Shown here: piece after piece, positions 1 through 60,040 of the stretch
Numbering within the stretch: the stretch's first letter is position 1
Layout of the letters: each line of letters starts with the position of its first letter
From: Patescibacteria group bacterium
Lineage (GTDB): Bacteria > Patescibacteriota > Patescibacteriia > Veblenbacterales > UBA10138
Length of the DNA stretch: 60,040 bases
Assembly (NCBI GenBank): GCA_041648575.1
Contig: JBAZOT010000007.1
Span: forward strand, 1 to 60,040
Reading direction: 5' to 3'
Notes under the pieces: model-generated
Database searches by the model: none
Told to the model about the DNA's origin: nothing
What the model saw: only the letters and a program-made list of their open reading frames with translations
Made by a program: the position numbers and the translations under genes

Positions 1-2810
1 GTAGCGCCGGTAGAAGAAAGTGTGGTAAAAGCTCCGGTAGAAGGTGTAGTAGCACCAATGGCTGTAGAATTAATTCCAGTGGCGGTAGTATTAAAATTCG
101 CTGAAGTAAAAGTTAAATTATTAGCACCAGTAGAAATTGATGAAGCTCCCAATCCAGACAAAGCAAGCGCTCCCGAGGTGGCAGTTAAATTTAAAGCGCC
201 AGTAGTTTGAGTTAAACCATTAGAAGCGGTTAATAATCCAGCCGAAGTTATAGTACCAGTGCCAGAAGTGGAAATATTGCCTGAAGTGGTGACTGAATCT
301 CCAGCTGTGACTGGGCTTAAAGTAGTGACCGCCCGCTGCCAAAAACCGGCTGAACCACCAGAACTTGAGATAGAGCCAGCACAAACTAAATCGCCCGTAG
401 CATTGGTAACTGTACAACCAGTAGCGCCAGAACCACCGGCTATATCAACAGTGGTAGCAGAAGTAGAACCAATGGCTAAAGACCCCACCCCGTTAGTATC
501 TAAACCATAACCTGCTTGCACAGTAATGTTGCCTGTAATGGCTACATCAAAATTGGTTAAATCAATAAGCGGCGTAGTGCCAACAATATTATTATCACCA
601 ACATTAATAGCATTAACTAATTCAGCATCAGATACATCAATACCGTCAGAAATTAATCCGGAAGCTGATTGAATTTTTAAACCGTCAGCCACGGAACGGT
701 TAGTATCTAAATTATCTAAAAGTAAAAGCTGGGCAGGATCGGCGATACCAACTCCATCGGCTCTGGATATCGACATATAAGAAGTGGAGCCGTCGGCTAT
801 ACTCACGGTGAAATTAGAATCAGTGGCAGTATCGGCTAAAGTAAAAGCAATATCCCGAGCATCAGTGGTTGTAATAGTGTTACCGCCAGCATAAGCAGCT
901 TGTAAAGTACTGGCGCCGCCACCACCTACGCAATCAGACCAAGCGCTATTTTCAAAGCAGCGGAATTTATTAACGCTCTCATTGTAATACATAGCGCCCT
1001 CTGTACCAGTAGGATCACCGGCGTCAGATTTCACATCTAATACCAATAAATCAGGGGTAGCCGAACCAGCTCCGCCAGCGCCGATTTGTACATTAGCCGT
1101 AGTGGCGATGCCTTTAACTTGTAAATTTAAATCAGCAACGGTAGCTGAAATAGTTGGAGTAGTAGAAGTCAAACTTAAACTACTGGCCACTGTGACCGAA
1201 CTGCTAAAAGTTGAAGAAGCAGCCACTTTTAAAGAATCCCCAGAGCTACCACCGATAATGGCGTTGGTAGTAGAAAATTCTTTAGAGGAAAGGTTTGTAA
1301 TGCCAGCTGAACCTGAAACTCCTAAACTAGAGAATAAACCATGACCAGCCACTTGCAAGGTTCCATTGACATTAGTATTGCGTAAATTAGAAGTGCCATT
1401 AACAGTCAGAGAAGTAAGGTTTTGAATAGTAGTATCACCCAACAAATCTGTTTTACCTTGCACCATCAGGTCGCCTGCTAAATTAGTTAGACCACCCATA
1501 ACATTAAGCCCGCCAATGCTAATTTTATTATCAGTGACCGCGCCATTATCAGTTATAAAATCCAAATCAAAATTAGAAGCTTCCATACCATTCCATAATT
1601 CAGCATTTAAATTTTTAACCAGCGACCGATTATTTGTTTGAATAGTGCCATCGCCTAAGACTAAATTATAATTATTAGTGGAAACATCACCGCCAGCATT
1701 AATAGGCCCACCAGTATTCAATGTACCGCCGACATCAAGTGAATTTTCAATCTTGGCAGATCCTTTTACTGCTAGTGATTTATCAATGTTTACATTACCC
1801 TCAACTGCTACGTCATCGTGAAAAAGAGCTTTGCCCCATACCCCTAACTCTCCCTGAACTAATAATTCATCTAATAATCGGGTTGCGCCCTTTACTTCTA
1901 GAACCTGACCCACCTCAACTTTTCCTTTCAAATATACATCATCGGTAGTGATATTCCCGTTTTTAGTAACAAAAGCTAAAGTAAACTGTTCAGTGGAAAA
2001 ACCATCAATAAAGTCAGCATTTAAATTTTCCACTTTGGTTGTAGAATCAATAATAATTGGGGCAATACCATCACGGGCGTATGACCGTAGCTGGCCTTGG
2101 GTTTCTATATGTCCTTTGATAGATATATTTCCTGCTTCATTTAAAATCAATACTTCGTTAGCCTCAGTACCAGGTTTATGACCATCTAAAGTCCAAGCGT
2201 TTTTTAAAATGCTCAATAATTTATTAGGTAAATCATCAGCTAATCCCTTAGTTAAACCAAAAAACAACAGCGGTAGAACAATAAGTAAAATAATTATATA
2301 AAAAAGTACTGAATGTCTAGGTTTTTTGATTTTTTCTATTTTAGGAGGCAATTGAATAACTGGCTGTGCTGCGGTTGGTATTTGTGTTACAATTTGGCTA
2401 ACTTTAGCAGTTACATCTTTTAAAATTGGAGTTAATTCTTGTTTTAAGCTTTCAAACTTAGAATCAACATTTTGCCCTAAAATTCTAACAATTTCCTCTG
2501 TTAATACAGGTAAGGGTTGTTTTTTTACACTTTCTGGAGTAAAAACTGTCTTTTTTTCATATTCATGTTGTGCATCTTCAGCTTGTTTAGCTACATAATT
2601 TATGATTGCTTGTTTAGTAGTAAACCAATTCCTGCCCTTTTTCCACGCCAAAACACGCCCTTTTCTGGCAAGTAGTGAAATGTATTCTTGACTATAAGGG
2701 GTTAATTTAGCTGCTTCAGCTAATGTTATTAAATCCGAATCTGTCGGAGATGTATTTTGGCCAAAATCCTCGATTTTTTGAGGTTTAATAGCCTTAACAT
2801 CTGTATTCAT
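1..2810 (-). CDS. Large envelope/surface protein, C-terminus cut by the window edge (at least 936 aa): N-terminal excisionase/MerR-type HTH, one TM helix, long Gly/Thr/Ser/Asn-rich repeat (beta-helix-like) ectodomain
   Basis: Not in the ORF track because no stop lies in the window. Manual minus-strand translation from ATG at 2810 (MNTDVKAIKPQKIEDFGQNTSPTDSDLITLAEAAKLTPYSQEYISLLARKGRVLAWKKGRNWFTTKQAIINYV...) stays open to base 1; in-frame stops spot-checked at 1-242 and 2700-2762. Hydrophobic HSVLFYIIILLIVLPLLFFGL; motif GAMYYNESVNKFRCFENSAWSDC. Confidence 0.8.
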   Translation of the reverse strand, partial: MNTDVKAIKPQKIEDFGQNTSPTDSDLITLAEAAKLTPYSQEYISLLARKGRVLAWKKGRNWFTTKQAIINYVAKQAEDAQHEYEKKTVFTPESVKKQPLPVLTEEIVRILGQNVDSKFESLKQELTPILKDVTAKVSQIVTQIPTAAQPVIQLPPKIEKIKKPRHSVLFYIIILLIVLPLLFFGLTKGLADDLPNKLLSILKNAWTLDGHKPGTEANEVLILNEAGNISIKGHIETQGQLRSYARDGIAPIIIDSTTKVENLNADFIDGFSTEQFTLAFVTKNGNITTDDVYLKGKVEVGQVLEVKGATRLLDELLVQGELGVWGKALFHDDVAVEGNVNIDKSLAVKGSAKIENSLDVGGTLNTGGPINAGGDVSTNNYNLVLGDGTIQTNNRSLVKNLNAELWNGMEASNFDLDFITDNGAVTDNKISIGGLNVMGGLTNLAGDLMVQGKTDLLGDTTIQNLTSLTVNGTSNLRNTNVNGTLQVAGHGLFSSLGVSGSAGITNLSSKEFSTTNAIIGGSSGDSLKVAASSTFSSSVTVASSLSLTSTTPTISATVADLNLQVKGIATTANVQIGAGGAGSATPDLLVLDVKSDAGDPTGTEGAMYYNESVNKFRCFENSAWSDCVGGGGASTLQAAYAGGNTITTTDARDIAFTLADTATDSNFTVSIADGSTSYMSISRADGVGIADPAQLLLLDNLDTNRSVADGLKIQSASGLISDGIDVSDAELVNAINVGDNNIVGTTPLIDLTNFDVAITGNITVQAGYGLDTNGVGSLAIGSTSATTVDIAGGSGATGCTVTNATGDLVCAGSISSSGGSAGFWQRAVTTLSPVTAGDSVTTSGNISTSGTGTITSAGLLTASNGLTQTTGALNLTATSGALALSGLGASSISTGANNLTFTSANFNTTATGINSTAIGATTPSTGAFTTLSSTGA

Positions 2811-2909
2811 ACAGACTTATTAGACTTTGTTTAGACAAACTAATTTATATAATATTGATTAATTTTATTATATTCCATTTTTTAAAATATTCATTTTTGC
2901 TGGCTTTTT

Positions 2910-2944
2910 TATATCCGATACTATATCCGATACCATATCGCTAC
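2910..2944. repeat. 12-nt tandem direct repeat TATATCCGATAC x2 plus a degenerate third unit, upstream of the large surface-protein gene
   Basis: tatatccgatac (2910-2921) and tatatccgatac (2922-2933), followed by catatcgctac; lies about 100-130 nt upstream of the ATG at 2810. Confidence 0.7.
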
Positions 2945-2986
2945 TTTATAAGATAGCATATAATACACTACTTGTCAATAATTTTG

Positions 2987-3083
2987 TCAACCCTTCGAAA
3001 CCCCAATAGCAAGCATCGGTGCTTGCTATCTCAGGGTTGACTCTGAGCGATAAGCCCTTTGGGCTTGTCGCCGAAGAGTCAAG
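2987..3083. repeat. GC-rich compound palindromic (REP/MITE-like) intergenic element
   Basis: TCAACCCT...AGGGTTGA encloses the perfect hairpin TAGCAAGCA-TCGG-TGCTTGCTA. It is followed by the imperfect hairpin GTTGACTCTGAGCGATAAGCCC-TTT-GGGCTTGTCGCCGAAGAGTCAAG. GC-rich island in AT-rich spacer. Confidence 0.6.
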
Positions 3084-3092
3084 ATAAAATAC

Positions 3093-3122
3093 AAAAAACT
3101 ATCCCGTACGGGATAGTTTTTA
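3093..3122. terminator. Bidirectional rho-independent terminator
   Basis: AAAAAA-CTATCCCGTACGGGATAG-TTTTTA; perfect stem flanked by an A-run and a T-run, directly downstream of the stop of 3147..5549 (-). Confidence 0.75.
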
Positions 3123-3146
3123 TTTGGCTAATACTAGTAATTCTAA

Positions 3147-5549
3147 TTATGGCTGCGTTTCTGTTGTTTCAGCACTACCTTCTGCGCTATTTTTAGCAGA
3201 TTTAGCCGTTTTTATTGCATCTATTTTATCCAATATAGTTTTATTGTCTGGATTAGTCTTTAATGCTATTTCCAATTGTCCTATCGCATTATCATAATCA
3301 CCCATTGCTTCATAAACAAGGGCTGTAGCATATAAGGCGTTAGCATGACTAGGTACTAATGAAATTATGCTTTTAAATGCCTCCAAAGCTTTATCATTTG
3401 CCTGTTGTGTGAAATATAAATTGCCTAGTTCAAATAAAACATCAACATCATTAGGGTTAAATTCTCGCATTCTTTCCAACTTCCCTATAGCTTCATTGAT
3501 TTTACCCTGTAATTCATAGGCCAATACTTGATTAAAATGAGCTGGCGTATATGTATCTTTTAACTTAATCGCCTGATCAAATTGCGCTAAAGCTAGAGTA
3601 ATTTGATCATTTGCCTCTGTTTCTAATTGATCTTTTTGAGCCCCATTTTGCTTTGCTTCTTGCATTTTTCTGCTGGCTGACAATAAATAAGCTTTACCTA
3701 ATTCAGTATAAAGAGCGGGATTTGATGGTTCTCGTTTAATTGCTTGGCTAAATGAATCAATTACCCAATTTTCTGAATCCTTAGCAAAAAGCACCGTTCC
3801 TCGATAAATTGATCCCAAAGCCTCCCAATTAGCTACATTTTCTGGGCCCAAATCAGTGGCTAATCTAGCCTGATTTATCGATAATGCCACATAATTACGC
3901 AAATTATTCAATTGTTGTTGCTTTCCTTGCTCTGTATCCGCTGGCTGACTATTTGCTACTATATTTGCCTGCGCCAATAAAACTTGGGCAAAACTAATGT
4001 GATAAATGTCTCGCCAGGGATTTAAATTTACTGCTTCCTGCAAATGTAATGTTGCTTGATTAAGTGTATTTATGTCTCTCGCCTCTACTCGAGCTTTAGC
4101 ATAAGCCACGTCTGCCATCCAAAAACGTCCTACTCCATAAAATACTCCCAAGGCAACCAACACAACTAATGCCAAGCCAAATGAAAATATAAAAGCCGCT
4201 CTTGGAGACGAGGTTAAGGATATGGTTTTTTCTTTTGGTTCTGATAATACTAACAATAATGCTAAAATTAGCCAAAAAGAAACAGCTGATACAGTATTGG
4301 TAAAATAAAATATTTGGCTAATCAAAACTACCAAAAAACTAGCAGAAACAGCTGCTTTTAAGTACCAATCGGCACTGTTCTTATCTTTGAGTATTTTCCA
4401 AATAAAGCCAAGGGTAAAAATAAAAATAGCCAAATATACTAAAAATCCTAAGAAACCAGTGGTACTTAACACCTGCGCAAAATCACTACCTGCTTTATCA
4501 AAGCGAAATGCCCAGAAATTAGAATCATTAAAGCTTTCTGGTTTGTATTTAGAAAATCCAAAAATGAACGTTTCTGGTCCGGTGCCTAATACCGGATTGG
4601 CTTTAACATTTTGCATGGCTATTTTCCAGCTAGCATTAGCCGATAAATTAATCTCTACTGGGGTTTGTACTTGAGTTAGCGCGGGAATAGACAATGGCCA
4701 AGCAATAACAGCTAGTAATAATAACAACGATGGCAACATAGTCCATTTAAAGCCAACTTGCTCATTTTTAATAAAGATTAACACTAGCCAAACCACTAAA
4801 CCAACTACTAGGGCTAGCCAGCCAAGTTGATAATCAATCAATAACATGGCCAAACCAGCTAAGATCACAAATATTAATGAACCTATTCGCGAAACCACGT
4901 TTTTTCCAGCTTTTGCCAGCCATAAACCAATCGGAATACCAGCTGCTAGCAGTAAAACGACCGAATTCAAGGAATTTCCTAACAAGTAAAAATTTGCTGG
5001 TTGCTCAATAATAAAGGAAAATGCTTTTATTCCAAAAAGCTGTAATATTAGCAAAAAAGTAGCAATACCCAAAGATGTAAGCCACCAGCCAGCCAATTTT
5101 TGAACCCCTTGAGCACCTTTAATATTATTGATTAATAAGAAAAACAGTAAAACATAAGCTACCACGCTTATTAAACCACCATTAAACCTACCGTAAAAAC
5201 CAAATACAGAAGTGATTTGATCTACGGAAAAAACTGTTGCCAGAGCCACTACAATCAACCACGCCAACACTAACCAGTTAAATAGCGTTTTCTTAAATAA
5301 GGTACCTTTGTTAAATACTCCCTTAGCTACCCAAAAAACAAACAATAATATAGTTAAGACCAATAACAAGAACTGCTTGTTTAATTCAAAAACCTCAAAA
5401 GTCCACGGTAAAAAAAACAAAGGAATAATAAATACTATTGCTATTAAACCCCAATGAATCAGTTTATCAAAAATACCATTACTTTCTGAGATTACACTAT
5501 CGTCTGCGCTTGGTTGGTTAAAACTTGAAAAAGCTTGGGTAAAATCCAT
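3147..5549 (-). CDS. O-antigen ligase/polymerase-like polytopic membrane protein fused to C-terminal TPR repeats
   Basis: 800 aa. About 12 hydrophobic helices in the N-terminal 470 aa with a GTGPETF motif region. The C-terminal 330 aa has repeated TPR-like A..Y..G/A...A patterns (ALYATALVYEAMGDYDNAIGQLEIALKTNP). Confidence 0.6.
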   Translation of the reverse strand: MDFTQAFSSFNQPSADDSVISESNGIFDKLIHWGLIAIVFIIPLFFLPWTFEVFELNKQFLLLVLTILLFVFWVAKGVFNKGTLFKKTLFNWLVLAWLIVVALATVFSVDQITSVFGFYGRFNGGLISVVAYVLLFFLLINNIKGAQGVQKLAGWWLTSLGIATFLLILQLFGIKAFSFIIEQPANFYLLGNSLNSVVLLLAAGIPIGLWLAKAGKNVVSRIGSLIFVILAGLAMLLIDYQLGWLALVVGLVVWLVLIFIKNEQVGFKWTMLPSLLLLLAVIAWPLSIPALTQVQTPVEINLSANASWKIAMQNVKANPVLGTGPETFIFGFSKYKPESFNDSNFWAFRFDKAGSDFAQVLSTTGFLGFLVYLAIFIFTLGFIWKILKDKNSADWYLKAAVSASFLVVLISQIFYFTNTVSAVSFWLILALLLVLSEPKEKTISLTSSPRAAFIFSFGLALVVLVALGVFYGVGRFWMADVAYAKARVEARDINTLNQATLHLQEAVNLNPWRDIYHISFAQVLLAQANIVANSQPADTEQGKQQQLNNLRNYVALSINQARLATDLGPENVANWEALGSIYRGTVLFAKDSENWVIDSFSQAIKREPSNPALYTELGKAYLLSASRKMQEAKQNGAQKDQLETEANDQITLALAQFDQAIKLKDTYTPAHFNQVLAYELQGKINEAIGKLERMREFNPNDVDVLFELGNLYFTQQANDKALEAFKSIISLVPSHANALYATALVYEAMGDYDNAIGQLEIALKTNPDNKTILDKIDAIKTAKSAKNSAEGSAETTETQP

Positions 5550-5647
5550 AGGTTTATATAACTAATAATTAATTTTATAAAATTAAAGGCTACTACCATT
5601 ATAGATAAACTGCAATCTTTTCGCAATAATAATCTAACTACACACTT

Positions 5648-5719
5648 TGCCCCCAAGAGGAATCGAACCTCTATTACGAGATCCGGAATCTCGTGTCCTA
5701 TCCATTAAACGATGGAGGC
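5648..5719 (-). tRNA. tRNA-Arg (anticodon CCG), no encoded CCA
   Basis: Minus strand GCCTCCA TC GTTTAATGGATAGGAC A CGAGA TTCCGGA TCTCG TAAT AGAGG TTCGATT CCTCT TGGGGGC A; cloverleaf folds by hand, TTCGATT T-loop. Confidence 0.85.
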
Positions 5720-5734
5720 CCAACTTAACAATTT

Positions 5735-6457
5735 CTATAATTTACCAGCCTTAATAAATTGATCAACAATAACCACATCATCTGGTTTGGTAAAATCTAA
5801 CCAATAATCATTAAGTTTTTTTATTTTTACCTTTCCTTGTTTAGCTAAAATATTAACAGCATCTGTTAATTCATATTCGTTGCGTTTTGATAAAGTAACC
5901 TCGGATAGGATTGAAAAAATTTCTGGAGTAAAAGAATAAAGTCCAGTATTTATTAAATTACCAACTGGCGTTTGTGGTTTTTCTATAATCTGTTGTAAAT
6001 AATTATCTCTGTCAGGAATTAAGACGCCATATTTTTCAGGATGATCATGTACTAATCCGGCAACATAATTAAATTCACCCCCCGTCTTCATCGTTCCCAA
6101 ATCGCGACTGGAATATAAATTATCACCGCTTACTGCTACAAAAGATTCCTCAGCTAATAAATGCTCTACAGCTTGTATGGGGCATAAGGTGCCGTAATGT
6201 CCAGAAGGTACATATTTTGTCTGGTCAACAATTTCCATTGGCAGCCCTGACCAATTGCTTAATCTTTCCACCATAATCTTTTTTTGGTAGCCAACTACCA
6301 CTACTAATTTTTTAAAACCGGCCTGATTTAAATTATCCAATAAATAAAATAAAAAGGGACGGCGAGCTACCTCTATCACATGCTTTGGTTGCTCGGCGCT
6401 TAATTCTTTCATTCTGGTGCCTTTGCCAGCGGCTAAAATTACGGCGGTAGTTATCAT
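5735..6457 (-). CDS. Sugar-phosphate nucleotidyltransferase (NTP_transferase family)
   Basis: MITTAVILAAGKGTRM... G-x-G-T-R signature. Start placed at ATG 6457, which forms an ATGA overlap with the upstream stop; the track start at 6487 would overlap 34 nt. Confidence 0.75.
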   Translation of the reverse strand: MITTAVILAAGKGTRMKELSAEQPKHVIEVARRPFLFYLLDNLNQAGFKKLVVVVGYQKKIMVERLSNWSGLPMEIVDQTKYVPSGHYGTLCPIQAVEHLLAEESFVAVSGDNLYSSRDLGTMKTGGEFNYVAGLVHDHPEKYGVLIPDRDNYLQQIIEKPQTPVGNLINTGLYSFTPEIFSILSEVTLSKRNEYELTDAVNILAKQGKVKIKKLNDYWLDFTKPDDVVIVDQFIKAGKL

Positions 6458-7392
6458 AAATTTAAATCGCTTAACTTTTGTTGCCACAGCTTAAAATAAT
6501 ACTCTCTTCTATCATGCTCATGAAATTTTAGCACTTCATTGGTAATTAATACAGTAGTATCTTGATTGGCTTTTAATTTTAATTGCTCTGGTAATAACCA
6601 CCTATCTTGTATCATTCTAACTAACGGTTCAAACCAGGATAAAGTAAGTAATTTAGCAATGAATCTTGCCGTTTTAACTAACCGAGAAACTTCTGGTATT
6701 ATAGCTTGCAAGTTAATGTTTAGGTTGGGAAAATTTTTCAACCAATCATTATTAGCTTGAACTAATTGTTTACCAACGCCATCATCAAACAACACTGTTA
6801 TTTGAGTAAACCAAAAATGAAAATAGACATCTGGTTTGGCAATCATTAAGTCGGTCATATTTAAATGGCTATCACTTAAATAAAAACTAAAACACAATCC
6901 ATCTTGTTGATGGGAAACAGTCGGACGCAAGCCAAAAATTTTAGCCAAACCAGTCAGCCAAAATCTGGTCAACCATAATTTATGTTGCCGTGCCACAATA
7001 AACAAATCTATATCATCAGTTACTTGTGGGTTGCGATAGCCAACTGAATTAACCAAAGCAATAAGCCTTACCGAAGGGAGTAGAATAAATAGCTTTACCC
7101 AACGAATTACTTTACGGAATTTAAATGCTGCCAAACGATACCGTTGTTGACGCACTGGTAAATATTCTGGCGACGACGCCATCTGCCAAAATCCTAAACT
7201 ACACTTTACTATTTTCTTATCTTGTAGTTTATTTAAACATTGCTCAATTAACACTAAATCAACCCGCCCCTGTTGTTGCTCGGGATCATAAAGCAAACGC
7301 CAACACTGAACCGTGGTTAAGGGATATTGAAAAATATCAAAAAAAACAATTGTTCTTAAAATCGCTGGTTCTAAAAAATTATCAGTGCTCAT
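6454..7392 (-). CDS. Hypothetical protein, possible Pol-beta-superfamily nucleotidyltransferase fold
   Basis: 312 aa; NSVGYRNPQVTDDIDLFIV resembles the G[SY]-x(n)-D-x-D nucleotidyltransferase motif; translationally coupled to the downstream nucleotidyltransferase. Confidence 0.35.
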   Translation of the reverse strand: MSTDNFLEPAILRTIVFFDIFQYPLTTVQCWRLLYDPEQQQGRVDLVLIEQCLNKLQDKKIVKCSLGFWQMASSPEYLPVRQQRYRLAAFKFRKVIRWVKLFILLPSVRLIALVNSVGYRNPQVTDDIDLFIVARQHKLWLTRFWLTGLAKIFGLRPTVSHQQDGLCFSFYLSDSHLNMTDLMIAKPDVYFHFWFTQITVLFDDGVGKQLVQANNDWLKNFPNLNINLQAIIPEVSRLVKTARFIAKLLTLSWFEPLVRMIQDRWLLPEQLKLKANQDTTVLITNEVLKFHEHDRREYYFKLWQQKLSDLNL

Positions 7393-7395
7393 ATT

Positions 7396-8397
7396 TTATC
7401 TTAATAAATAACGGGAATATTTATAAAGCCAATACCAAGTTTTCTGATAAGGAAAGTCAAAAGTTCCCAAAAAATTTACTTGCCTACCGCCCCAACCCAG
7501 TTTAAATCGTGTGACACCTTTCCAAGTTGCCTGATGATGCTGCGGCGTACTAATTCCCCACCAGTCATATAATTCAAAACCTAATTTTTTAACTTCTTGA
7601 ATAGTTTGCCAATGCAATAAATAAGTCGGCATTAATTCCCGATCCTTATTCGAAGACGCCCCATGCAAATAAGTAACAACCTTACCAGAAAAAATAAGCA
7701 GGCTAGAAGCTAACAATTCGCTCCCTTGATAAACTTCGGCAAATCGTATAGCCAATTCTGATGTTTCTAAATTTTCAGGCACAAACATATTTACTAATTG
7801 CTCATAGTGACGCTTGATGTGTGTTTTAAATTGATCACGACCAGCGGTTTCCTGTAGTAATCGCCAAAATCCTACCAACCCATCTTTGCTTTGCAAGCGC
7901 CAGGTTAAACCTTTTTTCTCGGCCAAATGTATATTATAACGGGTTTTTTGATGCATACCAGCTAAAATCTCATCCAGACTCTGTGTTAAATCTAATAATA
8001 AAGTCGCGGCTGGTTGTACTGATTTAGTTTTTATTAAACCATCTACCGCGCTGCTACTTTCCCCTAATAATATATTTGGCTCTAAACGCAAAAATAATCC
8101 CTTGTTTTGATATCTAAGTTTCAACATCTCCAAAACCGGCGCTAAATACTTTACTTCGGCTACTTGCGGGCCTTTGGGTAGATAAAAATAAGAAAAATTA
8201 ACAGGCAAACGCCGGCAAACCACTACTGCGCTGGCTACTAATTTTCCCTGATCGTAAAACCCCAAACTCTCTGCGTGATGACCCTGGCTTTGCTCAAAAT
8301 TCTGCCAAGCTGGTGTTTGTAAAAACAATCCGCTGGTTGGCGGTAAACTGGCAATAAAAGCAGCGAGATCGTCAGTTGATATTTTCTTTAATTCCAT
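7396..8397 (-). CDS. FemAB-family peptidoglycan interpeptide-bridge aminoacyltransferase
   Basis: 333 aa; typical FemAB-like pattern ...SGKVVTYLHGASSNKDRELMPTYLLHWQTIQEVKKLGFELYDWWGI. Confidence 0.7.
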   Translation of the reverse strand: MELKKISTDDLAAFIASLPPTSGLFLQTPAWQNFEQSQGHHAESLGFYDQGKLVASAVVVCRRLPVNFSYFYLPKGPQVAEVKYLAPVLEMLKLRYQNKGLFLRLEPNILLGESSSAVDGLIKTKSVQPAATLLLDLTQSLDEILAGMHQKTRYNIHLAEKKGLTWRLQSKDGLVGFWRLLQETAGRDQFKTHIKRHYEQLVNMFVPENLETSELAIRFAEVYQGSELLASSLLIFSGKVVTYLHGASSNKDRELMPTYLLHWQTIQEVKKLGFELYDWWGISTPQHHQATWKGVTRFKLGWGGRQVNFLGTFDFPYQKTWYWLYKYSRYLLR

Positions 8398-8400
8398 AAC

Positions 8401-8967
8401 TTAAGCCCGACTTAAAGCTTTGAGTGCTGCTTTAACTTTTTCTTCTATACTGCCAGCTTTATCTTTAATACTTCTTACTGCCTGCCGAGCTTCACTTTGG
8501 GAATATCCTAAATTAACAATAGCTTCCAAAACCATCTGGTCATCTCCGGCCGGGCCTGCGGCAATACCTGATTCTAATTTATCTTTTAATTCCACTACCA
8601 ATCTTTCGGCTGTTTTTTTACCAATACCGTGCACAGCGTGCAAGCTACTGGCATCTTGATTTACCACCGCTCGCCTAATTTCTTCTGGTCGCGCTGCTTC
8701 TAAAATATTTAAAGCCGAGCGTGGACCGATACCAGATACAGTTAATAATAATTTAAAAAAATGCAATTCATCTTTTTTTACAAAACCATAAAGCTCCATT
8801 AAATCCTCGCGAACATTTAAATGGGTATAAAGGGAAACTTCGGCGCCCTCGGCTAATTTAGACAAAAGATCAGTAGTACAAGAAACTTCATAACCAACGC
8901 CGCCAGTTGCCACGATTATCGAGCGTTCAGTTCTGCCTATCACCTTACCTGAAATTTGAGCTATCAT
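8401..8967 (-). CDS. ruvA: Holliday junction DNA helicase subunit RuvA
   Basis: MIAQISGKVIG...VGYEV...LYTHLNVREDLMELYGF...FKLLLTVSGIGPRSALNIL...HGIGKKTAERLVVELK. Confidence 0.95.
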   Translation of the reverse strand: MIAQISGKVIGRTERSIIVATGGVGYEVSCTTDLLSKLAEGAEVSLYTHLNVREDLMELYGFVKKDELHFFKLLLTVSGIGPRSALNILEAARPEEIRRAVVNQDASSLHAVHGIGKKTAERLVVELKDKLESGIAAGPAGDDQMVLEAIVNLGYSQSEARQAVRSIKDKAGSIEEKVKAALKALSRA

Positions 8968-8995
8968 ATACTAATTATAATTGACTTTTCACTCA

Positions 8996-9024
8996 TTGAC
9001 AAAATACCACTTTTAAACTAAACT
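8996..9024 (+). promoter_or_regulatory. Sigma70-like promoter for the small membrane-protein gene
   Basis: TTGACA (8996-9001), 17-nt spacer, TAAACT (9019-9024). Confidence 0.5.
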
Positions 9025-9071
9025 GGCTAACATAATTAACATTGTTCTCAAACAAATATATAAGGTGATGT

Positions 9072-9242
9072 ATGTCTGACTGGACTATTATCTCGATAAT
9101 TGCATTAGTTGTTTCGGCATTAATATTATTACTTGCTTGTAAATTTTCCAAAAAAGACAAGCTTAACATTTTCTTTTCTTATTCTATGATAGCGATAATA
9201 GTTATAAGTCTCTGGTCTTTAATATCCTCACTCTTAAGTTAA
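9072..9242 (+). CDS. Small two-TM membrane protein (56 aa), below the ORF-track size cutoff
   Basis: AAGGTGA SD 5 nt upstream of ATG; MSDWTIISIIALVVSALILLLACKFSKKDKLNIFFSYSMIAIIVISLWSLISSLLS. Confidence 0.5.
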   Translation: MSDWTIISIIALVVSALILLLACKFSKKDKLNIFFSYSMIAIIVISLWSLISSLLS

Positions 9243-9340
9243 AGGCCTTTTGATGACTATTATTTATCCTTTAAAGCCACGATCGATGAACTATATCGAA
9301 ACCGGGCTTTTTTTATTTAATGTTATACTAAATTAGTAAT

Positions 9341-9445
9341 ATGAAATTCATTTTAAAATCTCCTTTTAAACCAACTGGCGACCCCGAACAAGTCCCGCCT
9401 GTGGCGGGACTATACGGGGCGAGACGAGCTATAAAAAACTTATGA
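9341..9445 (+). pseudogene. Remnant copy of the uvrB 5-prime end (14 codons) fused to a GC-rich hairpin insert; 34-codon leader ORF ending in an ATGA overlap with uvrB
   Basis: MKFILKSPFKPTGD (9341-9382) parallels the intact uvrB N-terminus M-SKTR-FILKSSFKPTGD (9442-). The frame then runs through the insert to TGA at 9443-9445. TATACT -10-like box at 9324-9329. Confidence 0.7.
9382..9419. repeat. GC-rich hairpin insert between the two uvrB 5-prime copies
   Basis: CCCCG-AACAA-GTCCCGCC-TGT-GGCGGGAC-TATA-CGGGG; perfect 8-bp inner stem and 5-bp outer stem in AT-rich context. Confidence 0.75.
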
Positions 9446-11454
9446 GCAAAACAAGGTTTATCTTAAAATCATCTTTTAAACCAACTGGGGATCAGCCGCA
9501 GGCTATAACTAAGTTAATTCAAGGATTAAACAAGGATTTTAAACACCAAACTCTCTTGGGTGTAACTGGTTCTGGTAAGACTTTTACTATGGCCAACGTG
9601 ATAGCGCAAATGCAACGGCCGACTTTGATTATTTCTCATAATAAAACTTTAGCTGCTCAACTGGCTTCGGAATTTAGACAATTTTTCCCAGAAAACGCTG
9701 TGCACTATTTTGTTTCTTATTACGACTATTATCAGCCCGAAGCCTATATTCCGCAATCTGACACTTACATAGAAAAGGAAACTAAAATTAACGAGGAAAT
9801 AGATCGTCTGCGCCACGCTTCTACTCAAAGCATTCTTTCGCGCCGCGATACTATTATTGTGGCGTCGGTTTCCTGTATTTATGGGTTAGGTAGCCCAACT
9901 GAATATGACAAAGTAAAAATTTCTTTAAAGCAGAATCAATTGTTTCCCCGTCAAAAATTACTGCGTCAGCTCACTGAACTGCAATATCAGCGTGCTAATT
10001 TTGATTTTAGGCGAGGCACTTTTCGCGTTAGCGGTGAAATAGTTGAAATTTATCCTACTTTTGCCCTGGACCAATTTTACCGCTTGAGATATGACGGCAA
10101 CAAAATTGAAAAAATTACCGAGCACCAAGCTCTAACTTTGGATAAAATAACCGAACACCAAGAAATTAATCTTTACCCTGCCACTCACTATGTAGCTCCC
10201 AGTGATAGATTCCAACAAGCTTTAACACAAATTAAACAGGATTTGGTCAAGGAAGTGGCTAAATTTAAAAAAGTGGGAAAATTATTAGAAGCCGAGCGGC
10301 TACAACAGCGCACTAATTATGATTTGGAAATGATTAAAACTACTGGCTACTGTAATGGCATTGAAAATTACTCACGTTATTTTGACGGCCGCATTCCAGG
10401 CACACCGTCCTATACTTTAATTGATTATTTTCCTAAAGATTGGCTGTTGTTTATTGATGAATCTCATATGACTATTCCCCAGCTTAATGGTATGTATGCC
10501 GGCGACTACTCGCGTAAACGAACTTTAATTGATTTTGGTTTTCGCCTTAAAGCTTCTTTTGATAACCGACCGCTTAAATTCACTGAATTCAGTAAAAAAC
10601 TGAATCAAACCATTTATGTTTCTGCCACACCAACTGATTATGAAAAAAATCTTTCCCAAACTATCGCTGAACAAATTATCAGACCCACTGGATTATTGGA
10701 TCCTACTATTGAAATAAAACCAACTAAAAATCAAATCGACCATTTGGTAGAAGCGATTAAACAAACAACCAAGAAAAAACAACGAGTGTTAGTTACCACC
10801 CTCACCAAACGCACAGCTGAAGATCTGGCTGATTATTTAAATGATGAAGGAATCAAGGTGCGCTATCTACATTCAGAAATTGACACTTTTGAACGATTAG
10901 AAATTTTGCACGATTTACGCTCTGGTAAATATGATGTAATAGTAGGAATAAACCTGTTGCGCGAAGGATTAGACCTGCCAGAAGTAAGCCTAATTGCCAT
11001 ACTAGACGCTGATAAAGAGGGTTTTTTGCGCTCGGCCCAGGCTTTAATCCAAACCATGGGCCGGGCAGCCAGGCACGCCCAGGGCCATATTATTATGTAT
11101 GCTGATAAAATCACGCGCTCAATGAAACAAGCAATTAGCGAAACCAGCAGACGACGGGTTAAACAGCAAAAATATAACCAAGAACATGGCATTACGCCCC
11201 AATCTATCACTAAAAAACTCAAAGATGATAAATTGGCCGGTGGCAGGCAACTAGCCGAAGTGGTGCCGATTTTTAAAGAACTGAAACTAGATAAGCTACC
11301 TAAAGAAGAAATTGCTTATTTAATTAAAGATTTAACTAATCAAATGGAATTGGCAGCACAAAACCTGGAATACGAAAAAGCCGCCGCCCTGCGCGACCAA
11401 ATTAGTGAGATTAAAAAATTAATCAATAAAAAAAGAGTCACCAGAAGATTATAG
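9442..11454 (+). CDS. uvrB: Excinuclease ABC subunit B
   Basis: 670 aa; FKPTGDQPQAI, GVTGSGKTFT Walker A, C-terminal UVR motif LEYEKAAALRDQI. Confidence 0.97.
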   Translation: MSKTRFILKSSFKPTGDQPQAITKLIQGLNKDFKHQTLLGVTGSGKTFTMANVIAQMQRPTLIISHNKTLAAQLASEFRQFFPENAVHYFVSYYDYYQPEAYIPQSDTYIEKETKINEEIDRLRHASTQSILSRRDTIIVASVSCIYGLGSPTEYDKVKISLKQNQLFPRQKLLRQLTELQYQRANFDFRRGTFRVSGEIVEIYPTFALDQFYRLRYDGNKIEKITEHQALTLDKITEHQEINLYPATHYVAPSDRFQQALTQIKQDLVKEVAKFKKVGKLLEAERLQQRTNYDLEMIKTTGYCNGIENYSRYFDGRIPGTPSYTLIDYFPKDWLLFIDESHMTIPQLNGMYAGDYSRKRTLIDFGFRLKASFDNRPLKFTEFSKKLNQTIYVSATPTDYEKNLSQTIAEQIIRPTGLLDPTIEIKPTKNQIDHLVEAIKQTTKKKQRVLVTTLTKRTAEDLADYLNDEGIKVRYLHSEIDTFERLEILHDLRSGKYDVIVGINLLREGLDLPEVSLIAILDADKEGFLRSAQALIQTMGRAARHAQGHIIMYADKITRSMKQAISETSRRRVKQQKYNQEHGITPQSITKKLKDDKLAGGRQLAEVVPIFKELKLDKLPKEEIAYLIKDLTNQMELAAQNLEYEKAAALRDQISEIKKLINKKRVTRRL

Positions 11455-11491
11455 TGACTCCGTTTGGTAATTGGTAAATTGTTGTTCTGAA

Positions 11492-12154
11492 CTAAATTAA
11501 GGCATCTTTTAGCCGCTTTAAACCAGCGCTAATTTGACGAGTTAAAGCTTCATGCGGTTGATCAATCCAGGGCACTCGCCCAGTTGATTCTTCTTCTGGA
11601 ATAACATCACCGACATATTCGGCATAAAAGTTAGAGCATTTTTTATGCCATAATACCATGGTCCTTATCTCAAACTCATAACCGTACCAATCTCGTAGCA
11701 ATTGTTCTGCTTTATGTAAGGTATCGCCGCTATCATCTAAGTCATCAATAACCAGCACGCGATGCCAAGGCCAGGGTTTTTTTTCCTTTTTCCTCTTAGA
11801 GCGGCGATCAATAAAGGCAATACCCTCAGCAAAAAATGTTCTATTGGAGCGCTTTTCGGCAAGCACTTTCCCGGTCCGGCGGTAACTCTGCGCCATCCAA
11901 ACGCCATAGCGAATTCCGAGAATGCGGGCAATAATAGCCCCAAACAGACCACCGGTGGCCACACAGATTATGATATCTGGCCGATAATGTGAAATCATCA
12001 ATAAGTGAATTAATTTGAGTATCAGTTTGAGATATTGATTAAAGGTAACATGAATAATGGGCTGCCGCTTTTTGTTAATCTCCAGTTGGTATCCACGCCA
12101 ACGTCGAAATTTGATTGCGGGCTTTTGAATGTGCCCTTTTGTTTTCTTTTTCAT
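11492..12154 (-). CDS. Phosphoribosyltransferase-family protein
   Basis: PRPP-binding loop RVLVIDDLDDSGDTL; 220 aa with a basic N-terminal extension. Confidence 0.6.
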   Translation of the reverse strand: MKKKTKGHIQKPAIKFRRWRGYQLEINKKRQPIIHVTFNQYLKLILKLIHLLMISHYRPDIIICVATGGLFGAIIARILGIRYGVWMAQSYRRTGKVLAEKRSNRTFFAEGIAFIDRRSKRKKEKKPWPWHRVLVIDDLDDSGDTLHKAEQLLRDWYGYEFEIRTMVLWHKKCSNFYAEYVGDVIPEEESTGRVPWIDQPHEALTRQISAGLKRLKDALI

Positions 12155-12221
12155 AACTGTATCCTTAATTATGTTGTCAAAGAATGATTTTAATTAAACT
12201 TACCTTACGCCATTAATATTT

Positions 12222-12644
12222 ATGCGTCAAGTGTATAACAAAGTTCTAGTTTTCGGGGTTTTTGATCTATTGCACCCAGGTCATAACTATTTTTTAAAAC
12301 AAGCTAAAAAATATGGCCAAAGATTGATAGTAGTGGTAGCTAGAGATAAAACCACCAAACACTGTAAACGCCATTACCCAATTCAAAACCAGCAAATACG
12401 CCTTAAGCAAATTAAATCATTGCCCTTTGTTTGGCAGGCACTATTAGGTAATAAAGAAATAAATCATAATTATCAAATGGTTAAAAAAATTAAACCTGAT
12501 GTTATTTGCTTAGGTTATGATCAAGATGGAGAGATTAATAAAATTAAACAAGATATGAAACGTCGTCGTCTGACCCTTCATCTAATCCGCCTTAAAGCTT
12601 ATTATCCTAAAAAATACAAAAGCCATATATTAAGACGAAAATAA
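12222..12644 (+). CDS. Cytidylyl/adenylyltransferase-family protein (TagD/RibL-like)
   Basis: KVLVFGVFDLLHPGHNYFLKQAKKYG...LIVVVARD; HxGH nucleotidyltransferase signature. Confidence 0.6.
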   Translation: MRQVYNKVLVFGVFDLLHPGHNYFLKQAKKYGQRLIVVVARDKTTKHCKRHYPIQNQQIRLKQIKSLPFVWQALLGNKEINHNYQMVKKIKPDVICLGYDQDGEINKIKQDMKRRRLTLHLIRLKAYYPKKYKSHILRRK

Positions 12645-12699
12645 GCGAGCTTGCTAAAAAAATATATAGATGCTAAGATGCTTTTACTAATAATTAATC

Positions 12700-12730
12700 T
12701 AGGATTTAGAAATTAGAATTTAGGATTTAA
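12700..12730 (+). repeat. Heptad-phased stop-codon array (TAG x4, TAA x1 at exact 7-nt spacing) just upstream of rpsT
   Basis: TAGGATT TAGAAAT TAGAATT TAGGATT TAA; stops begin at 12700, 12707, 12714, 12721, 12728. Confidence 0.8.
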
Positions 12731-12737
12731 TATATTT

Positions 12738-13001
12738 ATGCCAATTAAGAAAGCTTCGTGGAAACATTATCGCCAAACTCCTAAAAGAACCGCTCACAAT
12801 ACCAAAATTCGGGTGGCCATGGAAATAGCTGTTAAAACAGCTCGTAAAGCTATAACCAGCAAGGCTGGCGATGTTAAAGATAAAGTTACAGCAGCTATAA
12901 AAGCACTAGATCGCGCTGCCCAAAAAGGTATTATTAAGAAAAACAACGCGGCTAGAAAAAAGTCTAGATTAATGAAAGCACTTCATAAGAGTAAGAAATA
13001 A
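12738..13001 (+). CDS. rpsT: 30S ribosomal protein S20
   Basis: MPIKKASWKHYRQTPKRTAHNTKIR...AAQKGIIKKNNAARKKSRL. Confidence 0.9.
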   Translation: MPIKKASWKHYRQTPKRTAHNTKIRVAMEIAVKTARKAITSKAGDVKDKVTAAIKALDRAAQKGIIKKNNAARKKSRLMKALHKSKK

Positions 13002-13015
13002 ATTTACTAAATGCC

Positions 13016-13046
13016 AAAAACGCCCCTTCAGGGGCGTTTTTGTTTT
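13016..13046 (+). terminator. Rho-independent terminator of rpsT
   Basis: AAAAA-CGCCCC-TTCA-GGGGCG-TTTTTGTTTT. Confidence 0.85.
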
Positions 13047-13049
13047 AAT

Positions 13050-13212
13050 TAAACGCCGTAGTGAGGCCTTCAGAATTTGCGTGATTAGTGGTCGCTGTGG
13101 ATAGCAAATTCGTTTGGCCGAATAGGCGTTTCTAGTAGCGTGCCAGGGGTGGAGGCGGCGGAGGTAGGGGACGGGCTTCGCAACTTTGAGACCCCTACTT
13201 CCGCCAAAAAAA
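13050..13212. other. GC-rich, strongly structured intergenic block (REP-like elements or an unassigned ncRNA)
   Basis: Nested helices AAACGCC/GGCGTTT, GGCC/GGCC and GAATTTGC/GCAAATTC (13050-13132), then GGCGGAGGTAGGGG...CCCCTACTTCCGCC followed by an A-run. The 95-aa ORF 12969..13256 (-) over it looks spurious. Confidence 0.4.
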
Positions 13213-13289
13213 TCTAAAAAAGTGGTGAAAGAATACTCTAAGTCACCTACTTTCAAATAAAAAACTTCTCCAAGAGAAATGAAAAAAAA

Positions 13290-14309
13290 TTAAATCGCGC
13301 TGTTGGTAGTGGCCAAACGGCTTAGGAATAAATCAAATAACATCTGTGGATCTAACTGTGTGCTTTTTAACTTCACATCTAAATCTGAAAGTTCCTGATA
13401 TAACAACTTTAACTTTTTAATATGATAATGAGGAATTTGGGTTAAAGCTTTAGTAACCACATAAGGGTGTAGTTTTAATTTGCTGGCGATTTCTTTAGCT
13501 GAAGCACGCTGATGCTGGTCTAAATATTCCCTGACCTGCCACAATACTCGCAAATGCCACGCTAACATACCAACCAACCCTTGTGGACTAGTACCAGCTG
13601 CAAACTGCTCTTCTAATTTTCTAATTGCCTGCTTAAAATCCCGCTTGCCCACAGCATCAATTACTGCAAAAACATCTTCTTCTACTTTTTGGACAACTAA
13701 TAAATCCAAATCAGCTGCTTTAATTTCCCGCGTGCTAGCATAAGCAACTAATTTGCCAATTTCTTGTTCCAACAATAAAAAATTATTTCCTACCAGCGCT
13801 CCCAATAGCGAAGCGTTGGCACTGGAAATTTTTCCACCTGCTTTTTTAACTCGCGCCACTATCCAATCGTCCAGCTCTCGAGGGTTAAAATTAAAAAATT
13901 CTTTACTGTTTACCTTTCCCTCTGCCGTCAGCTTTTTTAATTTTTTTACTAACTTATTTTGATTATTAATCTTATTAGTCTCAACTATAATTACAAAAAT
14001 ACCTGGGGCAAGTTGCTCAATCTGCTCGGCAATATAATCTGCTGCTTCATCTGCTTTTTGGGCAAAATCAGTCAAAATTACTAGCTTAGTTTCGATAAAT
14101 AAACCAACGCTTTTTAACGCCTGGCTTAATTTTGAAATTGCTTCAGCGCCACCATACTCAATCCGCTCCACCAAAGCGCCAGGATGACGCTTGTAAAATT
14201 CCTGTTGCCAGCGCGCTAATTCAACTTGTAACAACGACTGATTTTCCCCATACCAAAACTGCACCGCGACTTTGGTTTTACTTTTCTGAACTAATATTTT
14301 CGTTGGCAT
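13290..14309 (-). CDS. holA: DNA polymerase III subunit delta
   Basis: 339 aa; typical HolA layout (...FWYGENQSLL..., C-terminal helical domain); 1-nt gap to the upstream gene. Confidence 0.75.
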   Translation of the reverse strand: MPTKILVQKSKTKVAVQFWYGENQSLLQVELARWQQEFYKRHPGALVERIEYGGAEAISKLSQALKSVGLFIETKLVILTDFAQKADEAADYIAEQIEQLAPGIFVIIVETNKINNQNKLVKKLKKLTAEGKVNSKEFFNFNPRELDDWIVARVKKAGGKISSANASLLGALVGNNFLLLEQEIGKLVAYASTREIKAADLDLLVVQKVEEDVFAVIDAVGKRDFKQAIRKLEEQFAAGTSPQGLVGMLAWHLRVLWQVREYLDQHQRASAKEIASKLKLHPYVVTKALTQIPHYHIKKLKLLYQELSDLDVKLKSTQLDPQMLFDLFLSRLATTNSAI

Positions 14310-14310
14310 A

Positions 14311-14907
14311 TTATTTAACTTTAAACTGTTTTATTATCCGTGTCACTTGCCAATTCTTATTTACTTGACAAATCGCTATAGTATCCGCTTTAAATGATAA
14401 TCTAATATTCTGTAAAAATTTACTTACCAAACCAACGCACTTTGAATCAAATTTACCAATAGTCAAATGCGGTTTATAAACATAAGGACTATTACTGACG
14501 CCATATTTTTTACGATTCTCTTTTTCTTTCCTGGTTAGATTACGGTGACTCCATGGCGGCATCATTCCCGTACGTAAGTTAGCACAATTTTTAAATATAG
14601 CAGTTCTAAATTTTTTTAATAAACCATAACCCATTAAAGGAAAAACGCTCCAACTTTCCTCACTTTCATGACAACCATTAACTCTTAATTGACACGTAGA
14701 ATATGAAACAGCTAATTTTTTTACTATTTTATACAACGTGGATATCCGCGTAGCGCTAGTATTTATATGAAAAAGAGAACAATGAGAAAACATTTTTTTA
14801 TTATCAACCAAACACGATGCTTTACAAATACGATTTGCTTCTAAAGCTAACCTTCCCAATTTCTTCCGTAACTTCGCCGGCGGTAAAATTACAATATCTA
14901 ATAACAT
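14311..14907 (-). CDS. 2H-phosphoesterase superfamily protein (LigT/2'-5' RNA ligase-like)
   Basis: Two H-x-[ST]-x motifs about 105 aa apart: HCSL (FSHCSLFHI) and HLTI (KPHLTIGKF). Confidence 0.45.
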   Translation of the reverse strand: MLLDIVILPPAKLRKKLGRLALEANRICKASCLVDNKKMFSHCSLFHINTSATRISTLYKIVKKLAVSYSTCQLRVNGCHESEESWSVFPLMGYGLLKKFRTAIFKNCANLRTGMMPPWSHRNLTRKEKENRKKYGVSNSPYVYKPHLTIGKFDSKCVGLVSKFLQNIRLSFKADTIAICQVNKNWQVTRIIKQFKVK

Positions 14908-14937
14908 AATTAAGTAATCTTATCTTAACACCGTCTA

Positions 14938-15672
14938 CTACTTAGATAAAGTTTTCCAAACTAACTCAAACTGAGCGCGTTCAATTTTGGCTAATTCTTC
15001 ACTTTCAATTAATACAGCAATTAAATCTTTATAAAAAGTAAATAAAGCAACTTTGTTACCAAAAATCATTTTCATACCATGAAAATCATAAGCTGCCGAA
15101 ATTAAACGAACTTGGCGTAACTCTTTAGACCCTAATTGTTTTCGTTCCCTAGCTTTAGCTGAATCGCGGGTAATAACACGTGCTGGAATTTTAAGTGCCA
15201 CCCGACGTTTAACAAATTCAGGAAAATAATCGTCTAACACAATAAAAAGATCTTCAGCTGAACTAAAGGTCAAAAATTCACTTTTGCTTTCCAAAACCTC
15301 CTCTAAAATTACTTTCATTCCTTCTTTACCATAAAATAACCGTACCATTGGACGATCTTGCGGACTTTGGTAAAGCGCTTGAAGTTGCGGCAGGGCTGAT
15401 TCTAATAATCTAGCTCTATCTTGAGCCAGTTTAAACAACTTTTCAGGGTTTTCTGCTGTATAATGCTTAACGCCCTTTTGCGCAAAAGTAGAAACCAATC
15501 CTTTTTTAGCTAACTCATCTAAAATATCATATACACTAGCCCGCGGCAGTTCGCTTTTACGGGCTATTTTTTGAACGGCTGATGAGCCCAGCTCTAAAAG
15601 ACCAAGATAAACTTGGGCTTCTTTTGGGCTTAAACCAAAGGTTTTTAGGATATTTTGTAAGTCTTGAATCAT
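14938..15672 (-). CDS. TrmB-family transcriptional regulator (copy 1)
   Basis: FGLSPKEAQVYLGLLELGSSAVQKIARKSELPRASVYDILDELAKKGLVS winged-helix N-domain. ATG at 15672 (MIQDLQNILK) preferred over the track TTG at 15693, because the duplicated remnant at 17077 starts at the equivalent ATG. Confidence 0.85.
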   Translation of the reverse strand: MIQDLQNILKTFGLSPKEAQVYLGLLELGSSAVQKIARKSELPRASVYDILDELAKKGLVSTFAQKGVKHYTAENPEKLFKLAQDRARLLESALPQLQALYQSPQDRPMVRLFYGKEGMKVILEEVLESKSEFLTFSSAEDLFIVLDDYFPEFVKRRVALKIPARVITRDSAKARERKQLGSKELRQVRLISAAYDFHGMKMIFGNKVALFTFYKDLIAVLIESEELAKIERAQFELVWKTLSK

Positions 15673-15707
15673 ATTTGCCGGTAATTTCGACAACTAATTA
15701 TATCTCA

Positions 15708-15736
15708 AATTTAGCTTATTTAAGGCATATTGTCAA
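15708..15736 (-). promoter_or_regulatory. Sigma70-like promoter of the TrmB-family gene
   Basis: Minus strand TTGACA (15736-15731), 17-nt spacer, TAAATT (15713-15708); back to back with the + strand promoter. Confidence 0.55.
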
Positions 15737-15762
15737 TACTACTTATCAACCTGCCGCCAATC

Positions 15763-15791
15763 TTGACAAGTTTACCTTTTACCGATATACT
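15763..15791 (+). promoter_or_regulatory. Near-consensus sigma70 promoter of cassette ORF A
   Basis: TTGACA (15763-15768), 17-nt spacer containing the direct repeat TTTACC-T-TTTACC, TATACT (15786-15791). Confidence 0.65.
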
Positions 15792-15849
15792 GATCTGTTA
15801 AAAACAAAATAACTAAATAACGAACATTAACAATTTAAGGAGAAATGAA

Positions 15850-16455
15850 ATGAAAACAATGAATATTCAAGTACCAAAAATTCCTATTGGTAGTTTAGTC
15901 TACCTAGACTGCTCAATAATAATCCCCGCACAAAAGTCTAAAAAGATTCAGCGCTTGGATTCGGAACGGGTGATAAGGTTTTGTAAATACGGAGTTAAAA
16001 CTCGCCCAACTTCTTATGACACAGGATTGGTTGGCAGCGCCGGTACAATGGAAGACCAAGTTGAAGATGAAATAATACCTACCAAACTAGATTTCAACTA
16101 CCATCCGGTAGCGGAAGGTGAGGAAATCTCATGCGACGAGTTAATAGAACGGGCCCAACAAGTGGGCGCAATTGGTAGTTTGCTATTCGGTAAGCTGGCT
16201 ATTGATTTACAAGATACAGAACTAAATATATTACCAATACCAGTTGAAATTGAATCAGATCACCAAATTGCCTTGCCTAACACAATACTTGGACATGAAG
16301 TTGCTGGCGTTATTGGCAAAATTTCAGATCACTTTGTGGAAGTGAAAATGCCTTATCTAAACTGGAATCAGTTTGCGAAGAAGTGGGAACTAAAATTTGC
16401 TTCGCCCGATTCTCACGTTTGGAAAAGCAGAGTTTGCTTGATACTTATGAAATAA
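15850..16455 (+). CDS. Hypothetical protein, cassette ORF A (201 aa), no recognisable family
   Basis: AAGGAG SD 7 nt upstream of ATG; soluble, acidic middle region; no TM segment. Confidence 0.7.
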   Translation: MKTMNIQVPKIPIGSLVYLDCSIIIPAQKSKKIQRLDSERVIRFCKYGVKTRPTSYDTGLVGSAGTMEDQVEDEIIPTKLDFNYHPVAEGEEISCDELIERAQQVGAIGSLLFGKLAIDLQDTELNILPIPVEIESDHQIALPNTILGHEVAGVIGKISDHFVEVKMPYLNWNQFAKKWELKFASPDSHVWKSRVCLILMK

Positions 16456-16506
16456 GTTGTGAGGAAAGAACAAAACCTAATCGAAAGTGCAATGTAAAAT
16501 CAAACC

Positions 16507-16539
16507 AGACGGGTGGAATAAAAAATGTTTCACCCGTCT
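16507..16539 (+). promoter_or_regulatory. Conserved intercistronic hairpin (copy 1)
   Basis: AGACGGGTG-GAATAAAAAATGTTT-CACCCGTCT; perfect 9-bp stem, not followed by a U-run; repeated at 18131..18163. Confidence 0.7.
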
Positions 16540-16574
16540 ATTAATCTGAAGTACTAAACAAAAGGAGAAATAGA

Positions 16575-16685
16575 ATGAAAAATGAGAATAAGCCTGTTGT
16601 ACTTTTAATAGTCTGTGCTTTGTGTATAGTAGCCATATTTATTATCTGGTTTATTACAATCGGCATGCCTTATGCATTGAACTAG
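16575..16685 (+). CDS. 36-aa hydrophobic single-TM peptide (copy 1)
   Basis: AAAGGAG SD; MKNENKPVVLLIVCALCIVAIFIIWFITIGMPYALN; 30 of 36 residues identical to the peptide at 18558..18668. Confidence 0.6.
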   Translation: MKNENKPVVLLIVCALCIVAIFIIWFITIGMPYALN

Positions 16686-16775
16686 CTATTCCAAAAAACA
16701 GATGTCTTGATATTATATGGCTAGGTGGGTAATGATATCCATTAACAACAACTAAAAAAATAAAACATTAATCAA

Positions 16776-16808
16776 AACCGGGATTGAAAATTCAGTCTCG
16801 GTTTTTTA
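16776..16808 (+). terminator. Rho-independent terminator of cassette 1
   Basis: AACCGGGATTGA-AAAT-TCAGTCTCGGTT-TTTTATTTT. Confidence 0.75.
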
Positions 16809-16840
16809 TTTTCTATGGCTAAATTACTTTGCATTAATTT

Positions 16841-16901
16841 GTATCAATGTGTTAACCCAGAACTAGAGCTTCGCACAGTACTGGGCATGGTACATTAATA
16901 C
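16841..16901. repeat. Approx. 60-nt inverted-repeat structure (copy 1)
   Basis: GTATCAATGT-GTTAA-CCCAGAACT...AGTACTGGG-CATGGT-ACATTAATAC; same architecture at 18902..18961. Confidence 0.65.
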
Positions 16902-16945
16902 AAACACATAATAATCTCTGGATTAAAATTGATACTATAGATTGC

Positions 16946-16983
16946 AGATTGCTTTGCCCTGCGAACACGAAACTCGCAATAAC
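16946..16983. repeat. Short GC-rich palindromic element (ATTGC...GCAAT type)
   Basis: AGATTGCTTTGCCCTGCGAACACGAAACTCGCAATAAC; its ends recur at 18995-19010 and 19137-19150, flanking extra nested copies. Confidence 0.55.
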
Positions 16984-16999
16984 AAATATCAATCAAAAA

Positions 17000-17077
17000 C
17001 TAATAACTAAGGTAAATTACGGCTTCTTTTGGGCTTAAACCAAAGGTTTTTAGGGTATTTTGTAAATCTTGAGTCAT
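17000..17077 (-). pseudogene. Truncated duplicate of the TrmB-family gene 5-prime end (25 codons, then stop)
   Basis: Minus strand MTQDLQNTLKTFGLSPKEA-VIYLSY* versus intact MIQDLQNILKTFGLSPKEAQVYLG; homology breaks at 17020/17021. Confidence 0.8.
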
Positions 17078-17167
17078 ATATGCCGGTAATTTCGACAACT
17101 AATCATATCTCAAATCTAGCTTATTTAAAGCATATTGTCAATACTACTTATCAACCTGCCGGAAGTA

Positions 17168-17196
17168 TTGACAAATTTGCCTATACGACGTATAGT
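17168..17196 (+). promoter_or_regulatory. Duplicated sigma70 promoter driving cassette ORF B, with a different spacer
   Basis: TTGACA (17168-17173), 17-nt spacer, TATAGT (17191-17196). The perfect palindrome CTATACG-A-CGTATAG (17181-17195) overlaps the -10. Confidence 0.65.
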
Positions 17197-17254
17197 GACT
17201 TGTTTAAAACAAAATAACTAAATAATGAACATTAACAATTAAAGGAGAAATAAA

Positions 17255-18098
17255 ATGAAAAGCAAAAGTATAAGTGATCATTTGCTGTTTAAGGTCAGCA
17301 AACCCAGTTTTGATGGCACGTTTAGAATTTTAAGCTGGTCTGACGCTATTGACGTCTCTAGAAAAGCATCAACGTCGCACGAATATTGTCTTCAGAGTTT
17401 TGGAAAGGAATTTCGTTTTGTCGTTTATGACAGAGAACCAATAGGACCCTTGTCACTACCATCATTAGATGGACACGAAACAATTCCTAACGCGCTCCAA
17501 TTCGACAAATCGGTTAGCTTAAAACAAATAACAAATTCTTCGTGGGATGATCTAGTGGCTATAGCTTTAAAAGCCATGAATCAAAGACGTAAAGATTATA
17601 ATAAGTCTCTAAACAATCTCTTTAGTGTAAAAAAGATTAACCTTGGTCGTCTTATAGATGGTTGCACTAAAGCTGTATTACAACCCGAAGATGATCAAAG
17701 AAAAATTCATAAATTCTATGCAAGAAAATTCTATGCAAGAGGTTGTTATATAAAACATGATGCAACTGAAAGTTGTCATCTGAATCATAATATAAAAACC
17801 AGTATTTCAGTTACTTCATTACCGAAAGGAAAAAAGGGAAGAAAGTCGTCCTTTTATTGGAGTAGAGATTGGTGGCGAACTTTACGTAGATTATAAAATT
17901 TCAACCTTTCCTACAGAAATCGGGGGTAAAGTATTTTTAAGAAATCGGTATACTACTGATGAAAAAATAACCGTTGACTTAGAAATGCTAATTGAACCCG
18001 TTGATTTAGAACCAATTTCTATGCTTACGGTGGGTAATCTTTGGCAAGAATCAGTGCTTGAACCAGAGCCGCTTTTTAAAGAGCCGATAATCAAATAG
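17255..18098 (+). pseudogene. Cassette ORF B: 213-aa hypothetical ORF (17255..17896) that apparently continues in the +1 frame (17796..18098); frameshifted gene, or a sequencing or slippage error at an A6 run
   Basis: The frame-0 stretch ...RPFIGVEIGGELYVDYKISTFPTEIGGKVFLRNRYTTDEKITVDLEMLIEPVDLEPISMLTVGNLWQESVLEPEPLFKEPIIK* looks coding but has no start codon until an ATG about 58 codons in (DLEMLIEP). The tail of the annotated frame (KGKKGRKSSFYWSRDWWRTLRRL) looks out of frame. A6 run at 17830-17835. Confidence 0.5.
17711..17740 (+). repeat. Perfect 15-nt in-frame tandem duplication inside ORF B
   Basis: aaattctatgcaaga x2, giving KFYAR-KFYAR. Confidence 0.9.
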
Positions 18099-18130
18099 TG
18101 AGATAAAAAGCGTATCAACAAAAATTAACC

Positions 18131-18163
18131 AGACGGGTGGAATAAAAAATATTTCACCCGTCT
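18131..18163 (+). promoter_or_regulatory. Conserved intercistronic hairpin (copy 2)
   Basis: AGACGGGTG-GAATAAAAAATATTT-CACCCGTCT; flanks AACC...ATTAATCTGAA are also conserved with copy 1. Confidence 0.7.
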
Positions 18164-18201
18164 ATTAATCTGAAATATCAAACAATAAAAGGAGAAATAA
18201 A

Positions 18202-18540
18202 ATGAAACAAAAATCTTTAATCCTCAAGAGTGGTTACCTTATACTGCTTACTCTCGTCCATCTCTATTTACTGGGATTGGCACTGAACTTATCATGGAAC
18301 TGGTTTATTGTTCCGGTATTAGGAATCAAAATGCTTGGAACGTTTCAAGCAATTGGTGTAATAATACTGTTAAAAATATTAAAGTATCAACCTAGCGCCT
18401 GGATCTTTAAAAAAGAAGCTGATTTTTGGTCATCACTAGATAACCATCTAAAGCAACGTCGCATAGAGTTAAGCTGGCGTGCGGCCTACACTCTTAGCTT
18501 CTTAAGCATAAGTTATTGTGTTCACCAATTAATAATTTAA
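18202..18540 (+). CDS. Hypothetical 3-4 TM membrane protein (112 aa), present only in cassette 2
   Basis: AAAGGAG SD; LILKSGYLILLTLVHLYLLGLALNLSWNWFIVPVLGIKMLGTFQAIGVIILLKIL. Confidence 0.6.
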   Translation: MKQKSLILKSGYLILLTLVHLYLLGLALNLSWNWFIVPVLGIKMLGTFQAIGVIILLKILKYQPSAWIFKKEADFWSSLDNHLKQRRIELSWRAAYTLSFLSISYCVHQLII

Positions 18541-18557
18541 GAAAGGAGATTAATAAA

Positions 18558-18668
18558 ATGAAAAATAAGAATAAGCCCGTTGTACTTTTAATAGTTTGTG
18601 CTTTGGGGATAGCAGCCATATTTATTATCTGGTTTATTACAATCGGCCTGCCTTATGCATCGAAGTAG
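18558..18668 (+). CDS. 36-aa hydrophobic single-TM peptide (copy 2)
   Basis: AAAGGAG SD; MKNKNKPVVLLIVCALGIAAIFIIWFITIGLPYASK. Confidence 0.6.
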   Translation: MKNKNKPVVLLIVCALGIAAIFIIWFITIGLPYASK

Positions 18669-18757
18669 CCATCCAAAAAAACAGATGCCCGATATTATAT
18701 GGCTAGGTGGGTAATAATATCCATTAACAACAACTAAAAAAATAAAACATCAATCAA

Positions 18758-18789
18758 AACCGAGATTGAAAATTCAGTCTCGGTTTTTT
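18758..18789 (+). terminator. Rho-independent terminator of cassette 2
   Basis: AACCGAGATTGA-AAAT-TCAGTCTCGGTT-TTTTA. Confidence 0.75.
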
Positions 18790-18790
18790 A

Positions 18791-18878
18791 TCCACCTTCG
18801 CCCCGATATTTATCGTGGCTTCGGCGGATTCCGCCAAAAAATGAAGGATACCCACGGGTGTAAGTCTGTAGTGGCTTC
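18791..18878. repeat. GC-rich palindromic insertion absent from cassette 1
   Basis: GCCCCGATA-TT-TATCGTGGC, GGCGG-ATT-CCGCC, GAAGCCAC twice on the minus strand; interrupts the otherwise colinear copy-1 / copy-2 alignment. Confidence 0.55.
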
Positions 18879-18901
18879 ATTTTCTATGACTAAATTACTT
18901 T

Positions 18902-18961
18902 GTATTAATGTGTTAACCCAGAACTAGACTTTAGTCAGTACTGGGCACGGTACATTAATAC
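18902..18961. repeat. Approx. 60-nt inverted-repeat structure (copy 2)
   Basis: GTATTAATGT-GTTAA-CCCAGAACT...AGTACTGGG-CACGGT-ACATTAATAC (perfect 10-bp outer arms). Confidence 0.7.
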
Positions 18962-18989
18962 AAACACATAATAATCTCTAGATTAACAT

Positions 18990-19150
18990 AGCTGATTGCT
19001 TCGCCCAGTCAAACAGGACTCGCCCGCCTACCGCAGGCAGACAATGACAACTAAACGTCACTGCGAATGAGCGTAACGAATGAAGCAGTCTAGAAGATCG
19101 CCACGTCGCTGCGCTCCTCGCGATGACAGGAGAAAAACACTCGCAATAAC
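18990..19150. repeat. Nested cluster of short GC-rich palindromic elements
   Basis: The minus strand reads GTTATTGCGAG..., GTCATCGCGAGGAGCGCAGCGACGTGGCGATC, ...CATTCGCAGTGAC..., GTCATTGTCTGCCTGCGGTAGGCGGGCGAG..., GGGCGAAGCAATC. About 135 nt are inserted relative to the single unit at 16946..16983. Confidence 0.6.
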
Positions 19151-19177
19151 AAAAACTAAGAACCAGGAATAAGGTAC

Positions 19178-19208
19178 TAGGAACTAGGAACTAGAAACTA
19201 AATACTAA
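19178..19208 (+). repeat. Second heptad-phased stop-codon array (TAG x3, TAA x2 at 7-nt spacing)
   Basis: TAGGAAC TAGGAAC TAGAAAC TAAATAC TAA; stops begin at 19178, 19185, 19192, 19199, 19206. Confidence 0.8.
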
Positions 19209-19216
19209 CTTTCTCA

Positions 19217-19258
19217 ATCCCAGTACCAATCCCGATTTATCGGGAGATGGTACGGGAT
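19217..19258. other. Long interrupted hairpin downstream of polA
   Basis: ATCCC-A-GTACC-AA-TCCCGA-TTTA-TCGGGA-GAT-GGTAC-GGGAT; no U-run on the polA strand, so terminator status is uncertain. Confidence 0.5.
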
Positions 19259-19293
19259 GTTCGCCCCTACGAGCATACGATGAATACCAGGGG

Positions 19294-22041
19294 CTATCTA
19301 AGAGGCTCCATCTCCCCCCAATTTTTCCCTTGTTTTAATTCCACCATAATCGGCACAATTAATTTAATAGCGCTTTCCATTTCTTGCTTGACCATAATAG
19401 CCACTTTTTTAACATCCCCCGCTGGCACTTCAAAAACCAATTCATCATGAACCTGAAGTATCATTTTAGAATCCTGTGACGTTACTGGCAACTTGGTAGC
19501 AACTTTAATCATAGCTAACTTCATTAAATCTGCTGCTGTGCCTTGAGTTGGTAAATTTACAGCCATACGCTCGGCTGCGGCCCGCACTTGCCCGACACCC
19601 GAGTTTACTTCGGGTAACCGGCGTTTGCGACCAAATAAAGTTGCTACATAACCATATTTTCTAGCTTGCTCTTTAGTATCCTCAATCCAACCAGCCACTT
19701 GAGGGAAAGCATTAAAATAACGATCAATAAAATTTCTGGCCTCCTCACGAGAAATTCCAGTGCGCTCTGCCAAACCCCAAGGCCCCATACCATAAAGCAC
19801 TCCAAAATTAACCTCTTTAGCACTACGACGCTGATCTCTGGTAATTTTTTCTGGCTCCACACCTAAAATATATGCCGCAGTGGAAGTGTGAATATCATCA
19901 CCGCGTTTGAATATATTAATCATATTTTTATCCTGCGCCAAATGCGCTACTATTCTAAGTTCAATTTGGGAATAATCAACAGACAGCAAAACATTTCCTG
20001 GTTCTGCAATGAATGCTCGACGCAAAATCGTACCCCAATCGCCCTTGATAGGAATATTTTGCAAATTAGGATTAGAAGATGATAAACGCCCTGTGGCGGT
20101 AACGGTTTGATTAAAACTAGTGTGCACTCTCCCGGTTTTCGGATTAATTAATTCGGGCAAGGCCTCCACATAAGTAGACTGCAATTTAGATAATTCGCGA
20201 AAATCTAATAAATGATTAATCACTGGGTGTAAACTTTTCATTTTTTCCAATTCAGAAGCTGCGGTAGAAAAACCAGTTTTTATTTTTCTAATTCCGTCGG
20301 GTGAAATTTTTAACGTTTCAAATAAAACTTCTTTTAGTTGCAAGGGCGAGGCAATATTGAATTTTTTACCAGCTAATTTATGTATTTTTTCTTCCAGCCT
20401 GATTATTTCCCCAGCCAATTTTTTTTGCATAATGCCCAAATACTTATTATCAATTTTAAATCCAGCGCGTTCTATTTGCGCTAAAATCGGCACCAACGGC
20501 ATTTCTATTTCATAAAAAAGTTTATCCAAATTATTTTGCTTAAGTTCCGACTCTAGTTTATTCTTAAGCCGCAAAGTAAAATCAGCATCTTCAGCTGAAT
20601 ACCATGATACTTTATCAATTGGCACTTCGGTCATGTTTTTTTGATCTTTACCCTTAGGACCAAGTAAATCCTCTATTGGCTGCATACGATAACCAAACTC
20701 TTGAAATACTAGTGAATCTAAATCTAAATTTCTTTCCCCACCCGCGCGCAATAAATAGGCAGCTATCATGGTATCAAAAGTTATGGCTTCAAGTTTGATT
20801 CCGTCATTCCATAATGCTTCAATATCAAACTTAATGTTATGACCACCTTTAGCTAAATCGTTACTGGTCAGTAAATCGCAAAACTTTTTAGCAGCAGTGG
20901 ATTTGCCTGCCAACAACTTAACTGGAACAAAATATGCTTCGCCGGGTTTAGCCGCAACACTCACACCTAGTAAATCTGATTGCCATGGATCTAGGCCAGA
21001 AGTTTCCGTATCAATTACTATAAATTTTTCCACAGCTAATTTTTTTACCAACGACATTAATTTAACCTCGCTATCAACAAGCTGATAATCCTGCTGCCCA
21101 CTTTTAGTTTGTTTAAGTTTAGCTACTGGCAAATCTAAATTACCCTGCAATTGTGGAATTTTAGGTAATAACGATTTAAATTCAAATTTTTGAAATAAAT
21201 CAATTAATTTATCCTCATCAAATTTACCTAAAATGCAATCTACCAATTTAAATGGTAGATTAATATTCCTAACAATAGTAACTAATTTTTGAGAAAGATA
21301 TGCTTCTGATTTAGATTTTAAAAGCAACTCGCGAATTTTCGGTCTAACTTTCTCAATTTTCTTGCCATTTTTTTCTAATTCTTTATATAAATTATCTAAG
21401 TTGTTAAAGATTTTAATTAATTCCGCAGCAGTTTTTTCACCAATTCCCTTAACACCAGGGATATTATCTGACGGGTCGCCCCGAAGCGCTTTATAATCTA
21501 TCATTTGCTCGGGTTTCAATTCATATCTCCGTTGCACTGCTTGGCTGTCATAAGTTATAGTGTCTGCTAAACCGTGTTTTAAAGTGTAAACTTTGGTGCG
21601 CTCATCAACTAATTGAAGAGTATCCAAGTCTCCGGTTACAATAATATTTTCTAGTTCTGGATAATCATCTGATATTTTTTTAGTTAGCGTACCAATCACA
21701 TCATCAGCTTCAAAACCCGGCGCTTCATAAATTGGTAAATGAAAAGCAGCTATGATTTGCTTGATTAATGGAATTTGGTCATAAAACTCTTGCGGCTGTT
21801 TTTGCCGCTGCGCTTTATAGGCTTTAAATTCTTGATGTCGAAAAGTTGTTTCAGCGCGATCAAAAGTCACTGCCACATATCTGGGTTTTAATTCTTTAAT
21901 TACACGCAAAAAAATAGTAGTAAATCCGTAAACAGCGTTTACTATTAACCCGTCTTTAGTAGCGAGCAGTGGCAAGGCATGCCAAGCTCTGTGTACTAAG
22001 GCATTGCCGTCAAAAATAACAAATTTCTCTAACTTGGGCAT
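19294..22041 (-). CDS. polA: DNA polymerase I (5'-3' exonuclease, 3'-5' exonuclease and polymerase domains)
   Basis: 915 aa; FDGNALVHRA, GIGEKTA, DYSQIELR, QVHDELVFE motifs. Confidence 0.97.
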   Translation of the reverse strand: MPKLEKFVIFDGNALVHRAWHALPLLATKDGLIVNAVYGFTTIFLRVIKELKPRYVAVTFDRAETTFRHQEFKAYKAQRQKQPQEFYDQIPLIKQIIAAFHLPIYEAPGFEADDVIGTLTKKISDDYPELENIIVTGDLDTLQLVDERTKVYTLKHGLADTITYDSQAVQRRYELKPEQMIDYKALRGDPSDNIPGVKGIGEKTAAELIKIFNNLDNLYKELEKNGKKIEKVRPKIRELLLKSKSEAYLSQKLVTIVRNINLPFKLVDCILGKFDEDKLIDLFQKFEFKSLLPKIPQLQGNLDLPVAKLKQTKSGQQDYQLVDSEVKLMSLVKKLAVEKFIVIDTETSGLDPWQSDLLGVSVAAKPGEAYFVPVKLLAGKSTAAKKFCDLLTSNDLAKGGHNIKFDIEALWNDGIKLEAITFDTMIAAYLLRAGGERNLDLDSLVFQEFGYRMQPIEDLLGPKGKDQKNMTEVPIDKVSWYSAEDADFTLRLKNKLESELKQNNLDKLFYEIEMPLVPILAQIERAGFKIDNKYLGIMQKKLAGEIIRLEEKIHKLAGKKFNIASPLQLKEVLFETLKISPDGIRKIKTGFSTAASELEKMKSLHPVINHLLDFRELSKLQSTYVEALPELINPKTGRVHTSFNQTVTATGRLSSSNPNLQNIPIKGDWGTILRRAFIAEPGNVLLSVDYSQIELRIVAHLAQDKNMINIFKRGDDIHTSTAAYILGVEPEKITRDQRRSAKEVNFGVLYGMGPWGLAERTGISREEARNFIDRYFNAFPQVAGWIEDTKEQARKYGYVATLFGRKRRLPEVNSGVGQVRAAAERMAVNLPTQGTAADLMKLAMIKVATKLPVTSQDSKMILQVHDELVFEVPAGDVKKVAIMVKQEMESAIKLIVPIMVELKQGKNWGEMEPLR

Positions 22042-22114
22042 ACATTTAAGTGTATCATAAATCGAAACATATTTATGTGCGTGCCTGCCCGAATCGACTT
22101 TATTGAAAAATATT

Positions 22115-23341
22115 TCAGTCTTCTATCGTACCTCCGCCCGTAAGCAAAAAAACTATGGTTTTATCTTGGCCATTTAACTCCTTAGCTTTTTCTATGGCGC
22201 CTTTTATCGCGTAACATGATTCAGGCGACGGTCTAATTCCTTCTACTTTTTCGAAATACAATTGAAGTCGGTCTACTTCCTCATTTGAGTATGCCACTGC
22301 CTTCACTATATTTTTATTAACAAGAAGGGATAAGAGTGGGTTCTTCCCGTGGTAATTTAAGCCGCTGGCACCAAGTTTCTTCGGCACAAAATTGACACCT
22401 AGTGTATACATCTTGGCACATGGCATGCGTCCAATTAAGTCAGGGTTTTCATATTTGTATTCACCCTTTGTAAAGCTAGGAACGCTTGTGGACTCAATCG
22501 CGATAAAGTCGGTGCTATTTCTATCAGCTTTTATAAATGGGAAGACAAAACCAGAAAAACTACTCCCACCCCCCACAACACCAACCATAGCATTAGGGGT
22601 AATATTTTGCTGTGCCAGTTGTTGTTTTAGCTCCATACCTATTACCGTATTATGTAATGCTGAGTAGGCAGTCAAACAACCAACTGACAATTTATTTTTC
22701 TGGTCACGACGAACGTGTTCCAACGCGATGCTAATACTGGCCGCAATTGTTTCTTGTTTAGTTGTAATTGGTACGACTTTTGCCCCATACTTTTTCATTA
22801 GGCCCACCTTCTTTTTTTTCAGGTCATAGTTTTTCTTTTCCATGTAAATTATGGCCTGAAGCCCAAATTCCTTGCAGGCAACAGCCATGCCCATGCCCCA
22901 ATTTCCAGGTCCCGTGTCAGCAATAAATTCCCGCACTCCCTCCTCAGCGGCATAATATGCTTGAACATATGATGAATTGAGCTTATAGCTTCCAATTTCA
23001 TTTTGATCCTCCCTCTTGAAGTATATTTTTACTCGTTCCAATCCAAGATCATTCTCTAATCCCGCTGCTCTTACTAACGGAGTGGGACGATATTTTTCAT
23101 ATAGCTTTAAAATTTTATTCGGTATAGCTATAAGATTCTCGGTTTTGTATGTTCCAAAATTAAGTTCTTGTTTTGCGAGTTCCCGCGGAATTATCTCGGC
23201 AAGTTTTTCCCATTGCATTACATCCCTATTATCGGGATCAAGAAAAGGCGGAATTTCAAAACCGAGTTCCCTTTCGATAAATGGCACGATGTTATACCAA
23301 AATTTAGGAACCCCACTATTGGTGTAATAATCTAGTCCCAT
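22115..23341 (-). CDS. TrpB-like PLP-dependent enzyme (stand-alone tryptophan synthase beta-like, TrpB2 type)
   Basis: 408 aa; NEIGSYKLNSS (PLP-lysine context), GVVGGGSSFSG glycine loop; no other trp genes in the window. Confidence 0.75.
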   Translation of the reverse strand: MGLDYYTNSGVPKFWYNIVPFIERELGFEIPPFLDPDNRDVMQWEKLAEIIPRELAKQELNFGTYKTENLIAIPNKILKLYEKYRPTPLVRAAGLENDLGLERVKIYFKREDQNEIGSYKLNSSYVQAYYAAEEGVREFIADTGPGNWGMGMAVACKEFGLQAIIYMEKKNYDLKKKKVGLMKKYGAKVVPITTKQETIAASISIALEHVRRDQKNKLSVGCLTAYSALHNTVIGMELKQQLAQQNITPNAMVGVVGGGSSFSGFVFPFIKADRNSTDFIAIESTSVPSFTKGEYKYENPDLIGRMPCAKMYTLGVNFVPKKLGASGLNYHGKNPLLSLLVNKNIVKAVAYSNEEVDRLQLYFEKVEGIRPSPESCYAIKGAIEKAKELNGQDKTIVFLLTGGGTIED

Positions 23342-23347
23342 ATATTT

Positions 23348-23407
23348 TTATGCCCGGTGCACTAAAGCATTGCCGTCAAAAATAACAAATTTTTCTTTGG
23401 GTGGCAT
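23348..23407 (-). pseudogene. Remnant copy of the polA 5-prime end (19 codons + stop), 6 nt upstream of the TrpB-like ATG
   Basis: Minus strand MPPKEKFVIFDGNALVHRA* versus intact polA MPKLEKFVIFDGNALVHRAW. Most nucleotide differences are synonymous (CCC/CCA, GAG/GAA, GCC/GCT, GTA/GTG, AGA/CGG, GCT/GCA). Confidence 0.8.
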
Positions 23408-23418
23408 TTTATTTATTC

Positions 23419-23673
23419 CTATCCATACTTTAATTTTAATATTATTAACGATAACAACATTACCAATGTAATTGCACTCATAGCAATTAATGGATAACTA
23501 TTAATTCCATACCCATACACAATCCATAATATTTGCCCTATTAAATTAATCACGTTCCATAACATTGCTAAATCTCTAGTTGATTTTGTTTTCCAAGATT
23601 TTATAACTTGTGGAAGTAAAGAAATTGCTACAAATAATCCAGCTATAAAACCTATATATTCAATAAAATTCAT
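23419..23673 (-). CDS. SemiSWEET / PQ-loop family sugar transporter
   Basis: 84 aa, 3 TM helices, PQ motif LLPQVIKSWKTKST. Confidence 0.75.
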   Translation of the reverse strand: MNFIEYIGFIAGLFVAISLLPQVIKSWKTKSTRDLAMLWNVINLIGQILWIVYGYGINSYPLIAMSAITLVMLLSLIILKLKYG

Positions 23674-23763
23674 ACAGAAAATTATATTAAAAAATAAATA
23701 ATTACTTTAAATTTTATCAAGCTCGATTTTAAACTTCATCACTGGATACATTCTTAAGTGTAA

Positions 23764-23789
23764 CATAAAACCACCCCCACGAGGGATGG
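23764..23789 (-). terminator. Rho-independent terminator closing the tRNA transcription unit
   Basis: Minus strand CCATCCC-TCGT-GGGGGTGG-TTTTATG (one G-U pair). Confidence 0.65.
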
Positions 23790-23799
23790 TATAAAATTA

Positions 23800-23834
23800 T
23801 GGAGGCCAGGAGGGGAATCAAACCCCTGAATAGA
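23800..23834 (-). pseudogene. 3-prime half of a tRNA-Cys-like gene (anticodon-stem 3-prime strand, variable loop, T-arm, acceptor, CCA)
   Basis: Minus strand ACCTC TATTC AGGGG TTTGATT CCCCT CCTGGCC T CCA. Colinear with intact tRNA-Cys ACTCC TATAC GGCGG TTCGATT CCGCC CGTGGCC T CCA, with compensatory stem changes. Confidence 0.65.
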
Positions 23835-23874
23835 GGTTTTGTCATGCCTACGGCAGATCTCCCGAAGGGAGACC
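23835..23874. repeat. Direct repeat Y (approx. 40 nt) bounding the GIY-YIG / tRNA-Cys insertion
   Basis: ggttttgtcatgcctacggcagatctcccgaagggagacc; about 36 of 41 positions match repeat X at 24214..24255. Confidence 0.8.
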
Positions 23875-23894
23875 AAACCTTTCTTGTATTATCT

Positions 23895-23969
23895 TGGAGG
23901 CCACGGGCGGAATCGAACCGCCGTATAGGAGTTTTGCAGACTCCCGCCTTACCACTTGGCTACGTGGCC
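23895..23969 (-). tRNA. tRNA-Cys (anticodon GCA), CCA encoded
   Basis: Minus strand GGCCACG TA GCC AAGTGGTAA GGC G GGAGT CTGCAAA ACTCC TATAC GGCGG TTCGATT CCGCC CGTGGCC T CCA. Confidence 0.9.
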
Positions 23970-24263
23970 ATACTTCTGTTTAAGAATTTCTTTTTGTTGA
24001 CCTGTTTTATAAAACTTCTCTCCCCTAATCGCGTCTTTTCTGCTTTCATATTCCTGTATTTTCAGTAATTTCCATGGTCTATATCCTTTAGTGGATTTTA
24101 CTTTACCTTGATTGTGCTGACGAAAACGAACTTGGACATCAGCTGAGCTACCTACATAAATATCACCATTTAATAAACTAACTAAAATGTAAACGTAATA
24201 CTTAATAAATGATGGTTTTGTCGTCCCTACGGGAGATCTCCCGAAGGGGAGACGGACTCCCAC
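23949..24263 (-). CDS. GIY-YIG nuclease-family protein (small URI-domain type); start codon uncertain
   Basis: YYVYILVSLLNGDIYVGSSADVQVRFRQHNQG...PWKLLKIQEYESRKDAIRGEKFYK. No in-frame ATG before the domain; the only upstream start is GTG at 24263, inside the tRNA-like 5-prime half. The last 7 codons overlap tRNA-Cys (23949-23969). Confidence 0.7.
   Translation of the reverse strand: MGVRLPFGRSPVGTTKPSFIKYYVYILVSLLNGDIYVGSSADVQVRFRQHNQGKVKSTKGYRPWKLLKIQEYESRKDAIRGEKFYKTGQQKEILKQKYGHVAKW
24214..24255. repeat. Direct repeat X (approx. 42 nt) bounding the GIY-YIG / tRNA-Cys insertion
   Basis: ggttttgtcgtccctacgggagatctcccgaaggggagacgg; contains the perfect palindrome GGGAGATCTCCC and alternating GGGAG/CTCCC segments. 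Confidence 0.8.
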
Positions 24264-24301
24264 CTCACCACTTGCCTGTCTACCGTAGGTAGAGCTACCT
24301 G
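24251..24301 (-). pseudogene. 5-prime half of the same tRNA-Cys-like gene, with a 19-nt hairpin inserted in the D-arm
   Basis: Minus strand GGCCAGG TA GC[TCTACCTACGGTAGACAGG]CAAGTGGTGAGGT G GGAGTC versus tRNA-Cys GGCCACG TA GC-CAAGTGGTAAGGC G GGAGTC. Acceptor GGCCAGG pairs with CCTGGCC at 23804-23810. Confidence 0.6.
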
Positions 24302-24332
24302 GCCCAATACTTATGACACACTAGACTCTAAC

Positions 24333-24374
24333 AAAAAAAATGAGAAATAGCAATCCGCTTTCCTCATTTTCTCA
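24333..24374 (-). terminator. Rho-independent terminator of the 3D-domain gene
   Basis: Minus strand ATGAGAAA-20 nt loop-TTTCTCAT-TTTTTTTT. Confidence 0.7.
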
Positions 24375-24385
24375 TTAGTTAATAA

Positions 24386-24901
24386 TTATAAAACCTCAAC
24401 TGTTAAGTACTGCAAACCCCAATCCTCTGCTTGCTCCCTGGTTAACATCCAAATGTCAACTCTTCGGGAAAAACGATCATTCATTCTATCTTCTACTACA
24501 AACACCTGATCGCCAAAATATTCAGGAATTCTAATCTGAGCGCCCAAGGGTAACCAATTGGCTGCTACGATTCCTTCGTGCACTACTGCACCCGAGGCAG
24601 TAATAAACGGCGTATCATCAGTCTGGTCAATAGTGGAAGAATAAGCAGTAACAATAATCTTGACACTATAACGTGCTGACCGCAAATCATTCTCTGGAAA
24701 ATTCTGCGCAGTTATTTGAGATAAAGAAACATCTTCAATTAAAGCTGTGTTTACTATTGATCCATCAAACGATGCTGCCGCAACTGAATGTTGAGGAAAT
24801 GTCCATTCCAAAGCCAAAGTAAAAATTGCTACAAAAATCAGGACTTTTCTTATAGTCTGTTCCAATTTCTTATCTTTAGCGTATTTTCTTAGATATTTCA
24901 T
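24386..24901 (-). CDS. 3D-domain (MltA/RlpA-like) cell-wall protein with an N-terminal TM anchor
   Basis: VTAYSSTIDQTDDTPFITASGAVVHEGIVAANWLPLGAQIRIPEYFGDQVFVVEDRMNDRFSRRVDIWM. Confidence 0.75.
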   Translation of the reverse strand: MKYLRKYAKDKKLEQTIRKVLIFVAIFTLALEWTFPQHSVAAASFDGSIVNTALIEDVSLSQITAQNFPENDLRSARYSVKIIVTAYSSTIDQTDDTPFITASGAVVHEGIVAANWLPLGAQIRIPEYFGDQVFVVEDRMNDRFSRRVDIWMLTREQAEDWGLQYLTVEVL

Positions 24902-25064
24902 ATATTTTGGTACTAAAAAAACTCCCTACACTGGGGGTTTTATTACCCTTATATGATACCATACTTGACTTAATAAGTCAAGGAATCGGGGTATAAAAAA
25001 TTTATTTTATAACCAACTAAAATTAATTATTTTTTACTATTTTTTTATATTGATTACTTAAAAA

Positions 25065-25640
25065 TCACGAATGATGGTCAGTACTCTGTTGAGTGGGATG
25101 AATTTTGTGCCAACCATCTGTTAATTTAATTATTTTTTCTGCTACTTGATATGAATTTGGTACATTTCGGAATACCGCATTCTGTTCCATGCCGGCAGTT
25201 TGAATAACAATATTGCCATAATGAAATATTGTAGGAAAAATTCCCTTAACCTCGGTGGTGGCATCCTCCACTCTTGATAATCTAAGTTCGCTGCGGAAAC
25301 GATTGAACAAACCTTTTTGTTCAATGGAAATTATCCGCTCATTAGTAACCAACCAAACATCCAAATAATAATCAACCCAAGCAGTCCAAAAAAATACCCA
25401 AACTCCTAAATAATAAATACTGGCAGCTAATTTTACTAATATTTCAGTTAATCCACCGTCAAATAAAATCTCCCAACGATCAGGTAAATAGCGTATAAAA
25501 ACTAGTGCCAATATCACTGGCATAATTAACAACAACAAATATTTAATCAATTCCAAAAAAAATGTAAACCAGTGACGGCGTAAATAAAATATTACTTGTT
25601 CTCCTGGTAATGGTGATGATAAAACTTTTCCCAGCCACAT
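25065..25640 (-). CDS. Membrane protein with a bacterial PH (bPH_2, YdbS/YdbT-like) domain
   Basis: Two N-terminal TM pairs, then LVTNERIISIEQKGLFNRFRSELRLSRVEDATTEVKGIFPTIFHYGNIVIQTAG. Confidence 0.5.
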   Translation of the reverse strand: MWLGKVLSSPLPGEQVIFYLRRHWFTFFLELIKYLLLLIMPVILALVFIRYLPDRWEILFDGGLTEILVKLAASIYYLGVWVFFWTAWVDYYLDVWLVTNERIISIEQKGLFNRFRSELRLSRVEDATTEVKGIFPTIFHYGNIVIQTAGMEQNAVFRNVPNSYQVAEKIIKLTDGWHKIHPTQQSTDHHS

Positions 25641-25646
25641 AAAAAA

Positions 25647-25916
25647 TTAAAACGGATTAAAAGAATTATAAGCTTGCCCAATAGTTAATTCTTCATGCCA
25701 ATTCACACCGGATAAAACAGAAAAAGAAATAAATAAAATAAAAGCTGTTCCGGCGATTAATAAAAAAGTCATGAATACTGCCGTAGGGGAGAAAAAACCA
25801 TATCTTAAAAGATGATGCAAACTAGCCACGGTAAAAAATAAAATAATGGCAATGGCTATAATATAAACAATCAAAAAAGCCGAATAGGGAATGGCAAAAT
25901 TAAAATCAAACTCCAT
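25647..25916 (-). CDS. Small 3-TM membrane protein, unknown function
   Basis: 89 aa, hydrophobic throughout; 6-nt gaps to both neighbours, so in an operon with ruvB. Confidence 0.55.
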   Translation of the reverse strand: MEFDFNFAIPYSAFLIVYIIAIAIILFFTVASLHHLLRYGFFSPTAVFMTFLLIAGTAFILFISFSVLSGVNWHEELTIGQAYNSFNPF

Positions 25917-25922
25917 AAATAA

Positions 25923-26951
25923 TTAAACTAATGTAGACTGGGACTTGGTTGGCTCGGTTATGCCTAAATGCTGATAAGCCGCTTGGGTAGCAACCCGCCC
26001 GCGAGAAGTGCGGGTTAAAAATCCTTGTTGCATTAAAAAGGGTTCATAAATTTCTTCAATCGTTCCCATTTCTTCTTGCAAACTAGCAGCAATGCTATTT
26101 AAACCCACAGGACCACCCTTAAACTTTTCAATAATAACTCTTAATATTTGTCTGTCTAAGTCATCAAGTCCCAAAGGATCAACCATTAATTGATCAAGGG
26201 CTGATTCGGCAATATCCTTACTAATTTTACCATCATGCATTACTTGAGCATAATCTCTAACGCGTTTTAATAACCGATTAGCCACCCGTGGTGTGGCGCG
26301 AGCTCGCCGGGCAATGGCGGTTTGGGCTGCGGCATCAATTGGCACTTTTAACAACTTAGCCGCTCGTTTAACTATTTGCTCCATTTCCTCTAAATTATAA
26401 AAATCCAAACGCCAGGTTGCGCCAAATCGATTACGCAGCGGACCAGATATTAAATAATAACGGGTAGTAGCACCAATTAAAGTAAACCGGGGTAAATCTA
26501 ATCTTAAAGTCCTGGCTGACGGACCTTTGCCAATTATTAAATCCAAAGCAAAATCTTCCATTGCCGGATATAACACTTCTTCTATTACTTTATTTAAACG
26601 ATGAATTTCATCAATGAATAAAATATCACCAGCCTGCAGGTTAGTTAAAATAGCTGCCAAATCACCAGCTCTTTCAATTGCCGGCCCAGAAGTAATTTTT
26701 ATATTTGCCCCCATTTCATGGGCAATTACATAGGCCAAGGTTGTTTTACCAAGTCCAGGCGGCCCGTAAAGCAACACATGCTCAATTGGTTCTTTACGTT
26801 TTTTGGCAGCAGCTAAAAAAATGTGTAAATTAGCTTTTACTTGCTCTTGCCCCACATATTCAGCCAGGGTTTTAGGCCTTAAAGTTGTATCTAAAAATTT
26901 ATCCTCCGGCTGTTCTTTTTGAGCGACAATTCTTTCGTTATCTTGAATCAT
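25923..26951 (-). CDS. ruvB: Holliday junction DNA helicase RuvB
   Basis: [49 protein letters not shown]. Confidence 0.97.
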
Positions 26952-27061
26952 AAAACTACTTTCAGGATACCTTCTCTTGCTGCTCTTGACAAGAATTAAT
27001 AGGTTTGCTATGATGATATGTTTCCTATGGGAAATTGAATATTCAAGCTTTAAATTATAAT

Positions 27062-27212
27062 ATAAAAAGCCCTATTTAAGGGCTCTCTAGGTACCTCTAG
27101 AGGAGGTGGCACGACAAGCATGGGAATCTTACAGTAGGCCTGTCCCGGCTTTTAGCTAGGACGCGACCTATAAAGATTTTCTTGCCACCCCCTTTAGGGG
27201 TGTCTTTTATTT
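27062..27212. ncRNA. Candidate structured ncRNA, family not identified and orientation ambiguous
   Basis: Long-range helix GGAGGTGGCA (27102-27111) / TGCCACCCCC (27184-27193) with internal AATCTT/AAGATT and CCTA/TAGG pairings. Minus-strand terminator AGCCCTTAAATAGGGCT-TTTTTAT at 27062-27084. Plus-strand terminator CACCCC-CTTT-AGGGGTG-TCTTTTATTT at 27186-27212. GC-rich island in a 336-nt spacer. Confidence 0.4.
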
Positions 27213-27287
27213 CAGTATAATTAATTAAAAAATATTTACAATACCTAAGGGTTATCTAAACACCACTATTCATATCTTTAGTTACGG

Positions 27288-29171
27288 TTAATTACCGGAT
27301 TGCCCAGTAGTATCAATTGAAGAGGGCGATGTTTCACTGGTTTGGTTTTGTTCTAATGTTCCTTTAGGTACACCAATTAAACACACCTCTTGCCATGGTA
27401 CATAATGGCTTTTAAACACCACCTCCTGTTCCTCGCCACCAGGATAAGTCACAGTATAGGTAAATTCCGTATCAGCGCCATTGTGAGCGCGTTCAGTACA
27501 CTTTTTTTCGCCTACTGGCAGATCTTCAGTTTCCACTAATTTGGTTGGTGGCGGAGAAGCAATATTAAATATTCGCGGAGTGGTTTGCTCTACTTGCCGG
27601 CCGTCGCTGGTACCCCAAAATTCAAAAATTAAATTATCTCCTTCTATTTTGGTTTGAATCAAAATGACATTACCAGTATCATTGGCAAATCTAAAATCTG
27701 GCTTAGGATCATAAATTGTGGCGTCGGTTCCTGCTGGTTCATAATAAGACACACGATAAGAATGATTACGCCGCTCCAAAATAGGCAAACCAGAAGCCAG
27801 AGTAACGCGGAAAGTAGTAGTGCCAATTTGACACAACCCGCCGCCATACTCGGGTATAGTTTTATTGCCCTTAATTACTAACTCTGGTAAATAACCGGTA
27901 TCCGCATTTATTTCACCTAAAGTTTTAATTAAAGAAAATTCTTCGTCTGGCTTTATCAACACACCATTTAAAGTATCCGCCCCTACTTTAATATTATGCC
28001 GCCGATTTTTAGGACTGCCTTTAAAATTTGAAGTACCCACACCTAACAACTCTTTTATTCCTAAATCATTAACTTCGCCAGTGGAAACCGATGGCTCGGT
28101 AGTTTCAATAACTACCACCACCGTAGTTTCTGGTTGTAAAATAAGTGCTTGTTCAATAGCTTTAAGGGTGGCTAACTCATTCATTTTTTTCCCTGCTCGG
28201 CTGGGTTGAAACTGTACTACGCGGCTGTTTTGCAGTTCAAATTTGGCATCTTGTGCTGAAACATTAATTTTACCAGCCAGTTCATTAAAAAATTCTGCTG
28301 TCCGCTCTGGGCTAAAACCAACTTTATAATTGCCATCTTGTTCTAAAATGTTTATCCAACTATGCCAAACTACTGGTTCTAACTGCCACTTTAAATCGTC
28401 ACTAACTAAAGTTAAGGTAATATCTTTTAACCAAGCTCTAGCTTCGGGCAACAAACGTAAAACTTGCTTTTCAGTTAACTGCGGAGCTGTTAAAACTAAA
28501 TCCAAAGCTATTGGTTTATTAGAAAAATTATTAATTCTGCTACTTAAAGCATTAAAAAATTTTTCTTGATTAAGCACCGTTCCTGTTTGTTCAACTACCA
28601 CTTTCAAATCACCAATCGCATCTAAAATCAATTTTGCTGGTTGGGGCGGTTTTTCCAATTCAGCAAAATTTTCTTTGAGAAAAGTTAAAATACGCTCTCG
28701 CTCTAAGGTTCCCTGAAGCGATATGGTGGTTTTTGCCAGTCTAATAATTAACGGCTGCCATAAACTACGCGCCCAACCACCGCTTCTACCCACTTGCTTA
28801 GCAGAATTGATTGTTTTTTCAATATCTACTGAAATTAAACTATAGGTTAAATCGGGATCACCAGCAGCTGAAAGTAATACCGGCAACGTAACTTTACGGC
28901 CATCTGCTGACTCCAACTGCCAACCAGTTTGCGAAATACTATACCATTTTTGTTTGATTAATTGTTCAGCTGCAACCGGAGATAACGAGCCGACATTAAC
29001 TGATCCAATATTAACTCCAGGAAAAATTCTGCCGGTATATACAGTATTATAAACTAACGGCAACAATAAAAAAATAAAAAAAATAACAATTGCCACCATC
29101 CACCAATTTTTTACTAACTGATGTTGCTTAATTGGACTAATGGGTTTTTGTTTTCCTTTAATCAGCGACAT
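27288..29171 (-). CDS. VanW-family protein with an N-terminal TM anchor
   Basis: 627 aa; GGGLCQIGTTTFRVTLASGLPILERRNHSYRVSYY VanW core. Confidence 0.8.
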   Translation of the reverse strand: MSLIKGKQKPISPIKQHQLVKNWWMVAIVIFFIFLLLPLVYNTVYTGRIFPGVNIGSVNVGSLSPVAAEQLIKQKWYSISQTGWQLESADGRKVTLPVLLSAAGDPDLTYSLISVDIEKTINSAKQVGRSGGWARSLWQPLIIRLAKTTISLQGTLERERILTFLKENFAELEKPPQPAKLILDAIGDLKVVVEQTGTVLNQEKFFNALSSRINNFSNKPIALDLVLTAPQLTEKQVLRLLPEARAWLKDITLTLVSDDLKWQLEPVVWHSWINILEQDGNYKVGFSPERTAEFFNELAGKINVSAQDAKFELQNSRVVQFQPSRAGKKMNELATLKAIEQALILQPETTVVVVIETTEPSVSTGEVNDLGIKELLGVGTSNFKGSPKNRRHNIKVGADTLNGVLIKPDEEFSLIKTLGEINADTGYLPELVIKGNKTIPEYGGGLCQIGTTTFRVTLASGLPILERRNHSYRVSYYEPAGTDATIYDPKPDFRFANDTGNVILIQTKIEGDNLIFEFWGTSDGRQVEQTTPRIFNIASPPPTKLVETEDLPVGEKKCTERAHNGADTEFTYTVTYPGGEEQEVVFKSHYVPWQEVCLIGVPKGTLEQNQTSETSPSSIDTTGQSGN

Positions 29172-29400
29172 TATTTTTTTTTCCTAATATCTGTTTAAGC
29201 AAAATTTTGGCCAACTGTTCTTGCGCTACAGTACCAGCTTGATTATTGCTAAAATTTAAACCTAACCTTGCCCCTTCGCGACTGCCAGTTGGCAACAATG
29301 CTAAATCAATTATTAGCTCTTGGCCATCATATGTTCTAATAACTGCTTTACCATTTTCTAATCTATCAACGGTTACTGATAATCCAAGTTGTTCTGTCAT
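29158..29400 (-). CDS. DUF3006-like small protein
   Basis: VTVDRLENGKAVIRTYDGQELIIDLALLPTGSREGARLGLNF; overlaps the VanW start by 14 nt. Confidence 0.45.
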   Translation of the reverse strand: MTEQLGLSVTVDRLENGKAVIRTYDGQELIIDLALLPTGSREGARLGLNFSNNQAGTVAQEQLAKILLKQILGKKNNVAD

Positions 29401-29408
29401 ATAAAATA

Positions 29409-29861
29409 TTATTTTTCTTCTTCAAAATCATCTTGTTCTTCAACTGCTACTGAAATTTCCTGACCATGTACTGCTTTGGGTAGCACTAAAGTTAAAACAC
29501 CATTTTTTAAAGTAGCTTCGGCTTCATCAGCCTTCACTTCCATAGGTAAAACAATGGAACGTGAAAAACCGCCCCAATAACACTCCTGATAAAAATAATC
29601 ATCTGGCCGCACCGCTTCTTCTTGTTGACGTTCGCCACGAATGGTTACTAGATCATTATTTATAGTAATATCCAAATCATCAGGCCTAACTCCAGCAATA
29701 GTAGATTTAATAACAATTGCATCTTTAGTTTGATAAACATCGACTGATAATTGACCCTCGTAACCGGTTTCCAACCATTCTTCTTGCTCGGCTGAATCGC
29801 CAATCGGCACATCTAGTTGTTCCTCTTTGGTTTTATTTTTGAATAATGAAAATTTGGACAT
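29409..29861 (-). CDS. Hsp20/alpha-crystallin small heat-shock protein
   Basis: LSVDVYQTKDAIVIKSTIAGVRPDDLDITINNDLVTIRGER...FSRSIVLPMEVKADEAEATLKNGVLTLVLPK. Confidence 0.9.
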   Translation of the reverse strand: MSKFSLFKNKTKEEQLDVPIGDSAEQEEWLETGYEGQLSVDVYQTKDAIVIKSTIAGVRPDDLDITINNDLVTIRGERQQEEAVRPDDYFYQECYWGGFSRSIVLPMEVKADEAEATLKNGVLTLVLPKAVHGQEISVAVEEQDDFEEEK

Positions 29862-29933
29862 GACTAAAAAAAAGTTTTAGACTAAGCTTATCTAAAGTAT
29901 AGCAATATTTTCCAGCCAAACCAAATAAGACAG

Positions 29934-29962
29934 TTGACGCAGAACAAAAAAACATTTACAAT
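29934..29962 (+). promoter_or_regulatory. Sigma70-like promoter of tRNA-Glu
   Basis: TTGACG (29934-29939), 17-nt spacer, TACAAT (29957-29962), 24 nt upstream of the tRNA. Confidence 0.6.
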
Positions 29963-29986
29963 GCGAATACTTTATAGTGTCATTGT

Positions 29987-30064
29987 GCCGCCATCGTCTA
30001 GTCCGGTCTAGGACGCCAGGTTTTCATCCTGGTAACCCGGGTTCGAATCCCGGTGGCGGTACCA
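29987..30064 (+). tRNA. tRNA-Glu (anticodon TTC), CCA encoded
   Basis: GCCGCCA TC GTCTAGTCCGGTCTAGGAC G CCAGG TTTTCAT CCTGG TAAC CCGGG TTCGAAT CCCGG TGGCGGT A CCA (G1-U72 wobble). Confidence 0.88.
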
Positions 30065-30132
30065 ACCCTCCCTAGAGATGCTGGGTGGTTTTAGGATAAA
30101 AAGAGCATACCTGGGAATTATTTCAAATTTTT

Positions 30133-30567
30133 CTACTTCAATTTAGGATAATCGACCAAATACCTCGAGATAACAATTCCGATGTTTTTAATACTCTTTC
30201 GGTGAGATACAGCTTTACTTTTTGCTATACCTAAGGTTATAACGTATAAATTTTGGTTACTTATTGTGAGCCATTTACCATTTTTAGATAAAAAATAGAG
30301 TAAGCTCATTACGGCGATTCTCTTATTCCCGTTTTGAAAAGGATGATTTTTTATCATTAAATAAAATAGAGTAGTTGCCTTCGCTACTAGTCCTCGATAC
30401 ATATCTTTTTTGGAAAACTTAATAAACGGCTGTTTCAAGCAGCTTTCTAAAATATTCGGAAACCGTAAACCAAAATTTGGAATTGGTTCATCCCAAATCA
30501 TAAACTTTTCGGCTAGTCGAAAGGCCATATATTCTACCTCAGCAACGGTTATTGGTTTAGGTCTCAT
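30133..30567 (-). CDS. doc: Doc (death-on-curing) / Fic-fold toxin
   Basis: 144 aa; catalytic motif HPFQNGNKRIAV; 4-nt overlap with the upstream HTH gene. Confidence 0.8.
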   Translation of the reverse strand: MRPKPITVAEVEYMAFRLAEKFMIWDEPIPNFGLRFPNILESCLKQPFIKFSKKDMYRGLVAKATTLFYLMIKNHPFQNGNKRIAVMSLLYFLSKNGKWLTISNQNLYVITLGIAKSKAVSHRKSIKNIGIVISRYLVDYPKLK

Positions 30568-30818
30568 TCTTTTCCTAATAATCTGAAAGTCTTTTCGTAG
30601 TCAATAAGTGCTTTATCGACCGCACCCTCCACAGCTATTTTATTTTCTGCACCTATAGTTTGACCGAGTTTTTCTGGTATAGCTGATCGAGGAATAATAT
30701 AATTCCTACCGATTTTTACACCTTTTATTTTTCCTCTACGAACCCATTGAGAAATTGTTTTACGGCTTACTTGTAAAATATTTGCAGCTTCAATTGTAGA
30801 ATAGTATTCTTTCTCCAT
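30564..30818 (-). CDS. Excisionase-type HTH DNA-binding protein, putative antitoxin of Doc
   Basis: MEKEYYSTIEAANILQVSRKTISQWVRRGKIKGVKIGRNYIIPRSAI. ATG at 30818 preferred, because the track start at 30851 would read through the operator-like palindrome. Confidence 0.7.
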   Translation of the reverse strand: MEKEYYSTIEAANILQVSRKTISQWVRRGKIKGVKIGRNYIIPRSAIPEKLGQTIGAENKIAVEGAVDKALIDYEKTFRLLGKE

Positions 30819-30823
30819 ATAAT

Positions 30824-30851
30824 TTGTATGGTAACACATGTAACCATACAA
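30824..30851. promoter_or_regulatory. Inverted repeat (likely operator/promoter) directly upstream of the HTH-Doc operon
   Basis: TTGTATGG-12 nt (central ACATGT)-CCATACAA. On the minus strand the arms coincide with TTGTAT, a 17-nt spacer and TACAAA. Confidence 0.55.
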
Positions 30852-31326
30852 GTAAAATGCGTAAGATTAGTGAAAAATCCGACTTACTCAGATATTTATT
30901 GGTGATGTCCAATTATTCTCGAGGGTACATAACCTGAACAATTCTTATATACAAGAAAAAGTACTACTCCTAGCTAACTTACCAGCCCTATCACTTCCCT
31001 AGTATCTGGAACGTTCAACGTTCTTGCTGGGTGGTTTTTGGATAAAAAAAGAGCCAACCGAGTAATTGGCTTTTTCCAAACTCGGCTGGCTTACTGTCAC
31101 TGTTTCATCCAATCTTTTGTGAATTATTGTAACTCTGCATTACGATATTGATGACATTCATAAGGTATTACTCCTTATATTATGATTATTTATAAAGAAC
31201 AACTATATAGAACTGCCTTTATATTATACAACTGGCTAAAAAAAAATAAAAGTGAATAAAGGTGGTTTTTGAGTAAATAAAAAACTCCGCAGTCTTTTTG
31301 AGACTTTGGAGCTAATGTAAATATTT

Positions 31327-31983
31327 TTATTTATTACTAAATTGAGTATTCAATAATGTTAATTTTAATCGCACATTACTCTTTTTTACAAAAACATTTA
31401 CTTCATTATACACCACAACATTATTCTTTTTCTCAATTAGCACCTCACCGTCAATATAAGTGTAATAATCGTCATAAGTACTAATCCGGAACTTTTGCGA
31501 ATCTGGAATTGAGCTTTCCAGTTTAACCGCCGAGGCATAAAGCGTTGAATCACCACCCAAAGTAACTTTTCCGGCAAGATATCTCCGAGGGCTAGTATCA
31601 GTAAAAAATTTAAGCACAGATCCAATAAATCTAATGCCATCAACGCCCATGGTTTTAACTGTATCGTCTGGTAGTTTTACTACCGATTTTTTAAGTGTAT
31701 CAGAATAAAGTTCCACCCAATTAGTACCCTCATCGTCTACCAACAGAATGATAAAATTCTCAACTTTATTATCTGTCCATTTACATTCGTACAAGGTGAA
31801 GTAATCAGGCGCTAAACCCCAAAAAATCCATTGTCCTGCCTTAGAAAAAAACGGCGCTTCCGCCTCCGCTTTATAATTACTAATTATCATATAGGAGTTG
31901 GCTGGTAAATCAATAGATTGAGCTTGACTGATCGAAACACTAAATACAACCATGCTGGCAATTATAATTTTTAATTTACGCAT
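31327..31983 (-). CDS. Secreted hypothetical protein (signal peptide)
   Basis: MRKLKIIIASMVVFSVSISQAQS signal-like N-terminus; terminator CTCCAAAGTCT-CAAAA-AGACTGCGGAG-TTTTTT downstream at about 31281-31315. Confidence 0.6.
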   Translation of the reverse strand: MRKLKIIIASMVVFSVSISQAQSIDLPANSYMIISNYKAEAEAPFFSKAGQWIFWGLAPDYFTLYECKWTDNKVENFIILLVDDEGTNWVELYSDTLKKSVVKLPDDTVKTMGVDGIRFIGSVLKFFTDTSPRRYLAGKVTLGGDSTLYASAVKLESSIPDSQKFRISTYDDYYTYIDGEVLIEKKNNVVVYNEVNVFVKKSNVRLKLTLLNTQFSNK

Positions 31984-32138
31984 GTTAATTCCTTTTTCTT
32001 TATTATTATCTTTTATTTCGCCCCAACCTTACAACTAAATTGATAGCAAGTCAATGGCTTTTACATCTATCTAAAATTATAAAAAAATACCCCATCTAAG
32101 TTACTAATGGGGCATTTGTTAAATTTACAAAGAATTTT

Positions 32139-32345
32139 TTAAATATTGAGCTCTATTTGATATAGCTTTTCCACTTTTTTAAAAAGCAATTTCATTATAA
32201 ATAAAACAATTATTGCTACACCTAACCCCTTGGCCAATTCTAACCAAGAAAAATCATTACTAAGATGCATTAATAATCCCACACCTCCAAATATAAATAC
32301 AATTACTAATATACCAATAAAAAGCACAAACCAACCTCGAGTCAT
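32139..32345 (-). CDS. Small two-TM membrane protein
   Basis: 68 aa; WFVLFIGILVIVFIFGGVGLLM and GLGVAIIVLFIMKLLF. Confidence 0.5.
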   Translation of the reverse strand: MTRGWFVLFIGILVIVFIFGGVGLLMHLSNDFSWLELAKGLGVAIIVLFIMKLLFKKVEKLYQIELNI

Positions 32346-32483
32346 AATATTCTCCTATATAAGTGCTATGTTATTTTTTAGATTATTTTTTGTAGTTTAT
32401 TTATTTTAAATTTACCATAATTTCATTAATTTTACAAACGCAACAAATTACAATATTTCAACATATTTTGTTATACTTACCAT

Positions 32484-33821
32484 ATGAAAACTGCTAACAA
32501 AAAAGCGTGGGTAGTTTCAGTAGATATGGGTTATGGCCATGAGCGCGCGGCTTGGGGTTTAAAAGAACTAGCTCATGAAGGTATTATTGTAGCTAATAAC
32601 TACCCCGGTATTCCCGCTCGTGACCGGAAGCTTTGGTTGCAAAGCTGTAATATTTATGAAACTATTTCGCGTTTTAAATCAATCCCGTTGATTGGCGAGA
32701 CAGTTTTTGAAATAATGGACAAAATACAATCTATACCGCAATTTTATCCACGGCGCGATTTATCCAAACCCAACATACAACTGCGCGAAATTTATGCCCT
32801 ACTACATAAAGGGATAAGCCGACATTTGATTGAATTGCTAATCAAAAAAAATAATAAACTGCCACTCATTGCCACTTTTTTCCAAGCAGCCTTTGCTGCG
32901 GAAGAATTTGGCTACCCTGGTGATATCTACTGTGTGGTGTGTGATGCCGATTGCAGCCGCACTTGGGTTTCTTATGACCCTAAACAAAGCCGCATTAAAT
33001 ACTTTGCGCCCAACGGACGAGTGGTAGAAAGACTCAAGCTTTATGGCGTTAGGTCAGAAAATATTTTTTTAACCGGTTTCCCTCTACCAAAGGAACTAAT
33101 TGGTGGTCCAAATATTAAAATTATTAAACAAGATTTATCGCGCCGTTTAAGAAATTTAGATCCCAACCGAATATTTATTACCAAATACGAAAAAACCATC
33201 AATTCATATTTAGGAAAAAACTGGCGCAATTTAGACCACAAACATCTTCTAACCTTAACTTTTGCTGTAGGTGGCGCTGGCGCACAAAAAGCCATTGGTC
33301 TGCAAATAATAAATAGCTTAGCCACTTCCATTTCTAGCGGTAAAATTAAAGTTAATTTAATAGCCGGCATTAGGAACGATATAGCTCGCTATTTTAAACA
33401 AGGGTGTCAAAGCTTAGGGCTTAATAAATTTCTTGGTCGCGGCATAAATGTCTTATACCAAAAAGATTATCATAGTTACTTTAAAGAATTTAGCCAAATT
33501 TTACACACCACTGATATTTTATGGACCAAGCCATCGGAAATGTCTTTTTATACTGGTCTAGGACTGCCTATTATCATGGCCCCGCCAATTGGCTCACAAG
33601 AACATTTTAATCGAGTGTGGCTTAAAACTGTGGGCGGAGGCATTACTCAAAATGACCCACGTTATACCAATGAATGGCTGTTTGATTGGGTAAATTCAGG
33701 CGGCTTAGCGCGCGTGGCCTGGAATGGATTTATAGAGGCCCCAACGCATGGTGCCTATCGTATTAATAGTATTATCACGGGCGAGAAAATTGAACTAGAA
33801 CAATTACCTTTGATTGTCTAA
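32484..33821 (+). CDS. Glycosyltransferase, MGDG-synthase/UgtP-like (GT28-type), tentative
   Basis: N-terminal VVSVDMGYGHERAAWGL (G-x-G-H...A motif); YFAPNGRVVERLKLYGVRSENIFLTGFPLPKELIG resembles the UgtP/MGDG synthase linker. Confidence 0.45.
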   Translation: MKTANKKAWVVSVDMGYGHERAAWGLKELAHEGIIVANNYPGIPARDRKLWLQSCNIYETISRFKSIPLIGETVFEIMDKIQSIPQFYPRRDLSKPNIQLREIYALLHKGISRHLIELLIKKNNKLPLIATFFQAAFAAEEFGYPGDIYCVVCDADCSRTWVSYDPKQSRIKYFAPNGRVVERLKLYGVRSENIFLTGFPLPKELIGGPNIKIIKQDLSRRLRNLDPNRIFITKYEKTINSYLGKNWRNLDHKHLLTLTFAVGGAGAQKAIGLQIINSLATSISSGKIKVNLIAGIRNDIARYFKQGCQSLGLNKFLGRGINVLYQKDYHSYFKEFSQILHTTDILWTKPSEMSFYTGLGLPIIMAPPIGSQEHFNRVWLKTVGGGITQNDPRYTNEWLFDWVNSGGLARVAWNGFIEAPTHGAYRINSIITGEKIELEQLPLIV

Positions 33822-33898
33822 TCAAATGTCTATTCTGTTTTTCACAAACAGGATATTTTTCTGTATACTCAATAAGTCTTAATTTAATAAAATCGCTT

Positions 33899-34993
33899 AT
33901 GAAAAAATATATTCTATTACCAATAATTTTTACCATCCTGTGCGCTGTGATTTTAGGATTGGGAATTTTAGCGCCCCGGCAATTAGCTACTGTCGCAGCT
34001 GACCTTAAACAGATTATTGTTCCCGAAGAAGAGGCGGTTATTTCTGCATATGAACAAACTCTGCCGTCGGTAGTAAGTATTTTAATAACTGAAAAAGTCA
34101 AAGATTCAGCTGGTGTAATAAACAATCTGGACGCAGGTGGTGGTACGGGTTTTTTGGTTTCCAAAGACGGTTATATTATTACTAACAAACATGTGGTACT
34201 CCGCACCGATGCCAATTATACAGTAATCTCCAGCACTGGCAAAGAATATGCTGGATCAGTGCTGGCACTTGATCCGCTATTTGATATTGCTATTGTAAAA
34301 ATTGAAGGCAGTGGTTTTACACCAGCCAAACTTGGTAATTCAGATAAAATAAGAATTGGCCAAACTGTAGTAGCTATTGGCAATGTCTTGAGCGAATTTC
34401 GCAATACGGTAACGCGAGGTATTGTTTCGGGGGTAGGGCGAAGTTTAACAGCGTCAGGTGGCGGCCTAACAGAAACTATTGAGGGGGCTATCCAAACTGA
34501 TGCCTCAATTAATCCTGGAAACTCTGGTGGGCCATTGGTAAATTTAAAAGGCGAGGTAATTGGTGTTAACACAGCTATTAACCGATCAGGCGAATCATTA
34601 GGATTTGCCATACCTATTAATAAAGCCAAACAAGCTTTCGATATTTTTCTAAAGCAAGGAAAAATTGTACGTACTTTTTTGGGTGTACGCTATGTGATGC
34701 TGGATCGAGCTTTTGCCCAGAAACATCACCTGCCCTATAACCGCGGCGCTTATATTATTATTCAAGATGACAGCGGTAATGCGGGGATTGTGTCAGAAGG
34801 TCCGGCAGACAAAGCGGGTTTAAAAGTTGAGGATATTATTTTAGAAATTAATAGCAAAAAACTAAGCGTCACATATACTCTGGCAGCAGCTATTTCTGAA
34901 TATAAACCTCAAGATAAAGTGGAGTTAAAAATTTTACGCAAGGGTGTGGAATTGATTATTCCAATAACTTTAGGCGAACGAACTGCTGATTAA
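33899..34993 (+). CDS. htrA: HtrA/DegP-family serine protease with a PDZ domain
   Basis: TNKHV (His), DIAIVKI (Asp), GNSGGPLVN (Ser), C-terminal PDZ (GPADKAGLKVEDIILEINSK). Confidence 0.92.
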   Translation: MKKYILLPIIFTILCAVILGLGILAPRQLATVAADLKQIIVPEEEAVISAYEQTLPSVVSILITEKVKDSAGVINNLDAGGGTGFLVSKDGYIITNKHVVLRTDANYTVISSTGKEYAGSVLALDPLFDIAIVKIEGSGFTPAKLGNSDKIRIGQTVVAIGNVLSEFRNTVTRGIVSGVGRSLTASGGGLTETIEGAIQTDASINPGNSGGPLVNLKGEVIGVNTAINRSGESLGFAIPINKAKQAFDIFLKQGKIVRTFLGVRYVMLDRAFAQKHHLPYNRGAYIIIQDDSGNAGIVSEGPADKAGLKVEDIILEINSKKLSVTYTLAAAISEYKPQDKVELKILRKGVELIIPITLGERTAD

Positions 34994-35002
34994 AAGTTTT
35001 CT

Positions 35003-35035
35003 AAAAATCCCGCTCTGGTAAAAAGTGGGATTTTA
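35003..35035 (+). terminator. Rho-independent terminator of htrA
   Basis: AAAAATCCCG-CTCTGGTAAAAAG-TGGGATTTT. Confidence 0.7.
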
Positions 35036-35054
35036 GTTTAGGTATTGAAGTCAT

Positions 35055-35092
35055 CTAGGGGAAAAAGTCCCGATCGGGTCTTTTTCCCCTAG
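35055..35092. terminator. 38-nt near-perfect palindrome between convergent genes (bidirectional terminator-like)
   Basis: CTAGGGGAAAAAGTCCCGA|TCGGGTCTTTTTCCCCTAG, one mismatch. Confidence 0.65.
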
Positions 35093-35106
35093 CTTAAAAT
35101 TACTAA

Positions 35107-36420
35107 TTAACGATTAATATAAGACTGATAATCAGCTGAATTTTGCCAAACGCCCCAGAAGATCTTGGGGTGTACTGTTTTACCACCAAACTTTACTGCT
35201 TTAACAATTGCTTCGCTTGAATAACCGCCATAGGTAAAAGCGCGTACTAAAATAAACCAATTGTCACGAGAAATTGGCGGCACTTTACCGTTATATCTAA
35301 CCTTAAGATAATTATATAATTCTTGTGCTAACTGTTGTTCTAAAACCAAATTTCTACGCGCTTCAGTATAATATTTTAAACCCGACTGAACCGCTGGCGG
35401 ATTAAATATTGCTCCGCTATTATTTGGGATAGTGGTATAAGCACCTAATACCGCGCCTGTAAGGCTAGTTCTAATATACCGATCAAAAGTGGTATATTTT
35501 TTTCCTAAAATATCCCGCGCATAAATTTTAAAAATATAACTGGTATTAGGACTTAAGCCAGTAATTGCCAAAGAATGATCAATAACTGAAAAACTCTGCT
35601 CTGAAACTTTAATTTTTTTACCGCGCTGTTCTGGACGAATTTCTACATATCCCAGCGCTGGCCGATTAGTATGCCAAATAAAAGTTACCGCCTCAGAAGT
35701 TATCAATGGATCTGGAGAACTGGCTGGCGCAATTTTATCAATCATCAATCCACTTTTATCTGCCAGATCACTATTCCAAGTAGAAAATTGACGCACTTGA
35801 CTAACAACTTGATTACTATCACTGTCTTGCGAAACTGCTTGATAATAATAAGTAGTATTGGTTTTTAATCTGGTAGCTGTAACTTCATGTTTGGTTGTTT
35901 TTGTTCGATTAGTAGTCTTTTTGGCTTTAGTTAAACCATTAGCCAAATAATCCGCCGCCGTAGTTACCAATAAAATACTATTGGAGTCGCGATCTGTTTC
36001 CCACTGCACAGTAATAACTGTTCCGCCAACATAAACAGCTTTAACATTACTGATGGTTAAATCCCTGACATATTTAATAGTTCCGGTTTTAAAAGTATTA
36101 GCAAAAGATTGAGTGGTTTGCCCATCGGTAGTAGCTACTATTTTATAGGAATAAGTAACCTTGCTTTTAAGAGCTACAATTAAAACTTCTTGCCAAGTAT
36201 TGGTTAAACTTGATCCAAGATAATTATTAAACTGACCATTCTCGCCATATAAAACTCCACCTGTAGCTGGAATATTAGTAACCCAACTTATTTTTGCCTG
36301 GCCGTCATTAAGCAATTCCACCCTAATATCGCGAATATATAAAGACTCGCCTTTAGCCAAGATTGGCGTTACCAAGGTGATTGTTAAAGCAATAATTATT
36401 GAAAATCTTAGTATTTTCAT
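35107..36420 (-). CDS. Secreted protein with three fibronectin-type-III-like repeats and a conserved C-terminal domain
   Basis: MKILRFSIIIALTITLVTPILA signal peptide (ATG at 36420 preferred over 36465). Repeats: AKISWVTNIPATGGVLYG, ITVQWETDRDSNSILLV, VTFIWHTNRPALGYVEI. Confidence 0.6.
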   Translation of the reverse strand: MKILRFSIIIALTITLVTPILAKGESLYIRDIRVELLNDGQAKISWVTNIPATGGVLYGENGQFNNYLGSSLTNTWQEVLIVALKSKVTYSYKIVATTDGQTTQSFANTFKTGTIKYVRDLTISNVKAVYVGGTVITVQWETDRDSNSILLVTTAADYLANGLTKAKKTTNRTKTTKHEVTATRLKTNTTYYYQAVSQDSDSNQVVSQVRQFSTWNSDLADKSGLMIDKIAPASSPDPLITSEAVTFIWHTNRPALGYVEIRPEQRGKKIKVSEQSFSVIDHSLAITGLSPNTSYIFKIYARDILGKKYTTFDRYIRTSLTGAVLGAYTTIPNNSGAIFNPPAVQSGLKYYTEARRNLVLEQQLAQELYNYLKVRYNGKVPPISRDNWFILVRAFTYGGYSSEAIVKAVKFGGKTVHPKIFWGVWQNSADYQSYINR

Positions 36421-36505
36421 AAAACATCTTATATTAACACCTAGATGAAAAAATGTCAATAGCACGAGTAATAAAGGCTTTGTTAAAAGTGCAAATTAAT
36501 ATAAT

Positions 36506-37567
36506 ATGAAAGCTATGATTATCTTGGGTATAGAAACATCTTGCGACGAAACTGCGATTGCGGTTTTGAAAATCACCAATGGCAAATTACAACTGTTGGT
36601 AAATAATATCTCCTCGCAAATAGCTCTGCATAAAAAATGGGGCGGTGTAGTGCCTGAACTAGCCGCGCGTCGCCACGCGCAAGTAATAATACCGCTGCTT
36701 CGCTCATCTTTGAATCAAGCTAGAATTAAATCCACAGACATTGATTTAATAGCAGTTACTCAAGGCCCGGGTTTAATTACGGCCTTGCAAGTAGGAGTAG
36801 AAACAGCCAAAACCCTAGCTTGGGCCTGGCACAAACCACTGGTTGGTGTTAATCATATTGCGGGACACCTGGTTAGTCCTTGGCTAGCGCCACGTTGTTG
36901 GATAAAAACCAGTCAAAATAAAACTTTTCCAGCATTGTCTTTAGTAGTATCTGGCGGACATACAGAATTATATTTAATTAAAAAATTAGGAGAACAAAAA
37001 TTACTTGGGCGTACGCTAGATGATGCTGCTGGAGAAGCTTTTGATAAAGTAGCTAAGATGCTAAAGCTACCTTATCCCGGCGGACCTAAAGTAGCGCAAC
37101 TCGCTGAAAAAGGTAATCCGTCTGCTTTTAAACTTCCCCGGCCAATGATTAATCATCAAAATTTAAATTTTAGTTTTGCTGGACTTAAAACCGCTGTCCT
37201 TTATACTTTAAAAAAACTGCGAACTGTGAACTATAAACTAAAAACTGACTTATGCGCCAGCTTCCAGCAAGCAGTAATAGACGTATTAGTATATAAAACT
37301 ATAAAAGCGGCAGAAAAATATAAAGTAAAAAGCGTGCTACTGTCTGGCGGAGTATCGGCTAATAAATTACTTAGAACAACGCTGTCTCAAATTTTAAACC
37401 AACAACTACCCACTGTTAAATTTTATGCTGCGCCATTAGAATTTACCGGCGATAATGCTGTGATGATTGCTTTGGCTGGAAGCATTGAAATAAAAAAAAG
37501 TGGTTTAAAAAAATATCAAAATAATTGGAAGAAAATTAATGCTAATGCTAATTGGGAGCTTTGGTAA
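36506..37567 (+). CDS. tsaD: tRNA N6-adenosine threonylcarbamoyltransferase TsaD
   Basis: ILGIETSCDETAIAV, GVNHIAGH, SGGVSANKLLR. An alternative start at 36515 (MIILGIET) sits 9 nt after a TATAAT box. Confidence 0.95.
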   Translation: MKAMIILGIETSCDETAIAVLKITNGKLQLLVNNISSQIALHKKWGGVVPELAARRHAQVIIPLLRSSLNQARIKSTDIDLIAVTQGPGLITALQVGVETAKTLAWAWHKPLVGVNHIAGHLVSPWLAPRCWIKTSQNKTFPALSLVVSGGHTELYLIKKLGEQKLLGRTLDDAAGEAFDKVAKMLKLPYPGGPKVAQLAEKGNPSAFKLPRPMINHQNLNFSFAGLKTAVLYTLKKLRTVNYKLKTDLCASFQQAVIDVLVYKTIKAAEKYKVKSVLLSGGVSANKLLRTTLSQILNQQLPTVKFYAAPLEFTGDNAVMIALAGSIEIKKSGLKKYQNNWKKINANANWELW

Positions 37568-37570
37568 TAT

Positions 37571-38821
37571 ATGAAACTTAATTTTCCTAAAAATTTTTTA
37601 TGGGGTGCCAGCACATCGGCCCATCAAGTGGAGGGAAATAATATCAATGACTGGTCTGAATGGGAAACCAAAAACGCTGGCCGGCTAGCCCAAGAAGCTG
37701 ATGCTAAATATAGCTCTTGGGTTAAAAATTGGAATAAATTTGCTGATCTAGCTCGTGATCCTAATAATTATACTTCCGGCCCAGCTTGTGATCACTACCA
37801 TAAATTTGCCGAGGACTTTGATTTAGTTAAACAACTGGGACATAATGCCCATCGCTTTTCTATTGAATGGTCAAGAATAGAACCAGAACCAGGCAAATTT
37901 AATGAACAAGAAATTAAGCACTACAGCCAAGTTATCACTTGTTTACGTGAACATGGAATTGAACCATTGGTTACTTTGTGGCATTGGCCGCTGCCGCTGT
38001 GGGTTGCTCGGCAGGGCGGTTGGACTAATAAAAAAACTATTGCCTATTTTACGCATTATGTTGAAAAAGTGGTAAATAGTTTAAATCAGCAAGTTAAATT
38101 CTGGATTACTTTAAATGAACCAGAAGCTTATGTTCATTTTTCATACTTTACTGGCGAATGGCCACCGCAAAAAAAGAATTTGTTAACCTACTTTAGAGTT
38201 ATTACAAAATTAATCAAGGCACACCAACAGGCTTATCAAATAATTAAAAAAATAAATCCGCAGGCACAAGTGGGTATTGCTACATACAATACTTTATTTG
38301 AAGCTTATGATAATAAATTTATTAATCGTATATTAAAAATACTAGCAGATTGGTTAGTTAATTTTTATTTTCTAAATCATATCAAATCATACCAAGATTT
38401 TATCGGTCTAAACCACTATGGCAGAAATATTATCAATTACGGTTTTAACAAAAATGAAAATAAAATAGTCTCTGACATGGGTTGGGAGCTTTATCCTAAA
38501 GCCATTTATCAAGTGCTAAAGGAATTAGTTAGGTATGGCAAACCAATTTATATTACAGAAAACGGTCTGGCTGATGCAGAAGACACTAGACGCACTTGGT
38601 ACATAAAGGAAATTTTAAAATATGTACATCAGGCAATACAAGACGGAGTGGATGTACGCGGTTACTTGCACTGGTCTTTGTTGGATAATTTTGAATGGGA
38701 TAAGGGCTTTTGGCCACACTTTGGTTTAATTAAAGTGGATTATAAAACACAAAACAGAACCGTTCGCCCCAGCGCTTTAGACTATGCTAAAATCTGTAAA
38801 ACTAATTCTTTGGAAATATGA
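37571..38821 (+). CDS. Glycoside hydrolase family 1 beta-glucosidase
   Basis: FLWGASTSAHQVEG, acid/base TLNEPE, nucleophile YITENG, WSLLDNFEW. Confidence 0.92.
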   Translation: MKLNFPKNFLWGASTSAHQVEGNNINDWSEWETKNAGRLAQEADAKYSSWVKNWNKFADLARDPNNYTSGPACDHYHKFAEDFDLVKQLGHNAHRFSIEWSRIEPEPGKFNEQEIKHYSQVITCLREHGIEPLVTLWHWPLPLWVARQGGWTNKKTIAYFTHYVEKVVNSLNQQVKFWITLNEPEAYVHFSYFTGEWPPQKKNLLTYFRVITKLIKAHQQAYQIIKKINPQAQVGIATYNTLFEAYDNKFINRILKILADWLVNFYFLNHIKSYQDFIGLNHYGRNIINYGFNKNENKIVSDMGWELYPKAIYQVLKELVRYGKPIYITENGLADAEDTRRTWYIKEILKYVHQAIQDGVDVRGYLHWSLLDNFEWDKGFWPHFGLIKVDYKTQNRTVRPSALDYAKICKTNSLEI

Positions 38822-39240
38822 AAAAATATTTTACTACCAGCCCTAAACAAACTAAATCGATCGGCAAAAAAGTTGCAGCAACTTTGCGTGGTGGAGAAAC
38901 TTTAGCATTAATTGGCGATTTAGGTAGCGGCAAAACTACTTTTGTTAAGGGATTGGCACGGGGTTTAAGCGTAAAAAACAACATCACCAGCCCCACTTTT
39001 GTTTTATTTAAAGTGTATAAAGCTAACAAAGGGAAAATTAAACAACTGGTACATGCTGATTGCTATCGTGTAAAAGGACAAGAAATATTAAAAGTAGGTT
39101 TAGTAGAATATCTACATCAACCCGATACGATAGTAGTAATAGAATGGGCTGATAAACTAAAAAAATTTCCCAAGCAAACTATTAAAATCTTCTTTGCTTA
39201 TGAAAAAACTGCCAAAGAAAGATTAATAACTATTAAATAA
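38818..39240 (+). CDS. tsaE: tRNA threonylcarbamoyladenosine biosynthesis ATPase TsaE
   Basis: LIGDLGSGKTTFVKGLARGL, SPTFVL, HADCYR; ATGA overlap with the GH1 gene. Confidence 0.9.
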   Translation: MKKYFTTSPKQTKSIGKKVAATLRGGETLALIGDLGSGKTTFVKGLARGLSVKNNITSPTFVLFKVYKANKGKIKQLVHADCYRVKGQEILKVGLVEYLHQPDTIVVIEWADKLKKFPKQTIKIFFAYEKTAKERLITIK

Positions 39241-39280
39241 TCCTTTAATTTCAGCGTTATTCACGATATACTAAGAACAT

Positions 39281-42046
39281 ATGAAAGAATTGCCCAAAGC
39301 TTATATTCCGGCTGATTATGAAAAAGAGATTTACCAGAAATGGGAATCATCTGGCTATTTTAATCCTGACAACCTACCCGTCAAAGCTTTAGCGAAGGCG
39401 GGTCAACCTTTTTCCATGGCTTTACCACCACCTAACGCAACTGGCGTGTTGCATTTGGGGCATGTGGTAATGTGTGCTGTTCAAGATTTACTAGCCCGCT
39501 TCAATCGAATGCAGGGGAAAAAAGTGTTATGGCTACCAGGCACTGATCATGCTGCTATTGCCACACAAAATGTAGTGGAAAAACAATTATGGGAAGAGGG
39601 TAAAAAAACGAGGTTTGATTTTGATCGTGATGAGTTTGTAAAAAAAGTTGCTGATTTTGCCGCCAACTCCCGCCAAACGATTCAACAACAATTGCGCGCT
39701 GCTGGTGCTTCTTTAGATTGGTCGCGCGAACGATATACTCTAGACGAAAGTATATCAGGTGCTGTTAAAGAAATGTTTGTACGTATGTATCATGACGGAT
39801 TAATTTACCGTGGCAATAGAATTGTTAACTGGTGCTATCGCTGCGGTACAACTTTGGCTGATGACGAAGTAGAATATAAAGAATCATTGGGTAAACTTTA
39901 TTATATTAATTACGGACCAGTCACTGTAGCTACTACTAGACCAGAAACAAAAATTGGCGATACAGCACTGGCAGTTAACCCCGAAGATGGTCGTTATAAA
40001 AAAATGATTGGGCAAAAGCTAGAAGTGACTTTAGGTAAGGTTAAAGTAAAAGTTAAAGTCATTGCTGATAAAATAATTGACCCAACTTTTGGCACTGGTG
40101 TGGTGGGCGTTACGCCAGCACACAGTTTGGTTGATTTTGATTTAGCACAAAAATATCATCTACCATTAAAAGAAATAATTGGCACGGACGGTAAAATGAC
40201 AGCCGAAGCAGGCGCTTATGCTGGGTTAACTGTTAAACAAACGCGCCAACAACTTTTAGCAGATTTAGGAAACCAGGTTGAAAAAATTGAAGATTATAAA
40301 CATAATTTATCCATTTGCTATCGCTGCGGCACGCCAGTAGAACCTTTAATATCAAAACAATGGTTTGTGGCAGTTGATAAACCTTTTAAAGCTGGCCTGT
40401 TTAAAAAAACTACCCTTAAAAAGTTGGCGATTGCGGCGGTGAAGAGCGGGCAGATTAAAATTGTGCCAGAAAAATTTAATAAGGTTTATTATCATTGGAT
40501 GGAGAATTTGCATGATTGGTGCATTTCGCGGCAGATTTGGTTTGGGCATCGCATTCCGGTTTGGTATTGTAAACCTCAAGATATCACTTTACGCATGGGT
40601 TGGCATGAAAGTGTTATGCCTCAATTATATAAAGGCAAAACAAAAACTTATCGCTTACGCGACCATGGTTTTAAAGTGGGTGATAAAGTATTATTTGATA
40701 ACTCTCAAACAGAAATCTGCTTTGGTTATGGAATTATTACCGAAGTAAAGGAAACAACGGTTGAAAATATTGATTATCGGGATAAAACACATTATAAAAC
40801 ATATAATAATTTATCAGAATTAATTGAAGCATTTAAACGAAGAAATCCTGATAAAGTGGTTACGCCGCAATCTCAAGCTTATTTATATGCTTATGAATTT
40901 CATCCATTTTCAAAACATAATACAACAAAGCGCTGTGGTAACATTATTGTTTCAAATGAAGCACCGAAAGAATGTCCAACGTGTGGTAATAAGAAACTAG
41001 AACAAGACCCCGATACTTTAGATACTTGGTTTTCTTCTGGCACCTGGACGTTTTCAACTTTGGGCTGGCCCAACCAAAGTACAGATCTTAAAACCTACCA
41101 TCCAACTGATGTTTTAGAAACTAGCTATGATATTTTATTTTTTTGGGTAGCCAGAATGATAATGATGACTCAATACGCCCTGAAACAAATTCCTTTTCGT
41201 CACGTTTACCTGCACGGCTTGGTACGCGACAAACAGGGTCGTAAAATGTCCAAATCATTAGGCAATGGCATTGACCCGCGGGAAATGATAACCAAATACG
41301 GCGCTGACGCTTTGCGCCTATCTATGTTAGTTGGCAATACGCCGGGTAATGACTTTAAACTGTATGAAGAAAAGATTGCCGGCTACCGAAATTTTATTAA
41401 TAAACTTTGGAATATCAGCCGTTTTATCTTACTTACTATTAAAGACCTAGAATTAACAGACAAACCCCAAGCCAAAACTTTGGCTGATAAATGGATTTTA
41501 TCGCATTTAGAAAATATTACCACTGAAGTTACCAATCATCTTAATAAATTTGAATTTTCGCCAGCAGCTGAAAAATTATATGACTTTACCTGGCATGAAT
41601 TAGCTGATTGGTATTTGGAAATTGCTAAAATTGAAGGTGAAAAAGATAAAATATTAACCTTTACTCTGCAGACTATTTTAAAACTATGGCACCCGTTTAC
41701 ACCTTTTGTAACTGAAACTTTATGGCAAGAAGCTTTCTCTAAAAATGGACTATTAATGATTCAATCCTGGCCTAAAGCTTCAGAAAAACAAGATAAAGAA
41801 GCCGAACAAGATATGAAGATAATTCAGGATATAGTTACCGCCATCCGTAACTACCGGGCAGAACAAAAAATTCCAAGCGATCAAGTAATTGAATGCGCCA
41901 TAAGCTCCCACGTCGCCCAACCACTCATCCAAGAGCAGCAGCACCTGCTTGCTGGTTTACGTACCAAGATTAAGCTAACAGAGACATTTGCTCCATCGTG
42001 GCAGAAACTGCAATTACCTCTGGCTGTAATCTATTTAAAAGTCTAA
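39281..42046 (+). CDS. valS: Valine--tRNA ligase with an approx. 120-aa insertion in the zinc-knuckle region and no long C-terminal coiled coil
   Basis: PPPNATGVLHLGH (HIGH), TRPETKIGDTALAV, KMSKSLGN (KMSKS). WYC...(aa 431-550 insert)...RCG...CPTCG...DPDTLDTWFSSG. Confidence 0.95.
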   Translation: MKELPKAYIPADYEKEIYQKWESSGYFNPDNLPVKALAKAGQPFSMALPPPNATGVLHLGHVVMCAVQDLLARFNRMQGKKVLWLPGTDHAAIATQNVVEKQLWEEGKKTRFDFDRDEFVKKVADFAANSRQTIQQQLRAAGASLDWSRERYTLDESISGAVKEMFVRMYHDGLIYRGNRIVNWCYRCGTTLADDEVEYKESLGKLYYINYGPVTVATTRPETKIGDTALAVNPEDGRYKKMIGQKLEVTLGKVKVKVKVIADKIIDPTFGTGVVGVTPAHSLVDFDLAQKYHLPLKEIIGTDGKMTAEAGAYAGLTVKQTRQQLLADLGNQVEKIEDYKHNLSICYRCGTPVEPLISKQWFVAVDKPFKAGLFKKTTLKKLAIAAVKSGQIKIVPEKFNKVYYHWMENLHDWCISRQIWFGHRIPVWYCKPQDITLRMGWHESVMPQLYKGKTKTYRLRDHGFKVGDKVLFDNSQTEICFGYGIITEVKETTVENIDYRDKTHYKTYNNLSELIEAFKRRNPDKVVTPQSQAYLYAYEFHPFSKHNTTKRCGNIIVSNEAPKECPTCGNKKLEQDPDTLDTWFSSGTWTFSTLGWPNQSTDLKTYHPTDVLETSYDILFFWVARMIMMTQYALKQIPFRHVYLHGLVRDKQGRKMSKSLGNGIDPREMITKYGADALRLSMLVGNTPGNDFKLYEEKIAGYRNFINKLWNISRFILLTIKDLELTDKPQAKTLADKWILSHLENITTEVTNHLNKFEFSPAAEKLYDFTWHELADWYLEIAKIEGEKDKILTFTLQTILKLWHPFTPFVTETLWQEAFSKNGLLMIQSWPKASEKQDKEAEQDMKIIQDIVTAIRNYRAEQKIPSDQVIECAISSHVAQPLIQEQQHLLAGLRTKIKLTETFAPSWQKLQLPLAVIYLKV

Positions 42047-42061
42047 CCGGCTTATAGAAGC

Positions 42062-42091
42062 TTGACATAGTTAGCACACCTGTGCTAAAGT
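42062..42091 (+). promoter_or_regulatory. Sigma70-like promoter with an embedded 18-nt palindromic operator
   Basis: TTGACA (42062-42067), 18-nt spacer, TAAAGT (42086-42091). TTAGCACA-CC-TGTGCTAA at 42071-42088. Confidence 0.6.
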
Positions 42092-42146
42092 GTTTTAAAT
42101 TTGGAAAAGAAAAACGAAATCAATAACAACATAAGGAGAAAGTACT

Positions 42147-42701
42147 TTGAAGAAAACACAGAAAAAGCTCAAAAAGCAAGGAGTTTACTGTCAAGTTTCG
42201 TGGGAAACAGCGCGTGCTGCTATAAGTTTAATTAATCACCTCGGTAGAATAGAGGACCGCAGTAGAGCAGGGGTTGAAATAACCTTAGTATCGACCGTTA
42301 AGTCTTTGGTAATAAACCTCGCCTCGCCTGGACCCAGTTTATCCAATGCCAGTATTTCAGCGTTTGATCTTGATGAAAAACAGTCAGTGAGAATAACATG
42401 GCTTTATGTGCGAGTATTACTGAGGCTTATGATTTCAGTGGCAAAAAAGACCTACGCCTTAGACCCATCGTGGAAGGCAATGGTGGATGCGACACTAGAT
42501 GATCTAAAAGCAACATACAAAATACTCTCCAGTGCCCTTGAAAAGTCAGACTTACGCAAAGGCATTCACTGGAAGCTGATTGAAGAACCTCTGAATTTGC
42601 TCACTAAAATTTTAGAGAGCAACGGTCGTTACCACGGTAGTCTGCCACGTTATCTAATAGAAGTCTTGGCGCCTATTGCCGAAATTAAAATACTCATTTG
42701 A
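42147..42701 (+). CDS. Hypothetical, probably all-helical protein (184 aa), TTG start
   Basis: AAGGAG SD 8 nt upstream of TTG at 42147; no recognisable family. Confidence 0.6.
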   Translation: MKKTQKKLKKQGVYCQVSWETARAAISLINHLGRIEDRSRAGVEITLVSTVKSLVINLASPGPSLSNASISAFDLDEKQSVRITWLYVRVLLRLMISVAKKTYALDPSWKAMVDATLDDLKATYKILSSALEKSDLRKGIHWKLIEEPLNLLTKILESNGRYHGSLPRYLIEVLAPIAEIKILI

Positions 42702-42724
42702 CTTAAGGTGGCCTCAACGAAACT

Positions 42725-42759
42725 AGACGCTCTGTATCTGTAAGGGCGTCTTTATTTTT
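42725..42759. terminator. Hairpin terminator between convergent genes
   Basis: AGACGC-TCTGTATCTGTAAGG-GCGTCT-TTATTTTT; the T-run overlaps the stop of 42752..43393 (-). Confidence 0.6.
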
Positions 42760-43393
42760 CTTGAATAGGTACCGCACCTAATTCGTGCGGGCTATCTTGA
42801 AAAGCGCTAATAAACCAATTTTCCGGTGTTTCAATTTTGCCTGCTTGGAACTCAATGGCTGACTCCAGATGTTTTCTGACTTCTGGATAGTTTTTAAATC
42901 TATCAGTATCAAGGAATCCTTTGGTAATGAAATAAGTTTCATCAAACTCTCGGCTGTCTTCTTTAATTTTATTAACATCAAGCTCGGCTAGACGAAAAAG
43001 TTCATGAGATAAATTGGCGTGATCAGTGTAGCCATCGGCGTACCACGCCTCTCTGATCTTTTGATTACGAAGAACATAAAAAGCTTTTACATTTCTCCCC
43101 CGCACATTACCATAATCGCGTATTATATGCTTAGTATCAAACGGTACACCAAAACTTTGACATATATCTAGGCGAATATCTTCCCATAATTGTGCTTCGG
43201 CCCCTGACTCTATTTTGGTTGTTTGTTTATTGTTAAATTGGTGGGTTTCTTTTTTTAATGCTGAAATGGTATTAGTATCGAGTTGGACAATATCCCTTCG
43301 CCCAGTATTAATAAGGGAGAGTATCTTAACATGATAGTCAACTGGCGTTTCTTCTCCAAATTTAATATCTAAATGATGTTCAAATTCTCGCAT
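42752..43393 (-). CDS. Hypothetical soluble protein (213 aa from MREFEHHL) coupled to the PilB-type ATPase
   Basis: ATG at 43393 lies 4 nt after the ATPase stop (TAA-ACAT-ATG); the track start at 43414 would overlap by 17 nt. No recognisable family. Confidence 0.6.
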   Translation of the reverse strand: MREFEHHLDIKFGEETPVDYHVKILSLINTGRRDIVQLDTNTISALKKETHQFNNKQTTKIESGAEAQLWEDIRLDICQSFGVPFDTKHIIRDYGNVRGRNVKAFYVLRNQKIREAWYADGYTDHANLSHELFRLAELDVNKIKEDSREFDETYFITKGFLDTDRFKNYPEVRKHLESAIEFQAGKIETPENWFISAFQDSPHELGAVPIQEK

Positions 43394-43397
43394 ATGT

Positions 43398-45071
43398 TTA
43401 TTCCGCTTGGGCAAAAACCTCAGTTAAACTGGTAATACCTTGCAAGGCTTTTAATACCCCATCTTGTACCATAGTTACCATACCACAAGCAATAGCTAAC
43501 TCCTCTACTTTTTGTTCAGCAGCATTGGTCTCTAATATTACTTTTTCTATCTCCGGTGTCACTGTTAAAATTTCATAAATTCCAATACGCCCCTTATAGC
43601 CAAGCTTGCCACAAGCTTGGCATCCTTTGCCTTCGTAAAACTTTAACTTATTCATCTCCACTTGATAACCTGAATTTTTGGGCACGGCAGCTAAAATTTT
43701 TCTAACCCTATTTTCAGTCTCTCCATCTAGTTTGGTCTCCTGTTTGCATTTTGGACACAATCGCCGCACCAAACGCTGACCAATAACAGCATTTAAAGAA
43801 GGGGCCAATAAAAACGATTTGACTCCCATAGACAAAAGCCTAGAAACAGCGCCAGCGGCTGAATTAGTATGAATAGTAGAAAGAACTAAGTGGCCTGTTA
43901 AAGCGGCATTAACTGCAATTTCCGCAGTTTCGGGATCACGAACCTCACCCACCATAACCACATCTGGGTCTTGCCGTAAAATTGACTTTAAACCGTGGGT
44001 AAAATCATAGCCTTTGGTATGATCAACCTGACTTTGATTTATTCCTTTTAATTTATATTCTATTGGATCTTCCAAGGTAATAATTTTAGTATCGGATTGA
44101 TTAAGTTTATTTAAAATAGCATAAAGAGTGGTGGTTTTACCGCAACCAGTTGGACCAGAGGTTAAAATTAAACCGTTGGGTCTTTCTACTTGCTTTTTTA
44201 ATATATCGTAAGCCTTTCCTTGTAAACCCAAATCTTCAAATTGTAAACCAGTAGCAGAGGATCGCAACAAACGCATTACCACTGATTCGCCAAATGCCGT
44301 GGGTATAGTGGAAACACGAACATCAATTTTGTCTTTAGTTAAAAATATGGTAAAACGCCCGTCCTGCGGCTTTGTTTCAATATTAATTTTTAATTTAGAC
44401 AACAGCTTTAAACGAGAAATTAATTTAACCCAGGAATCTTTTTTTGTTTCCGCTACTGTATAAAGCAGGCCATCAATGCGATAACGAACTTTAATATCTG
44501 TTTCTTCTGCTTCAATATGAATATCAGTAGCCGACATATCCATACCACCAGCAATAATAATTGTCACCATGTCAGTAACCGTTGCTCTTACTAACAACTC
44601 GTTGACTTTGGTAAAATCTTTCATTAAACCCTGGTACTTCTTAATATCACTTTCAGTTATGGCCACTCCAGCTACACCCTGCTTAACTTTAACCAAGCCA
44701 GCATAATGCTTAACTGCTACCTCAAAACTATGCTGCGAGATGAGATATAAAACATAATGACCAAAATATTCTTTGGTAAATTCTTTTAAATAATCTGCCA
44801 AGCCAGGAGCTTCGCTATCTACCACGCCAATCCGCAATTCACCTTCGCTTAATAAAATAGGAATTATTTTAAATTTTTTTGCTTGCTCTTCAGGTACCAG
44901 CGACAACGCCTCTTGGGCAATAGGAAAATTAACCAAATTAATATAAGGCATGCCACAACTTTCCGCTTTTAGGCGCGTTTCCCGTTCATGTTCCACAATA
45001 TCTATATCGGTCATCTTGGCGGATAATTTAGAAGATACTTCCTCTAGTGCTAATTTTAATTTATTTGGCAT
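43398..45071 (-). CDS. pilB: GspE/PilB-family type II/IV secretion (type IV pilus assembly) ATPase
   Basis: N-terminal T2SSE_N-like domain, Walker A SGPTGCGKTTTL, DPDVVMVGEVRD, tetracysteine CPKC...CQACG. Confidence 0.9.
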   Translation of the reverse strand: MPNKLKLALEEVSSKLSAKMTDIDIVEHERETRLKAESCGMPYINLVNFPIAQEALSLVPEEQAKKFKIIPILLSEGELRIGVVDSEAPGLADYLKEFTKEYFGHYVLYLISQHSFEVAVKHYAGLVKVKQGVAGVAITESDIKKYQGLMKDFTKVNELLVRATVTDMVTIIIAGGMDMSATDIHIEAEETDIKVRYRIDGLLYTVAETKKDSWVKLISRLKLLSKLKINIETKPQDGRFTIFLTKDKIDVRVSTIPTAFGESVVMRLLRSSATGLQFEDLGLQGKAYDILKKQVERPNGLILTSGPTGCGKTTTLYAILNKLNQSDTKIITLEDPIEYKLKGINQSQVDHTKGYDFTHGLKSILRQDPDVVMVGEVRDPETAEIAVNAALTGHLVLSTIHTNSAAGAVSRLLSMGVKSFLLAPSLNAVIGQRLVRRLCPKCKQETKLDGETENRVRKILAAVPKNSGYQVEMNKLKFYEGKGCQACGKLGYKGRIGIYEILTVTPEIEKVILETNAAEQKVEELAIACGMVTMVQDGVLKALQGITSLTEVFAQAE

Positions 45072-45235
45072 AAATCTCTACCTTTACTTTAAATCCTAAA
45101 ACGTTTTCTGACAATGGTTAATATAAAACGTTCACAGCTATCTGGCCATGATATTCTATATTTTTTACTAAATCTATTAAGCCTAACTAATACCAGGGTA
45201 ACCAAAGAAATAAACTGTATCAATCTTAAACTGAA

Positions 45236-46255
45236 TTATTTTTTCTGCTTATTGGTGCTAACTTTACTCTCGTCAAACCAGCGAGACAGATATTCTGGCA
45301 CCTCACTGGTTAAGCGCGTCAGTTTTGCCAAAGCCGTCCCTTCGGTTAATCTATCAAATAACAAAATCCAAGCAATATACTGAAAAGCTCCATAACCAGC
45401 GCCTATAATAATAAACGCTAACAATGACGGCAATAACTTTAAGAAAATATAAAAATCAAAACCACTGAACAATTCAGCCACCAGTAAAGGCATATCAGTT
45501 GGTAAAATCATATAAATCACCATGCCCATGATAATATAAACCACAAACAACGCCGCTGCCATTTCCAAACTTATTAACCAATTACGCAAAAATAAATTAA
45601 TACCATACTCCAATGCCTCCCACCAAGTTTTTGATTTTAACACCACGTAAGCAATGGCGTATTTAACCACAAAAGCCACAATCAAAGATAAAGGAATAAA
45701 AATCAAAAAGGCAATTATAAATAACCAACTAAATCCCCAGTCTTCTTGCTGGTGGGTTAAGAAAGTAATTAAAAATGGTAAAGTGGCCACGGCCAGCAAT
45801 AAATAAATTAAAAATTTGGTTAAAATATTTAACCATAGTACTGGCCAAAAATGCTTCACCCCCGAATGAAAACTAGAATCAAAATCCGCTGTCTCACCAT
45901 TGCCTAATCTTCCACTGGCTTCAATTAGACCAATTTGCGATACAGTTACTAACCAGACGACCATTAAAACAACCACCGCTAAAGCCACTAACATTATCAC
46001 CGACAATACTACTGGTTGAAGTAAAAACACGCTGATGTTTTGACCCAAGCCAGCTAGCTCATTAGTATAAATAGCATGCTTAAGCGCTACCACTACTCCT
46101 AATTGCCTAATCATCTTATTATAAGATGAAATAAGCGAGGCATATTCACCAGTATTGGCAGTAAAAGCAGCAAAAATACCAAATAGCCACAGCCAGGGAT
46201 TTTTCCACAAAATTTTCCAGGCTCGGGCTAAAACGTCGCGATAAAGTTTAGTCAT
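45236..46255 (-). CDS. Polytopic membrane protein (about 7 TM), unknown function
   Basis: 339 aa with evenly spaced hydrophobic helices. Confidence 0.6.
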   Translation of the reverse strand: MTKLYRDVLARAWKILWKNPWLWLFGIFAAFTANTGEYASLISSYNKMIRQLGVVVALKHAIYTNELAGLGQNISVFLLQPVVLSVIMLVALAVVVLMVVWLVTVSQIGLIEASGRLGNGETADFDSSFHSGVKHFWPVLWLNILTKFLIYLLLAVATLPFLITFLTHQQEDWGFSWLFIIAFLIFIPLSLIVAFVVKYAIAYVVLKSKTWWEALEYGINLFLRNWLISLEMAAALFVVYIIMGMVIYMILPTDMPLLVAELFSGFDFYIFLKLLPSLLAFIIIGAGYGAFQYIAWILLFDRLTEGTALAKLTRLTSEVPEYLSRWFDESKVSTNKQKK

Positions 46256-46361
46256 AAATTACCTCCTAATTTTTAAGTAATTAACAACTATATTATACAA
46301 CCTAAATAAAATTGTTACTAGCGCTCTGTCGCGGAGGAGATTAGAACTAGTACCATAGCCC

Positions 46362-47099
46362 TCACTTCAGGGCATCGAATAATAATTTGAATATTTGTCG
46401 TTGAAATTGAAAAAATTTTGAACTCTCAATAATACTAGCTGTTTCGGTATCATAATCAATAAAAGCCACCTTATTTCCATAAATAAGCTGAGTTATGTTG
46501 TACTCAAAAAGATCTTTTGAAGGCGGAACATACTTTGAATAGCGCTCAAGTTGTTTACTTCTGGCATCATGAGTCACTTTATTGGTAATTACAAACTTTT
46601 CAATATCGCTTCGTAGTTTTTTCCCCGCAATTTGCATATACAGTTGAGGATAATATTCTTTGTTTTTTTTATAATCTGTTGGCGACTCATATCTATAGAT
46701 AATATCTCCCTTTTTTACAGTATCAAGTAAATCAGTATATACGTGGCGAATACCCTCCTGGCCATCAAAGAAACGAATGACGGGCCTTTTCTTCGCACTT
46801 GCATAAAGTTGTAGTAAATTTGGAAGAGCGCCATCAAACTCTTTTCGTAAACCCTCCAAGAGTGACTTTAAAACAATTGGTTTTTCAGCTACGTATACGA
46901 TCCGCTTCCCGACCCGTGAACGGGATATAATGTTTCTCTCTATAAGTATAGGGAGTGCCTTGTAAACGGTGGGACGGTAAAGAGCGCTTGTATTGGCGAT
47001 AGTAGCTACCGTACCTGCACCAAGCTCAAGGATGGCCATGTAGACCCGCGCCTCAGTTTCGGAGAGACCTATTTTTTGTAAAATTGTGATTAATTTCAT
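46362..47099 (-). CDS. TrmB-family transcriptional regulator (copy 2)
   Basis: MKLITILQKIGLSETEARVYMAILELGAGTVATIANTSALYRPTVYKALPILIERNIIS; ATG at 47099 preferred over 47123. Confidence 0.8.
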   Translation of the reverse strand: MKLITILQKIGLSETEARVYMAILELGAGTVATIANTSALYRPTVYKALPILIERNIISRSRVGKRIVYVAEKPIVLKSLLEGLRKEFDGALPNLLQLYASAKKRPVIRFFDGQEGIRHVYTDLLDTVKKGDIIYRYESPTDYKKNKEYYPQLYMQIAGKKLRSDIEKFVITNKVTHDARSKQLERYSKYVPPSKDLFEYNITQLIYGNKVAFIDYDTETASIIESSKFFQFQRQIFKLLFDALK

Positions 47100-47280
47100 A
47101 TAAGTGTATTTATTAATATACACTTTTTATTTTATTATTCTCCCGATTATTAGTCAATCTTTTTGTGGCTCCTATATTACATATACACTTTATGTGTTTT
47201 TTTATGACAGCAAAACTTCCAACAATTATACTAAAGGTGAAAAGCGTTCATTAAAACAATAAAATAAAAGGAGAACTAAC

Positions 47281-47739
47281 ATGCAGTTAAACTTATCGAT
47301 GTATATCAAGGAAATTAGTGCAGACAAAAGTTGTGAAGGAGATTTTCAAATCCAGTCTGAATTCCCAAAAGTGGATCGACATTTTCTCTTCACCTTTCGA
47401 CCTAGTGACAAAGATCAAATCTTTGGCAACGGGCAGAACGCTGAACAGCTCATCGTTCTGAAAAAGGACAAAAAAATCTTTTTGCGAGTTGATGGGGTTA
47501 TTTCGGAAAATAATTCTCCAAATGTAACCGCTGAACAAGGAATGATTCTTGGTCTCTTCCTGCAGATACTAAGTATTGCGCGGAACAAGATGTATTCAGA
47601 CCACGGCATCGTCGTCATAAATCCTGATACTGAGAAGCAAACGTACGCTAGACATTCGAGGCTTGAAGCCAAAGTTAACGGAAAAGCTAGCGTGCCTGAT
47701 AAAGAATCACAGGATGCTGTCATCCGCGCGTGTACTTAA
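47281..47739 (+). CDS. Hypothetical protein (152 aa), divergent from TrmB copy 2
   Basis: AAAGGAG SD; no recognisable family; own terminator downstream. Confidence 0.6.
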   Translation: MQLNLSMYIKEISADKSCEGDFQIQSEFPKVDRHFLFTFRPSDKDQIFGNGQNAEQLIVLKKDKKIFLRVDGVISENNSPNVTAEQGMILGLFLQILSIARNKMYSDHGIVVINPDTEKQTYARHSRLEAKVNGKASVPDKESQDAVIRACT

Positions 47740-47796
47740 GATGTACGACCTAATTAAAAGTTCGACCAATACTAACATCAATATATTTTCTGCTTC

Positions 47797-47831
47797 AAAA
47801 CCCCGCGATTACGTCACGGGGTCTTTTATTT
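47797..47831 (+). terminator. Rho-independent terminator of 47281..47739
   Basis: AAAACCCCG-CGATTACGTCA-CGGGGTCTTTTATTT. Confidence 0.8.
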
Positions 47832-47835
47832 ACCC

Positions 47836-47868
47836 AAAAACCACCCTCATCCGCCAGCTGGCGGAGGT
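47836..47868 (-). terminator. Rho-independent terminator of ftsH
   Basis: Minus strand CCTCCGCCAG-CTGGCGGATGAGG-GTGGTTTTTGGG. Confidence 0.7.
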
Positions 47869-47881
47869 AGTTTCTAAGTCT

Positions 47882-49699
47882 TTAGCTCGCCATTAATGCC
47901 TCAAATTCCTCGCGTTCCAATGTTTCTTTTTGTAACAATATTTTTACTATCTTTTCTAACCTGGTTTTTTCTTTTTTTATAATCTCATTAGCTCTCTTAT
48001 AAGCGTTACTAAGGAAACGAGAAACTTCTTCATCAATCATCTGGGCAACTTTTTCTCCATAATCACGCCGCTCATGAATTTCTCTGCCCAGAAAAATCAT
48101 TTCTTCTTTTTGGCCAAAGGTTCTGGCGCCTAATTTTTCACTCATCCCAAATTCAGTAACTAATTTTCTAGCCAATTTAGTAGCTTGTTGCAAATCGTTA
48201 TAAGCGCCAGTTGTTACCTCACCAAAAATTATTGATTCAGTGGCGTGCCCAGCCAGCATGACTGATAAATCTTCAACAAACTCTGATTTAGGATGCATGC
48301 GCCGATCCTCGGTTGGCAACTTAATGGTGTACCCAGCTGCCTGACCACGAGCAATGATTGAAATTTTATGAACTGGGTCAGTATGGGGTAAAAAATGAGA
48401 TACTAAAGCATGGCCGGCTTCATGATAAGCAGTAATTTTTTTCTCTTTTTCAGATAACAAATAACTTTTACGCTCTGGACCCAGCATAACTTTTTCAATA
48501 CTTTCCAAACATTCTTCCATACCAATAATTTTTTTATTTCGTCTAGCAGTTAGAATTGCCGCTTCATTTAATAAATTAGCCAAATCAGCTCCGCTAAAAC
48601 CCGGTGTACGTTCAGCAATAGTTCGCAATTTTACATTTTTATCCAATGGCTTTTGCTTGGCGTGAACTTCTAAAATCGCCTGGCGATCGGCAATGTCTGG
48701 ATCATCCAACACCACTCTTCTATCAAACCTGCCTGGCCGAAGTAATGCCGGGTCTAATACATCTGGCCTGTTGGTAGCCGCCACCACTATTACATTAGTA
48801 TCAGTTTCAAAACCATCCATCTCTACCAATATCTGGTTTAAAGTTTGCTCTCTTTCATCATGACTGCCGCCCAAACCAGTGCCACGTTGGCGCCCCACTG
48901 CATCAATTTCATCAATAAATATAATACACGGAGCAGTTTTTTTAGCCCGATTAAACAAATCTCTAACTCGAGAAGCGCCAACCCCAACAAACATCTCTAC
49001 AAATTCAGAGCCGGAAATATGATAAAAAGGTACATTGGCTTCGCCAGCCACTGCCCGCGCTAGTAATGTCTTACCAGTACCCGGCGCGCCAAGCAACAAG
49101 ACTCCTTTAGGAATACGCGCGCCCAAAGATAAAAATTTGGCTGGACTTTTTAAAAACTCCACCACTTCTTCTAATTCAATTTTAGCCTCCTTGACGCCTG
49201 CCACATCCTTAAAAGTAATTTTATTTTTTTTATCTTTGGAATTCGTTTCTCTGGCGCGCGATTGTCCAAATGACATAGCTCGCATATTAGCGCCCTGAAT
49301 TTGCCGCGACATAAAATAAATAAACCCCACAATCAACACAAAGGGGATTAAAAACGGTAAAATAGTCATTAGCCAAAAACTAAGACCGGTGTCAGTTTTA
49401 ACGTCTACCTCAACCGCTCTAAGTTTGGCTGGGTCAATACTATAATTATTTATTAATTCAGATAATGACTCAGCTCCTTCTTTTTTTGTTTTTAGCACAC
49501 TACCATCTTTTAATGTAACAGTCAGATTATCATTTTCTACTACAATCGTTTTCACATTATCTTGTTCAATTTCCTGCACTACACGATTAATGCCGACGTC
49601 CTGAATAGTAGTTGTTGAAGAAGAATAAAAAGAAAAAATACTGGCCAAGACCAAAAATAATAAAAAGAAAATTAAAAAATTTTTTATAATTCCACGCAT
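47882..49699 (-). CDS. ftsH: ATP-dependent zinc metalloprotease FtsH
   Basis: [36 protein letters not shown] zinc motif, two N-terminal TM helices. Confidence 0.97.
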
Positions 49700-49721
49700 A
49701 TTTTTAAGTTAATGCTCATCT

Positions 49722-49750
49722 ATTATAACGAACAAAGAATCGTTTGACAA
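49722..49750 (-). promoter_or_regulatory. Sigma70-like promoter of ftsH
   Basis: Minus strand TTGTCA (49750-49745), 17-nt spacer, TATAAT (49727-49722). Confidence 0.6.
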
Positions 49751-49811
49751 GTGTAAATAGAACGGCTGGTTTTTAACCACCGCTTTGCTAATACAATACT
49801 CACCTTGCCTT

Positions 49812-51014
49812 TTATTCTTCTGGCTTGTGATCGTCGCTAATTTCACTGGTTGGCTGTTCAGCTGATTCATTTTCTGGGTGCTGCTCTACTTTAGTTTTTT
49901 CTTTTTCTTCTTTATGATGCTTTGGTTTTTCAGTTAAGGCCTTAATTGATAAACCTAAACGGTGTTCTTGGGGGTCTAAGGAAATTACTCTAAAATCAAT
50001 TACCTCCCCGATTTTAGCGACTTGAGCAGCATCTTGTATCGGCTTATCAGATAATTCAGAAATATGAGCAAGCCCATGAATTTCTTCATCTAGCTCCACA
50101 AATAAACCAAAGGGGTTAACTTTTAGCACTTTACCTTTTACTTTGGTGCCAACTTTATATTTTTCTTGAACTTTTTTCCACGGATCGTCCATTAACCGAC
50201 GTAACGACAAAGAAATTTTTGAGCCCTCAACATTAATAATCTTAGCTTTAACCCGCTGGCCAACTTTAACTACCTCGCTAGGATTATCGATCCTTTGCCA
50301 TGCCAATTCGGAAATATGAACCAAGCCTTCCAAACCATCGTCAAACTTTACAAAACAACCAAAATCAACTACTCCGGAAACCTCACCTTCTACCACAGCA
50401 CCAGGCTGATATTTATCCAACTTGCCTTTTTGTTGCTCTTCCCAAGCCGCCCTCTCTGAAACAATTAATTTTTCATCAGCTTCATCTACGGTGATTATTT
50501 TAACTTCAAAATTTTGGCCGATAAACTTTTTTAGTAATTCCAAAATTCTACCTTTGTCGCCGCCTTCCACGCGCGGATAATGTTCCACGGTCAATTGAGA
50601 AACTGGCAAAAATCCAGGCATATGCCCTAATTTAACCATTAAACCACCTTTGTTGGCGTCTACCACCTTAACTATAACAATGCCCGATTGCGATTTTAAA
50701 TCTTCCAACTTATCCCAAGCTTTTTGATGACCAGCGCGTCGGAATGATAATTCCATTTCACCATTTTCATTTTCCGATTCTAATACTGTAGCTTGAACTT
50801 TATCGCCTAATTTTAAAGTAGTATATTCCCCAGATTCATCAAATAACTCCCTGCTCCTAATTATACCCGTGGTTAAACCATCAATATCAAGCCGCACCTC
50901 GCTTTTGCTAATAGCAATAATCTTCCCTTCAACTAAATCTCCAACTTTAGGAATACCAGCCACTTCGGCTGATTCTAACAATTTATCCATATTGGATGGT
51001 AACGCGATCTTCAT
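49812..51014 (-). CDS. rpsA: 30S ribosomal protein S1 (four S1 domains)
   Basis: Repeated G..V.G.V......G..V.......G..H.SE pattern x4; acidic/lysine-rich C-terminal tail. Confidence 0.85.
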   Translation of the reverse strand: MKIALPSNMDKLLESAEVAGIPKVGDLVEGKIIAISKSEVRLDIDGLTTGIIRSRELFDESGEYTTLKLGDKVQATVLESENENGEMELSFRRAGHQKAWDKLEDLKSQSGIVIVKVVDANKGGLMVKLGHMPGFLPVSQLTVEHYPRVEGGDKGRILELLKKFIGQNFEVKIITVDEADEKLIVSERAAWEEQQKGKLDKYQPGAVVEGEVSGVVDFGCFVKFDDGLEGLVHISELAWQRIDNPSEVVKVGQRVKAKIINVEGSKISLSLRRLMDDPWKKVQEKYKVGTKVKGKVLKVNPFGLFVELDEEIHGLAHISELSDKPIQDAAQVAKIGEVIDFRVISLDPQEHRLGLSIKALTEKPKHHKEEKEKTKVEQHPENESAEQPTSEISDDHKPEE

Positions 51015-51210
51015 TTATTTAACAAAAAAATTGCCTAACCCAAGCGCTTTTTTAAACCCTCGGGTCCCAGGGTGGTTAATTACTCCCCAAGACAAATTAA
51101 TCAATGATTATTAAGCCTATCCAGTTTATACTATTACTGAATTTTAATCAAGTCTTTCCCCGCCAGCCTCTTCACATACACCATAAAACTTGCTAGAATT
51201 AGATTATAAT

Positions 51211-51867
51211 ATGCAAATTGAATGGTTAGGACAAGCCTGTATAAAAATACAAACTAAGCCTGGTCCAAATGGGGAAGTAACGGTAATTTTTGATCCTTAT
51301 GAACCGGCTAAGGTTGGTTTAAAATTGCCTAAATTAACAAGCGATATTGTAGCAATTACCCACGACCATTTTGACCATAATTACACGGCTGGGATTACAG
51401 GAGATTATTTTTTAATTGAAGGGCCAGGTGAATACGAGGTAAAGCAAACATTTATTTATGGCATTCCTGGTTTTCATGATAACACTGGCGGCAGTCAACG
51501 TGGTTCAATAACTATGTACGTATTAGAAAGCGAGGGTATGTTGCTAGCGCATTTAGGAGACTTGGGGCAAACTGAATTGACTGATGAACAAATTGAACAA
51601 CTAGAAGGCGTGGATATTTTAATTATACCGGTGGGCGGTGTTTATACTATTGACGCCAAACAAGCGGTGAATATTATTAGCCAAATTGAACCCCGAATTG
51701 TTATCCCTATCCATTACGCTATACCAGGCTTAAAAATCAAATTAGACCCATTGGATAAATTTCTCAAAATTATGGGAGTTAAAAGTTCCGAGGTTATAGA
51801 CAAATATAAAATTACCAAAAAAGATCTACCGTCCGAGGAAACAAAAGTTGTTGTTCTTAAAGCCTAG
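51211..51867 (+). CDS. Metallo-beta-lactamase-fold hydrolase (UPF0173-like)
   Basis: MQIEWLGQACIKIQ..., ITHDHFDHN metal motif; ATG at 51211 preferred over the TTG at 51190. Confidence 0.8.
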   Translation: MQIEWLGQACIKIQTKPGPNGEVTVIFDPYEPAKVGLKLPKLTSDIVAITHDHFDHNYTAGITGDYFLIEGPGEYEVKQTFIYGIPGFHDNTGGSQRGSITMYVLESEGMLLAHLGDLGQTELTDEQIEQLEGVDILIIPVGGVYTIDAKQAVNIISQIEPRIVIPIHYAIPGLKIKLDPLDKFLKIMGVKSSEVIDKYKITKKDLPSEETKVVVLKA

Positions 51868-52114
51868 TTTTGTGAAAAAGAATAGCCATACCGAACATCA
51901 TTTATCCACTCACCAGCAACCAGCCAACAAAACCTTGCTAACCATTTTAATGGTATTCATTATGCTGGCTGTAGTAGTCCTGGCAATTATTACCATCCGC
52001 TTTAATATTAAAAAAATTGATACTAATAAAGATTCATCACCGTCCCTGTTTAACTCTATTTTCAAAGAATTTGATAAATCATTTTCTACTAATAATCCTT
52101 TAATTAATAACTAG
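51848..52114 (+). CDS. Small single-TM protein; start uncertain (GTG at 51872 is plausible)
   Basis: [26 protein letters not shown] helix; fills the gap between the MBL-fold gene and gyrA. Confidence 0.45.
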
Positions 52115-52116
52115 CC

Positions 52117-54582
52117 ATGCCGTCGGAAAAAGATAATAAGATAATCCCCGAACATAAAGTAATCCTTCAACCAATTGTCGAGGAAATGCGAGAATCGTAT
52201 TTAGATTATGCCATGTCGGTTATTGTGGCACGCGCTTTGCCTGATGTTCGTGACGGTTTAAAACCGGTACACCGCCGCATTCTTTATGCCATGTGGACCA
52301 TTGGTTTAAGGCCAAGTGCTAAATTCAGAAAATCCGCTACTGTGGTCGGAGAAGTTTTGGGTAAATATCACCCCCACGGCGATGTGGCAGTTTATGATTC
52401 TTTAGTGCGCCTGGCTCAATCATTTGCCATGCGCGCGCCATTGATTTGGGGCCAAGGAAACTTTGGCTCGATAGATGGAGATTCAGCTGCAGCCATGCGT
52501 TATACCGAAGCCAAATTAACACCCATTGCCGAAGAACTACTGCTAGATTTAGATAAAGATACAGTAGATTTCATTCCCAATTACGATAACAGCCAGCAAG
52601 AACCAAAAGTTTTACCAGCTAAACTTCCCAATCTTTTACTCAACGGCTCTATGGGTATTGCGGTTGGTATGGCCACTTCAATTCCGCCGCATAACTTAGG
52701 CGAGCTAATCGACGCCATTGTACATATTATTGATAATCAAGATGCCGACGTTGACGACTTGATGCAATTTGTTAAAGGTCCGGATTTTCCCACCGCTGGT
52801 ATTATTTTTAATAAAGAAGGTATTAAACAGGCTTATGCCACCGGCAAGGGCTCGGTAGTAATGCGCGCCCGGGCTGAAATTACCGAAGGAAAAAATGGTT
52901 TCCAAATCGTAGTAACTGAACTACCTTATCAAGTAAATAAGGCTAACTTAATCATACACATTGCCGAACTGGTTAAAGATAAAAAAATTGAGGGCATTCG
53001 CGATCTTCGAGATGAATCAGATAAAGACGGAATCCGAGTGGTAGTTGAATTAAAAAAAGACGCCTATCCCAAAAAAGTTCTTAACCAGCTTTATAAACTA
53101 ACCCAACTCCAAGATTCTTTTCATTTGAACATGCTGGCCTTGGTAGATGGCATTCAGCCACGTGTCTTAACCTTAAAAGCTGCGCTAGAAGCTTATATTA
53201 AACACCGTCAAGAAGTAATCACTCGCCGCACGACTTTTGAGTTTAATCGGGCTCGTGATCGGGCGCATATTTTAGAAGGCTTGGTAATGGCATTGGAAGA
53301 TATTGATAGAATCATCAGCACGATTAAAAAATCGCGCGACCGTGATGACGCCAAGATTAATTTAATTAAACGTTTCAAATTATCCGAACGCCAGGCTATC
53401 GCGATTTTAGAAATGAAGCTGCAGCAGTTGGCTAATTTAGAGCAGCTCAAAGTAGAAGAAGAGTTAAAAGAAAAAAGAAAGTTAATTAAAGAACTAAAAG
53501 ATATTTTAGATCATCCTAAAAAAATATTAGACATTATTAAAACTGAACTGGCAGAAATCAAAGCCAAGCATGCCAAACCCCGCCTAACCCAAGTTATGGC
53601 CGGCGCGGTTGATACATTTACTCAAGAAGATCTAATTCCCAATGAAGCAACTGTAGTATTGATTACTAAAGATGGTTATATTAAGCGCATTCCACCCACT
53701 ACTTTTAAAACCCAAGGCCGTGGTGGCAAGGGAGTAATTGGTTTAACCACTAAAGAAGAAGACATAGTGGAACATTTATTCTCCACTACCACGCATGCCG
53801 ATTTAATGTTCTTTACTTCCCGGGGGAGAATTTTTGAGCTTAAAGCTTATGAAGTGCCACCATCATCGCGCACTGCCAAGGGTCAAGCGATAGTAAACTT
53901 TTTACAGCTGGCACCTGGCGAAATAGTATCCGAGGTAATGGCTTTGTCTGATTGGGAAGGTTATAAATATCTAATCATGGTTACAGCCAAGGGGGTAATT
54001 AAAAAAGTGGATATTAATGCTTTTGATAATATCCGGCGCTCTGGTTTGATTGCTATAAAACTAAAAGAAGGCGACAGTTTGCGCTGGGTTAAATCATCAA
54101 CTGGTAATGATGATATAGTACTGGTTACTGCTCGCGGCCAATCTATCCGCTTTAAAGAAAAAGGTGTCAGGCCAATGGGTCGCACTGCGGCAGGTGTTAG
54201 GGGTATTAGAATTAAAGGTGTTGATGAAATAACTGGTATGGATTTAGTAAATGAAGGCAAGCCTTCACCCGAAGAACAGCTGTTAATTGTTACCTCTAAT
54301 GGTTATGGTAAACGCACTAATTTGAAAGAATATAAAATACAAGGCCGCGGTGGTAGCGGCGTTAAAACTGCCAACATCACAGATAAAACCGGGCCAGTGG
54401 TTAATGCCTTTGTGGTAAATGCCAAACGCGAAGCTGAAGATTTAGTAATTATGTCAGAAAAAGGCCAAGTGATCCGCTTGCGATTAAAAAGCGTTTCCGT
54501 CCTCGGCCGCGCTACTCAAGGAGTAAGATTGATGAGGTTTAAGGAAACTAGTGATAAAGTAGCTTCAGTTACTTTTGTGTAA
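52117..54582 (+). CDS. gyrA: DNA gyrase subunit A
   Basis: [32 protein letters not shown] active-site Tyr context, C-terminal beta-pinwheel repeats. Confidence 0.97.
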
Positions 54583-54591
54583 TATTTTGTC

Positions 54592-54632
54592 AAAAAAAGA
54601 AAACCCCACCAATTGCATGGAAGGGTTTATTG
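54592..54632. terminator. Bidirectional terminator between gyrA and the convergent small gene
   Basis: AAAAAAAGAAAACCC-CACCAATTGCATGGAA-GGGTTTATT. Confidence 0.65.
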
Positions 54633-54652
54633 ACGTTAATCTCACAGAAGAT

Positions 54653-54865
54653 TTATTTCTTCATTTTTTTAGCTATATAAACAGCAACCAAATGACCAAG
54701 TAAGCTCGCTGGGATTGATATATACAGCGGTGACCAAAAAATAGCCGCACCAATTGCACCTCCTGGTAACCAATTAGCTTTTTTAGTCCCCACAAATAAC
54801 GCTGTTCCGAAATAAATTACAATTCCGAGTATAAATGTTATTAAAGCAGTTGATTCTATGTCCAT
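54653..54865 (-). CDS. Small 2-3 TM membrane protein
   Basis: 70 aa; AAGGAG SD upstream; ALITFILGIVIYFGTALFVG, GGAIGAAIFWSPLYISIPASLLGHLVAVYI. Confidence 0.55.
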   Translation of the reverse strand: MDIESTALITFILGIVIYFGTALFVGTKKANWLPGGAIGAAIFWSPLYISIPASLLGHLVAVYIAKKMKK

Positions 54866-54913
54866 AACAATCTCCTTTTACTTATATTTATGTTATTTTA
54901 ATTTTTATTAATT

Positions 54914-55056
54914 ATTTCCACTAATCTGGAGGTGAATGGCATACCTTTGTTCTTAAAAAGAACCAGTATACCGAAAGTAATGTTTAAGCAAGAACCTAGA
55001 TTACTCCAAGTCTAGCTTGAATCATTACTCCTCTCCCCTCCCAGGTTAGTGGAAAT
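54914..55056. ncRNA. Candidate approx. 143-nt structured RNA or regulatory element in the divergent spacer upstream of rpmF
   Basis: Closing helix ATTTCCACTAATCTGGAGG (54914-54932) / CCTCCCAGGTTAGTGGAAAT (55037-55056). Internal hairpins GTTCTT-AAA-AAGAAC and CTAGA-10 nt-TCTAG, plus AGTAATG/CATTACT and AAGC/GCTT pairings. Confidence 0.4.
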
Positions 55057-55119
55057 AACTACGACTTTTGCATTGTTAAAGAACATTTAAATATAGGTCA
55101 TTTTGATTTTTTTGTCAAG

Positions 55120-55139
55120 CCTGCCTGCCGGCAGGCAGG
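55120..55139. repeat. Perfect 20-nt GC-rich palindrome
   Basis: CCTGCCTGCC|GGCAGGCAGG. Confidence 0.85.
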
Positions 55140-55257
55140 GGTTGTGGAACACACTCCAAATTTTGGCTAAGGCAATATGGTTCCACGATTAGTGCTTTTA
55201 TTAATAGTACCTCCACAATAAATGCACTTAATATAGCAACCAAAGATAATTGATAAC

Positions 55258-55285
55258 TTGCCAAAAACTATTAATTCGTTATAAT
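55258..55285 (+). promoter_or_regulatory. Sigma70-like promoter of the rpmF-nusB-rnc-smc cluster
   Basis: TTGCCA (55258-55263), 16-nt spacer, TATAAT (55280-55285). Confidence 0.6.
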
Positions 55286-55324
55286 CTGATAATACTATTA
55301 ACTATTTACTTATAACTTAACTAT

Positions 55325-55555
55325 ATGGGTTTACCTGGTCATAGACGAACATCTTCTCATAAAAGGCGCCGCGCCTCTCATTTTGCTTTAGTCAAAGTAC
55401 ATTTAACCAAATGCTCTCATTGCCACAAGCCAATTAGACCTCATTTGGCATGCGCCAATTGCGGTTATTATCGCGGCCGATTGGTATTAAAAATTAAATC
55501 CAAAACCAAGCCGGGTGCTAAAAAAGAAGTCAAAGAAAAGGAGACTAAAGAATAA
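55325..55555 (+). CDS. rpmF: 50S ribosomal protein L32 with a Lys-rich C-terminal tail
   Basis: [38 protein letters not shown] zinc ribbon. Confidence 0.88.
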
Positions 55556-56034
55556 TGTCTAATCGACACTTGGCTAGAACAGTTATTTTACAGTCGCTGT
55601 TTCAATGGGATTTTTTAGGACAACAAGGCGAGTTAGAAAAAATCATTGATAAAAATATTGCCGAACTGGCTCCTGGGTTAAAAGACGAGGGTTTTAGTGA
55701 GCGCATGGCTAAAGGTATTCTTAAACACCGCCAAGAAATAGACGACCTTATCGTCCGCTTGGCTCCGGAATGGCCCTTAGACCAAATTACCGCGGTGGAT
55801 AGAAATATTTTACGTTTAGGAATTTACGAATTAAAATTTAATAAGGAAATCCCTCCCAAGGTAGCCATTAACGAATCCATCGAACTAGCCAAAGCTTTTG
55901 GTTCTGATGCATCTAGTCGTTTTATCAATGGTGTTTTGGGATCGTTATATAAAGAATTAACCGAAGCTGGCGAAATTCCCATTGAAGACTTTAAACAGTT
56001 GGTTAACAAACCAACTGATGAAACCAAGACTTAA
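55555..56034 (+). CDS. nusB: Transcription antitermination factor NusB
   Basis: [17 protein letters not shown]..., [26 protein letters not shown]...FINGVLG. Confidence 0.9.
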
Positions 56035-56114
56035 TAATTAATTAGCGACGTTTGCGGAGGCGTGATGCGCAAATATTTTTGAGCATTATACCTCCCGAAC
56101 GACCTCCCTATAAG

Positions 56115-56807
56115 ATGAAAAATATTAATTTGCTAGAGAAAACTTTAGGTTGTACTTTCAACGACCATAATTTGCTAACCCAAGCTTTAGTTCACCGATC
56201 ATACTTAAATGAAAACCCTAGCTTCGGGCTACCCCACAATGAACGCCTCGAATTTTTAGGCGATGCCGTTTTAGAACTAATTGTTACTGAGTATTTATAC
56301 CGCAACTATCCTAATCCCGAAGGCGAATTAACCAACTGGCGCGCTGCTTTAGTTAATGCACACATACTTTCAGAAATTGCTATTGAATTAAATCTGAATG
56401 ATTTTTTATATTTATCACGCGGCGAAACCAAAGACGCCAATGGTAAAGCCCGACAGTATATACTGGCTAATGCTTTAGAAGCGGTAATTGGTGCAATTTT
56501 TCTAGACCAAGGGAATGCAGTGGCTGCTGAATTTATTAATAAATTTATTCTCACAAAACTGGAAACGATATTGAATGATCAGTTATATCTTGACCCGAAA
56601 AGTCGCTTTCAGGAAATTGCGCAAGAAAAAGCCGGGGTCACGCCACATTATCTAGTACTTAACGAATCAGGGCCTGATCATGCAAAAATTTTTAAAGTAG
56701 GGCTTTATTTGGCAGAAGAATTAATAGCTCAAGGAGAAGGATCGTCTAAACAAGAGGCCCAGGTAGACGCCGCGGAAAAAGGCTTAGCTTTAAAACAATG
56801 GGAGTAA
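56115..56807 (+). CDS. rnc: Ribonuclease III
   Basis: NERLEFLGDAVLELIVTEYLY signature, dsRBD (KSRFQEIAQE...GEGSSKQEAQVDAAEKGL); ATG at 56115 preferred over the TTG at 56052. Confidence 0.93.
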   Translation: MKNINLLEKTLGCTFNDHNLLTQALVHRSYLNENPSFGLPHNERLEFLGDAVLELIVTEYLYRNYPNPEGELTNWRAALVNAHILSEIAIELNLNDFLYLSRGETKDANGKARQYILANALEAVIGAIFLDQGNAVAAEFINKFILTKLETILNDQLYLDPKSRFQEIAQEKAGVTPHYLVLNESGPDHAKIFKVGLYLAEELIAQGEGSSKQEAQVDAAEKGLALKQWE

Positions 56808-56858
56808 ATATGAACCAAATATTTATTTAGCCACCGCTTGTTTGATGATTTATATATT

Positions 56859-59447
56859 ATGTATTTACAAAAAATAGACATTCAGGGTTTTAAATCATTT
56901 GCCCAAAAAACAACTTTGGAATTTAATCAAAAACTGACGGCTATTGTTGGGCCCAATGGTTCTGGTAAATCCAATGTGGCCGATGCTATTCGTTGGGTTT
57001 TGGGCGAACAATCATTAAAATTATTACGCGGTAAACATGCCGAGGATGTTATTTTTGCTGGTTCAGATAAAAAAACGCGCTCTGGTCTGGCTGAAGTAGT
57101 GATGTATCTGAATAATGAAGATGGCGGCGCACCTATTGATTATTCAGAAATTGTTATTACCCGCCGAGTTTACCGAGACGGGCAAAGCGAATATCTACTT
57201 AATAATCAAGCGGTAAGGTTAATTGATATTAATTTATTGTTAGCGCAGACAAATTTTGGCCAAAAAACCTATAGCGTTATTGGTCAAGGTATGATTGATA
57301 GTATTTTGCTATCTTCCCCGGCTGATCGCAAAGAATTTTTTGAAGAAGCCACGGGTATTAAGCAGTATCAAATAAAACGCGAGCAAGCAATTAATAAACT
57401 ATTATCTACTTACGACAACTTAGAACAGGCGGAACTAGTGCTACAAGAAATCACTCCCCGTTTAAGAGCTTTAACCCGCCAAGTAAAAAGATTGGAACAA
57501 CGCGAAGAATTAGAGCGCGAATTAACCGAATTACAAAAAGATTATTTTCGCTGGCGTTGGCATGAATTACAACAACAATACTTAAACTTGTCATCCCAGC
57601 ATAATGATATTAATCAACAGGTTAACGAGGCTAATAAGCAAGAAGAAAAATTAAGCGCTAATCTAAAAGGGTTAGAACAAGCTGAATTTTTGCCAGCTGC
57701 TTATTTACAATTAAAAAGACAATACGAACAAGAGCGTGACTTGCTGAATAAACTGTTAAAAGAACAGGTGCTAGCCTCGGCCCAGGATGAACTTAAACAT
57801 ATTCAAAAAGGAGAAGGTGAAATCGCCTGGCTAAAACGTCGCTTGATAGAAGTACAACACGAACTATCGGTTGAGCAAGCCACTTTAAATAACCTGAAAA
57901 AATCTAATGAACAATTAGCCAGCCATTTAGATAAAAGAAACCAAGAACAGGTAAAATTAATAACAGAAATCTCCAGAATGCAAAAACCTGAACTGGCACC
58001 TAAAGACTTACAACAAAAAATAGCTGAGCTAAGCCAACAATTTGATGATTGGTTTAATCAACTAAAACGTGCCGAATCACTATCAGAGCTTAAAACATTA
58101 ATTAATCAAGCTGATACCATTAGCCAAAAAATTCATAACCTGTCTCTAAATTATTCTGGCCAGATTAAATCTGCGAATTTAGAACAAATTTTAATTGCAC
58201 GGGATAAAATTATTAATGAAATTGCTACCTTAAAAGCAACTATTATCCAGCAAGCAGAAGCCATAACAAACATTAAACTGCGTCTGGAAAAACTCACCCA
58301 AGAACAAACCGCCTTAAACCAAGCGCTAACTGGCCACACCCAAATTGCCTCGGCCATAGAATTAGCCAAACAAATTAAAGAATCCGAGGTAAAAATTACC
58401 TTACTAGAAAAACAACTGGCGACTTTTCACGAATCAGCCGAAGCAAAAAAACAACAATTTTTCTCCTTACAAAATGAATTGCAGCAAGCTAGACAACAAC
58501 TTCACTCCCTAGAACAACAACAACATGAATTGGCATTATTATTAGCGAAAATTGAAACTAAAAAAGAAGATCTAGAAAGAGAAATGTCTCAAGAAATACC
58601 ACCTGAACTGGCCCAGGCGGTAAAGGAAACTGGTGGAGCTAAAATTATTAATGAGGGTGAGCTGGCGTTAGAAATTCAAAAAATAAAACGCCAACTAGAA
58701 GTAACTGGCGGTATTGAGCCAGAAGTTATTGCTGAATATCAGCATACCAAAGAACGCCATGATTTTTTAAACACCCAAAAAAATGATTTAACCAAAGCTA
58801 TTAATTCACTAGAAGAAGTGATTCACGATTTAGATCAAACCATTACCAAACAATTCGTCTCTAATTTTAAAGCCATTAATGAAAAATTTGTTAAATATTT
58901 CCAATTATTATTTGATGGCGGCAAAGCCCAATTACTATTACAGAAAATGGAAGAACCAAAAACCGAAGAAGAGTTAACAGAAGAAGAGGCGGAGGAAGCC
59001 GCAACAAAAAAAGATATTCGCCCAGAATCACAAGTTGCCAAAGAAAAATTTGTGCTTCAGGAAAAATTAAAAGCCAGTATGTTTTCGGGCGTAGAAATCC
59101 AAGCCACACCGCCAGGTAAAAAATTATCTTCTATTAACGCGCTTTCAGGTGGAGAAAAAGCCTTAACCTCAATTGCTTTGATTTGTTCAATTATCTCTCA
59201 CTTGCCATCTCCGTTTGTAGTATTAGATGAAGTTGACGCTGCATTAGATGAAGCTAATTCTGAACGCTTTGCTAGTATTCTGGATAATTTAGCTCAAAGC
59301 ACTCAATTTATCACCATTACCCACAATCGCGCTACTATGAAACAGGCGGCAATATTATACGGAGTAACTATGGGAGATGATGGTATTTCAAGACTATTAT
59401 CCGTAAAATTAGATCAAGCAAAAGAAATTATTAATAATCAAAAATAA
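56859..59447 (+). CDS. smc: SMC-family chromosome-segregation ATPase, short (862 aa) with no recognisable hinge
   Basis: MYLQKIDIQGFKSF, GPNGSGKSNVADAIRWVLGEQS, LSGGEKALTSIAL, VLDEVDAALD; ATG at 56859 preferred over the TTG at 56838. Confidence 0.9.
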   Translation: MYLQKIDIQGFKSFAQKTTLEFNQKLTAIVGPNGSGKSNVADAIRWVLGEQSLKLLRGKHAEDVIFAGSDKKTRSGLAEVVMYLNNEDGGAPIDYSEIVITRRVYRDGQSEYLLNNQAVRLIDINLLLAQTNFGQKTYSVIGQGMIDSILLSSPADRKEFFEEATGIKQYQIKREQAINKLLSTYDNLEQAELVLQEITPRLRALTRQVKRLEQREELERELTELQKDYFRWRWHELQQQYLNLSSQHNDINQQVNEANKQEEKLSANLKGLEQAEFLPAAYLQLKRQYEQERDLLNKLLKEQVLASAQDELKHIQKGEGEIAWLKRRLIEVQHELSVEQATLNNLKKSNEQLASHLDKRNQEQVKLITEISRMQKPELAPKDLQQKIAELSQQFDDWFNQLKRAESLSELKTLINQADTISQKIHNLSLNYSGQIKSANLEQILIARDKIINEIATLKATIIQQAEAITNIKLRLEKLTQEQTALNQALTGHTQIASAIELAKQIKESEVKITLLEKQLATFHESAEAKKQQFFSLQNELQQARQQLHSLEQQQHELALLLAKIETKKEDLEREMSQEIPPELAQAVKETGGAKIINEGELALEIQKIKRQLEVTGGIEPEVIAEYQHTKERHDFLNTQKNDLTKAINSLEEVIHDLDQTITKQFVSNFKAINEKFVKYFQLLFDGGKAQLLLQKMEEPKTEEELTEEEAEEAATKKDIRPESQVAKEKFVLQEKLKASMFSGVEIQATPPGKKLSSINALSGGEKALTSIALICSIISHLPSPFVVLDEVDAALDEANSERFASILDNLAQSTQFITITHNRATMKQAAILYGVTMGDDGISRLLSVKLDQAKEIINNQK

Positions 59448-59456
59448 ACCACCGTC

Positions 59457-59485
59457 TTGACCAATAATTCAATTTAAGTTATCAT
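59457..59485 (+). promoter_or_regulatory. Sigma70-like promoter of rpsP
   Basis: TTGACC (59457-59462), 17-nt spacer, TATCAT (59480-59485). Confidence 0.55.
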
Positions 59486-59522
59486 CATTTTACGTTTTAA
59501 TTAATCAATTATCATCAAAATC

Positions 59523-59960
59523 ATGGTTATTATTAGACTGGCAAGAATTGGTAAAAAGAAACAGGCTTTTTTTCGCTTAATTGTTTCTGAAAAATCCAAA
59601 GATACCAAAGGTACTTACCTAGAAGCTTTGGGCAGCCTTAATCCCCATACTGATCCGCCACAAGTTAATTTAAAAACAGATCGTATTAACTACTGGCTAG
59701 GCCAAGGTGCCGCCACCTCTGCTCGGGTACATAATCTTTTGATTGATCATAAAGTAATTAGTGGGGAAAAAGTTAAAGTTTGGAAAGCAAAAAAACGTCC
59801 GGTTGAAGAAGTAAAAAAAGAACCAACACCAGAAACAAAAACAGTTGCAAAAACTGAAGTAACAGAAGTTAAAACAGCAAGTCAACCGTTGCCAGCAACA
59901 GCCGAGGCACAGCCAAAAGAGGAATCTCAAAAAATTAAAAGGCTGGATTCAACCCTCTAA
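59523..59960 (+). CDS. rpsP: 30S ribosomal protein S16 with a Lys/Glu/Thr-rich C-terminal extension
   Basis: MVIIRLARIGKKKQAFFRLIVSEKSKDTKGTYLEALGSLNP...NYWLGQGA. Confidence 0.9.
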   Translation: MVIIRLARIGKKKQAFFRLIVSEKSKDTKGTYLEALGSLNPHTDPPQVNLKTDRINYWLGQGAATSARVHNLLIDHKVISGEKVKVWKAKKRPVEEVKKEPTPETKTVAKTEVTEVKTASQPLPATAEAQPKEESQKIKRLDSTL

Positions 59961-60040
59961 CGCAAAAACTTGTTAATTAATAATTGGGAAAATACTTCAT
60001 CCGGTTTTAAGAATTTAAGAGTTTTTCTAGGTCTGTCATT
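59957..60040 (-). CDS. Possible C-terminal fragment of a convergent gene entering from beyond the window
   Basis: The minus-strand frame is open from the window edge: NDRPRKTLKFLKPDEVFSQLLINKFLR*. Only 27 codons are visible. Confidence 0.25.
   Translation of the reverse strand, partial: NDRPRKTLKFLKPDEVFSQLLINKFLR

Follow-up and report, generated by a model that had tools for sequence, protein, structure and literature searches.

What places two dissimilar genes in tandem behind nearly the same promoter, each followed by the same small elements? The window (the whole stretch of 60,040 nucleotides that was analysed) comes from an uncultivated member of the Patescibacteria (CPR) and contains, at 14938-19293, an accessory islet consisting of a TrmB-family regulator gene and cassettes at the 3' end of polA. 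Its conserved part is a non-coding frame of promoters, start codon, hairpin, terminator and palindrome, and its protein-coding content varies among related strains. The islet in the window holds two tandem copies of this frame, the second of which is decaying. The comparison set comprises seven units from six genomes, with six related loci, all from metagenomes; W1 and W2 denote units 1 and 2 of the window, and L-numbers the loci of relatives.

Two copies of a conserved frame

Four blocks recur in the same order in both units at 83-92% identity, and self-BLAST finds them nowhere else in the 60 kb. Block A (15601-15856 and 17006-17261) is 87.5% identical over 256 nt. Nine of its 32 mismatches fall inside the 17-nt spacer of the plus-strand promoter; identity outside the spacer is 90.4%, lower than the approximately 95% given in an earlier sequence-only reading. 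The repeated block with TrmB start, promoters, SD and ATG that it described is real, each element lying at or near where it had been placed. The truncated TrmB copy is likewise present, at 24 codons (17077 to 17006) instead of about 19. Blocks B (hairpin; 16503-16580 and 18127-18207, 90%), C (peptide gene and terminator; 16561-16809 and 18542-18791, 92%) and D (inverted repeat; 16805-16929 and 18876-18989, 83%) bear out the description of both cargo ORFs as followed by one set of hairpin, peptide ORF, terminator and inverted repeat.

Regulator and control regions

14938-15672, minus: TrmB-family wHTH regulator, 244 aa from ATG (Pfam TrmB, 2.9e-17)
15673-15849: unit 1 control region, back-to-back promoters
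15736-15708, minus: unit 1 promoter, TTGACA-17-TAAATT
15763-15791, plus: unit 1 promoter, TTGACA-17-TATACT
15837-15855, plus: SD-ATG block, 19 nt, AAGGAGAAATnAAATGAAA, with further copies at 16562, 17242 and 18189
17006-17077, minus: truncated TrmB, first 24 codons only; 93% to the L078 trmB 5' end, 89% to unit 1
17078-17254: unit 2 control region, with plus promoter at 17168-17196 and minus promoter at 17141-17113

Pfam, PDB and NCBIfam alike place the regulator in the TrmB family, and its family profile matches PDB entries 3qph (TrmB) and 5bpd (TrmBL2). The ORF list gives the gene as 251 aa from a TTG at 15693. Its orthologs, at 62-88% identity, always stand beside a divergent cargo gene. 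In an alignment of six loci, both -35 boxes and the -10 box of the plus promoter are invariant and the 17-nt spacer is variable; the two promoters rest on this conservation and not on the promoter scan, whose matches overall occur at chance frequency. The SD-ATG block has four matches, all in the locus, against 0.14 expected by chance. The arrangement suggests a TrmBL2-like repressor gene opposite a short operon, both driven by back-to-back sigma-70 promoters. The frame would supply promoter, 5'UTR and a fixed SD-ATG-AAA block, and hence the start codon too. The regulator may also control its own gene.

Cargo genes

15850-16455, plus: cargo 1 (ORF1), 201 aa; 47% identity to L078_211, which lies in the same frame
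17255-18098, plus: cargo 2 (ORF2), frameshifted pseudogene; 213 aa as it stands, 280 aa with a +1 correction within 17796-17896

The 201-aa and 213-aa products are dissimilar (BLASTP E=16), as had been seen by eye. The statement that neither could be assigned to a family needs revision: ORF1 joins a family with DGR variable proteins, and ORF2 is a frameshifted pseudogene of a second, small family. A phmmer search finds 12 remote homologs of ORF1, and a profile built from these homologs alone scores ORF1 at 79 bits. Two of them adjoin an RT with adenine-specific TR/VR pairs, a DGR neighbour being present in only two of the four homologs examined. ORF1 is thus a member of a family with two proven diversity-generating retroelement (DGR) targets. 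CPR-encoded DGR targets typically have no recognisable domains (Roux et al. 2021, PMC8144416). The predicted model of ORF1 (pLDDT 75) has no fold match in PDB or BFVD. The homologs beside a DGR are small and have 3'-end VRs paired with adenine-mutated TRs, near RT and bAvd. Unlike DGR targets, ORF1 has no RT, Avd, TR (template repeat) or GC-rich IMH near it, the first three being found for it nowhere in the window; its C-terminal region is among the stretches better conserved in its ortholog, and it is housed in a TrmB frame, not a DGR.

ORF2 does contain the proposed frameshift. From 17796 to 18098 the +1 frame stays open, and the corrected product of 280 aa can be aligned with two homologs, L076_260 and L079_327, through the C-terminal motif that follows the frameshift. 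A 15-nt tandem duplication lies at 17709-17738, and a Logan contig carries the identical ORF2 sequence. Unit 2 has lost TrmB by deletion and retains its cargo only as a frameshifted pseudogene; unit 1 is intact, with a relative of DGR-type variable binding proteins and a 36-aa membrane peptide.

Elements behind the cargo

16507-16539, plus: hairpin B, copy 1; 14-bp stem, no U-tract on the plus strand; -21 kcal/mol, z -4.8
16575-16685, plus: 36-aa single-pass hydrophobic peptide ORF, copy 1
16774-16805, plus: intrinsic terminator 1, 14-bp stem and T-run; called by the scan
16839-16903: 30-bp palindrome TTGTATCAATGTGTTAAC...GTACATTAATACAA, split by a palindromic insert of ~33 nt
16930-17005: unit 1 tail and unique junction to unit 2; repeat family D5 (16971-16998, similar to 19138-19165)
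18131-18163, plus: hairpin B, copy 2; z -6.2
18202-18540, plus: membrane protein, 112 aa; 88% identity to L075_110
18558-18668, plus: 36-aa peptide ORF, copy 2
18756-18787, plus: intrinsic terminator 2, a near-identical copy with inverted repeat and T-run; not called by the scan
18792-18875: GC-rich palindromic insert, 84 nt, which unit 1 lacks
18900-18963: palindrome copy 2, with central insert; z -4.7
18990-19293: GC-rich REP-like palindromes and tail to the polA stop codon; 78-96% to L075 8298-8406

Hairpin B, significant in both units, is conserved in L075 and L078, and where a C has become U in L078 the plus-strand RNA still pairs, as G-U; the hairpin may act as an mRNA stabiliser or partial terminator. 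It would close the variable segment, to be followed by optional small membrane-protein genes, an intrinsic terminator and the 30-bp palindrome. The 112-aa protein has about three hydrophobic segments by inspection and weak matches to PHROG membrane proteins (best 1.7e-5). Copies of the 36-aa ORF differ by two synonymous and seven non-synonymous changes; their coding status is uncertain, and selection at the protein level may be absent. Terminator 1 is conserved in L075, L076, L078 and L079. In L075 and L079 the palindrome is perfect and has no insert; the double substitutions that distinguish these two are mirrored, and it may be a protein-binding site.

Other cargo in the same frame

Cargo has been replaced within a conserved frame. 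Among W1, W2, L075 and L078 the segments of the frame share 82-96% identity, with W1 and W2 no more alike than either is to units of other genomes, these identity differences being taken over 72-190 nt and not statistically strong. Five unrelated cargo types occur among the seven units: ORF1-type in W1 and L078 (47% aa identity), ORF2-type in W2, L076 and L079, and proteins of 185, 129 and 182 aa at the other loci. Homology between W2 and L075 extends up to codon 4 (ATGAAAAGCAA), and the proteins are unrelated beyond it. The earlier suggestion of conserved flanks with swapped cargo is upheld by L075, L076, L078 and L079, which carry the frame with other ORFs; ORF1-type and ORF2-type cargo recur inside the same frame in other genomes.

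We consider it reasonably probable that the frame is a regulated expression slot, with cargo exchanged by homologous recombination in the frame and arrays formed by recombination between units. The strain-variable part is the ORF between start block and hairpin B. Its exchange would probably follow DNA uptake, and unit-unit recombination, either unequal or via a circular unit, would yield tandem arrays. Mosaic patterns over short sequence segments point to this route, and the cargo may have a role in strain-specific interactions with phage or host cell.

Insertion at polA

14311-14907, minus: 2H/LigT-like flank gene on the holA side, 198 aa; 70% aa identity to the L075 ortholog
19294-22041, minus: polA flank, 915 aa

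The islet begins 30 nt beyond the 2H/LigT-like gene, which has a weak 2',5'-ligase NCBIfam match. In two relatives, L061 and L005, polA (78-79% to the window) is directly followed by holA or the LigT-like gene, with no TrmB or cassette after it. L075, L078/L082 and L079 have, just downstream of TrmB, a degenerate repeat of the final 13-35 codons of polA; in the window, unlike these, it has been deleted. The displaced remnants behind TrmB are the footprint of an insertion that carried a replacement polA 3' end. The islet was inserted at polA, and TrmB is part of it, not a core gene. The described position between core genes therefore stands for the polA and holA-side flanks and fails for TrmB, which is accessory (absent in L061 and L005). 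The islet probably entered the polA 3' end in an ancestor of this Patescibacteria lineage.

Units also occur in other configurations. L078 is self-closing through a 141-nt terminal overlap, giving a 2,652-bp circular unit, and in L082 a TrmB 99.8% identical to its own is linked to chromosomal sequence. Amplification or graph pruning might account for the circular contig. In L080, TrmB-PBP units stand five in tandem. A tblastn search across the window detected no RT, Avd or tyrosine recombinase, and neither Pfam on 20 large ORFs (29.4-51.9 kb) nor precomputed gene tables for 5.8-28.5 kb gave any such gene; in the parts scanned this agrees with the earlier statement that the window holds no recombinase.

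Alternative explanations

Two strain alleles of a single-cassette locus might have been joined in series by the assembler: the source is a short-read metagenome assembly (megahit k141), Logan contigs end within the repeats, and strain variants of the locus clearly exist. However, an independent Logan assembly of SRR8449827 contains both copies at 100% identity, its contigs breaking inside the repeats. The segment 16930-17077 consists of a unit tail, resembling sequence after polA, and the 24-codon TrmB stump, expected in neither allele, and the junction at 16930-17005 is unique sequence, which argues against stitched alleles. The copies differ at ~10% of positions, so the assembler neither collapsed nor duplicated them, and arrays or circles occur independently in L078 and L080. 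We regard an artefact as highly improbable. Hardly better are the chances that one TrmB-cargo unit was duplicated in place and then diverged, both cargos being one gene drifted beyond recognition. The units do lie head-to-tail in the same order, and unit 2 is visibly in decay, but the flanks are 88-93% identical and the cargo has no similarity at all. For either cargo, separate homologs occupy the frame in other genomes, and an ORF1-family profile gives no match to ORF2-family proteins. Divergence between W1 and W2 equals that between genomes, which makes a recent duplication in situ unlikely.

That the unit itself is mobile, as a ~2.6-kb circular, plasmid-like or Xer/IMEX-like element bearing TrmB and cargo, seems to us unlikely, though worth serious attention. 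A recombinase encoded elsewhere would integrate it at the polA 3' end or the 30-bp palindrome, and repeated integration would build the arrays. The isolated, self-overlapping L078 contig, with its 141-nt identical ends mid-gene, fits this, as do the chromosomal copy of the same TrmB region in another sample, the direct repeat that polA and its 3' remnants form around the islet, the order remnant-tail-palindrome in the circle (that expected of a Campbell-type product), the two palindrome copies bracketing unit 2, and the mirrored covariation in the palindrome. Against it, no recombinase, relaxase or Rep is present in the unit or the searched parts of the window, and integration through the circle's polA-like piece, which is degenerate and has a stop codon, would truncate polA. 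Among about 50 loci there is a single circular contig, no relatives occur in IMG/VR, INPHARED phages or small plasmids, and one ancient insertion is enough, given the old appearance of the polA remnants. Quite improbable, too, is an addiction or defence module in the conserved tail, with the 36-aa peptide as type I toxin under an antisense RNA, or with the 112-aa and 36-aa proteins as holin-like membrane effectors triggered by the variable protein as sensor. In its favour, the single-pass peptide is small and has a strong SD; shortly after each peptide ORF the other strand has a conserved TATAAT with weak -35 (16741-16712, 18723-18694); a T-rich run follows hairpin B on the minus strand in all four copies; the 112-aa protein matches phage membrane-protein PHROGs; and a PhD/ParE pair adjoins the L079 locus. 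Yet PADLOC, Pfam and NCBIfam are negative, which leaves the suggested toxin/immunity logic without evidence; promoter-like matches occur at chance frequency; and the L078 stem substitution favours a plus-strand hairpin. The membrane genes are missing from L076, L078 and L079 and are therefore optional cargo. Surface variation, also raised earlier, finds no evidence either, the cargo proteins having no signal peptide by inspection.

Comparison with known systems

The preferred reading, an expression slot with exchanged cargo, can be set beside several known arrangements. Replacement-type flexible genomic islands are strain-variable loci at one chromosomal site, exchanged via conserved flanks, such as O-antigen and capsule loci. 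Like them, the locus keeps one place between core genes, has conserved borders around content that is unrelated in close strains, and lacks a dedicated recombinase. Unlike them, its slot is one gene of about 0.6-0.9 kb, not a gene cluster, is bordered by non-coding control elements including the start codon, includes a regulator and can be repeated in tandem. In integron cassette arrays, too, unrelated ORFs follow one another as cassettes, each with an inverted-repeat element behind it, and are expressed from a platform-supplied promoter. The integron-like logic proposed earlier is not supported: the locus has no IntI integrase or attI; hairpin B, with a perfect stem of 14 bp, is not an attC and has neither its R/L-box architecture nor its GTTRRRY core; and a promoter is present in every unit, as was a regulator originally.

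Some islands and prophages bring a replacement 3' end with them when they integrate at the 3' end of a protein gene, as e14 does in E. coli icd. The islet is similar in that the last 13-35 polA codons recur, displaced and degenerate, at its far end, with polA itself intact; it differs in having no integrase, excisionase or phage genes left and in measuring only about 2.5 kb per unit. IMEX and pdif modules are Xer-dependent integrative elements and modules with a dif-like 11-6-11 site. Like them, the units have a palindromic site of roughly 30 bp at their end, stand in tandem arrays, may take circular form and encode no recombinase. Here, unlike there, the site is a perfect palindrome, not 11-6-11 dif-like, the window has no Xer gene, and there is no link to a replication terminus.

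The regulator resembles the TrmBL2-like short form (PMC4158304) in its N-terminal wHTH, length of about 245-264 aa, with no sugar-binding domain detected, and in its divergent arrangement with a target gene; both control region and palindrome contain TACT and TATCA-type motifs, as in the TrmB system described there. Unlike those regulators, it has a bacterial (CPR) host, and its putative targets are orphan genes instead of sugar transporters. CPR homologs at a greater distance do pair with binding proteins or ABC transporters.

Accessory islet at the polA 3' end

A scan of GTDB genomes with polA places the window among Patescibacteria, with top matches to a Candidatus Veblenbacteria MAG (L061, 79%) and to a second locus, L005 (78%). 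In L061, holA directly follows polA; in L005, a 200-nt spacer and then a LigT-like gene come between polA and holA. Since both loci are free of TrmB and of cassettes, TrmB does not count as a core gene here, and TrmB with its cassettes (14938-19293, 4.36 kb) is an accessory islet. These empty-site relatives came from the polA scan; TrmB as the query in the first genome scan had returned no match. Islet GC, 0.35-0.39 vs 0.37 for the window, equals that of the genome, and a compositional anomaly was rejected. The features discussed below are:

14311-14907, minus strand: LigT-like gene
14938-15672, minus strand: TrmB-family gene of unit 1
15850-16455: ORF1, cargo of unit 1
16575-16685 and 18558-18668: 36-aa ORFs
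17255-17896: ORF2, cargo of unit 2, whose TrmB is truncated
18202-18540: 112-aa membrane protein
19294-22041, minus strand: polA

Occupied sites were collected as contigs traced from TrmB orthologs of 62-88% identity. Several carry a degenerate copy of the polA C-terminus at the islet end opposite the intact, functional polA.

Degenerate polA C-terminus remnants, each just downstream of the TrmB stop
L075: VMVKQEMEQALALSVPIIMDIKVEKNWGETEE, about 35 codons
L078/L082: MVKSEMEPVVLSL, 13 codons
L079: SLPIKLRCGKNWGDGED, about 17 codons

A displaced remnant together with an intact target gene is a classic mark of integration into a gene 3' end. In L075, about 265 nt separate the remnant from the LigT-like gene, matching the polA-to-LigT layout of the L005 empty site. 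Remnants and layout together point to insertion of the islet about 35 codons ahead of the polA stop, which would have brought the gene a replacement 3' end. The remnant has been lost in L076 and in the window, where merely 30 nt lie between TrmB and the LigT-like gene. The test for an island in a gene 3' end found no element-encoded integrase in any unit. A replication terminus or dif context was discarded, as GC skew merely tracks gene orientation.

The window polA is 65% identical to that of L075 vs 78-79% to those of L005 and L061; other window proteins are mostly closest to L075 (RuvB 92%, PRT 95%, holA 83%, TrmB 88%). This discordance likely reflects whole-gene replacement or mosaic recombination beside the islet. 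At the other end of polA, a 19-codon remnant of its 5' end (MPPKEKFVIFDGNALVHRA*) occurs on the minus strand at 23348-23407, paired with 21991-22030. It lies upstream of a PALP-enzyme gene (22115-23341) that sits between the remnant and the true polA start. Neither the PALP nor the PQ-loop gene is present on this side of polA in L075, and the arrangement suggests a second insertion or replacement event there.

Two diverged units in tandem

Four repeat blocks occur in the same order in both units and have no further copy elsewhere in the 60-kb window.

Repeat blocks shared by units 1 and 2
Block A: 15601-15856 and 17006-17261, 87.5% identity
Block B: 16503-16580 and 18127-18207, 90% identity
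Block C: 16561-16809 and 18542-18791, 92% identity
Block D: 16805-16929 and 18876-18989, 83% identity

Block A holds the first 24 codons of TrmB (minus strand), two back-to-back near-consensus promoters (11/12 and 10/12 matches to consensus) and a 19-nt SD-ATG block, AAGGAGAAATnAAATGAAA, found in 4 copies, all within the cassette locus, vs 0.14 expected. The repeated anatomy described in the sequence-only reading is borne out, with blocks A-D, hairpins, terminators and 36-aa ORFs each present twice and with ORF1 and ORF2 unrelated. The identity of about 95% estimated there for the block A copies was too high; we measure 90.4% without the 17-nt promoter spacer.

The window corresponds to ENA contig ERZ27249422 k141_649421. 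Both units recur at 100% identity in a separate Logan assembly of SRR8449827, the contigs of which stop within the repeats. The junction at 16930-17077, where a unit tail is joined to a 24-codon TrmB stump, is unique sequence, which argues against a chimera of two alleles. Nor is the pair a fresh duplication, since the frames of units 1 and 2 (the conserved non-coding parts, 88-93% identical) are as far apart as either is from the frames of L075 and L078 (82-96%). The pair would be either an old array or the product of recombining with a unit of another lineage, with about 0.75 kb deleted afterwards. This deletion took out the second TrmB from codon 25 on and joined its stump to the tail of unit 1 at a ctaagg microhomology. 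The 112-aa gene seems to have been lost from unit 1 through deletion between two SD-ATG blocks. The window genome has one live unit and one in decay.

Conserved frame and exchanged cargo

Gene order at the occupied sites
L075: polA, 55-aa peptide, 110-aa membrane protein, 185-aa cargo (all three divergent from TrmB), TrmB, LigT-like, holA
L076 and L077: polA, 260-aa cargo, TrmB, holA
L078: TrmB, 211-aa cargo, 182-aa gene
L079: PhD/ParE, 327-aa protein, 129-aa protein, TrmB, holA

The PhD/YefM-ParE toxin-antitoxin pair of L079 (125-659) directly adjoins the TrmB cassette locus.

Among the relatives, the control region, the 33-nt hairpin after the cargo (hairpin B), the terminator, the 30-bp palindrome and the GC-rich palindromes keep 84-96% DNA identity, and the ORFs between these elements do not align. 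Comparison with relatives therefore supports the earlier proposal of conserved flanks with swapped cargo. Across the six aligned loci, the two -35 boxes and the plus-strand -10 are invariant and the 17-nt spacer is variable, the pattern expected of real promoters. Homology between unit 2 and L075 reaches codon 4 (ATGAAAAGCAA), beyond which the proteins are unrelated; the frame thus supplies the start codon. Cargo partners vary as well. ORF1-type cargo is accompanied by the 36-aa peptide in the window or the 182-aa protein in L078, and ORF2-type cargo stands alone in L076, behind a 129-aa gene in L079, and with the 112-aa and 36-aa genes in the window.

The best-supported reading is an expression slot under TrmB control, housed in an old islet at the 3' end of polA and comparable to a replacement-type flexible islet or gene cassette. 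Cargo would be exchanged by homologous recombination within the conserved frame, and units would be able to stack.

The regulator and its candidate operators

The regulator has an N-terminal TrmB-type winged helix-turn-helix (PF01978, 2.9e-17, above the gathering score), and its family profile matches TrmB (3qph, 1.4e-9) and TrmBL2 (5bpd, 2e-6) in PDB. No Regulator_TrmB match, representing the C-terminal sugar-binding effector domain, was found in the 244-aa protein. This length and an alignment to TrmBL2 residues 12-207 fit a short form, and the protein is a short TrmBL2-like member of the TrmB family. Candidate operators are CAATACTACTTATCAAC, between the -35 boxes, and TATCAA...TTGATA within the 30-bp palindrome. 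CAATACTACTTATCAAC and the TATCAA half-sites resemble the published TrmB-family motifs TACT-N3-AGTA and TATCAC-N5-GTGATA (PMC4158304), and serve as a lead to possible binding sites.

Hairpins, terminators and palindromes

Hairpin B pairs perfectly over a 14-bp stem, closes with a 5-nt loop (about -21 kcal/mol) and is kept in four copies; against shuffled sequence the 33-nt hairpins score z -4.8 and -6.2. The loop differs in L075, and a C to U change in L078 retains a G-U pair on the plus strand only. Hairpin B is probably an mRNA element, a stabiliser or partial terminator separating cargo from membrane genes. A T-rich run follows it on the minus strand, making a bidirectional role possible. 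Behind the first 36-aa ORF stands an intrinsic terminator, and behind the second a near-identical copy (inverted repeat I12 plus T-run). The 30-bp palindrome is perfect in L075 (TTGTATCAATGTGTTAACACATTGATACAA) and L079 (TTGTATTAACGTGTTAACACGTTAATACAA), which differ by mirrored double substitutions; both window copies have a palindromic insert of about 33 nt at the centre. Rfam gave no match on the locus.

REP-like palindromes occupy 18792-18875 and 18990-19293. A similar GC-rich palindromic element (ggtctcccttcgggagatc...ccgtagg...gacaaaacc) occurs as two 90% copies at 23835-23873 and 24214-24253, flanking tRNA-Cys (23895-23969) and a small GIY-YIG-like ORF (23949-24263).

The arrangement had suggested integron-like, toxin/immunity or surface-variation logic. 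An attC site is an imperfect inverted repeat with R''/L''-L'/R' boxes and a GTTRRRY core. Hairpin B has no GTTRRRY core, and no attC was matched in Rfam. A tblastn search with the Xer/integrase catalytic domain found nothing in the window, and Pfam and gene tables list no Phage_integrase for the ORFs they cover, those at 3.1-51.9 kb. With neither IntI next to the array within that scope nor attC, the integron reading is not supported. PADLOC matched no cargo or membrane protein, which leaves toxin/immunity without backing, and gave only HTH-level matches for TrmB; surface variation is likewise unsupported. For a type I toxin-antitoxin, a small hydrophobic ORF is present and no Rfam family matches. 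A conserved minus-strand TGGATA-18-TATAAT promoter-like site just past both 36-aa ORFs (16712-16741 and 18694-18723), a type of hit that occurs at chance frequency overall, could drive an antisense RNA.

ORF1 belongs to a family with DGR variable proteins

A word-indexed protein search returned ORF1 itself alone, the index having missed known relatives. Exhaustive phmmer search of 1.8 billion representatives and locus comparisons led us to reject its orphan status. ORF1 matches the 211-aa cargo of L078 (E 3e-43). A further 12 remote homologs, 145-213 aa long, align with it over residues ~26-155 at 34-43% identity (E 7e-8 to 6e-4). Against a profile made only from these 12, ORF1 scores 79 bits and no other cargo protein gives a match. 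The claim that no cargo could be assigned to a known family is overturned for ORF1, which is homologous to known DGR variable proteins. An RVT_1 reverse transcriptase lies directly downstream of two of the four homologs with readable context, in one case with bAvd; the other two have no RT within reach. In L127 and L128 the 3' 130-137 nt of the target are repeated about 470-495 nt downstream (TR/VR pairs), and in-coding VR mismatches fall at TR adenines in 13/13 cases for L127 and 22/24 for L128. These two homologs are bona fide DGR variable proteins. The complete DGRs (L127 6001-8526, L128 6001-8529) comprise a 202-aa target, TR and RVT_1 RT, with bAvd in L128.

Around ORF1 these components are missing. 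Two DGR RTs and one bAvd gave no tblastn match in the window or related loci, the ORF1 3' end is unrepeated within 60 kb, and no GC-rich IMH follows it. With no RT, Avd, TR or IMH, ORF1 would be a non-diversified relative of DGR proteins, or possibly a remote DGR target. A role for hairpin B in DGR target recognition was rejected, because nothing similar occurs at the L127 and L128 DGRs and because the hairpin also follows unrelated cargo.

Foldseek gave no hits in PDB or BFVD for the AlphaFold model of ORF1 (14-sequence alignment; pLDDT 75, pTM 0.75), CLec structures included, leaving a CLec fold unconfirmed. This fits a report of CPR DGR targets without recognisable domains (PMC8144416). The target family of L127 and L128, of which ORF1 is the window member, carries no Pfam domain; it could represent a variable-protein scaffold not yet described.

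ORF2 and the membrane proteins

A +1 correction within 17796-17896 restores ORF2 to 280 aa that align end to end with the 260-aa cargo of L076 and the 327-aa protein of L079; the family motif PI(P/S)ML..LW.E.V..P.P...EP lies past the frameshift. ORF2 also has an in-frame 15-nt tandem duplication at 17709-17738 (aaattctatgcaaga x2, KFYARKFYAR), and is a pseudogene. Word-indexed search with the family alignment returned only the L079 protein and the window fragment (the index missed known relatives). The family has no match in Pfam, PADLOC, PHROG or NCBIfam, and its predicted structure, from a two-sequence alignment, has pLDDT 29.

No cargo or membrane protein matched Pfam, PADLOC, PHROGs or NCBIfam, barring weak matches of the 112-aa protein to phage membrane-protein PHROGs (1.7e-5). 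In L075, the 110-aa protein shares 88% identity with the 112-aa one, and an unrelated 55-aa single-pass peptide takes the 36-aa slot. Of the changes between the two 36-aa ORFs, 2 are synonymous and 7 non-synonymous, which leaves both ORFs putative as coding genes.

A possible circular form

The L078 contig (ENA ERZ27247322 k141_646740) has 2,793 nt with identical 141-nt ends in the middle of the 182-aa gene, and therefore represents an isolated 2,652-bp cycle. It contains TrmB, the 211-aa cargo, the 182-aa gene, hairpin B, terminator, palindrome, GC palindromes, tail and polA remnant. In a JGI sample, the L082 contig matches L078 at 99.8% identity over TrmB plus 140 nt and then continues into the LigT-like gene, so that the L078-type unit is chromosomal too. 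The cycle would stem either from a circle outside the chromosome or from identical units in an array or amplification. A viral or plasmid origin was rejected; IMG/VR, INPHARED phages and PLSDB hold no relatives beyond distant HTH regulators. That the unit exists also as a circle and is a genuine mobile element we regard as unlikely. The fuller reading is doubtful: an undescribed minimal Patescibacteria mobile element, a circle of about 2.6 kb that would use host recombination to enter the polA 3' end, stack in arrays and shuttle strain-specific genes between lineages. Such a circle would hold a regulator, 1-3 cargo genes and the 30-bp palindrome, and the shuttled genes would include scaffolds of DGR-type hypervariable binding proteins.

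CPR/Patescibacteria genomes are tiny, and DGR-diversified proteins are enriched in CPR. To our knowledge, descriptions of mobile elements or plasmids from the group are very few, and little has been established on how its strains gain their specific genes. The expression slot favoured here is compact and regulator-equipped; single genes would be swapped between lineages with promoter, start codon, hairpin and terminator fixed, and one cargo, ORF1, is tied to a DGR-diversified protein family. Should the circular unit prove real, it would amount to a minimal element for shuttling genes. The conserved frame could provide primers or probes for strain-level cargo surveys in metagenomes, and a natural expression cassette for a group without genetic tools.

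Distant TrmB homologs (about 50%) are paired with periplasmic binding proteins or ABC transporters. L080 (GCA_964348225.1, 1-12729), a CPR-like genome, carries a tandem array of five pairs, each a TrmB homolog (about 50%) with a Peripla_BP_6 binding-protein gene divergent or convergent to it. The window contains a second TrmB-family gene, within 46362-47739 (253 aa on the minus strand, sharing 30% identity with the first), beside a divergent 152-aa orphan ORF (47281-47739) and a terminator; the layout of regulator plus divergent orphan therefore recurs in this genome.

Follow-up and report, generated by a model that had tools for sequence, protein, structure and literature searches.

A tRNA-Cys gene split in its anticodon by a candidate nuclease/hairpin cassette carrying a second tRNA-Cys in a Patescibacteria group bacterium

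Introduction

How does a bacterial tRNA gene come to lie in two halves, on either side of a small nuclease gene and a second, intact tRNA gene of the same identity? The question is raised by the minus strand of a 60 040-nt stretch of contig JBAZOT010000007.1 from a Patescibacteria group bacterium, here called the window. Single-domain GIY-YIG nucleases acting on single-stranded DNA, together with their hairpin repeats (NTS/SRM), were described as the Ssn family by Chenal et al. 2025 (PMC11893778), and T4 SegB is a free-standing GIY-YIG homing endonuclease of a phage tRNA gene cluster, recognizing a 27-bp site in double-stranded DNA (PMC2330249; PMC13096335). Searches of the literature on GIY-YIG proteins with tRNA-Cys, Patescibacteria, YhbQ or CPR tRNA introns yielded no account of the arrangement found here.

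Results

Two halves of one tRNA-Cys gene enclose a nuclease gene and an intact tRNA-Cys

All of the minus-strand elements that a preliminary description of this DNA had listed were present, with small coordinate corrections only. In 5′ to 3′ order on that strand, the locus consists of the following features.

24316–24340, minus strand: conserved promoter-like block (TTTTTTTGTTAGAGTCTAGTGTG) of the resident tRNA-Cys gene
24253–24304, minus strand: 5′ half of the outer (resident) tRNA-Cys, nt 1–34, ending at anticodon G34 (joined-halves ARAGORN call)
24275–24293, minus strand: 19-nt D-loop insert within this 5′ half (TCTACCTACGGTAGACAGG), with a 15-nt hairpin at 24293–24279
24221–24252, minus strand: repeat X, a double-hairpin module (TCTCCCCTTCGGGAGA + TCTCCCGTAGGGACGA) between G34 and C35, followed by CAAAACC
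24207–24220, minus strand: remnant of tRNA nt 35 to ~46 (CAAAACCATCATTT) in the gap between X and the ORF start, aligning with CAAAACCTCTATTC of the 3′ half
23949–24206, minus strand: single-domain GIY-YIG nuclease gene of 85 codons (Pfam PF01541, E = 3.9e-16)
23895–23969, minus strand: intact inner tRNA-Cys(GCA) with encoded CCA (ARAGORN; Rfam RF00005 (tRNA), 67.8 bits)
23873–23894, minus strand: linker of 22 nt, A-rich apart from the final 8 nt (AGGTTTGG); decayed copy of tRNA nt ~22–34
23842–23872, minus strand: repeat Y, a double-hairpin module (TCTCCCTTCGGGAGA + TCTGCCGTAGGCATGA), 91% identical to X
23800–23841, minus strand: 3′ half of the outer (resident) tRNA-Cys, nt 35–76 with CCA, ending CCTGGCC T CCA (joined-halves call; match to the relative L212)
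23770–23790, minus strand: intrinsic-terminator-like hairpin followed by a T run

The limits of the two tRNA halves were thereby moved, from 24301–24251 to 24304–24253 for the 5′ half and from 23834–23800 to 23841–23800 for the 3′ half. That these halves belong to one tRNA was borne out by ARAGORN, which called the joined outer halves as a tRNA-Cys(GCA) with an acceptor stem of 7/7 and a T stem of 5/5, and the break, earlier assigned to the anticodon loop, was placed exactly between G34 and C35. For this call, the D-loop hairpin had to be taken out along with all of the sequence lying between G34 and C35; with either insert retained, no tRNA-Cys was called by ARAGORN in the joined halves. On the native locus, intron mode with 0–600 nt detected the inner tRNA alone, because the D-loop hairpin blocks detection of the outer one. 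Compared with the inner tRNA, the outer 5′ half was 87% identical over 23 nt and the outer 3′ half 79% over 42 nt. In its acceptor strand, the outer 5′ half forms 7/7 pairs with the outermost 3′ half and is different in sequence from the inner tRNA, in the window and at L009, L019, L044, L046, L047 and L050 (locus numbers denote related loci in other genomes), and the acceptor changes between the window (GGCCAGG/CCTGGCC) and L002 (GGCCTGG/CCAGGCC) are compensatory. Pairing in the outer anticodon stem is imperfect, with one mismatch and one wobble between GGAGT and ACCTC.

The outer 5′ half reads GGCCAGG TA GC, then the 19-nt hairpin insert (24293–24275), then CAAGTGGTGAGGTGGGAGTCCG. The first 15 nt of the insert form a perfect hairpin, and in comparison with L001 its 16 nt TCTACCTACGGTAGAC are identical and its last 3 nt different. 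Across ~58 nt covering promoter block, D-loop hairpin and 5′ half, the window and L001 differ by 1 mismatch. The promoter block also lies 5′ of a plain tRNA-Cys in L213 and L212 and 5′ of the 5′ half in L001; a simple sigma-70 scan gave no consensus match to it, so that its probable promoter role is deduced from its conservation and position.

The GIY-YIG ORF and the tRNA are the sole genes of the insert, and the part that is neither ORF nor tRNA amounts to ~100 nt. No tyrosine or serine integrase gene, such as an integrase-mediated island would have, was found in the inserted DNA. A group I intron, tmRNA and other known RNAs were rejected, there being no Rfam intron family at gathering threshold or E ≤ 10; a scan of 23500–24600 at E ≤ 10 gave the inner tRNA and chance hits and nothing else.

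The nuclease gene is conserved and overlaps the inner tRNA

The 85-aa protein falls within the length range of its relatives (80–90 aa), and PF01541, at residues 21–91 of the 104-aa call, was its sole Pfam match. In agreement with the preliminary description, the ORF lacks an ATG and an upstream GTG (24263–24261) lies inside the tRNA 5′ half; that GTG is not the only candidate start, as an ATT is also available at 24206–24204, exactly at the position of the relatives' ATG. The overlap with the inner tRNA, noted earlier as the last seven codons, comprises 21 nt, that is 6 sense codons and the stop.

All 14 invariant columns of an alignment of 29 relatives, including Y17, G19, R27, H31, N32 and E63, are kept in the window ORF. 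Its comparison with L001 yielded a dN/dS of 0.105 at a dS of 0.94, and by this ratio the nuclease gene is shown to have long been under purifying selection. The nearest PDB chains were the UPF0213 proteins 1zg2 (E = 3.9e-6) and 1ywl, followed by SLX1. No NCBIfam match was found above cut-off (TIGR01453, 28.6 bits against a cut-off of 56), and tblastn gave three weak matches in plasmids and two in phages, with no bridge to characterized Ssn proteins.

Repeats X and Y are covarying double-hairpin modules

The preliminary description had noted that X and Y both end in a sequence corresponding to the 3′ part of the anticodon loop and stem; they are, however, no simple duplication of the target. 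They are direct repeats with 91% identity over 35 nt, and each is a structured module of two 6-bp hairpins that sits precisely at the G34/C35 junction. Relative to X, hairpin 2 of Y carries a C/G to G/C change that is compensatory. A hairpin with a T-N-C loop is followed by one with a G-N-A loop, giving the module a dyad symmetry, as this loop pattern reads the same on both strands. Covariation was pronounced: 96.2% of cells were paired, with 86 double-change cells against 25.7 in shuffles, a level reached by 0 of 500 shuffles, and pairing fell to 17–49% when partner columns were slid.

Modules are also dispersed in metagenomes. A common repeat unrelated to the insertion had been considered beforehand; the repeat is indeed common and dispersed, yet cassettes of this kind are what it goes with. 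Over 310 kb of loci, hairpin units were enriched just 5′ of the ORF and just 3′ of the tRNA and were elsewhere near background, and the 60-kb window held no further module-type hairpin; the search form matched there just two isolated hairpins, at 9393 and 47850. On its left side the repeated region extends beyond the module by a median of 9 nt, on its right side by 7 nt, and the Y module typically starts ~16 nt past the intact tRNA. When dispersed modules were searched for target-site duplications, a direct repeat of at least 5 nt flanked 21 of 81 sites, with ~6 expected; most had none, and many lay in short tandem repeats. A nested hairpin insert of 31 nt was found within X of L001, and others in L013, L017, L042, L051 and L087.

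Modules occupy D, anticodon and T loops of tRNAs. Among 80 loci, no contiguous tRNA-Cys gene interrupted by a module alone was found, the two matches being deletion-window artefacts.

The arrangement recurs in other genomes

Relatives of the nuclease numbered 446 in GTDB species genomes. Among the best 80 of these, almost all from Patescibacteria, an intact tRNA-Cys lay directly 3′ of the ORF in 64 and another tRNA in 7; the arrangement is no one-off and represents a family-wide design in Patescibacteria. Loci with the ORF and a tRNA-Cys usually have a 5′ tRNA-Cys half upstream, broken between G34 and C35 by a like module, and in the best 80 loci an upstream module was present in at least 36 and a downstream module in at least 23. 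The upstream half is present and the downstream half absent in most related loci, and in many the outer strands are unpaired. Many loci have an upstream 5′ half identical to the inner tRNA (33/33), and at L011, L012, L019 and L051 the intact tRNA is followed by tandem arrays of module plus 3′ half. A like arrangement was found at tRNA-Glu, Ser, Arg and Leu, in several phyla.

Closest relatives include an empty site

Comparison with related genomes, as had been suggested, revealed an empty site in the syntenic relative L213, where the same promoter block is followed by a single plain tRNA-Cys, 41 nt and polA. In the closest relative, L212, this promoter precedes an intact tRNA-Cys and there is no nuclease ORF; downstream of the tRNA come a decayed linker and first Y hairpin, then a 3′ tRNA remnant, and the intact tRNA and the downstream remnant resemble each other. 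These remnants point to gain and loss of the putative cassette. The window linker could be aligned with those of L001, L002 and L212, and the window shares with L001 and L002 the synteny of the locus beside polA.

The resident tRNA-Cys of L212 shares 40 of 42 positions with the outer 3′ half of the window and 33 of 42 with the inner tRNA, a comparison that shows the outer 3′ half to be orthologous to the resident gene of the closest relative. When, to see whether the inner tRNA is foreign, related loci were ranked by similarity to it, the best was the distant L004 (0.90), the syntenic L008 reaching 0.81, with the reservation that these sequences are very short. Together, the empty site and the difference between 40/42 and 33/42 uphold the core of the preliminary reading, namely that a tRNA-Cys gene was split by a nuclease element carrying a replacement.

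Discussion

Relation to known systems

The closest described system is the Ssn family, whose nucleases bind hairpin repeats and cut upstream of them, with repeats on both sides of 42% of the genes, in a repeat-gene-repeat layout noted as IS-like (PMC11893778). The likeness lies in the small single-domain GIY-YIG protein (85 aa here, 94 aa in Neisseria SsnA), in hairpin-forming inverted repeats of 20–50 nt on both sides of the gene (here X and Y), in the hairpin core (TCCCGC...GCGGGA here, TTCCCGCG...GCGGGAA in NTS) and in the fact that repeats can be many and dispersed. The module described here differs in being a tandem hairpin pair with dyad symmetry, and a tRNA gene houses both nuclease gene and repeats, its halves and a replacement tRNA being present, whereas tRNA is nowhere mentioned in the Ssn paper (PMC11893778). 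The published SRM search pattern, HGTCWYN(0-2)YYVSBRHN(0-5)WNVSBRGN(0-2)RNCYNB, gave two matches in 314 kb on both strands, none of them at the modules.

The parallel with T4 SegB drawn in the preliminary description proved less apt, as an 85-aa single-domain protein is unlike SegB with its 27-bp site and resembles the Ssn nucleases (PMC11893778). The target of SegB is a motif in a tRNA gene; the enzyme spreads along with adjacent tRNA genes and causes their segmental amplification (PMC2330249; PMC13096335). What is shared is a GIY-YIG gene among tRNA genes and a presence/absence polymorphism of the SegB type, here with an intact empty site in L213 and no ORF in L212. SegB is phage-borne, whereas the present protein is chromosomal in Patescibacteria, tied to hairpin repeats and located inside a broken tRNA gene, and it consists of the catalytic domain alone, its 85 aa leaving no room for a linker and DNA-binding domain. 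The double-hairpin elements known from the mitochondrial DNA of fungi (Paquin et al. 2000; see PMC10085805 and PMC7218506) are alike in form only, with two adjacent stem-loops, compensatory helix changes, nested insertions and a suspected link to mobility; their host is mitochondrial, whereas the present element targets a tRNA anticodon. Integrase islands inserting in tRNA genes similarly leave displaced partial copies beside a restored intact gene, with arrays of 3′ fragments after serial events; here there is no integrase, the break is in the anticodon and not at the 3′ end, and a whole tRNA and a nuclease gene are contained within ~410 bp. In Allomyces atp6, a mobile endonuclease ORF reportedly carries a duplicate gene end, so that there, too, an endonuclease ORF insertion is said to displace part of a gene and bring a replacement copy.

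A model of a nuclease/hairpin cassette

We consider it probable, though by no means certain, that the locus is a resident tRNA-Cys(GCA) gene split in its anticodon by an Ssn-like nuclease/hairpin cassette that supplies a replacement tRNA. The cassette would span ~410 bp and comprise double hairpin X, tRNA nt 35 to ~46, the GIY-YIG gene, the intact tRNA-Cys, the linker and double hairpin Y. It would be the source of the sole working tRNA-Cys, the whole unit presumably running on the resident promoter and terminator.

The mechanism of its mobility we infer as follows. The 85-aa protein is a putative Ssn-type nuclease that would recognize hairpins in single-stranded DNA, the double hairpins being its candidate cognate repeats, and it may cut ~10–13 nt upstream of the hairpins on each strand, since the dyad symmetry of the module could allow cutting of both strands. 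The anticodon arm would thereby suffer a staggered break, and recombinational repair or fill-in may then copy the cassette in, thereby duplicating anticodon arm and module as the X/Y repeat. U33 and the GCA anticodon together make TGCA, and insertion of the module would be at TG^CA, a target that would explain the preference for tRNA-Cys. The cassette would be addictive, in that its loss would demand precise recombination because the sole intact tRNA-Cys lies within it. As the stop codon of the ORF lies inside the tRNA, RNase P processing would leave a stop-less mRNA and may keep nuclease expression low. Recurring in dozens of related uncultured bacteria, the cassette has the look of a selfish element, destroying an essential gene and supplying a substitute for it.

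A more far-reaching version can be offered only tentatively. It holds that the cassette is an autonomous, undescribed mobile unit, a kind of gene-replacing, addictive homing cassette. By hairpin-guided cuts of both strands it would disrupt, at the anticodon, a tRNA gene that is essential and single-copy, and it would bring along a passenger copy of this tRNA; it would be common throughout Patescibacteria and would occur in Bacteroidota and Ignavibacteriota at tRNAs of other types. The passenger copy would then make insertion harmless and later loss lethal.

Several observations speak against the cassette model. The inner tRNA retains the TGCA target, and self-immunity is not accounted for by the model; the window copy of the nuclease gene has ATT for ATG; and a viral-contig scan found no nuclease relatives on viral contigs. 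Synteny with polA across lineages at a dS of ~0.94 suggests long vertical inheritance rather than frequent homing, and conservation of the 5′ half with its D-loop hairpin, and of the promoter block, goes far beyond expectation for a dead fragment. The lack of a downstream half at most related loci, the unpaired outer strands at many, and the failure of the published SRM pattern at the modules are to be counted here as well.

Alternative explanations

Some of the same evidence bears on a different reading, which we regard as rather unlikely but in need of consideration, where the GIY-YIG gene has long resided in the tRNA-Cys operon by vertical inheritance, serves the host and is not mobile. It might, as has been proposed for SsnA of Neisseria, control single-stranded DNA entering the cell, and the half-tRNAs would be by-products of hairpin insertion into exposed TG^CA loops and of break-induced local duplications and deletions, with no invasion and no imported tRNA. 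The polA synteny of the window, L001 and L002 despite a dS of ~0.94, the dN/dS of 0.105 and the absence from viral contigs are consistent with it, and the 33/33 identity of many upstream 5′ halves to the inner tRNA would fit local duplication or gene conversion. Also in favour of this reading are the likeness of intact tRNA and downstream remnant in L212 and the tandem arrays of module plus 3′ half at the four loci named above, and T4 SegB drives segmental amplification of tRNA genes (PMC13096335). Vertical occupancy is, however, difficult to reconcile with the patchy presence in close relatives, L213 being a clean empty site and L212 having lost the ORF, or with an inner tRNA that departs from the resident lineage (33/42 against 40/42) and finds its best match in the distant L004. 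A like arrangement at five tRNA types in several phyla, moreover, argues for repeated colonization.

It is very improbable that the outer halves form a functional split or intron-containing tRNA, a second tRNA-Cys that would arise once X and Y, or the whole insert, had been taken out of the RNA and the halves joined. Intact outer acceptor and T stems in the window, the compensatory acceptor changes relative to L002 and the location of modules in loops, whereby the tRNA stems are spared, would all suit such a tRNA, but the anticodon stem has its mismatch and wobble, the D-loop is interrupted by a further hairpin, and X and Y are direct repeats and not complementary, so that no bulge-helix-bulge junction is possible. 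No Rfam intron family was found at any threshold, the 3′ half is absent or the outer strands mismatched in most related loci, and none of the 80 loci has an otherwise intact contiguous gene with a module as its only interruption; the dyad-symmetric loop pattern is that expected of a DNA-level element. An artefact of assembly, or a chimera, arising from the repeated tRNA sequence has a negligible probability. One Logan assembly breaks within the inner tRNA, but the 712-nt intergenic stretch is base-for-base identical in the independent ENA assembly ERZ27249422 and is also spanned by two Logan contigs of another run (SRR8449827) that overlap consistently across the break, and the architecture is repeated in dozens of unrelated assemblies.

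Implications

If the cassette model holds, Ssn-type hairpin nucleases, the biological role of which is to our knowledge known so far only in Neisseria, would gain a concrete genomic behaviour: that of colonizing, breaking and replacing essential tRNA genes. 'tRNA genes in pieces' have so far been discussed mainly for archaea, and the locus would represent a bacterial DNA-level route to them. The model would further account for the odd N- and C-terminal extensions that gene callers give to small Patescibacteria proteins of this family, and would caution that half-tRNAs beside tRNA-Cys in these genomes are relics and not split genes. Finally, pairs of module and nuclease, each with its own stem sequence, may provide new sequence- or structure-specific tools for single-stranded DNA.

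Interruption of the resident tRNA-Cys gene

The locus was resolved on the minus strand into the following features, where X and Y are the two double-hairpin repeats (modules) and the outer halves are those of the resident tRNA-Cys:

24340-24316, minus: conserved upstream block
24304-24253, minus: tRNA-Cys 5' half (GGCCAGG TA GC, the 19-nt hairpin insert, CAAGTGGTGAGGTGGGAGTCCG), ending at the equivalent of G34
24293-24275, minus: 19-nt hairpin insert in the 5' half
24252-24221, minus: repeat X, two hairpins
24220-24207, minus: CAAAACCATCATTT, counterpart of tRNA nt 35 to ~46
24206-23949, minus: GIY-YIG ORF
23969-23895, minus: intact tRNA-Cys(GCA), ARAGORN; Rfam 67.8 bits
between inner tRNA and repeat Y, minus: 22-nt linker
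23872-23842, minus: repeat Y
23841-23800, minus: tRNA-Cys 3' half (CAAAACCTCTATTC AGGGG TTTGATT CCCCT CCTGGCC T CCA)
23790-23770, minus: terminator hairpin

The intact inner tRNA was the sole tRNA detected at the native locus by ARAGORN and Rfam, with the repeat finder aligning it to the outer 3' half over 42 nt (79%) and to the 5' half over 23 nt (87%). Upon deletion in silico of both inserts, i.e. the D-loop hairpin and all sequence between G34 and C35, ARAGORN called the joined outer halves as a 75-nt tRNA-Cys(GCA) with perfect acceptor and T stems, thereby confirming the split gene of the preliminary description; with either insert kept, ARAGORN made no tRNA-Cys call. A second assembly carries the identical locus and a third data set covers it with overlapping contigs, which excluded an assembly artefact. 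These results showed that a cassette interrupts the resident tRNA-Cys gene between G34 and C35, and that this cassette contains two modules, the nuclease gene and the sole intact tRNA-Cys of the locus. Repeats X and Y, previously noted as direct repeats, were indeed present (35 nt, 91% by the repeat finder) but belong to a structured double-hairpin family also dispersed in metagenomes. An 89-aa plus-strand ORF (23799-24068) is the antisense of the 3' half, repeat Y and the inner tRNA, and is not a gene.

Recurrence of the arrangement

The arrangement, of which the preliminary description knew no described case in a bacterial chromosome, is a widespread design. The protein database contained 123 relatives of the nuclease, those with a name being almost all from Patescibacteria, and GTDB contigs with one genome per species contained 446. 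Among the best 80 loci of these 446, an intact tRNA-Cys(GCA) begins inside or right after the ORF in 64, usually with tRNA-Leu(UAA) next, while a different tRNA takes that position in seven; the protein match extends into the tRNA in 45. In most of the 80, nt 1-34 of tRNA-Cys recur upstream of the ORF, with ...GGTCTG as their end (33/33 identical to the inner tRNA in several loci), followed by a hairpin module, CAAAAC (nt 35-40) and, ~10 nt on, the ATG. In at least 23 loci the intact tRNA is further followed by a short linker, approximately nt 22-34, a module and nt 35-76, and this downstream unit is present two or three times in tandem in four related loci (L011, L012, L019 and L051).

The same layout of a 5' fragment with TC...GA hairpins, ORF and intact tRNA was found with tRNA-Glu, tRNA-Ser, tRNA-Arg and tRNA-Leu. 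At L004:4760-5150, L084:1930-2311, L082:1880-2340, L081:1870-2341, L069:1135-1590 and L059:1925-2340, a nuclease relative precedes tRNA-Glu, tRNA-Arg(TCG), tRNA-Ser(TGA/CGA) or tRNA-Leu(GAG), and the 5' fragment, interrupted by the TC...GA hairpins, matches the downstream tRNA of each locus. The breakpoint of the tRNA-Ser loci lies between anticodon positions 35 and 36, and one non-Cys case is found in a Flavobacteriaceae genome (Croceitalea).

Empty, occupied and scarred sites

Syntenic loci were located via homologues of the 171-aa neighbour gene. One of them, L213 (neighbour 54% identical), is a clean empty site, having the conserved block TTTTTTTGTTAGAGTCTAGTGTG, a single plain tRNA-Cys and polA 41 nt on, and it supports the earlier proposal that a cassette split the resident tRNA-Cys and brought a replacement. 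The closest relative, L212 (neighbour 87% identical), shares the block and carries an intact tRNA-Cys without the nuclease gene, followed by a linker and the first hairpin of Y, both decayed and alignable with the related locus L002, and thereafter by an unrelated 68-aa ORF with no Pfam match, a 3' tRNA remnant (GATTCCCCTCTTGGCCTCCA), a terminator and polA; the interval from intact tRNA to remnant is L212:4674-5215. Empty, occupied and scarred states thus exist among the relatives. Another locus, L216, has a plain tRNA-Cys, and the tRNA-Cys-to-polA interval appears to be an insertion hotspot. This interval contains a PQ-loop gene and a PALP gene in the window, and in L216 a 93-aa ORF lies ahead of the tRNA.

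The resident L212 gene was identical to the outer 3' half of the window at 40 of 42 positions, as compared with only 33 of 42 for the inner tRNA. In the outer 3' half, the anticodon-stem strand ACCTC is perfectly complementary to the L212 5' strand GAGGT but pairs uncleanly with GGAGT, the corresponding strand of the window's outer 5' half, whose sequence is that of the inner tRNA, suggesting partial gene conversion of the 5' half. As nesting predicts, the acceptor strand of the outer 5' half is unlike that of the inner tRNA and complementary at 7/7 positions to the outermost 3' half in the window, L009, L019, L044, L046, L047 and L050; this pairing is lacking in other loci. Between window 24279-24340 and L001:2835-2900, a stretch comprising the upstream block, 5' half and most of the D-loop insert (TCTACCTACGGTAGACA), there was one mismatch in about 58 positions with ORF synonymous sites near saturation (dS 0.94), which would reflect either functional constraint on the broken 5' half as promoter and leader or homogenisation by gene conversion.

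The nuclease gene

The ORF matched Pfam GIY-YIG (E = 3.9e-16) and no other Pfam family, and an NCBIfam scan gave no model at or above its cut-off. The closest solved structures were the UPF0213 proteins 1zg2 and 1ywl, followed by SLX1. The GIY-YIG assignment of the preliminary description stood, and the protein is a single-domain one, probably of the Ssn-like type. All 14 columns invariant across a 29-sequence alignment of relatives are kept, and comparison with the syntenic L001 copy gave a dN/dS of 0.105 at dS 0.94, showing that the protein has long been under purifying selection. The ORF indeed lacks an ATG and has a GTG upstream in the 5' half, as had been noted, but an ATT (24206-24204, minus), seen in both independent assemblies, sits at the exact ATG position of L001 and L002. 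The window copy is either weakly translated, or read through X from the upstream GTG, or recently silenced. Gene callers instead started at GTG 24263, so that the predicted product has 104 aa, of which residues 1-19 are read-through of the 5' half and X, and several database relatives of 100-117 aa probably share this N-terminal artefact. The N-terminus of one database relative, P0109 (VMPPADLPKGDKT), is close to the reverse-complement translation of repeat Y of the window (VMPTADLPKGDQT). At the other end, the final six sense codons and stop of the ORF coincide with nt 1-21 of the inner tRNA, and the C-terminus ...KYG(H/L/V/Q)VAKW of many relatives is encoded by the tRNA-Cys 5' end.

The double-hairpin module

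The canonical module is 30 nt, i.e. 2 x (T-C-N-N-N-C, 3-nt loop, G-N-N-N-G-A). Using 44 distinct 30-mers chosen from their flanks alone, with pairing not a criterion, we found standard pairs in 96.2% of cells (76.6% in shuffles) and changes on both sides in 86 cells (25.7 in shuffles, none of 500 reaching the observed value), whereas with shifted partner columns pairing fell to 17-49%. The loops are mostly T-N-C in hairpin 1 and G-N-A or A-N-A in hairpin 2, so that the reverse complement has the same pattern. In DNA, C(GNA)G forms a mini-hairpin of very high stability, and this together with the dyad symmetry points to an element acting as DNA rather than RNA.

Over 310 kb of related loci, hairpin units peaked right after the tRNA and immediately ahead of the ORF, where a single 100-nt bin had 94, and were elsewhere at background. 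A search of the 60-kb window gave no further module-type hairpin; the only other perfect hairpins fitting the search were two isolated ones, at 9393 and 47850. Further module sites lie in the D-loop (after GTAGC) and T-loop (often TG^CA) of the outer halves and within other modules, as in L013, L017, L042, L051, L087 and the second X hairpin of L001, which holds a 31-nt nested insert (L001:2935-2975 compared with window 24236-24221). The hairpins evidently turn over quickly; the close relatives L013 and L022 differ by nested hairpins.

One module type was present on at least 120 metagenome contigs in an unbiased scan, with a GIY-YIG gene or tRNA adjoining only about nine of 81 distinct sites, favoured junctions of TT^CA, TG^AA and TG^CA, and flanking direct repeats of at least 5 nt at 21 of the 81 (about 6 expected). 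The module is thus also a dispersed element, and probably a mobile one in such communities. Metagenome contigs L092-L171 carry 30-nt double-hairpin modules (e.g. L122:420-449, L110:253-319, L098:645-7042), mostly distant from GIY-YIG and tRNA genes, often within short AT-rich tandem repeats (CAATTTT, AAATTG, TTTTTGTG) and at times in tandem pairs 7 nt apart; L098 has four copies in 13.5 kb, every flank being C-rich (CCCC, module, CACC).

Related systems and proposed mechanism

We found no description in the literature searched of GIY-YIG genes fused to tRNA-Cys in Patescibacteria. The closest known system is the Ssn family of single-domain GIY-YIG proteins (SsnA, 94 aa), which bind ssDNA hairpin repeats and cleave a few nt upstream of them. 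Of the Ssn genes, 71% have repeats nearby and 42% have them on both sides, a layout that the authors call IS-like in a paper making no mention of tRNA (PMC11893778). The published Ssn repeat pattern, SRM, gave no match at the present modules. T4 SegB, a GIY-YIG homing endonuclease within a tRNA cluster, recognises the T-psi-C motif and drives tRNA gene amplification (PMC2330249; PMC13096335), and fungal mitochondrial double-hairpin elements share their form with the module (PMC10085805; PMC7218506).

That the outer halves constitute a functional split tRNA is highly improbable, as the outer anticodon stem has decayed, the D-loop contains an additional hairpin, X and Y are direct repeats, the 3' half is in most loci absent or mismatched, and no intron model matched. 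A plausible, if less likely, alternative is that the nuclease is a resident, domesticated enzyme whose activity merely scrambles its own neighbourhood. Horizontal spread is, in turn, questionable, considering the long synteny and the absence of nuclease relatives from a scan of viral contigs.

For insertion of a cassette into the resident gene, we propose that the nuclease is Ssn-like with the modules as its cognate repeats, where dyad symmetry would allow cuts upstream of hairpins on both strands, bracketing the anticodon arm. A staggered break of ~10-13 nt on each side, with subsequent fill-in or recombinational copying, would fit the extension of the X/Y repeat beyond the module (median 9 nt left and 7 nt right) and the spacing of Y, typically starting ~16 nt past the tRNA, and of the ATG, ~10 nt past X. 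U33 and GCA together make TGCA, a favoured junction, which would account for tRNA-Cys being the target. The cassette would be transcribed from the resident promoter block to the resident terminator and, carrying the sole tRNA-Cys, would be hard to lose.
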